31,477 nt of DNA from a bacterium (lineage in GTDB: Bacteria > Patescibacteriota > Minisyncoccia > Phycocordibacterales > CAIZLB01), in NCBI GenBank assembly GCA_043738715.1, contig JAYUFM010000097.1, forward strand, positions 1-31,477. Reading direction: 5' to 3'. Numbering within the stretch: position 1 is the stretch's first letter; every line of letters starts with the position of its first letter. The translations under genes were made by a program, and so were the position numbers. This document shows positions 1-31,477 of this stretch, one piece after another. The notes beneath the pieces are model-generated. The model saw only the letters and a list, made by a program, of their open reading frames with translations. It did no database searches and was not told the DNA's origin.

Positions 1-42
1 GTTGGCAGAAATGTTTAATTGAGGATTGTTTGGATCTGTCAT
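1..42 (-). CDS. Possible 5' end of a gene running off the left edge (MTDPNNPQLNISAN...)
   Basis: Minus-strand ATG at 42, open to the window edge, AT-rich upstream region; only 14 codons visible. Confidence 0.35.
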   Translation of the reverse strand, partial: MTDPNNPQLNISAN

Positions 43-131
43 GGTGAAAATATTCTATCATATTTATTGATTATAAAAAGTGGAAAGAAAATTAAAGGAA
101 TTACAAAGAAAAAGCAAAGGGAAAAGCAAAG

Positions 132-165
132 AAAAAAGAGGGGGCAGGCATGGTGACCTGTCCCC
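132..165 (-). terminator. Intrinsic terminator of the 198-518 ORF
   Basis: GGGGACAGG/CCTGCCCCC stem followed by a T tract on the minus strand. Confidence 0.7.
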
Positions 166-197
166 TCCCTTTGAATTTTTCGGCAGGGTGGGCTGCC

Positions 198-518
198 TTA
201 TCGCTGAGCGTCGAGATTGCTGTGAGGTTCAGGGGTGAAAACCTTGGAAAGTTCCCTGGTGCGACTTGTCCCGTGCCGGACAAGTACATCTGGTTGAACT
301 TCTGTGGTCTCATTCACAGCGAACGCAGGTTCAGCTTCGGGCTCTTGATTGCGCAACGCCCACGCCTCGTAACAAATGAAGGCAAAGAACGCTATGGTTG
401 CCGTACCGACTGCGATTACGGCTGCCCGACGGCGGACCTTTTTGCTTTCCCAGGGTGAAATGGTACGGCAAGTGTAGAAACCTTGGGCCTTGCGGCGAGG
501 AGGATTCGGAGGATTCAT
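198..518 (-). CDS. Orphan hypothetical protein, 106 aa, one predicted TM helix
   Basis: ATG-started ORF with hydrophobic segment AAVIAVGTATIAFFAFICY, own promoter-like element and terminator; preferred over the overlapping + ORF 150-458. Confidence 0.6.
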   Translation of the reverse strand: MNPPNPPRRKAQGFYTCRTISPWESKKVRRRAAVIAVGTATIAFFAFICYEAWALRNQEPEAEPAFAVNETTEVQPDVLVRHGTSRTRELSKVFTPEPHSNLDAQR

Positions 519-653
519 GGTGGATTCTGAATGGCTGAGCTTGGTGGTGGTTGGTGGTCGTTTTATCGGGTTTGAACTGACAAATAAAGAACTAGTGTCT
601 CATCTGGGTCTTGCGACTATAGTGATTCACGGGCTTTGTAAGGCTTAGCAAGT

Positions 654-715
654 AGTATGCCACATAAGAAACACAAGTTCAATACGTTGAATTCACATAA
701 ATTTCATAGTACTAT
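654..715. promoter_or_regulatory. Back-to-back sigma70-type promoters
   Basis: Minus: TTGAAC(682-677)-17-CATACT(659-654). Plus: TTGAAT(687-692)-17-TACTAT(710-715), ahead of tRNA-Leu. Confidence 0.5.
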
Positions 716-733
716 GATACCCGCATCGAGCAT

Positions 734-817
734 GCCGCGATGGCGGAATTGGTAGACGCACACGACTCAAAATCGTGCGGGGGTAACCCCATGAGAGTTC
801 AATTCTCTCTCGCGGCA
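734..817 (+). tRNA. tRNA-Leu (CAA)
   Basis: Acceptor stem GCCGCGA/TCGCGGC, anticodon arm CACGA-CTCAAAA-TCGTG, long variable arm, GTTCAATTC T-loop; CCA not encoded. Confidence 0.97.
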
Positions 818-879
818 CAATCAAGTTTTTTAGTGATTTTTTGGAATTTTTCCAAAATGCCTAAAATTACTTAAACAAA

Positions 880-1716
880 ATGAAGGATATTATTGTTATC
901 ATCGGACCAACAACAAGCGGAAAAACCGCGCTTTCCATTAAACTTGCCAGAAAATATAATGGTGAAGTTATTTCCGCTGATTCACGCCAAGTATACAGAT
1001 ACATTGATCTAGCAAGCGGTAAAGTAACAAAAAAAGAGATGGGTAAAATTCCTCATCATTTAATTGACGTGGTTGATCCTAAAAAAGTTTTCACCGTTAG
1101 TGATTTTAAGAAACAGGCCTCGCGCGCCATCGACGACATTATCGCGCGAGGCCATACCCCTATCATTTGTGGGGGAACTGGTTTTTACATAGACGCACTT
1201 TTACATGACAGTCAATTTCCAGAGGTTAAACCCGATTTAAAATTGAGAGCATCTCTTTCGAAAAAAACCTCACCGGAACTATTTTTGAAATTACAAAAAC
1301 TTGACCCAATACGTGCGCAACAAATTGATAAAAACAATCCTGTACGCTTAATACGTGCTATCGAGATTGCTAAAAAATTAGGCAAGGTGCCCCCAGACAA
1401 AGACGGACCAAATGCATTATACAAAAAATATAATGTGGAAATAATGTACATTGATTTACCAGATGAAAAACTGTTCAAAAAAGTCATTGCTAGAGTTGAC
1501 CAGCGTATTAAAAAAGGAATGATTGAGGAGGTTAAAAACTTACACACAGTGTACAAAGTCTCTTGGAAACGCCTTTATGAAATAGGTCTTGAATGTCGTT
1601 TTGTTTCAATGTACCTTCGTGACCAACTAACATTAAATGAATTGCGCGAACAATTATTCACAGCAACAAAACAATACATCAAAAGACAGAGGACTTGGTT
1701 TGCTAAATATACTTAA
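880..1716 (+). CDS. miaA: tRNA dimethylallyltransferase
   Basis: GPTTSGKT P-loop, ISADSRQVY, PHHLID, GGTGFY and KRQRTWF motifs. Confidence 0.97.
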   Translation: MKDIIVIIGPTTSGKTALSIKLARKYNGEVISADSRQVYRYIDLASGKVTKKEMGKIPHHLIDVVDPKKVFTVSDFKKQASRAIDDIIARGHTPIICGGTGFYIDALLHDSQFPEVKPDLKLRASLSKKTSPELFLKLQKLDPIRAQQIDKNNPVRLIRAIEIAKKLGKVPPDKDGPNALYKKYNVEIMYIDLPDEKLFKKVIARVDQRIKKGMIEEVKNLHTVYKVSWKRLYEIGLECRFVSMYLRDQLTLNELREQLFTATKQYIKRQRTWFAKYT

Positions 1717-1758
1717 AACAAAAACCGCTCGATTAAAATCAAGCGGTTTTTGTTTTAA
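1713..1758. terminator. Bidirectional intrinsic terminator
   Basis: Perfect 17-bp inverted repeat TTAAAACAAAAACCGCT/AGCGGTTTTTGTTTTAA between convergent genes. Confidence 0.85.
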
Positions 1759-1796
1759 GTATTCTTTTCAGTCTTTAAGGTAACTATTGAACAGTA

Positions 1797-2639
1797 CTAC
1801 TGGCCGAAACAGTTGATGTCGCATATGATTGTCTTCATATCCTGTCTTGCAGTTTTAAGATCATCCGTTGCAGTTTTTATATTCGCACGAGCCGACTTTA
1901 AAGCAGCCGTATTTGCAGCCAACTTTGTCTTGTCACCTTGATCCGGAGTAAGCTTTGCCATAGCTGTTATTGCTGTTTCTGCCTGAGCATTGGCGTCAGC
2001 AATCTTGGTGTTAAACTCAACCAAAGAAGCCTGAATAGCAGTAACATCCTTTCCTGCAGATTGTTCAGTTGTAATTCTAGCCTGAATTTTAGCACCTATA
2101 GTTGTCATTAATCCAACAATAGTTTTTACCCTGTCAGCAGAAGCATACAAATGTCCTCGTGGCACAATCAAAGCATAAATTCTGTAATTAGCTGTAATTG
2201 TTTTTTCATCACTCAATGCAACAGTATTATCTGTGTCTGCATCAATTTTTTCTTTCAAATAAGTTAGTCCTGTGATATTAGTCTGGACCTCACTGGAAAT
2301 ACTAGATTTTTCTGTTGCTGAAACATTCTTCAAACCCTGAACCTTAGTATTTAATTTATTAAGGTCATCAATTCTTGCACTTATAGCAGTGTTTCCTCTT
2401 GTGATGATTTTAGTTAAACTTTCTGATTTCTTTGCCGCTAAATTCACCTTTGCGTTAGTACGAATATTTGTTTTTACCGAAGTAGAACCAGTGGTCGTTG
2501 TAGAAGATGCACTGACCATAACTGATGTGTCTAAACCGACTGATGTTTCAGCATAAGCAGGAACCGCTACTATACTGGCTAATACTAAAGCACTTGTAAC
2601 TATCGAAAATGCAGATGTCGTAATTTTTTTGTTAGTCAT
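1797..2639 (-). CDS. Secreted alpha-helical/coiled-coil hypothetical protein
   Basis: 280-aa ORF, signal peptide ending AVPAYA, S/T-rich linker, Ala/Lys-rich heptad-like body. Confidence 0.8.
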   Translation of the reverse strand: MTNKKITTSAFSIVTSALVLASIVAVPAYAETSVGLDTSVMVSASSTTTTGSTSVKTNIRTNAKVNLAAKKSESLTKIITRGNTAISARIDDLNKLNTKVQGLKNVSATEKSSISSEVQTNITGLTYLKEKIDADTDNTVALSDEKTITANYRIYALIVPRGHLYASADRVKTIVGLMTTIGAKIQARITTEQSAGKDVTAIQASLVEFNTKIADANAQAETAITAMAKLTPDQGDKTKLAANTAALKSARANIKTATDDLKTARQDMKTIICDINCFGQ

Positions 2640-2653
2640 AATATTTTTTTAGC

Positions 2654-2965
2654 TTATTTATTCTGATTACTTAATCCTTGATCTGCGCTCGCGTTATCTG
2701 AATTCAAAGCATTCATTTGAGCATCAACATTTCTACTATCCTGATCAAGAGCGGCGTCAGAATTATTCTGATTAGAAGCTGAAATAGTTGTCGAAGACAT
2801 AACTGTTGTAGAAGCTGTTGGCTGTGTATTTACAGTATGTACAGTTGAAGTAGCCATATTTGATGAATAATTTGATTGATCTTTTCCACCCTTCATATAC
2901 CACCATCCACCAAGGACGATCAGTGCTATAACGATGATTGTCCAAACAGTTCCTTTTGTTGTCAT
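2654..2965 (-). CDS. Membrane-anchored hypothetical protein
   Basis: 103 aa, N-terminal TM helix then S/T/N-rich low-complexity region; co-oriented 14 nt upstream of the previous gene. Confidence 0.8.
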   Translation of the reverse strand: MTTKGTVWTIIVIALIVLGGWWYMKGGKDQSNYSSNMATSTVHTVNTQPTASTTVMSSTTISASNQNNSDAALDQDSRNVDAQMNALNSDNASADQGLSNQNK

Positions 2966-3117
2966 AATAAATTTTAATTGAATAGTTTTAATAATTTGAC
3001 TGAGTGCATTGTCTATTATACGCCCTTAACCCCACCTAGGGCAATGCTCCGATTAATCCTTATATTTGGGTGTTTTTCATATTTTTCCTTAAAATTTTCA
3101 TTATTTTGCTAATAAAA

Positions 3118-3157
3118 AAAACAAACACCAGACCCCTGAGGACCTAGTGTTTGTTTT
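3118..3157. terminator. Intrinsic terminator downstream of the small minus-strand ORFs
   Basis: AAAACAAACAC/GTGTTTGTTTT inverted repeat. Confidence 0.6.
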
Positions 3158-3172
3158 AAAATAAAGACTAAA

Positions 3173-3307
3173 TTATTTTCCCTTTTTAGTGCTTTTCTTT
3201 TTAGAAGCAATTGCCGCCTTTTTTGCATATTTTATTGCAAGACGCTTCTTTGTTTTTTTCGAGCGAGAAGTTTTGTTCTTCCCTACTCCTGTTATTCTTT
3301 TTGCCAT
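3173..3307 (-). CDS. Small, highly basic protein, 44 aa (MAKRITGVGKNKTSRSKKTKKRLAIKYAKKAAIASKKKSTKKGK); not in the ORF track
   Basis: ATG at 3307, TAA at 3173-3175, K/R-rich, followed by a terminator hairpin. Confidence 0.65.
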   Translation of the reverse strand: MAKRITGVGKNKTSRSKKTKKRLAIKYAKKAAIASKKKSTKKGK

Positions 3308-3351
3308 ATCGAAAATTATATACTATTTCAAAAAAAATGCACGCATTAAAA

Positions 3352-3492
3352 CTATTTCAGAACTGCCAAAACATCCTTTGTTTCCTGCACTTTCATCCCA
3401 AGATAAAAAGTCAACGCCGGAATCACTAGAATAAACATAATAACCGCTGCCAATTTTGAATACCACGTCACTTCATTAAATTTAATTTTCAT
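3352..3492 (-). CDS. Small membrane protein, 46 aa (MKIKFNEVTWYSKLAAVIMFILVIPALTFYLGMKVQETKDVLAVLK); not in the ORF track
   Basis: ATG at 3492, TAG at 3352-3354, one clear TM helix. Confidence 0.65.
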   Translation of the reverse strand: MKIKFNEVTWYSKLAAVIMFILVIPALTFYLGMKVQETKDVLAVLK

Positions 3493-3593
3493 ATTATTTA
3501 TAATTCTATCAAACATTTTCATTTCTCGCCCTCCATGCTAGTATTTTGAAGCTACAAGTGAAGTTTGAAGTCAGCCATACCAAAATCACAAAT

Positions 3594-3665
3594 GGGCCTA
3601 TAGTTTCAATGGTAAAACATTCCTCTCCAAAAGGAAGGTTCTAGGTTCGAGTCCTAGTGGGCCCG
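3594..3665 (+). tRNA. tRNA-Trp (CCA)
   Basis: Acceptor stem GGGCCTA/TGGGCCC, anticodon arm TTCCT-CTCCAAA-AGGAA, GGTTCGAGTCC T-arm. Confidence 0.96.
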
Positions 3666-3784
3666 CAGTATTAGACACTTTCATAATTTTGTTATATAAA
3701 TTCTACGGACACAAGTTCTAACACAAGTCGAGCTTGGCCACGGCCATACCAGCCGTTTCTTTCAACCCACAACCAAACTGAACC

Positions 3785-4174
3785 ATGTTAAAATTCCTGA
3801 AACGAATCTTCGGAAAAAAAACTCCAAAACCCGAAACACCGAAAGACCTTTGGGCCGGCGGCAGAGAAAGCTACGTTAACGTTTTCTTCCGCAAAAGACT
3901 GGACCAACTCGCACGTGACCTCTCCGGCCTGTTCGGCGAAATGAAAACGCGCTACAACCCCGAGCGTGGGTGTGCGGAGGTCTATATGACAAAAACCGGC
4001 TTGGTCATCTTTCAAGTCGTCGTAAACGGCACAATGGGATCTCCATACGAAGCCCTCGTTACAGCAGTCGCTTTGCAAACATCTATGAAGCTCATGATCT
4101 GGGCCATCTTCGATGACAAGATCCGAGTCAAGTGGAACTTCCTCTTCGAAGTCCAAGAACCCGCTCGAACCTGA
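3785..4174 (+). CDS. Orphan hypothetical protein, 129 aa
   Basis: ATG-started ORF after a C/A-rich leader, terminator downstream; preferred over the antisense ORF 3788-4210. Confidence 0.65.
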   Translation: MLKFLKRIFGKKTPKPETPKDLWAGGRESYVNVFFRKRLDQLARDLSGLFGEMKTRYNPERGCAEVYMTKTGLVIFQVVVNGTMGSPYEALVTAVALQTSMKLMIWAIFDDKIRVKWNFLFEVQEPART

Positions 4175-4212
4175 ATTACCAGCTACTGGGATCAAACTAG
4201 CTGCATACAACC

Positions 4213-4244
4213 AACCCGCCTGTTCCCAGCAGGCGTGGTTTTTT
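4213..4244 (+). terminator. Intrinsic terminator
   Basis: CGCCTG/CAGGCG stem followed by TGGTTTTTT. Confidence 0.6.
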
Positions 4245-4329
4245 GTATGTGAAATATTTTAAATCTATCACTTTTATCCAACCACGAGGTATGCCACCAA
4301 AAAACACATACCGTGATAAAATACAATTC

Positions 4330-4713
4330 ATGAAACGTCCAAAAATTCTTGAAGACGCAGGGTTTGATTTATATGTTGATACCTCAAAATTGAGAGACCT
4401 GCCCTTACCTGTTGAACAGAAGAAACTTGAAGAACTGACTTGGTGTTTTGATTTTCCAGTATGGGAAAAAGACGGAACCGATGATTGGAACTTAACCCCA
4501 AGGCAAGTCATCGACAAGGAACCTGGTACGTCCGAACATATGAAGAAGGTTGAGGGATCCAATTTAGAATATCCAATAGTTATTATTTTTAATAAAGACA
4601 GATGGGTAATACTGGATGGAATTCATCGATTAGTAAAATCATACTTGCTTAAAAAACCCACTATCGATGTCAAAATACTATCAAAAGATAGCCCGTATCT
4701 AATAAGTAAATAA
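4330..4713 (+). CDS. Stand-alone ParB/sulfiredoxin-like domain protein (start uncertain; ORF is open from 4243)
   Basis: YPIVI...WVILDGIHRL matches the ParB/Srx N-terminal DGxHR signature; the 4243 start overlaps a terminator, so ATG 4330 is preferred. Confidence 0.65.
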   Translation: MKRPKILEDAGFDLYVDTSKLRDLPLPVEQKKLEELTWCFDFPVWEKDGTDDWNLTPRQVIDKEPGTSEHMKKVEGSNLEYPIVIIFNKDRWVILDGIHRLVKSYLLKKPTIDVKILSKDSPYLISK

Positions 4714-4720
4714 TAATAAA

Positions 4721-5464
4721 ATGAATAAATATTCTAAAGTCACAAAATTAATTTTACTCTTAATTATCATCCTCTTTTTTGGAACTGTTTATTATTTAAA
4801 ATTTTCACCACGAACTTCAGACCTTACAGATAATTCAAATGCCGTAATAAAAGATAACAACCAAGCATCAACTACCCTTTCAAATAATGATCCCGCTTGT
4901 GATGGAGAGAAAAACCCCTACGCAACTATTGGTTATGGAATTAAACATAATTATTCAGGAAGCATTATCGCAGGGAAAAAAATTTCCATGACTTTATCGT
5001 GCGATCATAAAACAATTACCCTCTCTGGTTCAGTAAATCAGACTTTACAAGTAAAAAACAAGGAATACAACGAGGCCGGCTCAGATGTTGGAATGACTGA
5101 GGACGGACCAGACGGATTAATCGAATTAGCAGACCTAAGCAGTGGGACTGAGGTTATAGACACCGACAGTGATTATAATTTTGATGGTTACAATGACATA
5201 ACAAGTATTTCATCGAATGGTCAGGGTCGATCAGCCATCGATTCGTTTATTATATTTCTTTATAATCCAAAAACCAATCAATTTGTTTTTAATAAACAAT
5301 TAAGCAATTTAGAGAACATATCCGTTACTGAAAACAAAACACTAATGCAACAATACTGTTATTTTGACTCTAAAGGGTACTCAGGCAAATGCAACATTAC
5401 ATATTATAAATGGAAGGATGAGAAGCTGATTAAAACTGGCGGGGAGGTTCAATCAGTCGAGTAG
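4721..5464 (+). CDS. Membrane-anchored extracytoplasmic hypothetical protein
   Basis: N-terminal TM helix, cysteine pairs, DYNFDGYNDI Ca-binding-like (DxNxDGxxD) motif. Confidence 0.75.
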   Translation: MNKYSKVTKLILLLIIILFFGTVYYLKFSPRTSDLTDNSNAVIKDNNQASTTLSNNDPACDGEKNPYATIGYGIKHNYSGSIIAGKKISMTLSCDHKTITLSGSVNQTLQVKNKEYNEAGSDVGMTEDGPDGLIELADLSSGTEVIDTDSDYNFDGYNDITSISSNGQGRSAIDSFIIFLYNPKTNQFVFNKQLSNLENISVTENKTLMQQYCYFDSKGYSGKCNITYYKWKDEKLIKTGGEVQSVE

Positions 5465-5565
5465 CGAAAAATTTGCCTGTTGCCTACTTGCTCTTTTTGG
5501 GTACTATTAAACCCAGACAAGTAAAACTTGACACAAATCACCACAAAAAAACAGGAGGACACATT

Positions 5566-6876
5566 ATGAGCAAAGTGATAGTAGCAAAGTTTGGTGGCAC
5601 TTCTCTCGCTGACTCTGATCAGTTCAAGAAGGTCATGGCAATCATCAAATCTGACCCACGGCGTCGGTACATCGTGGTCTCTGCACCCGGAAAAAGAAAC
5701 CCTGAGGATCGCAAGATCACAGATCTCTTCTACGAGTGGCACAGACTCAACCATCTTCAACTCTCGACCGTCGAGGTCATGCAAATCATTCACGATCGGT
5801 TTGCAGAAATCGTCAGGGATCTCGGACTTTCCCTTAATATCGGAAGTGAGATTGCAGAAATCGATCGGATGATCCGCGCAGGTGCATCGGCAGATTATTC
5901 AGCAAGTCGTGGCGAATACCTTAGTGGCAAAATACTTGCAGAGGCTCTTGGATACGACATCGTCGATCCAGAATCCTGCATTATCTTTGACAGCACCGGC
6001 CAATATTCGAGGGATGACGAGCGTATTCAAAAGAGGTTGGGAAAAGGAAGAAATGCTGTCATCCCCGGATTCTATGGTATCGGTCCAAACGGCAAGGTGA
6101 GAACTTTTTCTCGCGGAGGATCCGACATAACCGGAGCAATCATTGCCCGAGCAGTTGGCGCAAGCATTTACGAAAACTGGACAGACGTATCTGGACTTCT
6201 AATGGCAGATCCTCGTGTGGTTAATAACCCACGCAGGATTAAAATGGCAACCTACCGCGAACTGCGCGAGTTGGCCTATATGGGAGCGAGTGTGTTCCAT
6301 CAAGATGCAATGTTCCCTGTTCAAGAAGCTGGAATTATCACAAACATCAGGAATACAAATGTTCCGGAAGATCCCGGGACGTTCATTGTGCCAGAGAAAA
6401 CCCCACGTGAAGATGCCCGACCAATCGTAGGGATCGCCGGACGCAAGAGCTTCACTGTGTTTACGGTTGAAAAGGATATGATGAATTCACAAGTGGGTAT
6501 CGCTCGGAAGATTCTGGGAGCGTTTGAAGGAAACGGCGTGAGCATTGAACACATGCCGAGTGGTATTGATACCATCAGTATTATCGTGGATGACGAAAAA
6601 CTGAATGGGAAATCGGATTTAATCGTCCGTCAAATCAAGAGCGAGTGTTCACCAGACAGTGTCGAGGTCAATCCTGGCATGGCAATGATTGCTGTGGTTG
6701 GAAGACCGATGAAACACACCCTTGGAGTTGCCGCCAAAGTTTTTCAGGCACTTGCGGACAATGGAATCAACATCCGAATGATCAATCAAGGTTCCAGCGA
6801 AATCAGCATCATCATTGGCGTGGAAAATTCCGATTACGATGCTGCTATTCGTGCCATATACGCAACTTTAGAATAA
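5566..6876 (+). CDS. lysC: Aspartate kinase with two C-terminal ACT domains
   Basis: KFGGTS, VVSAPGKR, TFSRGGSDITG, WTDVSG, ADPR and YRELRELAYMGASV motifs; AGGAGG SD before ATG 5566. Confidence 0.93.
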   Translation: MSKVIVAKFGGTSLADSDQFKKVMAIIKSDPRRRYIVVSAPGKRNPEDRKITDLFYEWHRLNHLQLSTVEVMQIIHDRFAEIVRDLGLSLNIGSEIAEIDRMIRAGASADYSASRGEYLSGKILAEALGYDIVDPESCIIFDSTGQYSRDDERIQKRLGKGRNAVIPGFYGIGPNGKVRTFSRGGSDITGAIIARAVGASIYENWTDVSGLLMADPRVVNNPRRIKMATYRELRELAYMGASVFHQDAMFPVQEAGIITNIRNTNVPEDPGTFIVPEKTPREDARPIVGIAGRKSFTVFTVEKDMMNSQVGIARKILGAFEGNGVSIEHMPSGIDTISIIVDDEKLNGKSDLIVRQIKSECSPDSVEVNPGMAMIAVVGRPMKHTLGVAAKVFQALADNGINIRMINQGSSEISIIIGVENSDYDAAIRAIYATLE

Positions 6877-6955
6877 GGTCACGAGGATCACTAGCCTTAG
6901 ACACGATCTCCGAGGTGCAAGTTTAAAAGACAGACATGCCTAAACGCAAAATGAT

Positions 6956-6997
6956 ATTCCCCGTCGACTGACAGCTGTCGGCGGGGAATCTTTTTTT
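6956..6997 (+). terminator. Intrinsic terminator
   Basis: ATTCCCCGTCGAC/GTCGGCGGGGAAT stem followed by a T tract. Confidence 0.8.
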
Positions 6998-7003
6998 ATT
7001 TCC

Positions 7004-8014
7004 TTAACGTGCCATTTGTATTAGATGTGTAAAAAAATCCCCTGCCTTTATACCAGATTCTTTTAGAGAAGCCATAATTGGTGAAGTTTCACCCAAGTGC
7101 GGACTGGTATCTGATTCAATTAAATAAACCCCTCGTCTTGGAGAAACAATGAAATCAAAAGTTGCATAATATCGCATACCTAAATGATCCTTTACAGTTT
7201 TTATAATCCTTTCAATTTCATCTTTATGTAAATCAGTTAAATTTTTTGGAACATCAATATTATACTGCCCGAGATGTCTCGACATCGTATCCAAGTGCCC
7301 TGTCCATAATTTTGAACGCGCGACGCTTGAACGTTTTTCATCAGTAGATACAGCAACTGGTATTAATATGTATGTATCCTGCCCGCGCAATCCCTCGACA
7401 AATCCTGAGACAATTTCGGAGCCAGAAATGTATTCCTCAACCAAAATATCCTTAGAAACCAAAACAGCATTACGCAGAGCGTCTACCAAAGTTGGATAAC
7501 TGGTGGCCACAGAAACACCAATTGATAAACCTGCCTTTTGAGGTTTTACAATTGCAGGTAATGGAAAAGTTCCAAATAAATCCTTAGCTATTTTGTGCAA
7601 GTCATCAGTAATCGACACATTCATCTCTCGATAAAAAGGCGTCTTAATATTTAAATCTCTTAAAGTCTTTTTAAAAGCCACCTTATGAAATGCAGTTGCT
7701 GATGGGTACTGGGGACTCCCCACGTATGGCACACCTGATTGTTCTAAAATTTTTTGAACCTCCCCGTCTTCACCGTATGTGCCATGCAGTGCATTTACTA
7801 CAACATCAAAATTTTGTATGGCGTCAATTGGTTTTTTTGGTGCACCAGAAATATACCACACTCCTTTTTTATCAATAAAAATATCTGCTACTGAATATTC
7901 AGATTTAGAATTTTCAGTTTCTAGACTTTTTAAGAAATGTGAACCAGACAAAAGCGAAGCTTCGTGTTCGTCAGACGGACCTCCACGTAAAATACCGATA
8001 TGTATTTTGGACAT
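7004..8014 (-). CDS. ddl: D-Ala-D-Ala ligase family ATP-grasp protein, divergent active site
   Basis: GGPSDEHEASLLSG, ALHGTYGEDG, IVKP and LVEEYISG motifs; C-terminal catalytic motifs altered (see findings). Confidence 0.8.
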   Translation of the reverse strand: MSKIHIGILRGGPSDEHEASLLSGSHFLKSLETENSKSEYSVADIFIDKKGVWYISGAPKKPIDAIQNFDVVVNALHGTYGEDGEVQKILEQSGVPYVGSPQYPSATAFHKVAFKKTLRDLNIKTPFYREMNVSITDDLHKIAKDLFGTFPLPAIVKPQKAGLSIGVSVATSYPTLVDALRNAVLVSKDILVEEYISGSEIVSGFVEGLRGQDTYILIPVAVSTDEKRSSVARSKLWTGHLDTMSRHLGQYNIDVPKNLTDLHKDEIERIIKTVKDHLGMRYYATFDFIVSPRRGVYLIESDTSPHLGETSPIMASLKESGIKAGDFFTHLIQMAR

Positions 8015-8092
8015 ATCGGTATTTTACCATAAACGATTAGAAAATAATTCTACTACACAAAATCACCAAAAATATTGAGTGAAATATAAAGA

Positions 8093-8248
8093 TTATTTTT
8101 TCGCTTCTATAAATTCTACTCGCTTTCTAAGAACCGCACTGTATTTCTTTAGTTTGATCTTTCGCTCAACCTTCTTTCGATTCTTACGGCTGTAATAAAC
8201 CTCACCAGTTGATTTGTTCTTTAGAATTATAAGTTGTTTTTGTGACAT
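8093..8248 (-). CDS. rpmG: 50S ribosomal protein L33, zinc-free form; not in the ORF track
   Basis: MSQKQLIILKNKSTGEVYYSRKNRKKVERKIKLKKYSAVLRKRVEFIEAKK fits the L33 pattern (Y..RKN.K....K..LKKY....RK...F.E.K). Confidence 0.9.
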   Translation of the reverse strand: MSQKQLIILKNKSTGEVYYSRKNRKKVERKIKLKKYSAVLRKRVEFIEAKK

Positions 8249-8359
8249 AAAGTTGTATCGGCATATTATCAAGAATTTAGCATTTCGGCAAGTAAAAGAC
8301 CTTTTTTAGGGTTTATTTTTAGACTTTGAACTTGAGCCATTTCATATTATGATACCCAC

Positions 8360-9031
8360 ATGTCAAACGAAATTAAACTTGTTATAGGAATTATTATTGT
8401 ATCTATTGGGGTAACGTTTTTAGGTCTAAAATTAGCATATAGAGCCCCACAAGAGGCAAAATTACTATTATCTGCTGACCGCATTGATAATGCTGAAAGT
8501 CCACGACTTAAAGGGGCTAGCTCGACTATTTCAATAGTAGAATTCGCAGATTTTGAATGCCCTGCATGTGGAGCAATGCATCCGATATTTAAGCAGCTAT
8601 TAAAAGCTTACGGTAATAAAATCACTTTTGTTTATCGAAACTTCCCTATTCACGAAAACGCTGACCAGTTCGCTATCGCTGCTCTTGCTGCAGGAAAACA
8701 GAATAAATTCTGGGAAATGCACGATATGATGTTTGAAGGTCAATCAGAATGGTCAGATATATCATTTGACAAACAAATGGCTATATTTGCAGGATATGCT
8801 CAAAAATTAGGATTAGATATGAAAAAGTATCAGGCAGATCTTGCAGATAAACATCTAGCAGATATGGTAAAGAAAGACAAAGAGGATGCATTTGCTATGG
8901 GAATCAATGCCACACCTACAATCATTATTAACAATAACCGAGTAATTGTTGGTGGTAAAAATTACGCTGATTTAATAAAGATGATAGACGAAGAAATTGC
9001 TAAGGGTCCCCAGGTTGCTCCGAATAAATAA
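8360..9031 (+). CDS. DsbA-family thioredoxin-fold disulfide oxidoreductase, membrane-anchored
   Basis: EFADFECPAC CxxC, VYRNFPI, FWEMHD and GINATPT cis-Pro loop. Confidence 0.9.
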   Translation: MSNEIKLVIGIIIVSIGVTFLGLKLAYRAPQEAKLLLSADRIDNAESPRLKGASSTISIVEFADFECPACGAMHPIFKQLLKAYGNKITFVYRNFPIHENADQFAIAALAAGKQNKFWEMHDMMFEGQSEWSDISFDKQMAIFAGYAQKLGLDMKKYQADLADKHLADMVKKDKEDAFAMGINATPTIIINNNRVIVGGKNYADLIKMIDEEIAKGPQVAPNK

Positions 9032-9033
9032 GT

Positions 9034-9160
9034 CGGCTTCAAACGAAAAGATCCCGAGAGAACGGAATAGCCCCCTTAAAGAAATTTAAAAGGGGGGCTT
9101 TCCCTTGGCTCAACCCTTCGGGTTTCCGCCAGATCTCTCTTGATCTTTTGTTTTTCGCCG
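9034..9160 (-). repeat. Structured repeat element, copy A
   Basis: Reverse complement aligns with copies B and C; nested stems CGGC/GCCG, AAAAGATC/GATCTTTT and AACCC-GAA-GGGTT. Confidence 0.85.
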
Positions 9161-9177
9161 TAAGTATTCCAAAGTGT

Positions 9178-9321
9178 AGCTGGAAAAGTAAAAAGCCAGA
9201 GAGACTCGACGGAAGACCGTAAGGTCTGAGTCGGAGGAAAGTTTTTTTTAAAAGGTTTTTCCTTTAAAAAACTATTCCGCTCTCTCTGGCTTTTTAACTT
9301 TGGAGGCTCTGTGCCACAAAC
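9178..9321 (+). repeat. Structured repeat element, copy B, with 3' tail CTGTGCCACAAAC
   Basis: AAAAAGCCAGAGAGA/TCTCTCTGGCTTTTT stem, GAC-GGA-AGACC-GTAA-GGTCT-GA-GTC arm, GGA...TTCC-closed variable hairpin. Confidence 0.85.
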
Positions 9322-9336
9322 TATATTTAATATAAC

Positions 9337-11094
9337 CTAATGCGAAGCCACATCACTTTCCGACAACATACTATCAGTAACAATAGGGGCGGCTTCATTG
9401 CTAGCCTTTTTGTTTTCTGGTGCAACAACAACACCTGATCCGGCGAAGAATGGGATACGTTTTTTAAATGAACCCCACACTTCAATCACTTCTTCATTGC
9501 GAAGGAGAAACAGAACACCAGCCCAAGATGCAATCCCGACTACCCCACCTAATAGCCCGTGGATAAAGACACTGAAAACTTTTGTCTGATCGATAAATGG
9601 TTCAGCGAGGTTTAAAGTTATATACGCCATAAAACCTGCAATTACTGCTGACTCAAAACTTTGCCATAATGTTCGTCCAACATTTTTTGTAAACATTCCT
9701 TCTCCGAAATCTTTTTCAAAGACTATCCAGAAAATAATCATGTTAATAACTGTTCCTAACATGTAACCTAATGGCAACATTAAAACTTCCGTACCTGGAA
9801 TTCCTGAGACACGGAACAACCTCTCTACACCTTGTGCAAATGCAGGACTAGTTGCAAATAATTGCAAAAATAAATAAGGTAATGTGATAGTTAATACTGA
9901 CGAAAATAGATTGATAAATAAGGGTTTTATCGTCCTCCCAGCGGCATAATAAGCTCGGATAAATAATAATTCGAGGCTCTGCGCGGATAATGAAATAACA
10001 AACAGTGCGACTGATGCAGCTGTTAATCTTGTATCGTTCCAATTAAATGAACCCGATCCTAGAATTACACGAACAATTTGCGCACGCAAAATAATAAATA
10101 ACGCTGTGATTGGCAAAGACCAAAATAAAATGTGCCTTGTGGCGACTTGAACATGTTCAACGAATTCTTTTTTCTTCCCATTCACATAACACATTGATAA
10201 TAATGGAAATGCAGCTAAAGTGTAAGACACCCCAACAATTGCAAATGGAACTGACTGAAGGTTCGTCGCTAAACTAAAAATTGAAATCGAACCAGCCGTC
10301 AAAACCGAAGCAAACGATGTGATAAAAATAAGTTCAAGCTGACTGGCTGACAAAGTAATTGTGCGTGGAATTGATAGTGTCAGTATTTTAAGAAGTCTTT
10401 TGAAATCCCATTTGAAAGTAAAACGTGGCAATTGTCCCAGTGATCCTACATAAGGTGCCTGAACTGCGAAATGGAGAACTGCACCAAATACAACACCTGC
10501 AACAATTCCTTGCAAACCAAATTTTGGATATAAAAATACCGTTCCAAATATTATAGATAAGTTATAGAAAATTGGTGCAATAGCATAAATAAAAAACCTT
10601 TTGTTCATCTGTGTAATAACAGACAATAGGTTTGAAACACCTAAAAAGATTGGCTGTAATAATAAAATCCTCGACATTGATATTACTGTATTGATTTCTG
10701 ACACACCAAATCCCGGAAATAAATAATGCGCAATTTTAGGCATCAAGAAAAATAAAATAGTAGACACAACTGCCATCAAGCTAAGAAAGAAAGAAAACAG
10801 CTCGCTCATTAATTTTTTTACAGCTTCGCTACCCTTCTCGCTTGTTGCACTAAAAAATGGAATTAAAACTGCAACAGAAACAAGTGAAGCCAGTGTTGCA
10901 AACACAAAATCTGGTACTCGAAAAGATGCATAATAAAGATCAAGGGTAGGTCCAGCACCAAAAGAATTAGCTAACAATCTGTCTCGGAACAAGGCAAGTA
11001 TCTGCGACATCAAAGTAAAAAAACCGATCAAATACGCAGCGTGGTGGATTCCTGCTATCTCTTTCGAGACAAATTGAACAAGCTTTTTAACCAT
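9337..11094 (-). CDS. murJ: Lipid II flippase MurJ (MviN)
   Basis: LALFRDRLLANSFGAG..LDLYYASFRVPDF motif and many TM helices; start reassigned to MVKKLV (11094). Confidence 0.93.
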   Translation of the reverse strand: MVKKLVQFVSKEIAGIHHAAYLIGFFTLMSQILALFRDRLLANSFGAGPTLDLYYASFRVPDFVFATLASLVSVAVLIPFFSATSEKGSEAVKKLMSELFSFFLSLMAVVSTILFFLMPKIAHYLFPGFGVSEINTVISMSRILLLQPIFLGVSNLLSVITQMNKRFFIYAIAPIFYNLSIIFGTVFLYPKFGLQGIVAGVVFGAVLHFAVQAPYVGSLGQLPRFTFKWDFKRLLKILTLSIPRTITLSASQLELIFITSFASVLTAGSISIFSLATNLQSVPFAIVGVSYTLAAFPLLSMCYVNGKKKEFVEHVQVATRHILFWSLPITALFIILRAQIVRVILGSGSFNWNDTRLTAASVALFVISLSAQSLELLFIRAYYAAGRTIKPLFINLFSSVLTITLPYLFLQLFATSPAFAQGVERLFRVSGIPGTEVLMLPLGYMLGTVINMIIFWIVFEKDFGEGMFTKNVGRTLWQSFESAVIAGFMAYITLNLAEPFIDQTKVFSVFIHGLLGGVVGIASWAGVLFLLRNEEVIEVWGSFKKRIPFFAGSGVVVAPENKKASNEAAPIVTDSMLSESDVASH

Positions 11095-11122
11095 ATAATA
11101 TAAGAGTATATCGCAAAAACAA

Positions 11123-11151
11123 TAGACCCACAATGGTTTTTGTGTTATATT
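11123..11151 (+). promoter_or_regulatory. Putative rnpB promoter
   Basis: TAGACC-17-TATATT with extended TG, 7 nt before P1. Confidence 0.5.
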
Positions 11152-11157
11152 CACACC

Positions 11158-11568
11158 GGTTTTGCATCAGACAGTCGCCAATATGCACTTCGGTACATAT
11201 TGGAGGAAAGTCCGAACACTTTTTGTTGGGCTCGCACAAGCAGATCACATCCGTGATGTTCTAAAGCGAGCCCAACAAAAACAGGTAGCGGGTAACGCCC
11301 GTCCGGAGCAATCCGCGAGATGCGAGCAGTGACGTGTACATTCGAAAGTTTGTACAGTTCGACTTCGGTCGAATAATTCCACGATATATTGAAAGTGGAA
11401 GTGAAACGGCAAAACTCTTACCCGAGTGCAAGGCCGCGCTCAACAATATTTTCGAATAATGTTAGAGAGAGCCGCTCGAGTCCAACAGCAATGTTGGTCC
11501 CAGATAAATGACTGTCACCTTTCGGATCAAACCTTAAGGAACAGAATTCGGCTTATAGATGCAAAACC
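11158..11568 (+). ncRNA. rnpB: RNase P RNA
   Basis: GAGGAAAGTCC (11203-11213), ACAGAATTCGGCTTA (11541-11555), P1 GGTTTTGCATC/GATGCAAAACC, AGTGAAACGGCAAAACTC core. Confidence 0.96.
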
Positions 11569-11572
11569 AATT

Positions 11573-11605
11573 GAAAAACCCACAGCGATGTGGGTTTTTC
11601 TTTTT
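11573..11605 (+). terminator. rnpB terminator
   Basis: GAAAAACCCACA/TGTGGGTTTTTC stem followed by Ts. Confidence 0.85.
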
Positions 11606-11637
11606 ATAAAATATTTTTGATGCAAATTTTATATAAA

Positions 11638-11679
11638 CAAAAAAAACAAAAGCCTGGGGAAGCATGCGCAACCCCAGGC
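11638..11679 (-). terminator. Terminator of the 11718-12227 ORF
   Basis: GCCTGGGG/CCCCAGGC stem with a minus-strand T tract. Confidence 0.75.
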
Positions 11680-11717
11680 CCTTTCGTTTCAATTGATTTA
11701 ATCCCAACCTGGGTGTC

Positions 11718-12227
11718 CTACCCCACTCCTGCTGTGGCCCGGAGGACTTCTGCGTGCTGCAAGTCCTTGTCTTTGTGCCTACGGGCATCGAGGCATGCAA
11801 ACAGATGTGCTTCGGTGTAAACAGGGATGAAGACTCCCAGCACATGAGCACTGCATTCCTTTGCGATAAGGCTTGTGACACGAGCCAACCCTTTGACTGG
11901 AGCCTGCGTCACAATGGAGCCGTGGTCTGGGTCTCTCGTGCTCAACACGACAACGTCGCCTGCCCGTACGCAGAGATGTCCCTCATTCGCAAAGACGCCA
12001 TCCCTCAGTGCAAGTAACGCGATGACGCGCCCATAGCCCGCAGGCTTATGTTTGAGACCCATGATGAGCCCACCCCGCTGGATTTTGTTCACGTCTCGCA
12101 TCAGTTCTTGGTGGTGCACGCTTTTTTGATGCGCCTCATCCGGAGCCATCAAGGCCATGAGCCCTTCAGTATCTCCGACGATTTGGGCATAGTTCGCCCA
12201 GAAGTTACGCCATTCTCTCTCGTTCAT
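11718..12227 (-). CDS. Orphan hypothetical protein, 169 aa
   Basis: ATG after an A/C-rich leader, GC-richer than its flanks, own terminator. Confidence 0.65.
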   Translation of the reverse strand: MNEREWRNFWANYAQIVGDTEGLMALMAPDEAHQKSVHHQELMRDVNKIQRGGLIMGLKHKPAGYGRVIALLALRDGVFANEGHLCVRAGDVVVLSTRDPDHGSIVTQAPVKGLARVTSLIAKECSAHVLGVFIPVYTEAHLFACLDARRHKDKDLQHAEVLRATAGVG

Positions 12228-12338
12228 GATTCTTTTTTTGTTTTTTGTATGGTCATTTCTGACCAGGTTTGTTCATTTACTCAAAAACATACTACTTCAT
12301 CTGTCAATAAACACAATTCAACTCAACATTCAATCTTT

Positions 12339-12535
12339 CGGCGGAGAACAAAAGGTCTAGAGATATCTGACGGAGGAAACCGTAAGGTTTCCGAGTCAAA
12401 GGAAAAGTCCTTCATTTTGAGTTTTCAAATGAAGGACTTATTCCGGTATCTATAGAACTTTTCGTTCGTAGCCATTCTCTCTGGCTTTTTAACTTTGTAG
12501 GCGCTGTGCCACTAAACCTTTTCGTTCGTAGCCGC
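12339..12535 (+). repeat. Structured repeat element copy C (12339-12473), a B-type 3' fragment (12474-12517) and a duplicated copy-C end (12518-12535)
   Basis: GAC-GGA-GGAAACC-GTAA-GGTTTCC-GA-GTC arm; 16-bp direct repeat CTTTTCGTTCGTAGCC at 12458 and 12518. Confidence 0.85.
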
Positions 12536-14638
12536 CTACTTAACCGCCTCTACCTTTGCACTAATCACCGCAAGGTCTTCGATTTCACAATTACCACCAG
12601 CACATGCCAACTCTTTCTTTACATCTGTATTATCTGTCTTTTCGTAAATAACAATCTTTGAGAAATCTAAACCTTCGTATTTTCTCATCAACTCAACATA
12701 AGTCTTTTCATCACATTCCTCATAAGGAGCTAATTGATACACATGATTTGATCGAGGTAGGAATGAAAGACCACCAGAGATATCCCAGTTCTGGTAAATC
12801 CAGTTACCTACTTCTAACCATTCATCGTCTCCAACTGAAATTGTGACTGATGGATTGTGTTCTGTGAAATTTTCTTTAACCATTTTCCAGAATACCAATT
12901 GTTCAATTGCACTCATGTCATCCTTGAAAATTGATCCCTTAGGAGCCTTAACAGGGAAATCAATTACGAAAGTCGTAGCGTTTTCAACAGTCTGACCAAC
13001 TTCTGGATGATATGGAACACCTTGATCCTTCATCATTTGGAACAATGCATCATTCGCAGAGATTCTCACACGTCGGATATAGAACTGTGAATGTCTTGGG
13101 TGCATACCTGATGAACAATCTACAGTCTGCGAAAGGTTACCTGATGGCTTAACACATGTAATCGCAGTCGAAGCATTAACACCGAATCGCTTTGCATACA
13201 ATTTATTTACACGAATGGCTTCGTCACGTAGTTTTCTCAAAACCTCAGGCTTTCGAACTTCTGGACAATCCCACATACCTGTAATTGATACACCCAAAAG
13301 TCTTTCTTCCATACAGTTCTTTTTCCATTCTGGTGAAAGATAGATGAAATCAGTAAATGTTGATTGATAAGTTCCTAAAATAGTAGCGACCTTTATCTTT
13401 CTCATAAGGTCTGCCAATTTGTCTTCATGTCGCGCAACAACCTCTGAAAGGTTACAGAACTGCTTTGGACGCAAAATAATTTCTCCACATGGATTAGTTC
13501 CAAATCGGTGCATCCAAGCCTTTGAAACAGCAAGACGTCTTGCAGGAAGAGTCTTTGCAAGGCAACCTCGGTTGAAAATACCTCTTTCTCCTGACTTACT
13601 CTTTATAAGGGCTGTCCATTCATCTAGGAACTCAGTTAATTCCGGCTTTTCATTGTATACAGCGGAATTATTTGAAAGTGATCGCTGTGGCTCGTTAATC
13701 CAGAACTGGCCTTTCTTTGCATCACGGATCTGGTCATCTTGTAGATCAGACAATGAAATAAGGGCTGTTCGGCGAACACCTCCTGAAACTACACCTTCAC
13801 CGATTTTACAAACAATATCGTGAACATCCAGGTTGGAAAGGTGCTTACCTTGTTTCGAAAGAATCTTTGAACGAGAAAAATTATGAATATCAACTAGAGG
13901 GGCAGGACCCGACGATCTACCACCTGTTGTCTTTAATCTTGCGCCAGCAGGTCGAAGCAATGAATAATCAAATTCCACATCATCACCTTCAAACCAATGT
14001 TTCAAACCGATTGCTAATGAATCTGACCAACCCTCTCTTGAATCTGGAATAACAAATTTATGTTTTTTACCAGTTTGGAATTTAATTTGAGGAAGTGACT
14101 GACTGTTATAACTTTCTGCAGAAAATCCAACACCACATCCTGACATTGAAAGAAACATAATTTCAGCAAAGTCCTGATATGTTTCAGGTGCAGTAAATGA
14201 ACAATTATAAGTTGAAGCGTGATTTCGTCGAAGTGCTTCACCAGAAAATTGTAGCGCACGCATTGATGGCATTGATTCGTGCATCAAGATTGATTTGCGA
14301 ACTTCAGAATATTCTTTTTCTGTTAGTTTATTTCCCAATCTTTCTTTCATGAAGTTAACATAACGGTCTACCGTTTCAACCCATGTCTCTCGACGAGATT
14401 CTTCTTCTATCCATCGTGAGTACGTTCTATAGTAAATAAATTCACCTAATGGATTTCGGAAACTCTTTTTTGATTCTGCAGCAAGTTTTTTTACATTTTC
14501 AGGAACAGCAATGTCTCTTTTTACACGTTCTTTATTTCTAGCAGCTCGGTACAAAATATATTCTTTCGCAGTTTTTACATATTCAGATAAAATTAATTGT
14601 TTTTCTACAATATCCTGAATTCCTTCAACGTCAGGCAT
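12536..14638 (-). CDS. nrdJ: Class II (adenosylcobalamin-dependent) ribonucleotide reductase, catalytic part
   Basis: YYRTYSRW..RRETW.ETVDRY, NCSF, GGVRRTALISL, TNPCGEI, TCVKPSG and C-terminal CAGGNC motifs. Confidence 0.92.
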   Translation of the reverse strand: MPDVEGIQDIVEKQLILSEYVKTAKEYILYRAARNKERVKRDIAVPENVKKLAAESKKSFRNPLGEFIYYRTYSRWIEEESRRETWVETVDRYVNFMKERLGNKLTEKEYSEVRKSILMHESMPSMRALQFSGEALRRNHASTYNCSFTAPETYQDFAEIMFLSMSGCGVGFSAESYNSQSLPQIKFQTGKKHKFVIPDSREGWSDSLAIGLKHWFEGDDVEFDYSLLRPAGARLKTTGGRSSGPAPLVDIHNFSRSKILSKQGKHLSNLDVHDIVCKIGEGVVSGGVRRTALISLSDLQDDQIRDAKKGQFWINEPQRSLSNNSAVYNEKPELTEFLDEWTALIKSKSGERGIFNRGCLAKTLPARRLAVSKAWMHRFGTNPCGEIILRPKQFCNLSEVVARHEDKLADLMRKIKVATILGTYQSTFTDFIYLSPEWKKNCMEERLLGVSITGMWDCPEVRKPEVLRKLRDEAIRVNKLYAKRFGVNASTAITCVKPSGNLSQTVDCSSGMHPRHSQFYIRRVRISANDALFQMMKDQGVPYHPEVGQTVENATTFVIDFPVKAPKGSIFKDDMSAIEQLVFWKMVKENFTEHNPSVTISVGDDEWLEVGNWIYQNWDISGGLSFLPRSNHVYQLAPYEECDEKTYVELMRKYEGLDFSKIVIYEKTDNTDVKKELACAGGNCEIEDLAVISAKVEAVK

Positions 14639-14859
14639 AAAATATTTAAATTTTTAGCAATTCGCAAAAGCTCATTGTGTACATTATGTGCTACATCGCG
14701 GGCTTCTTCGGCAGAACCTTCACCTGTAATTGACATTGCCTTTGTTATTGCACTTACGATCTTTTCTTTATCGTAAATTACAATTTCACCATTTCTTTTA
14801 TGAATTCTTTTGATAACTTCTTTCTCTTTTTCCCCTGATGTTTTCTTTGCTGGTGCCAT
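14605..14859 (-). CDS. nrdJ: N-terminal ATP-cone segment of NrdJ, out of frame with the catalytic ORF
   Basis: IHKRNGEIVIYDKEKIVSAITKAM ATP-cone start; a -1 shift at 14647-14653 joins it to MPDVEGIQDIVEKQLI. Confidence 0.85.
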   Translation of the reverse strand: MAPAKKTSGEKEKEVIKRIHKRNGEIVIYDKEKIVSAITKAMSITGEGSAEEARDVAHNVHNELLRIAKNLNILCLTLKEFRIL

Positions 14860-14967
14860 ATAGAACTATAATTATTTTCTTATAAATTTGTAATAAATTT
14901 TTACTGATTTCGTGTAAAAATTGCGATTGCCTAACCATTGTAGTCCTTAAAAAAGATGTTGAATACC

Positions 14968-14976
14968 TGTGGATAA
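14968..14976 (-). promoter_or_regulatory. Consensus DnaA box upstream of nrdJ
   Basis: TGTGGATAA (= TTATCCACA on the minus strand) about 110 nt upstream of the nrdJ start. Confidence 0.5.
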
Positions 14977-15052
14977 GTACCTCAATACAACAGAGAAAGT
15001 CTGTAAAGAGCCGATCCCAAAAAGCTATCTATTCAGTCACCTTTTGAACCCT

Positions 15053-15577
15053 TTAAAAAGCAAAATTTGCTGTATCCCCTATTTTTATGTTCTTAGATTT
15101 AACCTGACCTTTGGAAATTTCAAGCACATACGAGACTTCACCCGGAGATTCGTATATTTTAGGAAAGTCTTCCGGCTTTGCTCCCTCAACATATCCTGTT
15201 ATTTTTTTGTTTTGATCCATCCACACAATGTCTATTGGAAAATTCATATCTTTCATCCAAAATCCTTCTATTGATGGTTCAGAAAAAACAAACAACATTC
15301 CAGTATCAACATTTAATTTATCGTCAAGAGACTTTCTACCACCTAAACCTAATATTTTTTCTTCATCCGTACTAGCAATTTCCACTAAAAAATAATTTTT
15401 ATTAATTACAAGCCTAGTTGTTGGCATTTTTACAACAGTGTTCACAGAATTATTTACCGTACGAACGTTTGGTTTTCTAAATAAGGAGACCGAAAATGGA
15501 AACAATAACACTGCGCAACAAAAAACAACCGCGGGAATTAAAAATATTTTATTTATTTTCTCCTTCTTTTTTATCAT
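15053..15577 (-). CDS. DUF192 family protein
   Basis: VEIAST.EEKILGLGGR, GMLFVF, FWMKDMNFPIDIVW and YVLEI motifs; N-terminal TM helix. Confidence 0.88.
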   Translation of the reverse strand: MIKKKEKINKIFLIPAVVFCCAVLLFPFSVSLFRKPNVRTVNNSVNTVVKMPTTRLVINKNYFLVEIASTDEEKILGLGGRKSLDDKLNVDTGMLFVFSEPSIEGFWMKDMNFPIDIVWMDQNKKITGYVEGAKPEDFPKIYESPGEVSYVLEISKGQVKSKNIKIGDTANFAF

Positions 15578-15980
15578 TACTTGTTGGGGTTACTTTTTGG
15601 ACATCTCCTGGTTTTAAATCAAGACAAACTGAGTTCATACAAAAACGTTTTCCAGTCAATGTTGGACCATCTTCAAAAACATGTCCGAGATGTGAACCAC
15701 ATTTGGCACACTCAACTTCAACTCGATGCATACCATGATCGTCATCCAAAATTTGATTAACAGATCCAGGAATTGCGTCATCAAAACTTGGCCATCCTGT
15801 TCCTGAATCAAATTTTGTATCTGATTTAAAAAGCTCATTACCACAAACCGCGCACGTGTAGACTCCGCTTTCTTTTGCGTGTAAAAGTTTTCCTGTGAAA
15901 GGCATTTCAGTCCCCCTCTCCCTGGCCACTCGATACAATTCTGGATTTTTATTTTTTAATTCATCATCATTTATTTTCAT
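15549..15980 (-). CDS. msrB: Peptide-methionine (R)-S-oxide reductase
   Basis: GTEMPFTG, CAVC, KFDSGTGWPSF, CAKCGSHLGHVF.DGP and RFCMNS motifs. Confidence 0.96.
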   Translation of the reverse strand: MKINDDELKNKNPELYRVARERGTEMPFTGKLLHAKESGVYTCAVCGNELFKSDTKFDSGTGWPSFDDAIPGSVNQILDDDHGMHRVEVECAKCGSHLGHVFEDGPTLTGKRFCMNSVCLDLKPGDVQKVTPTSNDKKEGENK

Positions 15981-16030
15981 ATAATTTTTGTCTTAAAGAT
16001 TTATAACTAGTTAAATAAAATAAAGAACAA

Positions 16031-16603
16031 CTATTCTCTCGCCATAGCACCAACCTTTGCAAGAAAATTTTCCTTTTCAGCATCTGTTCTTTTGAATTTT
16101 TTATCCAGCACCTTAATGCTTTTAACCTTTAACCCACAGAAACCTAGCACTCCAAAATTCCAAATCGTCCAGAATGGTTTTGCAATCAACCAGTATAGCC
16201 ACATAGAACCATCACAAGTAATGAAAACACGAGCAGTTTTACCCTTTAATAAGCCAATCGGCTTTCCATCTATATATTTAAAGGCAAAACCACCTGCAAA
16301 GTTGTTGTCCAGCCAATTTTTTAATATAGCAGGAGGGCTAACCCACCACATTGGATGAACAAAGACCAATTCGTCAGAATTAGTAATTTTTTGTTTCATC
16401 ACGTCACGGACAGGATCTGGTTTACCCATATCATGAGGGTCTTCGAACCTTAAAAAGTCTTGCTTTATATCAGTAGTGTAAAGGTTTAACAGTTCAACAG
16501 TGTGCCCGACTGATTCACTCGCAACTTTATATGCATCTGCAATTTTATGGGTAAAACCTCGAGAACTAGGATGGGCGGTGACAATTAAGATATTTTTTTT
16601 CAC
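16031..16603 (-). CDS. Flavodoxin-like NAD(P)H dehydrogenase (quinone) family protein
   Basis: ILIVTAHP, LVFVHPMWW.SPPAILKNWLD and GFAFKY motifs; GTG start at 16603 inferred. Confidence 0.88.
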   Translation of the reverse strand: MKKNILIVTAHPSSRGFTHKIADAYKVASESVGHTVELLNLYTTDIKQDFLRFEDPHDMGKPDPVRDVMKQKITNSDELVFVHPMWWVSPPAILKNWLDNNFAGGFAFKYIDGKPIGLLKGKTARVFITCDGSMWLYWLIAKPFWTIWNFGVLGFCGLKVKSIKVLDKKFKRTDAEKENFLAKVGAMARE

Positions 16604-16714
16604 TTGATTTTGGATTAATGATGACGGAAATAACCGGGGATAACCGAGGGTAAAAGTGCGCGTCACCGACTTGTTAATAACACCTTTCGAGAATATAAAA
16701 TTACACAAAGAGAA

Positions 16715-17311
16715 CTACTCTGTAAAAATTTTATACATATTCATACCTAGAACTGAGCCAATGACAGGACCTGCAACATACATCAAATTTAATGATCCGA
16801 GCGCCAAAGCAACAGCAGGATTCAAAATTCCATTTGAACCAAACGCGGCTGCAATTACAACACCCAGAACGAGTGAGCCTCCTATCGCAATTCCTGACAA
16901 TGGTGAAGGAGTTTTTCCATACACAACAGATGCGATTCCAAAAGTAAAAAAGAAAGTTCCAATTATTTCAGCAAACAAAACTTGCATTGAATTTGAAACC
17001 AACAATCCCGTTACCACTCCACTGTTTGCAGTGACAATTAATGCAACACTTGCTCCAATAAATTGAGAGAAAATGTACAACAATGCATCATGGTGTTTTG
17101 TTTTTCCAATTGTCCACGCACCAATTGTGACTGCTGGATTAAAATGTGCACCACTGATGTGTCCTAGCGAGTAAACAAAAAGACCAAGTGTAAGTCCTGC
17201 TACTAATGGAACTGATAAAGGACCTCCCGAATGAATTGCCATTATGACCGCCAATGCTAGCGCAAAAGTACCTAATGCTTCTGCAAAATATTTTTTTATA
17301 TGTGTTTTCAT
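16715..17311 (-). CDS. Aquaporin / MIP family channel
   Basis: AEALGTF, ISGAHFNPAVT, AEIIGTF and a second NPA (ILNPAV); start reassigned to MKTHIKK. Confidence 0.92.
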   Translation of the reverse strand: MKTHIKKYFAEALGTFALALAVIMAIHSGGPLSVPLVAGLTLGLFVYSLGHISGAHFNPAVTIGAWTIGKTKHHDALLYIFSQFIGASVALIVTANSGVVTGLLVSNSMQVLFAEIIGTFFFTFGIASVVYGKTPSPLSGIAIGGSLVLGVVIAAAFGSNGILNPAVALALGSLNLMYVAGPVIGSVLGMNMYKIFTE

Positions 17312-17404
17312 GATATCTATTATACCAAGCCCTGAGGAAAACAAAAACATCCTACATGTTTATAATCTACAAAAAGATATGTTATAGAAAAATAGCCTAT
17401 CAGA

Positions 17405-18043
17405 CTAAAATTCGTGCTTGTCCCCCTCTATCATTGGAATAAACTCAATATTATTTTCTGGAAGTATTCTTCCTGGCAACTGATGACTTGTTCCATACCT
17501 AATGTGATCGTGTATTGGAAAACAAACTCTTGGCTTTAATTGTAATGCATAATCAATAGCCTCAGAAATCTTCATCCATGGACCAGCAACTGGTAGTGCT
17601 AAAATATCAATCGGTTGTTTTGGATCAACAAAGGCATCTCCAGGTAGAAAGAATTTCTCGTCGAACAAAAACCCTGTATTGTCAGAAACTGGAATAAATT
17701 TGTGCATCAGAGCATGCTTATTACCCACACCTTTCACAGAGATTTTTCCATCATCAATCAATACTTCACCCCCGTCTTTGATTAAATGGTGATAAATTCC
17801 CTCTCTGGTTAATATTTCACTTACACTATTGTTTGTATAAATTAAGACTTCAGGATTTTTATCAATAACGACACGAAGTGATTCGAGGTGATAGTGGTCT
17901 GCGTGTTCGTGGGTAATGAAAATGTAATCAATTTTTTTAAGTTTAGAATGTTCCTCCACAGTGTACATACCAGGATCAGTTAAAATACGAACACCTTTGA
18001 ATTCTAGTAGGAGGCAGCAATGGCCGAGTTTTGTGATTTTCAT
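17405..18043 (-). CDS. MBL-fold metallo-hydrolase (UPF0173/UlaG-like)
   Basis: LGHCC, ILTDPG, ITHEHADH, PGD and PIHD motifs. Confidence 0.9.
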   Translation of the reverse strand: MKITKLGHCCLLLEFKGVRILTDPGMYTVEEHSKLKKIDYIFITHEHADHYHLESLRVVIDKNPEVLIYTNNSVSEILTREGIYHHLIKDGGEVLIDDGKISVKGVGNKHALMHKFIPVSDNTGFLFDEKFFLPGDAFVDPKQPIDILALPVAGPWMKISEAIDYALQLKPRVCFPIHDHIRYGTSHQLPGRILPENNIEFIPMIEGDKHEF

Positions 18044-18086
18044 ATATATATTTTAGCAAATATAAATGCTTGGGTACAATCTTTGA

Positions 18087-18854
18087 TTATTTACAATACG
18101 CAAGTAAATCATCATGAACTACAGCGTTTGAAATAATAGAACCTCTGAATTTTTTAGAATAGTCTAACTCAGAACCATCTACAGCTGTTATTTTTCCACC
18201 GGCACCCTCGACAATTACGTGAACTGCAGCCAAATCATGATTTCCTGCTCCAATTTCAATGTGTCCAATAAATTTACCACGTGCAACTAGACACGCTTTG
18301 TAAACTGCCCCACTAAAACATGCTAATTTTATTTGGTCATCAATCATTTTTTTAAAATGACTTGCCGTGGTCAATCTTTGCAAATTTCCTGTTACCGCCA
18401 CAACACCTTCTTTCATTCCAAATTTTGAAACATTAATTGGTTTTTCATTACAAAGACTTTGCATTCCTGAAACTCCAGTGTACATTTTGTCCAAATACGG
18501 ATCATATACAACGCCAACAATCGACTTACCATCAATAACAAGTGCCAGAGAAAAAACACCAGTAGGAGTTCCCCACGTGTAGCCTGCAGTTCCGTCGATT
18601 GGATCACAAATCCATTTTCTACCCATTCCATATTCAGAAGTACTTTCTTCTTCACCGATAACTCCGTCTTCAGGAAAACTTTCTGATAATTTTTTAATAA
18701 CCAGAGAATTTACCTGCTTATCAGCAATGGTAACTGGGGTGTTATCGGATTTAATTTCAATATGTTGATCAATGTCGAAATATTTTAGGATGATTTCCCC
18801 TGCCTCTTTCGCAATACTTTTGGCTGTTTCTAATTCTTTTTCGTATTTATTCAT
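18087..18854 (-). CDS. Inositol monophosphatase family protein
   Basis: PVTIAD, IGEE, WICDPIDGT and HDLAA motifs. Confidence 0.92.
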   Translation of the reverse strand: MNKYEKELETAKSIAKEAGEIILKYFDIDQHIEIKSDNTPVTIADKQVNSLVIKKLSESFPEDGVIGEEESTSEYGMGRKWICDPIDGTAGYTWGTPTGVFSLALVIDGKSIVGVVYDPYLDKMYTGVSGMQSLCNEKPINVSKFGMKEGVVAVTGNLQRLTTASHFKKMIDDQIKLACFSGAVYKACLVARGKFIGHIEIGAGNHDLAAVHVIVEGAGGKITAVDGSELDYSKKFRGSIISNAVVHDDLLAYCK

Positions 18855-18874
18855 TTTGAATAGTGTATTCCGAT

Positions 18875-19315
18875 CTATTTGTTAACCAAATTAATATAAT
18901 CCTGAACACCCTTTAGCCAGCCACCTGTAAAATAATCGTCTGGCTTAAAAGTTTTTGGGTCAGCCCAAATCATTTCTGTGTGCCTTGGTGATAATTTTAC
19001 TTCCCCATTTAACAAAGTCGCTCTGTATCCGAGACCGAAAATTCTAACTTTTGGATTTCCTTCAACAGCTTCGATTCTTTCGTGTCGCATAAAGACTTCT
19101 GGTTTACCTAAACTGTACTCGATTTGTGCACCCAACTCTTCAGACAATTTTCTTTTGACGACGTCTTCAAGTGGTGTTTCAAATTCATCTTTTTTTATTC
19201 TACCACCGGGTAAATCCCAGTCCCCGAAATTATCTTTACACACAAGAAACTTTCCATCTTTTTCAAGAAAAACTTTAACAGCCACAAAATATGGATCTTT
19301 TTGATCTATGCTCAT
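18875..19315 (-). CDS. NUDIX hydrolase
   Basis: WDLPGGRI...RKLSEELG Nudix box. Confidence 0.85.
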   Translation of the reverse strand: MSIDQKDPYFVAVKVFLEKDGKFLVCKDNFGDWDLPGGRIKKDEFETPLEDVVKRKLSEELGAQIEYSLGKPEVFMRHERIEAVEGNPKVRIFGLGYRATLLNGEVKLSPRHTEMIWADPKTFKPDDYFTGGWLKGVQDYINLVNK

Positions 19316-19326
19316 TTTTTATTTTA

Positions 19327-22104
19327 TTATCTAACAATTTCTTTTTGCTTTTTAACTTTTTTAACCTCAACTTCCTTTATAACTTCTTCTGATTTTTCTA
19401 CATCGTGACGTACTAAACCATCCTTCAATAAATGTGCTGCAACTTTCTTTCCCTTTCTTACATCAAAGGTAAATTCTACTGGAATAACATTACTCTTAAG
19501 GCCAATATCAATTGTTCCACCTCTCATTACACCCTCTGTAATCATAAGGCTAGCAACTGGTGTCAAAATTTTATTCTGAATCAGCCTCTTTAATGGTCGC
19601 GCACCGTATTGTGGGTTATATCCCTCCTTGGCCAAATATTCCATCACTGAATCTGCGATGTTTAATGTAATTTCTTTTTCAGTCAATCGATCGCGAACCT
19701 TACCAACCTCAATGTCCACAATTTTTCTAATTGCTTCGTGACTTAGAATATCGAAAATAATCACCTCATCTAATCGGTTCAAGAATTCAGGGCGGAAATG
19801 ATCCTTTAGCGCTTCTGTTACCTTTTCCTTTACATCTGCATATTGAACCTTATCATCAGTGCTAGATGCAAAACCAATTTTTTGCATTTTGTCGATGTAT
19901 TGAGCACCAATGTTTGATGTCATGATAATAATTGTATTTTTGAAGTTCACCACACGGCCTTTTGCATCAGTTAATCTTCCATTATCCAGAACCTGCAAAA
20001 GCACGTTAAATATTTCAGGATGTGCCTTTTCAATTTCATCAAATAGAATTACCGAATATGGTCGGTGTCGCACCATCTCTGTTAGTGCACCTCCCTCTTC
20101 ATGTCCAACGTAGCCCGGTGGAGCACCTAGAATTTTTGAAACAGAATGTTTTTCCATGAATTCAGACATATCGACACGGATCAGTGTCTTGTCGTCATCA
20201 AACATAAATTTTGCCAATGCTTTTGTTAATTCAGTTTTTCCTACACCTGTTGGTCCAAGGAAAATGAACGAACCGATAGGGCGATTTGGATCAGCAATTC
20301 CGGCGCGTGATCGTTTAATAGTTTCAGAAATTCTTTTAACCGCTTCGCTTTGTCCGATTACCGCTTTTTCTAATTCTTCTTCCATTCGAGACAATTTCTT
20401 TGCCTCTGCCTCTAACATTCTAGACACAGGAATACCAGTCCATTTTGCAACGACTTCAGCAATGTCATTTTCATTTACTTCCTCACGCAAAATTCGACGA
20501 GTTGATTGTAATTTTTTCAACTTTTTCATCTTTGATTCTAAATCCTTTTCCATAAAAGGAATTTTTCCGTAGCGAATTTCAGCAGCCTTAGATAGGTCAG
20601 CTTTTGCCTCGGCACGCTCTGCTTCTTGGCGAAGTGTTTCAAGAGATTTTTTGATTTCCTTTATACTTGAATGTACTTCTTTTTCATTAATCCAACGTGC
20701 TTCAATTTCTGAAGTCTTGTCTTTCATATCAGCAATTTGAATCTCAATTTCCTTGATGCGTGACTTTGCATTCTTGCTCGTGTTTATTTCATTTTTCAAT
20801 GCCTCTTTCTCAATTTCAAGACGCATAACCTTTCGGTGAGAATCTTCTAGATCTGCAGGTTTATTTTCCAAAGAAATTTTTAATCGAGAAGCTGCTTCAT
20901 CAATAAGGTCAACGGCTTTGTCTGGTAAAAATCGATCACTGATATAACGACTTGATAAATTCACAGATGAAACAATGGCATCATCAGTAATTCTTACACC
21001 ATGATAAAGTTCGTATTTTTCCTTCAAACCTCTCATGATTGAAACGGCATCTTCGATAGACGGTTCGTTAATATAAACAGGTTGAAAACGACGCTGTAGT
21101 GCAGGATCTTTTTCAATATGTTTTTGGTATTCCTTTAATGTAGTCGCACCGATCGCACGCAATTCACCACGAGCAAGTGCAGGTTTCAACATATTAGATG
21201 CATCTAACGATCCTTCAGCAGCGCCGGCCCCCACAATTGTATGAATTTCATCAATGAATAAAACAATCTTCCCTTCTGCTCTTTCAATTTCTTTTAGGAT
21301 AGATTTCAAACGTTCTTCGAATTCACCACGGTATTTTGTACCAGCAACTAGAATTCCGAGATCCAGTGATACCAATTCCTTGTCTTTCAAAGACTCTGGG
21401 ACATCATTCATGGCAATTCTATTAGCCAAACCTTCTGCAAGAGCCGTCTTTCCAACACCAGCCTCTCCTATCAAAATTGGATTATTTTTTGTACGTCTTG
21501 AAAGAATCTGAATCACGCGTGCGATTTCTGCATCGCGACCAATAACAGGATCCAATTTATTTTCACGTGCCAACGCTGTTAGATTTCTTGTGTATTTTTG
21601 AAGTGCCTTAAATTTTCCCTGCTTTTCAGTACCAGTCCCTGTTCCTTTTGTTGTCTTAACTGATTCAAGTGCTTTCAATACTGTTGCTCTGTCCAATTTA
21701 AACTTTGCAAGAAGCTCTCTTGCTGGGCTTTTGACATCAATAAGTGCAATGAATAAGTGCTCAACAGAAACAAAGTCATCTTTTAATTCAGCTGCTATCT
21801 TTGCAGAGACTTCAATAGTCTGTGCCATATCCGGAGTTAAATATAATTGATATGAAGGTGAAATAGTTGCCGAAGATTGACCAGTTTCAATACCCTCTAA
21901 TACATTGTCTGTTAGCAATACCAAATCTATGTCCAGTTTTTCCAAGACAGATATAACAATGCTCTCCTCTTGAACAATCAATGATGTCAAAAGGTGCATT
22001 GGATTAACATGATTCTGTCCACGTTCAATAGCCAATTCATGAGCCTTTCGGATCACTTCTTTAGCCTTTGTAGTGAATTGATTAAATGCTGGTATTTCTG
22101 GCAT
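19327..22104 (-). CDS. clpB: ClpB-type AAA+ chaperone (two NBDs, long middle domain)
   Basis: [15 protein letters not shown], long M-domain with [16 protein letters not shown] and [10 protein letters not shown] motifs. Confidence 0.92.
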
Positions 22105-22197
22105 GTATTTGTTTAATTAATTTTTATCAATTATAGCATACAGGTCAAGTAGGCTTAAAAATCGAATCTCCTCATATAATTTAACGTTTTAAAGTCA

Positions 22198-22896
22198 CTA
22201 ATTAAAACTTAAACCGTCTATAACATCATTAACATTTGCGTCTGGAATTGGATCACTGCTAATAACACCAAAAAAGAGGATATACATAAACTTACCTTTA
22301 AAAATGACAACAACCGTTTCATTTAAAGGCGCCTCTATATCTTTAGTATTAAGTTTTGATGAATAAGAATATTGAAAATAACTGTTACCACTCTTAATAA
22401 AATGTTTGTAACCGAGAATATTAATCGTTTTCGGATCCATCAATTTTGCGACCGAATCACCCCTATTTTCAATTGCATGTGCCAAAACTTTTTCTTTCGT
22501 GTCAAGATGATCATATTCAGCCCTCGCTTGATTAATACAGTATTCAGAAGTTTTTGCAAATGACAACCCTAAAGTAAATCGAGGTTTTTCCTGCTTAAAC
22601 ATTATACCGTGCAAAACATCATCATTTGTTGTTTTGACATAATTTAAATCAATCGGTGCTTTAAAAGAAAATTGATAGTTCAAACTACTATACTCATTAG
22701 AATTTTGAACAATATCCGCATCTAATGAATCCCCATTTTCACATGATTCTGGAGAATTCTCACTATTTACAGGAATCGTAGGATTAAATCTTGAATTTTC
22801 TATTGATTTAGGAAAACCATAGATTAAAAATCTAATGCTAAAAAATCCAATAATTACTATTGCCAGGAAGATGATTGAACTAAATAGATGCTTCAT
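22198..22896 (-). CDS. Membrane-anchored hypothetical protein
   Basis: 232-aa ORF with an N-terminal TM helix. Confidence 0.7.
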   Translation of the reverse strand: MKHLFSSIIFLAIVIIGFFSIRFLIYGFPKSIENSRFNPTIPVNSENSPESCENGDSLDADIVQNSNEYSSLNYQFSFKAPIDLNYVKTTNDDVLHGIMFKQEKPRFTLGLSFAKTSEYCINQARAEYDHLDTKEKVLAHAIENRGDSVAKLMDPKTINILGYKHFIKSGNSYFQYSYSSKLNTKDIEAPLNETVVVIFKGKFMYILFFGVISSDPIPDANVNDVIDGLSFN

Positions 22897-22933
22897 TTAT
22901 AATTAAATTGTAGACGAATAGTAGACCAAACAA

Positions 22934-23335
22934 CTACCAAACCAACTGAGTACAGTGTGAACATCTCTTTGCATCTAGTGGAATTTCGCTCATACATTCC
23001 TTACATTTTTTAGTTGTAGGATCTGCTGGGGGTTCCTTACGAGACTTTGCAATTAAAAGATTCATAGGTTTTACAACAAAGAAGAAAATACTACCTGCAA
23101 CAAGTGCAAATGAGATAAGGGCATTGATAAAATGACCGTACATAAAATTACTGCCGTTTACTGCAAATGTTAGTGTAGAAAAGTCAGGAAGTTTTCCAAA
23201 TGCACCAATAATAGGAGTGATAACGTCAGAAACCAAAGCTGTCACAATTGTACCAAAAGCGCCTCCAATAACTACACCCACCGCTAGATCCACTACATTT
23301 CCACGAAGCAAAAATTGTTTAAATTCTTTTAACAT
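22934..23335 (-). CDS. mscL: Large-conductance mechanosensitive channel with a C-terminal zinc ribbon
   Basis: MLKEFKQFLLRGNVVDLAVGVVIGGAF, YGHFINALISF and C-terminal CKEC...CSHC. Confidence 0.95.
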   Translation of the reverse strand: MLKEFKQFLLRGNVVDLAVGVVIGGAFGTIVTALVSDVITPIIGAFGKLPDFSTLTFAVNGSNFMYGHFINALISFALVAGSIFFFVVKPMNLLIAKSRKEPPADPTTKKCKECMSEIPLDAKRCSHCTQLVW

Positions 23336-23426
23336 CTTATTTATTTAATTTTTAATTAATATTAATATAGCTCACATTTATAAACATGTCGACGGCTTTC
23401 GGGTTTTTCATAACCCCTATAAACGA

Positions 23427-23459
23427 CAAAACCTCGGACCTTTTGAGCATCCGAGGTTT
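23427..23459 (-). terminator. Intrinsic terminator of the 58-aa ORF
   Basis: AAACCTCGGA/TCCGAGGTTT inverted repeat. Confidence 0.65.
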
Positions 23460-23508
23460 CTATGGTTTGTGACAATTGAAAGTCATGATATTGAACTATT
23501 GGAGAAAC

Positions 23509-23685
23509 TTATTCCTTTTTAGGAGCTGGGATAGTGGTGCCCTCATAGAGAAGAATTGTTGGGAGTTGGGTCGTCACCCAGGTCAGGAAATCAGCTTGAG
23601 CAACGAAGTCGTCTGGAAATTTTTCAAAAAGGGCTTTCCGAAGCGTTTCAAGGGCTTCGAAGTAGCGTTTTGTGCTTGCATTCAT
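23509..23685 (-). CDS. Orphan small protein, 58 aa (MNASTKRYFEALETLRKALFEKFPDDFVAQADFLTWVTTQLPTILLYEGTTIPAPKKE); not in the ORF track
   Basis: ATG at 23685 after AAAACCCACAAAAC, TAA at 23509-23511, TTTACA-17-TATTGT upstream and a hairpin downstream. Confidence 0.6.
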   Translation of the reverse strand: MNASTKRYFEALETLRKALFEKFPDDFVAQADFLTWVTTQLPTILLYEGTTIPAPKKE

Positions 23686-23819
23686 GTTTTGTGGGTTTTA
23701 CGGGAAAGCTGAATTGCTACCGTCTAACCAAAACAATACATTTAAATTTAACCTGTGTAAAGTTACTGAAAATTCTTTTTTTATTAAAAAATACTGAAGT
23801 ATTTTGTGACGGTTTACAA

Positions 23820-25145
23820 TTATTTACAAAAAATCTTTGACATTACAACCTTCAATTTCTCAATTTGTTTTTTAGTAGTGTATCTGCCCAATGTAATTCG
23901 AAGTGACGAACGCGAGCACTGTTTATAATATTCTTTCTGGCGAGCGTTCTCGTTTGCAATTTCTGCATCAATATTTTCTGTATCAAATGAATCACCAAGG
24001 GCAGAAATAACTTGTGAATATGAATCTTCTCTTTGGGCATGACATGAAGTTACCGAAGAGACGCAAACACCTTTTGCATCTAATTGCAAAACCATAAATT
24101 CTGCATCCTTACCTGGTATACATATATTTATATTATTCGGTAAACGCGAAGAAAGAGAACCATTAACCCCAAGGTCAGGAATCTGATCAAGCATCCAATT
24201 TAACAGGTCATCACGAAGGGTGGCAACTCTTAAGACTTCAACTTCTCTCATGGCTACAGTTATTGATAATGCCCGTGCAAATCCTGCAAACTTTGCGACG
24301 TCTTCTGTACCTGCCCTTTTCCCCTTTTCCTGATCACCACCATATATCTGTTCAGCTAATTGAATTCCTCTTCTGACATATAAAACTCCGGCCGAACGCG
24401 GACCGTAAAATTTTGATGAATCCAATGTCATCATATCCACACCCAATGATGGAACTCTGAGAGGTAAGAAACATGGAGCCTGACATGCATCGGTATGTAA
24501 ATATGGCAAATCTAGATTATTTCTTCCTAAAGTCTTTTTATATGATCTCAGCGCCTTAGCAATTTCTGAAATTGGTTGAACTGTTCCAATTTCATTATTA
24601 GCATACATAACAGTCACTAATACAGTCTGAGCCTTCAATACAGCTTTGATTTTTTTAGCTGAAACAATTCCATCTGGTTCAACTGGAACAATCGTCACCT
24701 CGACTCCATTTTTTTCTAGAATTTTTATTGTCTCTAAAACTGATGGGTGTTCTACTGTTGTCACAACCACGTGAGGTTTTAAGGTAACCAAAACACTATC
24801 ATTGCGATTTGCAGTAAAAGTCCTTTCTACCTTTGACCACAAAGCATACACCGTTCCTAAAATTGCTAGATTATTCGCCTCTGTTCCACCAGAAGTAAAA
24901 ACAATCTCATCACTGTGAACCTCTAATGCTTTCGCAATTTCTTCACGTGAACTTTCTAAAATATTTTTAGCCTCAACTCCGTCTTTATATAGTGAAGATG
25001 GGTTAGCTGGAAATAGCCGAGAAATCCTATTCATATATTTTTGAACCTCACTATCTATAGGCGTCACTGAGGCATAGTCAAAATATAACCTCTTGCGGTT
25101 CTTCCATAGACCCAACCAATAGTTAATTAACCCCTCTTTTTTCAT
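23820..25145 (-). CDS. Cysteine desulfurase (IscS/NifS type)
   Basis: LYFDYASVTP, ANPSS, FTSGGTEANN, EHPSV, ANNEIG, HTDACQ, PLP Lys in SSKFYGP, catalytic Cys in SSVTSC; start uncertain. Confidence 0.92.
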   Translation of the reverse strand: MKKEGLINYWLGLWKNRKRLYFDYASVTPIDSEVQKYMNRISRLFPANPSSLYKDGVEAKNILESSREEIAKALEVHSDEIVFTSGGTEANNLAILGTVYALWSKVERTFTANRNDSVLVTLKPHVVVTTVEHPSVLETIKILEKNGVEVTIVPVEPDGIVSAKKIKAVLKAQTVLVTVMYANNEIGTVQPISEIAKALRSYKKTLGRNNLDLPYLHTDACQAPCFLPLRVPSLGVDMMTLDSSKFYGPRSAGVLYVRRGIQLAEQIYGGDQEKGKRAGTEDVAKFAGFARALSITVAMREVEVLRVATLRDDLLNWMLDQIPDLGVNGSLSSRLPNNINICIPGKDAEFMVLQLDAKGVCVSSVTSCHAQREDSYSQVISALGDSFDTENIDAEIANENARQKEYYKQCSRSSLRITLGRYTTKKQIEKLKVVMSKIFCK

Positions 25146-25190
25146 ATATCCACTATACAAAAAAGTTACCTACCTGTATACTTTTTCAAT

Positions 25191-25706
25191 ATGCAATTCA
25201 ATCTTGATTTTTCAAATATGATTTTTGATGGAAAAGATATTGTCGTAATGATTGTCACCGGATTATTGGCAATAATCGCTATCATCACATCAATTTTGAC
25301 TAGATCAAGAATGAAAAAAATGTTGAAAGGTACAAAACCTGTCACCCTTGAAAAATCAATTATGAAAATTGTAAAAAGTCTCAAGGATTTAGAAGACTTC
25401 CAGGAAGATGCAACAAAACTGTTTAAACAATACAATTCACGCATCAGCAGTTCAATTCGCGCAGTTGAAACCCTTCGATACAATGCATTTACGGGAATGG
25501 GCATTGGTGGAAATCAATCTTTCACATCTGTATTTTCTGATGAAAAAGGTGACGGCTTAATTATTACAGGATTATTCGCAAGTGAAAGTATGCGAGTCTT
25601 TGCAAAACCAATGGTTGAATTTGAATCAAAATTTGAATTAACACACGAAGAACACGAAGCAGTAAAATTGGCAAAGGAAAAGGTAACCCGCTCACATCAC
25701 GGATAA
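25191..25706 (+). CDS. DUF4446 family protein
   Basis: N-terminal TM helix, RYNAF..MG.GGNQSF, GDGLIITGL and R.FAKP motifs. Confidence 0.8.
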   Translation: MQFNLDFSNMIFDGKDIVVMIVTGLLAIIAIITSILTRSRMKKMLKGTKPVTLEKSIMKIVKSLKDLEDFQEDATKLFKQYNSRISSSIRAVETLRYNAFTGMGIGGNQSFTSVFSDEKGDGLIITGLFASESMRVFAKPMVEFESKFELTHEEHEAVKLAKEKVTRSHHG

Positions 25707-25718
25707 TTTCCTTAGAGG

Positions 25719-25794
25719 TTGCTAAATCAGCATTTTTCTTGTATATTTGAAATGACTAAATCGCCCACTTGTTCCTCATTTGAGGGCTTTTTTT
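25719..25794 (+). promoter_or_regulatory. infB promoter followed by a terminator-like leader hairpin
   Basis: TTGCTA-17-TATATT (25719-25747), then GCCC..CCTC-ATTT-GAGG-GC and T7 (25763-25794) before the ATG. Confidence 0.5.
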
Positions 25795-25807
25795 ATCAAA
25801 TAAATCC

Positions 25808-27379
25808 ATGTCGAAATCTACAGCACAAAAGAATAAAAATGACGTAATTGCAGAAACTTCTGCCACTACGAATCGCCCACCTGTTGTTGTAATCATGGGT
25901 CATATTGACCATGGAAAATCTACCCTCCTCGACTATATTCGAAAATCAAATGTAGTCGAGGGTGAAGTAGGTGGAATAACTCAAAAAATGTCCGCCTACG
26001 AAGTACTTCATAAAGGTAAAAATGCTGAAGGAAAATCTGTAGAAAAAAGAATCACTTTCCTTGATACTCCGGGACACGAATCATTCGGTGCAATTCGTGC
26101 ACGTGGTGCCAGCGCCGCTGACATTGCCATTTTAATTGTTTCGGCTGAAGACGGTGTCAAACCTCAGACCTTGGATGCATTCCGTGCAATCAAAAAAGCC
26201 AACCTGCCCTACGTTGTTGGTATCAGTAAAATCGATAAAGACAACGCCAACATTGAACGTACAAAAATCTCTCTAGCAGAAAATGAAATTTATGTAGAAG
26301 GTTACGGTGGTGACATTCCATTTGTGCCATTCTCAGGTAGAACTGGTGACGGAATTGATGAACTGCTAGATATGATCCTTTTAGTTGCCGAAGTCGAGAA
26401 CTTTACAACAGATATATCTGCTCCTGCCGAGGCAATTGTCATAGAATCACACCGTGATAAAAATCGTGGGATTTCTGCAACTCTAATAATCAAAAATGGA
26501 ACCCTATCCATGGGAGCATTCATTGTCGCTGGTCCTGCACTTGCACCAGTTCGAATTATGGAAAACTATTTAAACAAGCCTATTAAATCAGCAACCGCTG
26601 GATCCCCAGTTCGAATTATTGGATGGAGCGAGCTTCCACAGGTTGGTGGTTATTGCTTTACTTTTAAAAATAAAAAAGAGGCTGAGGCTTTTATTGAAAA
26701 AGAAAAAAGTGACAACATCACTTCTAAACCAAATAATTCAGGAAACCAACCTACAACTGACGCAAGCGGTCAAGAAACTGCCACTGTCTCGATCCTAATC
26801 AAAGCAGACACATCAGGATCCCTAGAGGCCCTTAAATACGAAATAAATAAATTACAAATTGAACGTGTAAACCTGCGTGTAATCGGTTCTGGACTTGGTG
26901 ATATTCAAGAAAACGACATCCGAATGGCTGCAGGTAAAACAGGAACTCTCATAATCGGATTCAGTGTCAAAGCAGACTCTGCTGTTAAAACTATTTCTGA
27001 AAGGTTGGGTATTGAAATTCACCTTTTTGATATTATCTACAAGATGACAGAATGGCTTGAAGCACTAGCAAAGGAAAAAACTCCTCGTATGGAAGTTGAA
27101 GAAGAAAAAGGTCAAATGAAAGTTTTGAAAATCTTTAGTGTCAACAAGGACAAGCAAGTCCTCGGTTGCAGATGTGAATCAGGTGTTGTTAATATTGATG
27201 ATCAAGTTAAATTGATGCGACGTGGAGTAGAAATTGCTCGTGGACGCATTCGTGAACTTCAACAACAGAAAAGCAAAGTCGGTGAGGTTACCGCTGGTGA
27301 ATGTGGATTAATGGTCGATTGTAAAATGGAAGTTGCCCCTGGTGACTATCTAGCTGCCGTTCATAAAGTCATTAAATAA
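25808..27379 (+). CDS. infB: Translation initiation factor IF-2, short form without the N-terminal domain
   Basis: [29 protein letters not shown] and IKAD..GSLEAL motifs. Confidence 0.96.
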
Positions 27380-27412
27380 TTATTACAATTCTTTTAAAGA
27401 ATTTATAAAACT

Positions 27413-27775
27413 ATGTTAAAAACCGACCGAATTCAAGATATGATCCGTGAAATGGCAAGTAATTTTCTTGCTCGTGAAATTAACCGAACAAGCCTTGTGA
27501 CTGTTACCCGTGTAGTGTTATCAGACACAGGGAACCGTGCCACAATCATGCTATCTGTTCTTCCGGAAAAGGCAGAAAAGGCGGCACTTAGTTTCTGTAA
27601 GCGTAAACGTTCAGAATTCAGAGAATTTGTTAAAGGTAATTCCCGCTTTCGTGTTATTCCAACATTTGATTTCGAAATTGATCTAGGTGAAAAAAATCGA
27701 AACCTTATTGAGAAAGCCATGATCGAAACAGAAACTCGTGTTCAAAATCTAGACGATAATACAAAGTCTGAATAG
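27413..27775 (+). CDS. rbfA: Ribosome-binding factor A
   Basis: Directly after infB; VTVTRVVLS.D...ATI and IPTFDFEID.G motifs. Confidence 0.9.
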   Translation: MLKTDRIQDMIREMASNFLAREINRTSLVTVTRVVLSDTGNRATIMLSVLPEKAEKAALSFCKRKRSEFREFVKGNSRFRVIPTFDFEIDLGEKNRNLIEKAMIETETRVQNLDDNTKSE

Positions 27776-27780
27776 TAAAG

Positions 27781-27808
27781 TTGACTACCATCTTTTTGCA
27801 CGTAGAAT
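27781..27808 (+). promoter_or_regulatory. Promoter of the tRNA-Cys/tRNA-Leu pair
   Basis: TTGACT-16-TAGAAT. Confidence 0.55.
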
Positions 27809-27832
27809 AATAGCGAGACGGGTTACACGAAT

Positions 27833-27906
27833 GGCGTAGTGGCGAAGCTGGTTAACGCGACAGTCTGCAAAACTGTTATGCGCCGGTTCAAATCCGGCCT
27901 ACGCCT
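27833..27906 (+). tRNA. tRNA-Cys (GCA)
   Basis: Acceptor stem GGCGTAG/CTACGCC, anticodon arm ACAGT-CTGCAAA-ACTGT, U discriminator. Confidence 0.96.
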
Positions 27907-27920
27907 CAACAATAGAATAT

Positions 27921-28005
27921 GCTCGGGTGGTGAAATGGTAGACACGGAGGACTTAAAATCCTCTGACCTTTAAAAGTCGTGTGGGTTCGAGTCCCACCCC
28001 GAGCA
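27921..28005 (+). tRNA. tRNA-Leu (TAA)
   Basis: Acceptor stem GCTCGGG/CCCGAGC, anticodon arm GAGGA-CTTAAAA-TCCTC, long variable arm. Confidence 0.96.
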
Positions 28006-28085
28006 CAACGCAGTGAGATAGACTGATATGGCTCAACAAGGTCATTTTATGGAAAAATAAATGACCGAAGTAGGGCGACCGAGAT

Positions 28086-28119
28086 GGTTCGAGTATCATT
28101 TCGGGCACAACGCAGTGAG
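28086..28119 (+). repeat. Degenerate direct repeat of the tRNA-Leu 3' end and trailer (att-like scar)
   Basis: 28 of 34 nt identical to 27984-28017 by manual alignment. Confidence 0.75.
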
Positions 28120-28160
28120 GCCTACTGGGAGGGCAGAATAGAAACCTATTTCGATATGTT

Positions 28161-28200
28161 ATATAAAAAAACATCCTCTGGTAAGGATGTTTTTTTATAT
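28161..28200. terminator. Bidirectional intrinsic terminator
   Basis: Perfect 17-bp inverted repeat ATATAAAAAAACATCCT/AGGATGTTTTTTTATAT. Confidence 0.85.
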
Positions 28201-28302
28201 ATACTGCACTCTCAGATTCAGGAGTGAGCAACAAAGTAAGCGTTGAAATTATCGCCTCCTCATTTGCTCAGGGTTAATTAACTATCTGAATATTTTTGTG
28301 AT

Positions 28303-29532
28303 TTACTTCCCTAGATAAGCAGTAGCCTCTTTTTGAACAATTTGGACTTGTGATTCATTATTTACAGGTGTAGCAACAGCTGGATTTGATGCAACAACTG
28401 TATTAACTAATTCATCTTGTCTTATAACCCCTGTAATATTATTAGGTGAAATAACCAAGAAGTTTTTAGCGCTTAATGGAACTATTGAGTCTCCACCAAA
28501 CCTTACAGCTCCAGAAAATATATGAAGCCCACCCATAGTATTTTGGGATATGTCTGCAGGAGTGATTGTTCCAGCTAATCTATGTATATCTTCCGTTATA
28601 TTTTCATACATCCATAAATGAAGGTTCGTATCGAAGTAATACTTTTGATCTACCCCAACAGGACTCGCCGACTTTGTCCGACCAAGTTCGGTTATAGAAG
28701 AAATAGGTGAATAGAATTCTTTAATTGTAATACCATTATTTTTATCATTCGGATCAGTCACACTGAATATTTTAACAACTGATCCGTCTTGAAACCAACC
28801 ATCTTCTGTAGGGTTTGTAACAGCCAGCTCCGAAACTTTCCATTGACTTGGATACCAGAATGAAAACCCAAAGTTTGAATCAGTGTATTTCGACATACCT
28901 TGGACACTAATACTGCTTGTTACAGTCTGATTTTTTAAAGGAACATAAATTACTGAATCAATAATATGCTTGCCAATAGAATATTCATTAGTGGTTAACT
29001 TTGTCTGCTGACTGATATTTGTGTTCCATGGAGATTGTCCATTCATTACACCCTTCTGCTGAAAATCTGCTACAGCCTGCACTTCTTTTGTTGTAGGGTT
29101 GATACTAATTTGGATGAAGTAGTGAACTTGCTTACCCTCATATCCAGGTAGATTGGTTTTGTCTGGGCTTAGAATATGAAAAAGTGGGTAGGTCATACCA
29201 TCTCTGGCATAAGTGTCATCTTTCACTTGCCAATTAGCAGGACGAACAAATGATGTTTCTCCTGCGACGTATGTTCTCCAATCAATCGATGAAGTATCTT
29301 GATTTGTGTTTTGATTGTTCGCCGTATCGGGTTGTGTGTTTGTAGTTTTTGTATTTTCCGTAGTATTTGTATCTGTTGCGGTGACTGAATTACCATCTGA
29401 GATAGTTCGTATGTCGGTACTGGCAACCTGTTGACTATTTTTTTGTGAATAAACATAGACACCCCCTCCGATAACTAGCACCGCTATTATTGCTAATAAG
29501 AGCGGAATAATAAAGCCTTTTTTGTTTTTCAT
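28303..29532 (-). CDS. Surface/secreted hypothetical protein with a prepilin-like N-terminus
   Basis: MKNKKGFIIPLLLAIIAVLVIGGG (KGF then a hydrophobic helix), T/N-rich linker, repeated W/Y-x-Y...FxYPxxW-type motifs; start reassigned to 29532. Confidence 0.75.
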   Translation of the reverse strand: MKNKKGFIIPLLLAIIAVLVIGGGVYVYSQKNSQQVASTDIRTISDGNSVTATDTNTTENTKTTNTQPDTANNQNTNQDTSSIDWRTYVAGETSFVRPANWQVKDDTYARDGMTYPLFHILSPDKTNLPGYEGKQVHYFIQISINPTTKEVQAVADFQQKGVMNGQSPWNTNISQQTKLTTNEYSIGKHIIDSVIYVPLKNQTVTSSISVQGMSKYTDSNFGFSFWYPSQWKVSELAVTNPTEDGWFQDGSVVKIFSVTDPNDKNNGITIKEFYSPISSITELGRTKSASPVGVDQKYYFDTNLHLWMYENITEDIHRLAGTITPADISQNTMGGLHIFSGAVRFGGDSIVPLSAKNFLVISPNNITGVIRQDELVNTVVASNPAVATPVNNESQVQIVQKEATAYLGK

Positions 29533-29572
29533 ATATTTAAAGTATAACAAACTATTTATACACTTACCATTT

Positions 29573-30892
29573 TCACCCCACAATACCCATCTTCTTCCCC
29601 GTCAGCGTGACCCTGCTTTTAAGGCAAGTCAACATCTCCCTCTTCTCCACCATCGTTCCCCCTCTCAATACATATTTCGCATAATTGCGAATATCAATGT
29701 CACTCGTCTTTATTGTGTTAGGCTTCTCACCTAAGAGCCCCGACTGAAACTTTCTGTGTCGATCAATCTCATCCTTAATCTTCTGCTTCATTCCAATCTC
29801 GTCAAGATCAATTGTGTCGATGAGCAGGGTCAATTGTTCAACCAAGTCTTCTTCTCGTATGTATCCTGATTTGCAAGTATGGTCTTTGTGTCTAGAACAT
29901 CCATAGTAGACGTAACGGTGAACATTGCCATTCTTCTGACTTTTGAACTTCTCGTCAGCGGTTATCCCTGATCCACATAATCCACATGTCATGAGCTTGG
30001 TGAAGGCAAACTCCTTGCCATAGTTTTTCATTGAATGCTCGGATATGTTCTTCTGCACCTCGTCGAAGAGTTCCTTGGTGATTATCGGTATATGCCTGCC
30101 TGTATACCATTGCCCACCACCTTTGGGGTATTCAAAGGTGCCATAGTAGAAATGGCAACGTAGAGTGAGATATATATTACTGAGATTCAGTGGTTTACCG
30201 TTTTTGGTAGTGAATTTGATTTCGTCCTTTAGCCATTTATGTACCCGTCTACCTGAATATTTCTCATATGCCACTTTCTCAAACATTTTCTTGATAATTG
30301 GTGCTCTATGGGTATCTACATGTACCTGACATCTTTCATCCTTGTTCTTGCTGTTTAAGTATCCAACAGGAGCGGGTGCAGGCCAGAGGCCCATCTCGCA
30401 TCTAGCACGAAGGCCTCGTTTGACATTGATGACCTTGTTGTCGTTTTCGAGTTTGGCTTGACTGCCTAATATCATGAGGAGAAACTTCTCATTGGGGTTG
30501 TTACTGAATTTCTGTCCTCCGTAGGTGCGGATTTCCTTGAGTAATCCTTGGTCCATGAGGTCGACAATTCTACCTAAATCCCCTGCGTTTCTAGAGATAC
30601 GGTCAGGTGCCCATGTCAGTATGCCATCGAACTTCTTCTGTTTGATTTCCTCCACGATCTCATTGAAGACAGGGCGCTGGCCTGCTTCCTTGGCAGAGTG
30701 GGATTCTTTCTTCATGACTACGATATGAAGGTCTTGTTCCTTAGCCATCTTCTCCATTTCCCTCACTTGGCTATCAATCGACAAGATCTGCTTGTCTTCT
30801 TCCTCAGTCGACTTTCTGGCGTAGAGGCAGTAGCGGACTTTGGCGGTTGGTGTTTCCCTCAATCCCACAGGTTTTTGTATTGTGTATTCCAT
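29573..30892 (-). mobile_element. Large serine recombinase (resolvase + recombinase + zinc-ribbon domains)
   Basis: YCLYARKST catalytic Ser, DRISRN, APVGY, CGLCGS...YYGC...C zinc ribbon, coiled coil. Confidence 0.9.
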
Positions 30893-31009
30893 ACCTACAT
30901 TGATGACGCAAGGGGTGCGATGAGTCTAGACCCCTTAGTTGGCAAAGTGTTGGTAACTAAAAGGTGTTAAAAACCACAAACGAGAAACTTTTTCAATATG
31001 CCTAGGCAC

Positions 31010-31259
31010 TGTCTCATTTGTCTCATTCGTATATTTTAAGCCATGGTTTGAGAGCATTGTGAGACACATGTCTCATTAAAAAATCCCAAAATATTGGCAT
31101 TTGTTGGCATTTCAGATTTTACAAATGGGACACCACTTTTTGGACTGTCCCATTTGTTAATTTCCACATAACTCTTACACGGCTTGGTATATTGTCATTG
31201 TTCATCAAAAATACATCGTTTCAAAATATACCTATCTGTGTCCCATTCGTCCCATTTGT
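31010..31259. repeat. Array of direct and inverted (T)GTCYCATT(T/C)G-like motifs upstream of the recombinase
   Basis: Tandem pairs at 31010-31029, 31094-31112 and 31239-31259; palindrome at 31060-31075; 12-bp inverted repeat at 31121-31132/31146-31157. Confidence 0.7.
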
Positions 31260-31477
31260 GTTCTGATTGTTCGATTTACAGAAATCAGAACCCGACTGAG
31301 ACCCTTCGCTATGGTAAACTAAAATTATTCTAGAAAGCCTTGTGGGGTCTTGCAACAAAAAGTTTGAGACTGAGGTGGGGCAGGGTTTGATCACCTCGAA
31401 CCATTCGAGTGCTTCTCCAATTCCAGTAAGTCGTATCGCGACATGCTCGCGAGGATGAACAAGTGGATGGGGCAAAA

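Follow-up and report, generated by a model that had tools for sequence, protein, structure and literature searches.

A structured module of about 95 nucleotides, probably mobile, at the tips of terminator hairpins in Patescibacteria

We found that a three-way-junction core of about 95 nt recurs in genomes of the Patescibacteria, where it is probably a non-autonomous mobile DNA module with the apex of terminator hairpins as its usual home. The element behaves like a mobile structured module and not like a fixed RNA gene. Patescibacteria genomes are tiny and tightly packed and are thought to be poor in selfish DNA, and to our knowledge their non-coding content is almost unexplored. The three-armed module is apparently undescribed. 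The sequence-only reading of this DNA had recognised no named family in it, which agrees with our searches of Rfam 15: at the gathering score the whole window returned only an RNase P RNA and four tRNAs, and with E up to 10 positions 8800-12700 gave nothing relevant on the three copies located there. No description of the element was found in the literature searched.

The window, by which we mean the whole stretch of 31,477 nt under analysis, contains three copies, A, B and C, whose coordinates and neighbouring genes are given in Table 1.

Table 1. Features around copies A, B and C in the window (R1 and R2 are the covariance models described in the text)
Feature	Positions	Strand	Description
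DsbA-like thioredoxin-fold gene	8360..9031	+	Pfam Thioredoxin_4 6e-25, DSBA 1.5e-14
dsbA-like/murJ spacer, stop codon to stop codon	9032..9336		A + 17 nt + B + tail; 305 nt
Copy A	9034..9160	-	class-1; antisense to dsbA; R1 112 bits, R2 91 bits
Linker between A and B	9161..9177		17 nt; 5' ends of A and B face each other
Copy B	9174..9317	+	class-1 with 3' tail; antisense to murJ; R1 122 bits
Core of B, conserved and putatively mobile unit	9203..9287	+	closing helix GAGAGA/UCUCUC, arm 1, arm 2, junction
murJ	9337..11154	-	Pfam MurJ 2.8e-64; orthologues 79-90% identical in G001-G004
Copy C	12339..12473	+	class-1; antisense to nrdJ; R1 123 bits
Stub, B-type 3' half with tail	12474..12517	+	directly after C; 93-95% identical to 9281-9320
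Repeat of the 16-nt 3' end of C	12518..12535	+	second copy; abuts nrdJ stop codon 12536-12538
Class II ribonucleotide reductase gene (nrdJ)	12536..14638	-	Pfam RNR_Alpha, RNR-II_ins_dom, ATP-cone

The three copies share one fold, present in the sequence in every detail that had been described, which consists of an outer stem, a 3x3 purine internal loop (GAA/GAA in A, GGA/GGA in B and GGA/GUA in C), a single bulged base in the 3' arm, and a long stem that leads into a three-way junction. Arm 1 runs GAC-GGA, a stem with a GAA or GUAA loop, and GA-GUC, while arm 2 is formed by GGAAA, a variable hairpin, and U-A-UUCC. The minimum free energies of A, B and C are -60.4, -59.0 and -62.6 kcal/mol (z-scores -5.2, -6.6 and -7.3), values as low being reached by none of 200 shuffled sequences, and each copy is 5-8 kcal/mol more stable than its complement. 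The fixed stem of copy A reads GCG-RAR-AACAAAAG.. / ..CUUUUCGUU-YGN-AGC, and the outer stem of copy B is terminator-like (AAAAAGCC / GGCUUUUU). It was also borne out that A lies just past the dsbA stop codon, from which its 3' end is 2-4 nt away, and that A and B form an inverted pair 17 nt apart; copy B in turn precedes the stop codon of murJ. The extent of B had been given as 9178-9308, and the element is probably slightly longer (9174-9317 in our delimitation), since the tail of B recurs in the stub behind copy C. Copy C is 96% identical to the copy at C6:1584-1716, and the repeat that follows the stub pairs with the 5' end of C better than does C's own 3' end.

Elsewhere in the window, the RNase P RNA (bacterial class A, positions 11159-11571, + strand) scores 100.3 bits against an Rfam threshold of 100, with unaligned inserts of 67 and 93 nt replacing model segments, and may be a divergent Patescibacteria form. 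Directly 3' of its gene is a plain, perfect 12-bp bidirectional terminator-like hairpin (11573-11600), an example of the native hairpin style that the cores would insert into. At the tRNA gene at 27921-28005, the 3' part with about 25 nt of downstream sequence (27984-28032) is repeated with 73% identity at 28086-28134, about 100 nt on, as if a short segment had inserted behind the tRNA gene, with a direct repeat of the tRNA tail marking its boundary.

BLAST and a pattern search of the assembly to which the window belongs (G000: 826 kb in 169 contigs, 79% complete, Parcubacteria-type) revealed many additional copies, and covariance model R1 was built from 16 of its copies; a broader model, R2, was built from 46 copies. 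The conserved unit is the core of about 95 nt, in which sequence conservation is concentrated around the junction, with whole elements forming three-way junctions of 105-135 nt. The closing helix is typically GAGAG/CUCUC, arm 1 is UGAC-GGA...GA-GUCA with an internal purine loop CGGA/GAG, and arm 2 is GGAAA...U-A-UUCC with a bulged A. Away from the junction, the helices and loops of the two arms vary by subfamily, but pairing is maintained, and the GNRA caps change from GUAA to GUGA. Over the 46 copies, 95.3% of the cells in the model pairs are paired, compared with 68.3% in shuffled sequences and 45-56% when the partners are slid, and changes on both sides occur at 33 of the 37 pairs, a level matched by none of 500 shuffles. 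The view that structure rather than sequence is conserved therefore has to be divided: it is right for the arms, and wrong for the junction-proximal core, which is strongly conserved in sequence. The covariation noted earlier is likewise real in the core helices, as judged by the 46 copies against shuffles, but much of the change in the outer stems is not compensatory evolution, because the core is lodged in the terminator hairpins that belong to different genes. A hammerhead-like reading of CUGACGGA...GAGUCA was dropped, as covariation backs the UGAC/GUCA helix instead, and an origin from 5S rRNA has no support in Rfam.

The fold is specific to one strand. In 44 of the 46 copies the model strand is the more stable one, the mean difference without special-loop bonuses being -7.5 kcal/mol, and G-U pairs number 114 on this strand and 37 on the complement; within the model pairs there are 55 G-U and only 13 A-C combinations. 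This asymmetry is found whichever way a copy is oriented to its neighbours, and so it belongs to the element itself and does not stem from mutation linked to transcription.

The covariance models R1 and R2 find 18 full copies on 13 contigs of G000, well beyond what chance would give and amounting to about 0.3% of the assembly, in addition to four truncated stubs; no further pieces were seen at the contig ends of G000. All the genomes compared are metagenome bins, and the E-values of the custom models R1 and R2 are rough. Three genomes from the same genus have no copy and one has a single copy. Within the same family (f1), 14 of the 49 other genomes carry 1-6 copies, and 1-6 copies are likewise found in eight of the 40 other families of the order, each taken as a single representative; G000, G013, G036 and G216 are the high-copy members. 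Altogether, copies were found in 30 other genomes among approximately 107 of the order, giving about 60 copies in 31 genomes with model scores up to 124 bits, and none in 39 genomes from other orders of the class. In a pattern scan of 185,579 species genomes true matches occurred only in records of the Candidatus Parcubacteria / Patescibacteria group, no true copy was present among viral contigs, phage records and plasmid records, and a scan of JGI metagenomes gave just four exact-core matches. From these counts across genus, family, order and class we conclude that the family is lineage-restricted and patchy, with a burst in G000.

The strongest evidence for what moves comes from comparing outer stems. 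Besides the class-1 copies described below there is a second class, in which each copy has its own unique, near-perfect outer stem, whose 5' arm is rich in A and whose 3' arm is rich in T. Two cores, at C149 and C59, are 97% and 94% identical to that of B and sit in unrelated stems, the identity of the three ending at the closing helix on both sides. Such near-identical cores in unrelated stems rule out slow compensatory evolution as the cause of the differences. An intrinsic terminator is defined by a G+C-containing stem followed by a T tract at the 3' end of a gene, and this is what both the class-2 outer stems and their plain orthologues look like, the core itself being extra to that definition; G000 also contains 33 or more plain hairpins, perfectly paired, in this A-rich/T-rich style. 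We regard the outer stems as the genes' own bidirectional intrinsic terminators.

Three orthologous sites show the core present and absent. At the C53 locus the orthologous stop codon in G004, the closest relative, is followed immediately by a plain 19-bp terminator hairpin bearing an A tract and a T tract, and G000 has the same stem base and flanks, both clearly orthologous, with a core of about 95 nt replacing the apex. At the C123 locus short plain terminators in G002, G003 and G004 correspond to stem plus core in G000. The C116 locus has a plain 17-bp terminator in G002 and G004, a longer hairpin with a small apex in G003, and an orthologous outer stem in G000 and G001, in which the cores point in opposite directions (+ in G000, - in G001) despite collinear flanking genes. 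A copy is also present at this locus in G017, from another genus, which suggests that some of the plain terminators at C116 arose through loss of the core; gain and loss at each locus were assigned by parsimony over few species. Together, the three comparisons indicate that the unit gained, lost and flipped is the core, with the tip of a terminator as its usual seat. Among the empty sites that we examined, a hairpin of any kind is lacking at three, namely dsbA-murJ, the YceG locus and tRNA-Thr/tuf.

At C123 the right palindrome arm in G000 holds an inverted copy of the left-flank sequence (CAUCAAC / GUUGAUG; L100:1500-1640). The left-flank sequence is conserved in all five genomes, and the other four have no counterpart on the right side (L193-L196), which points to copying of one arm from the other at the level of DNA. 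Palindromes in these genomes seem to grow by such arm-from-arm copying. In G002 (L214:1650-1790) and G004 (L211:1415-1556) the intergenic region with the plain terminator is identical over about 138 shared nt; the murJ proteins of these two genomes are 83% and 90% identical to that of G000, and the identical region may reflect a recent exchange.

The second mode of movement concerns the class-1 copies, of which G000 has 8-9, including A, B and C. Eight copies have common ends, with GCG, a purine loop and AACAAAAG on the left and the complementary CUUUUCGUU, a loop and AGC on the right, and a related stem of terminator type is found in copy B and one further copy. The ends often read GUAGC beside stop codons, a sequence confined to some of the class-1 3' ends. 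A class-1 core, together with the fixed stem it has captured, inserts in G000 in units of about 130 nt, both beside stop codons and within other copies, which has given the burst of 18 copies. The clearest case is the C108a locus, which is contiguous in three sister genomes, whereas in G000 133 nt have been cleanly inserted next to the resident terminator, which is still intact. Direct repeats of at least 3 nt are absent from this filled/empty pair, and the lack of a target-site duplication gives no support to classical transposition. In two genomes of the same genus, G002 and G003, the dsbA and murJ stop codons are 3-5 nt apart, from which it follows that all 305 nt of the spacer were inserted in G000. 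Both sites uphold the earlier suggestion of an insertional, non-autonomous repeat. The filled dsbA-murJ form is independently present in Logan contigs of the source runs, and the contigs of the source metagenome, which break at repeats, showed no empty allele.

Nesting is seen at several places. Both at C6 and at C140 a 5' stub of a B-type element is directly upstream of a full C-type copy, and a duplicated 3' end like the one behind copy C also occurs at C108b (C108:9602-9617). Two of the odd nested junctions, including that between C and its stub, were found in Logan assemblies as well (with a loose end at 9281), and since these assemblies are independent the junctions are not bin artefacts.

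The orientation and persistence of the copies bear on the main alternative, namely that the element is an RNA module useful to the host, in which the junction caps the terminator, for instance by binding a protein or RNase and thereby governing stability or 3'-end processing, or acts as a one-way block to transcription entering the gene from its 3' side, with spread being secondary. We consider this unlikely, although of the alternatives it carries the most weight. The conserved junction nucleotides, the GNRA caps, the tandem G-A loops and the bulged A are typical of RNA-protein sites, and G-U pairs are tolerated on a single strand only. For co-directional neighbours in G000 the folding strand is antisense in 7 of 8 contexts, and in f1 it is antisense at about 15 of 17 loci, with each orthologous set taken as one. 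The three adjacent pairs (A/B, C140:642-957 and locus L030) all have their 5' ends towards each other, which places the 3' end of each copy towards its own gene. As the core flips in place, this bias must be kept by selection or by a process specific to the lineage. Outside f1, however, the bias is gone (4 antisense, 5 sense), and the folding strand is usually absent from the mRNA of the neighbouring gene and has no evident promoter of its own.

Persistence can be followed at the tRNA-Thr/tuf site of genus g5, which is filled in three species, occupied by a degenerate remnant in one, and empty in seven, where the tuf promoter follows the tRNA without a hairpin. Two of the filled copies are clearly vertical, with fully compensated changes in the arms and stem, and the third has an unrelated outer stem. 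Such orthologous copies, persisting across species of one genus with compensated stems, together with the antisense bias in f1, hint at selection and hence at some function. Against a host-useful RNA, other orthologous sets contain decaying copies that are losing core letters, most relatives have no element at all, including three of the four genomes of the same genus, and plain terminators suffice in sister species at the same sites. Behind tRNA-Thr we also observed a different insert of about 130 nt (L142 in G204 and L143 in G195), which at L142 is closed by some 30 nt that repeat, in direct orientation, the 3' end of the tRNA and the adjoining downstream bases. Part of the insert is similar to the left stem arm of B-type elements (GAAGUAAAAGCCA vs AAAGUAAAAAGCCA), and it may belong to a second family that has parts in common with the first.

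A second alternative, which we regard as improbable, is that a dedicated recombinase or nuclease, with its gene elsewhere, acts on the element as single-stranded DNA, in the manner of REP/RAYT, IS200/605-TnpA or attC-IntI. The strand-specific fold, the extrahelical bases, the GAA and GNRA loops, the inverted pairs resembling BIMEs or REPINs, the nesting of copies in one another and the frequent GUAGC of class-1 ends beside stop codons would all suit such a substrate. On the other hand, it is the tip of the hairpin that is conserved and not the base, where attC and REP enzymes cut and MITE enzymes also act, and the stem bases differ by copy; there are no cassette arrays, and copies number tens and not hundreds. 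Nor was a partner found. Y1_Tnp (PF01797) has no match in the 79%-complete G000, where control genomes do match, and the same assembly has no match to RVT_1 (PF00078) or to the TnpB zinc ribbon (PF07282), so that the statement that no cognate enzyme lies nearby now extends to Y1/HUH, TnpB and reverse transcriptase genes in that assembly. No gene recurs beside the copies except at orthologous sites.

Two candidate enzymes were considered and rejected. Large serine recombinases are equally common in genomes without the element and missing from some carriers; G000 has three paralogues with Resolvase, Recombinase and zinc ribbon domains (window 29573-30892, - strand; C103:2514-3845; C42:13603-14931), and such genes are common in the family, with up to six per genome. 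DDE_1 (PF03184) was confined to G000 among 41 genomes, and it consists there of broken pogo-like frames on two contigs of 2-3 kb that carry no element ends and are probably contamination. Contigs C156, C23 and C16 of G000 hold broken pogo/Tc1-type DDE_1 frames that are absent from the 40 related genomes, probably a eukaryote-like contaminant.

The last alternative, that these are ordinary terminator hairpins alike by chance or composition, can be practically dismissed despite the truly terminator-like outer stems, being refuted by the covariance-model results, which show that about 60 copies, from 31 genomes, preserve both the sequence and the fold of a core of about 95 nt, and by the plain terminators that occupy the same sites without it.

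Returning to the mobile module, the consistently better folding of one strand, with its retained G-U pairs, purine loops and GNRA caps, leads us to favour a selfish module that would be recognised or processed in folded, single-stranded form. It might also spread without an enzyme of its own, and two routes can be envisaged. In the first, the core would be copied into the broken or stalled tips of hairpins through the short homology common to terminator arms, as a repair-driven conversion, and in the second an unlinked structure-specific enzyme would be responsible; flipping of the core could result from recombination between the two arms of a stem. The more specific picture, of a gene-less mobile element of a new kind that homes to the terminator apex by hairpin-tip repair or by a structure-specific enzyme that reads the junction, with the terminators serving as a dispersed landing pad, we put forward tentatively, as one that is less likely than not to be right. 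If it holds, an element homing to the apex could flip and be lost precisely, and the tip of a terminator would be a niche in which insertion could spare both the coding sequence and the hairpin base. If the spread is repair-driven, or due to a new structure-reading enzyme, a mechanism would be added to the catalogue of mobile DNA, with the junction as a handle for finding the partner.

Some consequences are more general. The presence of one module in many unrelated terminators can produce a dramatic outer-stem 'covariation' that can mislead those who search for RNA motifs. Recognising the elements is of value for annotation, as assemblies are interrupted at them and they may be taken for genes of small RNAs. 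Tiny Patescibacteria genomes can evidently support a burst of structured repeats. What is new here is the residence at the terminator apex, the inversion in place and the two modes of movement.

Among known systems, several groups resemble the element in part. Bacterial MITEs and mosaic repeats (Correia/NEMIS, ERIC/IRU, BOX, RUP and the Rickettsia RPE), which are among the subjects covered in the reviews PMC10969869 and PMC3184786, are also small, non-autonomous, structured and patchy, with single-lineage bursts and modular copies. MITEs, however, are marked by target-site duplications and by terminal inverted repeats that are conserved, whereas here no duplication was seen and the termini differ between copies, because they are the arms of the host's terminators: wholly different stems surround cores that are 94-97% identical, and common ends are confined to the 8-9 class-1 copies. 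As to a parent insertion sequence, the only DDE matches (PF03184) are those on the two small, likely contaminant contigs without element ends.

Integron attC sites share with the element a folded single strand, extrahelical bases, a variable terminal structure, a position after the stop codon and an antisense folding strand. An attC stem is conserved at its base, in the R and L boxes, and the sites form arrays next to intI, whereas the element has a variable base and a conserved tip; the boxes (RYYYAAC / GTTRRRY) are lacking, the AAC and GUU of class-1 ends being flanked by an unpaired 3x3 purine loop, and instead of forming arrays the copies are dispersed over 13 contigs beside housekeeping genes and tRNAs. 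An assignment to IS200/IS605 ends or a TnpB guide RNA finds no counterpart in the PF01797 and PF07282 searches of G000 (79% complete), and the same is true of a retron, group II intron or other retroelement RNA in the search of that assembly with PF00078. Group IIC introns are mobile elements that use the stem-loop of an intrinsic terminator as a target motif; their insertion point lies behind the hairpin, and they splice and have a reverse transcriptase gene. Terminator hairpins are thus landing marks in both cases, but the element sits at the apex, and RVT_1 was not found in its assembly.

Judged by analogy, the element is most like the REP/MITE-type intergenic structured repeats and the insertion sequences that home to REP palindromes. 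PMC1525189 and PMC3333891 describe REP/BIME sequences as intergenic hairpin repeats at the 3' ends of genes, often in inverted pairs and targets for further insertions. With the REP/BIME and REPIN sequences of proteobacteria and their RAYT the element has in common the hairpin repeats at gene 3' ends, the inverted pairs, the specificity for a single strand and the role as a target for further insertions. A REP is a simple palindrome of 20-40 nt with a GTAG/CGTC tag, hundreds of copies and a RAYT gene, whereas the element has a three-way-junction core of about 95 nt (105-135 nt as a whole), a conserved tip and a variable base, and 0-18 copies per genome, and a Y1 gene was not found. IS1397, ISKpn1 and IS621 insert specifically inside REP palindromes (PMC1525189). 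They are 1.3-1.4 kb long and their own transposase sets the target, whereas our element is gene-less and about 95 nt long and its target is a terminator hairpin, but by landing inside a pre-existing intergenic palindrome they provide the nearest precedent for homing to a hairpin.

Follow-up and report, generated by a model that had tools for sequence, protein, structure and literature searches.

A palindromic repeat at gene ends of a candidate phyla radiation bacterium and the possible origin of a 60-nt insertion behind nrdJ

The sequence behind nrdJ raises the question of how part of one palindromic repeat came to lie within the terminal arm of another, and whether this is the nested insertion of a mobile element that the original prediction proposed. 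The window, that is, the whole stretch of DNA analysed here (31,477 nt), is one entire contig, the longest of the 169 contigs of its source MAG (G000; 826 kb, 79% complete). Parcubacteria have genomes of less than 1 Mb with spacers of a few bases; here a folded repeat of 130 nt occurs in at least 17 copies, placed behind genes. Two subfamilies of this repeat, referred to as the A/C-type and the B-type, meet at the nrdJ locus. The features on which the following account depends are these:

9034-9160, minus strand: copy A, A/C-type, starting 2 nt past the dsbA TAA
9178-9321, plus strand: copy B, B-type with a 14-nt tail, the tail end lying 15 nt short of the murJ TAG
11718-12227, minus strand: 169-aa ORF (ORF169), co-directional with and downstream of nrdJ, without a Pfam match
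12339-12473, plus strand: copy C, a full-length A/C-type element scoring 128.7 bits with the R1 covariance model
12339-12367, 12368-12444 and 12445-12473, plus strand: the 5' arm, three-way-junction core and 3' arm of copy C
12458-12473, plus strand: inner 16-bp repeat, formed by the end of the 3' arm of copy C itself (T-tract and extension)
12474-12517, plus strand: orphan B-type fragment (3' strand of the B-type stem, T-tract, outer arm and 14-nt tail)
12497-12503, plus strand: heptamer within the B-type fragment, the exact reverse complement of the stop-spanning 12533-12539
12518-12533, plus strand: outer 16-bp repeat, with which (together with 12534-12536) the 5' arm preferentially pairs on the model strand
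12534-12538, minus strand: GCC closure (12534-12536) and nrdJ TAG (12536-12538), with one base in common
12536-14638, minus strand: nrdJ-like ORF with the class II ribonucleotide reductase domains of Pfam

The composite anatomy behind nrdJ was confirmed as first described. A perfect 16-bp direct repeat (12458-12473 and 12518-12533, plus strand) brackets the 44-nt piece, which matches the 3' arm and tail of copy B with 93% identity over 40 nt (12476-12515 against 9281-9320). The 16-mer occurs exactly twice on the plus strand of the window, and a copy with two mismatches lies on the minus strand at 9035-9050, within copy A; allowing up to three mismatches, 0.22 matches are expected per dinucleotide shuffle, and three matches were reached in none of 100 shuffles. 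The mirror arrangement that had been noted between this locus and copy A at the dsbA TAA is real. It had also been stated that the outer repeat restores the element's terminus at the nrdJ TAG. The long stem is indeed closed by the outer 16-mer together with the GCC that follows it (12534-12536), but this GCC overlaps the TAG by one base, the last base of the closure being the complement of the G in the stop codon. When 12474-12533 is removed in silico, a canonical element is left whose 5-bp G+C helix closure abuts the nrdJ stop.

The stretch 12339-12536 consists of a full A/C-type copy, a fragment of a B-type 3' arm and an arm end that has been copied again. The 44-nt piece is a half-arm only: it comprises one arm, lacks the core and starts exactly at the boundary between core and stem, and no B-type 5' arm was found near it. 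The plus strand is the best-folding strand of copy C and is antisense to nrdJ. When 12336-12540 is folded to its free-energy minimum, it is the outer and not the inner 16-mer that pairs with the 5' arm. On the nrdJ-sense strand, the fragment tail and the outer repeat are predicted to form a hairpin of -20.3 kcal/mol that buries the TAG, so that the two strands of the composite locus are predicted to fold differently. Copy B differs from the heptamer of the fragment at two of its seven bases.

The C-terminus of NrdJ has the same length and ends at the same residue position as in nine relatives, and the element therefore did not alter the protein. Nine related, more distant nrdJ loci carry a plain terminator (A-run, stem and T-run) after the gene, which indicates that the element at nrdJ occupies the usual terminator position. 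Between the element's 5' end (12339) and the start of ORF169 there are 111 nt. The element was absent from all 80 nrdJ loci checked (nine from genomes and 71 from a metagenome scan with NrdJ, the best of which is only 67% identical and permits no strain-level comparison), and none of the collections searched held an allele of the locus without the duplication. No nrdJ was found in the four same-genus genomes searched. The region that extends from rnpB to the next conserved gene, and to which the nrdJ/ORF169 segment belongs, is variable, so that the locus has no orthologous empty site.

Several further observations concern this neighbourhood. In place of about 11600-15050 of the window (ORF169, element and nrdJ), the same-genus genomes G004 and G002 carry about 4 kb of other sequence, bounded by rnpB on one side and by the orthologue of the ORF at 15053-15577 on the other. 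The ATP-cone domain of nrdJ is split between a separate 84-aa ORF (14605-14859) and the first residues of the main ORF. The RNase P RNA (class A, 11159-11571) barely reaches its Rfam gathering threshold, with a score of 100.3 against 100; it measures 413 nt compared with 367 model positions, and it is conserved and adjoins murJ in the same-genus genomes.

Copies of the repeat were found with nhmmer and the covariance model R1, which was built in this analysis; together they gave 17 copies on 11 contigs of G000. The element is palindromic, about 130 nt long and forms a three-way junction, in which a shared core of about 77 nt, comprising two hairpins and conserved purine-rich joints, is closed by a long outer stem. 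Compensatory double changes were observed at 29 of the 41 predicted pairs in an alignment of 16 copies. In nine copies the outer stem is unique and stands between an A-run and a T-run, as in a bidirectional terminator; the other eight form the two subfamilies, in which arms of about 29 nt are common to several loci (six A/C-type copies and two intact B-type copies). The arms of these eight pair with one another, i.e. terminal inverted repeats are present.

Among 40 relatives, ten carry between one and six copies according to R1, and none was detected among 150 genomes sampled evenly from the class, with only 22 candidates scored per genome. A scan of species genomes for the core pattern returned eight loci, all in MAGs; R1 confirmed six of them, all labelled Candidatus Parcubacteria or Candidatus Saccharibacteria, and one of the six is the relative G013, which makes G000 a member of the Parcubacteria group. 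Two loci in MAGs labelled Candidatus Saccharibacteria (L112 and L117) scored 79.5 and 72.8 bits against the G000 model, above most copies from G000's own family, which suggests transfer between lineages or loose labelling of MAGs. Rfam gave nothing in the window at the gathering threshold and only chance-level matches at E up to 10 over 8900-12700, and no description of the element was found in the literature searched on structured RNAs of the candidate phyla radiation and on terminator-associated miniature elements. A universal housekeeping RNA was rejected on the absence of matches in the 150 genomes together with the presence and absence of the element between same-genus genomes.

Comparison with same-genus genomes shows what the sites look like when empty. 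The stops of dsbA and murJ are 2-3 nt apart in G002 and G003 and 305 nt apart in G000, where copies A and B lie head-to-head between them; copy B is also the closest relative of the orphan fragment at nrdJ. Behind ftsZ, the spacer measures 26 nt in G001 and plain terminators are found in G002 and G003; in G000 the gene is followed by one base, an A/C-type copy, part of a B-type copy and then the same promoter-like sequence. At three other loci (C53, C123 and C140c) the same-genus relatives have plain terminators, and at C53 the terminator of G004 shares its A-run, T-run and stem base with the element-bearing hairpin of G000. The convergent-gene spacer of C140c (G000:C140:7050-7189) carries a plain terminator in three other genomes of the genus; in G004 it carries an element (L147, G004:C8) that is reversed and has a different stem and core, from which it appears that this spacer was hit independently. 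The empty sites sought by the original prediction were thus seen at dsbA/murJ and at ftsZ and not at nrdJ itself, and these sequence comparisons show that, relative to its same-genus genomes, G000 has gained elements. The two ends of copy A each directly adjoin the 5-bp sequence TAAGT (9029-9033 and 9161-9165), the left one containing the dsbA TAA; this direct repeat, seen at no other copy, could be a target duplication.

The original prediction further held that the element favours sites right after stop codons. Tabulating the distances from element end to gene end showed one and the same polarity in G000 (at least 10 of 14 informative copies) and in relatives (19 of 21 copies). In the former, the model-3' end faces the stop of the gene on the opposite strand, often 0-3 nt away; in the latter it faces the upstream gene end, and 11 copies lie within -7 to +10 nt. 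Read on the gene strand, the order is gene end, reverse complement of the element, spacer and usually the next co-directional gene. The same end thus lies within about 10 nt of the upstream gene end in most copies, but these gene ends include those of tRNAs: tRNA 3' ends on the opposite strand adjoin 7 of the 21 copies in relatives at 0 to 54 nt (L025, L026, L027, L033, L113, L028 and L119), four of them abutting or within 9 nt. Because of these seven copies, the placement rule is one of the gene 3' end, protein or tRNA, and not of the stop codon as such. The element at L033 is situated between two co-directional tRNA genes.

A stop-codon target is not needed for such placement, as tiny spacers and terminator replacement can explain it. 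Given the tiny spacers at the empty sites, nearly all other positions would be damaging to a gene or a promoter; the placement of pneumococcal repeats has likewise been ascribed to tolerance of insertions downstream of genes (PMC3049150). Terminator-like traits are seen both in the A-run and T-run flanks of the unique-stem copies and in the plain terminators at the relatives' orthologous sites. On the sequences compared, the repeat is mobile and modular in its behaviour: it takes the place of putative terminator hairpins or provides them, and it keeps a fixed polarity to the upstream gene.

That the subfamilies insert into or recombine with each other, as was first proposed, is borne out in so far as A/C-type and B-type pieces are joined at three loci: nrdJ (contig C97), C140:611-804 and C6:1526-1717. 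At C140 a B-type 5' arm is succeeded by a full A/C-type copy and a B-type 3' arm, the B arm starting directly after a TAA. At C6 a full A/C-type copy, which ends one base before the ftsZ TAA, is preceded by a B-type 5' arm with the initial portion of a B core, and at nrdJ the order is full A/C-type copy, B-type 3' arm with tail, and the 16-mer again. The junction from the A/C-type 3' end to the B-type 3' arm falls at the identical position in C140 and at nrdJ, and the orphan fragment aligns in register with the B-type 3' arm behind the A/C-type copy at C140. All six A/C-type copies lie near B-type sequence, five within 25 nt and one within 1.7 kb. The reading of the 16-bp repeat as a target-site duplication, on the other hand, could not be established.

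A second solo 16-mer, identical to that of nrdJ, was found on C108 between a diverged copy and the TAG of a 340-aa ORF, overlapping the TAG by one base; the part of this ORF that was tested has no Pfam match. The remaining candidates for solo 16-mers, with two to three mismatches, fall inside coding regions at about the chance rate and were rejected. In the relative G036, four solo arms of another subfamily follow one another in tandem, and a half copy is also present. Modularity of the BIME and BOX kind, with modules solo, in tandem and in varied combinations, is therefore a property of this family, as judged from the three mosaics, the solo 16-mers at two stop codons and the tandem arms and half copy of G036. 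The nested copy is real, and it is good evidence of recombination between copies. The nrdJ locus provides direct evidence of the exchange of parts between copies, and hence of a source of local rearrangement in streamlined genomes.

For the origin of the 60 nt we prefer, with only middling confidence, a templated insertion between paralogous copies to a transposase-made nesting, the whole of 12339-12536 then being a composite of a non-autonomous palindromic repeat in terminator position. A resident A/C-type copy would once have been flush with the nrdJ stop, and the 60 nt would have entered its gene-proximal arm by templated insertion. A B-type paralogue, either copy B at a distance of 3.2 kb or a sequence close to it, would have supplied the template for 44 of these (its 3' arm and tail), and the remaining 16 nt would be a repeated copy of the last 16 nt of the resident arm. 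The process most likely began with a stall or a break at the foot of the long hairpin, after which synthesis may have been primed on the paralogous copy and then have rejoined the original arm, i.e. ectopic template switching or break repair. The same process could have produced the solo 16-mer on C108, the mosaics of A/C-type in B-type sequence at C140 and C6 and the tandem solo arms of G036. The complementarity of the heptamer and the stop region, a change typical of template switching in quasi-palindromes, may be a hint of the same mechanism.

Templated insertion is favoured because the insert is a half-arm, because full copies show no duplication of about 16 bp and because four families of possible mobilisers were not found. 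Across the 17 full copies there is no consistent or significant flanking duplication and none near 16 bp; the only flush repeats among them are TAAGT at copy A and TAAT at C108b. No genes for Y1/RAYT (Y1_Tnp), reverse transcriptase (RVT_1), TnpB or IS110 were detected in G000, which is 79% complete, so that a mobiliser may be unassembled. Mobilisation by RAYT, IS200/IS605, a retroelement or IS110 was accordingly rejected for the genome as searched. In the relatives, Y1_Tnp (PF01797) is present in two of the ten that bear the element (G035 and G036) and in 10 of the 30 that do not. Against templated insertion it must be said that a staggered-cut insertion would also leave a 16-bp flanking duplication, and that a donor with the exact junctions was not found. 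Some transposase-like events may also have taken place, given the flush 5-bp repeat of copy A.

True nested transposition, in which a 5'-truncated B-type copy (its last 44 nt) would have entered the terminal arm of copy C with a 16-bp target-site duplication, is an unlikely alternative. In its favour, the perfect 16-bp repeat exactly flanks the foreign piece, the piece ends at the tail terminus common to copy B and C140b, and flush repeats, TAAGT and TAAT, flank copy A and C108b. The insert, however, lacks a core and possesses only one element end, no duplication of about 16 bp was seen at any of the 17 full copies, and the four transposase families suited to hairpin repeats were not found in G000. 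Moreover, 16 bp exceeds the target duplications of most bacterial transposases.

Mobilisation by alternate ends ranks below nested transposition and is improbable in our estimation. Here a B element with an A/C-type copy nested inside it would offer four usable ends, and a unit spanning 12339-12517, from the A/C-type 5' end to the B-type 3' tail, would have moved as a whole and landed beside the stump of an older A/C-type copy, now the outer 16-mer. The full nest at C140, the B-type 5' arm and partial core with A/C-type copy at C6 and the A/C-type copy with B-type 3' arm at C97 would be three outcomes of such a process. The identical junction in C140 and C97, the 96% identity between the A/C-type parts of C6 and C97 and the solo 16-mer on C108, between a different copy and a stop codon, agree with it as well. 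It nevertheless requires an older copy to have been cut down to exactly 16 nt at two loci and has no known mobilising enzyme, and with only some 80% identity between the A/C-type part of C140 and those of C6 and C97, it is doubtful that all three descend from one recent composite.

An assembly artefact, in which the 60 extra bases would stem from short reads of several near-identical repeats, is very unlikely. The MAG is fragmented into 169 contigs and related copies have long identical stretches in common, both of which would favour such an error. A 16-bp repeat is, however, shorter than the k-mers that assemblers normally use, and the locus lies in the middle of the longest contig (31 kb); on these two grounds misassembly is not expected. 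The fragment is also identical to no other assembled copy, being 93% identical to copy B, and was thus not simply copied from another locus, and comparable mosaics are present on three other contigs and in another genome. Least probable of all is a selected regulatory device, in which alternative partners of the 5' arm or a stop-burying hairpin would switch nrdJ termination or downstream expression: the strands are predicted to fold differently, the model strand uses the outer repeat and the -20.3 kcal/mol nrdJ-sense hairpin over the TAG was made by two substitutions relative to copy B, but the arrangement is confined to a single locus without conservation, no nrdJ relative has anything similar and the pieces are plainly fragments of repeats present elsewhere in the genome.

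Whichever way the 60 nt arose, textbook miniature elements leave two features of the family unexplained, namely the polarity to the upstream gene or tRNA and the fold on the strand which that gene does not transcribe. The model strand runs antisense to the upstream gene or tRNA. Its fold is more stable than that of the complement in 20 of the 21 copies in relatives (by a mean of 9.1 kcal/mol) and in 15 of the 17 in G000. Model-free minimum-free-energy folds contain 69 G-U pairs on the model strand compared with 13 on the complement, and model-fitted alignments give ratios of 31:3 and 13:3 in the same direction; conserved tandem G-A mismatches and GNRA-type loops are also located on the model strand. 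No promoter-like site was found at a consistent distance upstream on the folded strand. A stand-alone small RNA gene with its own promoter was rejected on this ground and because the 5' ends of head-to-head copies are only 17-22 nt apart.

The target of selection may be either an antisense RNA or a folded single strand of DNA. The original prediction had set mobility against a single-copy non-coding RNA. Mobility is supported by the multiple copies and by their gain relative to same-genus genomes, but multi-copy mobility does not exclude a strand-specific folded role as RNA or DNA, and the fold is strongly strand-biased. By analogy with attC and with single-strand phage attachment sites, one may speculate that the family is a polar, gene-end-seeking element that acts via one folded single strand. 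A host recombinase or the replication machinery would act on its antisense strand, and single-strand exchanges that were aborted or repeated would have left the tandem arm fragments at nrdJ. We consider this a long shot. If true, bacteria of the candidate phyla radiation would have a recombination system that replaces terminators and does without cassettes. A single-strand mechanism would mean movement of DNA without a dedicated transposase; otherwise the locus is an ordinary mosaic of interspersed repeats.

Among known repeats, the REP/BIME/REPIN sequences of proteobacteria, which are mobilised by RAYT, a Y1 HUH transposase, are alike in many respects. They are short extragenic palindromes found solo, in tandem, as inverted doublets and in mosaics; they are intergenic, lie near 3' ends and are present or absent between relatives. 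They also form head-to-head doublets between convergent genes, as copies A and B and C140a and C140b do here. The element differs from them by its conserved three-way-junction core of about 77 nt and its strict polarity to the upstream gene end, and from REP/REPIN-RAYT systems in that Y1_Tnp is not present in G000 and that the presence of the gene does not track the element in the 40 relatives.

ERIC (IRU) sequences of enterobacteria are imperfect palindromes of about 127 bp, transcribed and intergenic, with internal or terminal extra pieces and a patchy occurrence; to our knowledge they have no known transposase. The element resembles them in length, in its long imperfect palindrome, in its variant pieces and in its patchy distribution, but differs in sequence, in having a branched core where ERIC has a simple hairpin, in its flush placement at gene ends and in phylum. 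The Correia (NEMIS) elements of Neisseria are hairpins of 100-155 bp with long terminal inverted repeats, are co-transcribed and can terminate transcription; their TA target duplication and simple hairpin are both absent from the present element. The terminal inverted repeats of a classical MITE are present here, whereas a fixed-length target-site duplication at every copy is not.

In Streptococcus pneumoniae, SPRITE repeats are terminator-like, have A-run and T-run ends and are enriched close to the 3' ends of coding sequences, and BOX repeats are modular, the number of modules varying and modules also occurring alone (PMC3049150). The element is set apart from SPRITE, BOX and RUP by its covarying three-way-junction core, the structure on the antisense strand and the copies at tRNA 3' ends.

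It shares its polarity at the gene end and the antisense-strand fold with the attC sites of integrons. An attC follows or overlaps the stop of the upstream ORF in fixed orientation and is an imperfect palindrome with conserved mismatches that folds on the bottom strand. The RYYYAAC and GTTRRRY core sites are nevertheless missing, as the arms of the element end in GAAC and GTTC with flanking bases off consensus, and its copies are scattered on 11 contigs in both orientations behind housekeeping genes and tRNAs. The interspersed, palindromic and modular character and the terminator-side habit are thus shared with REP/BIME/REPIN, ERIC, SPRITE/BOX and Correia, while the branched core, flush polar placement, antisense fold and lack of a RAYT are distinct.

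Two further repeats were observed in the course of this survey. A second, simpler palindrome family, consisting of GGACAC, a spacer of 3-5 bases and GTGTCC, is intergenic in several relatives, e.g. at L156-L158 (G036) and L147-L150 (G001-G004), sometimes beside the elements described here. In the window itself, the 3' end of a tRNA gene and about 25 nt downstream of it (27984-28032) are repeated 102 nt further on (28086-28134) with 73% identity, and a tRNA end duplicated in this way is the kind of trace that an integrated element leaves.
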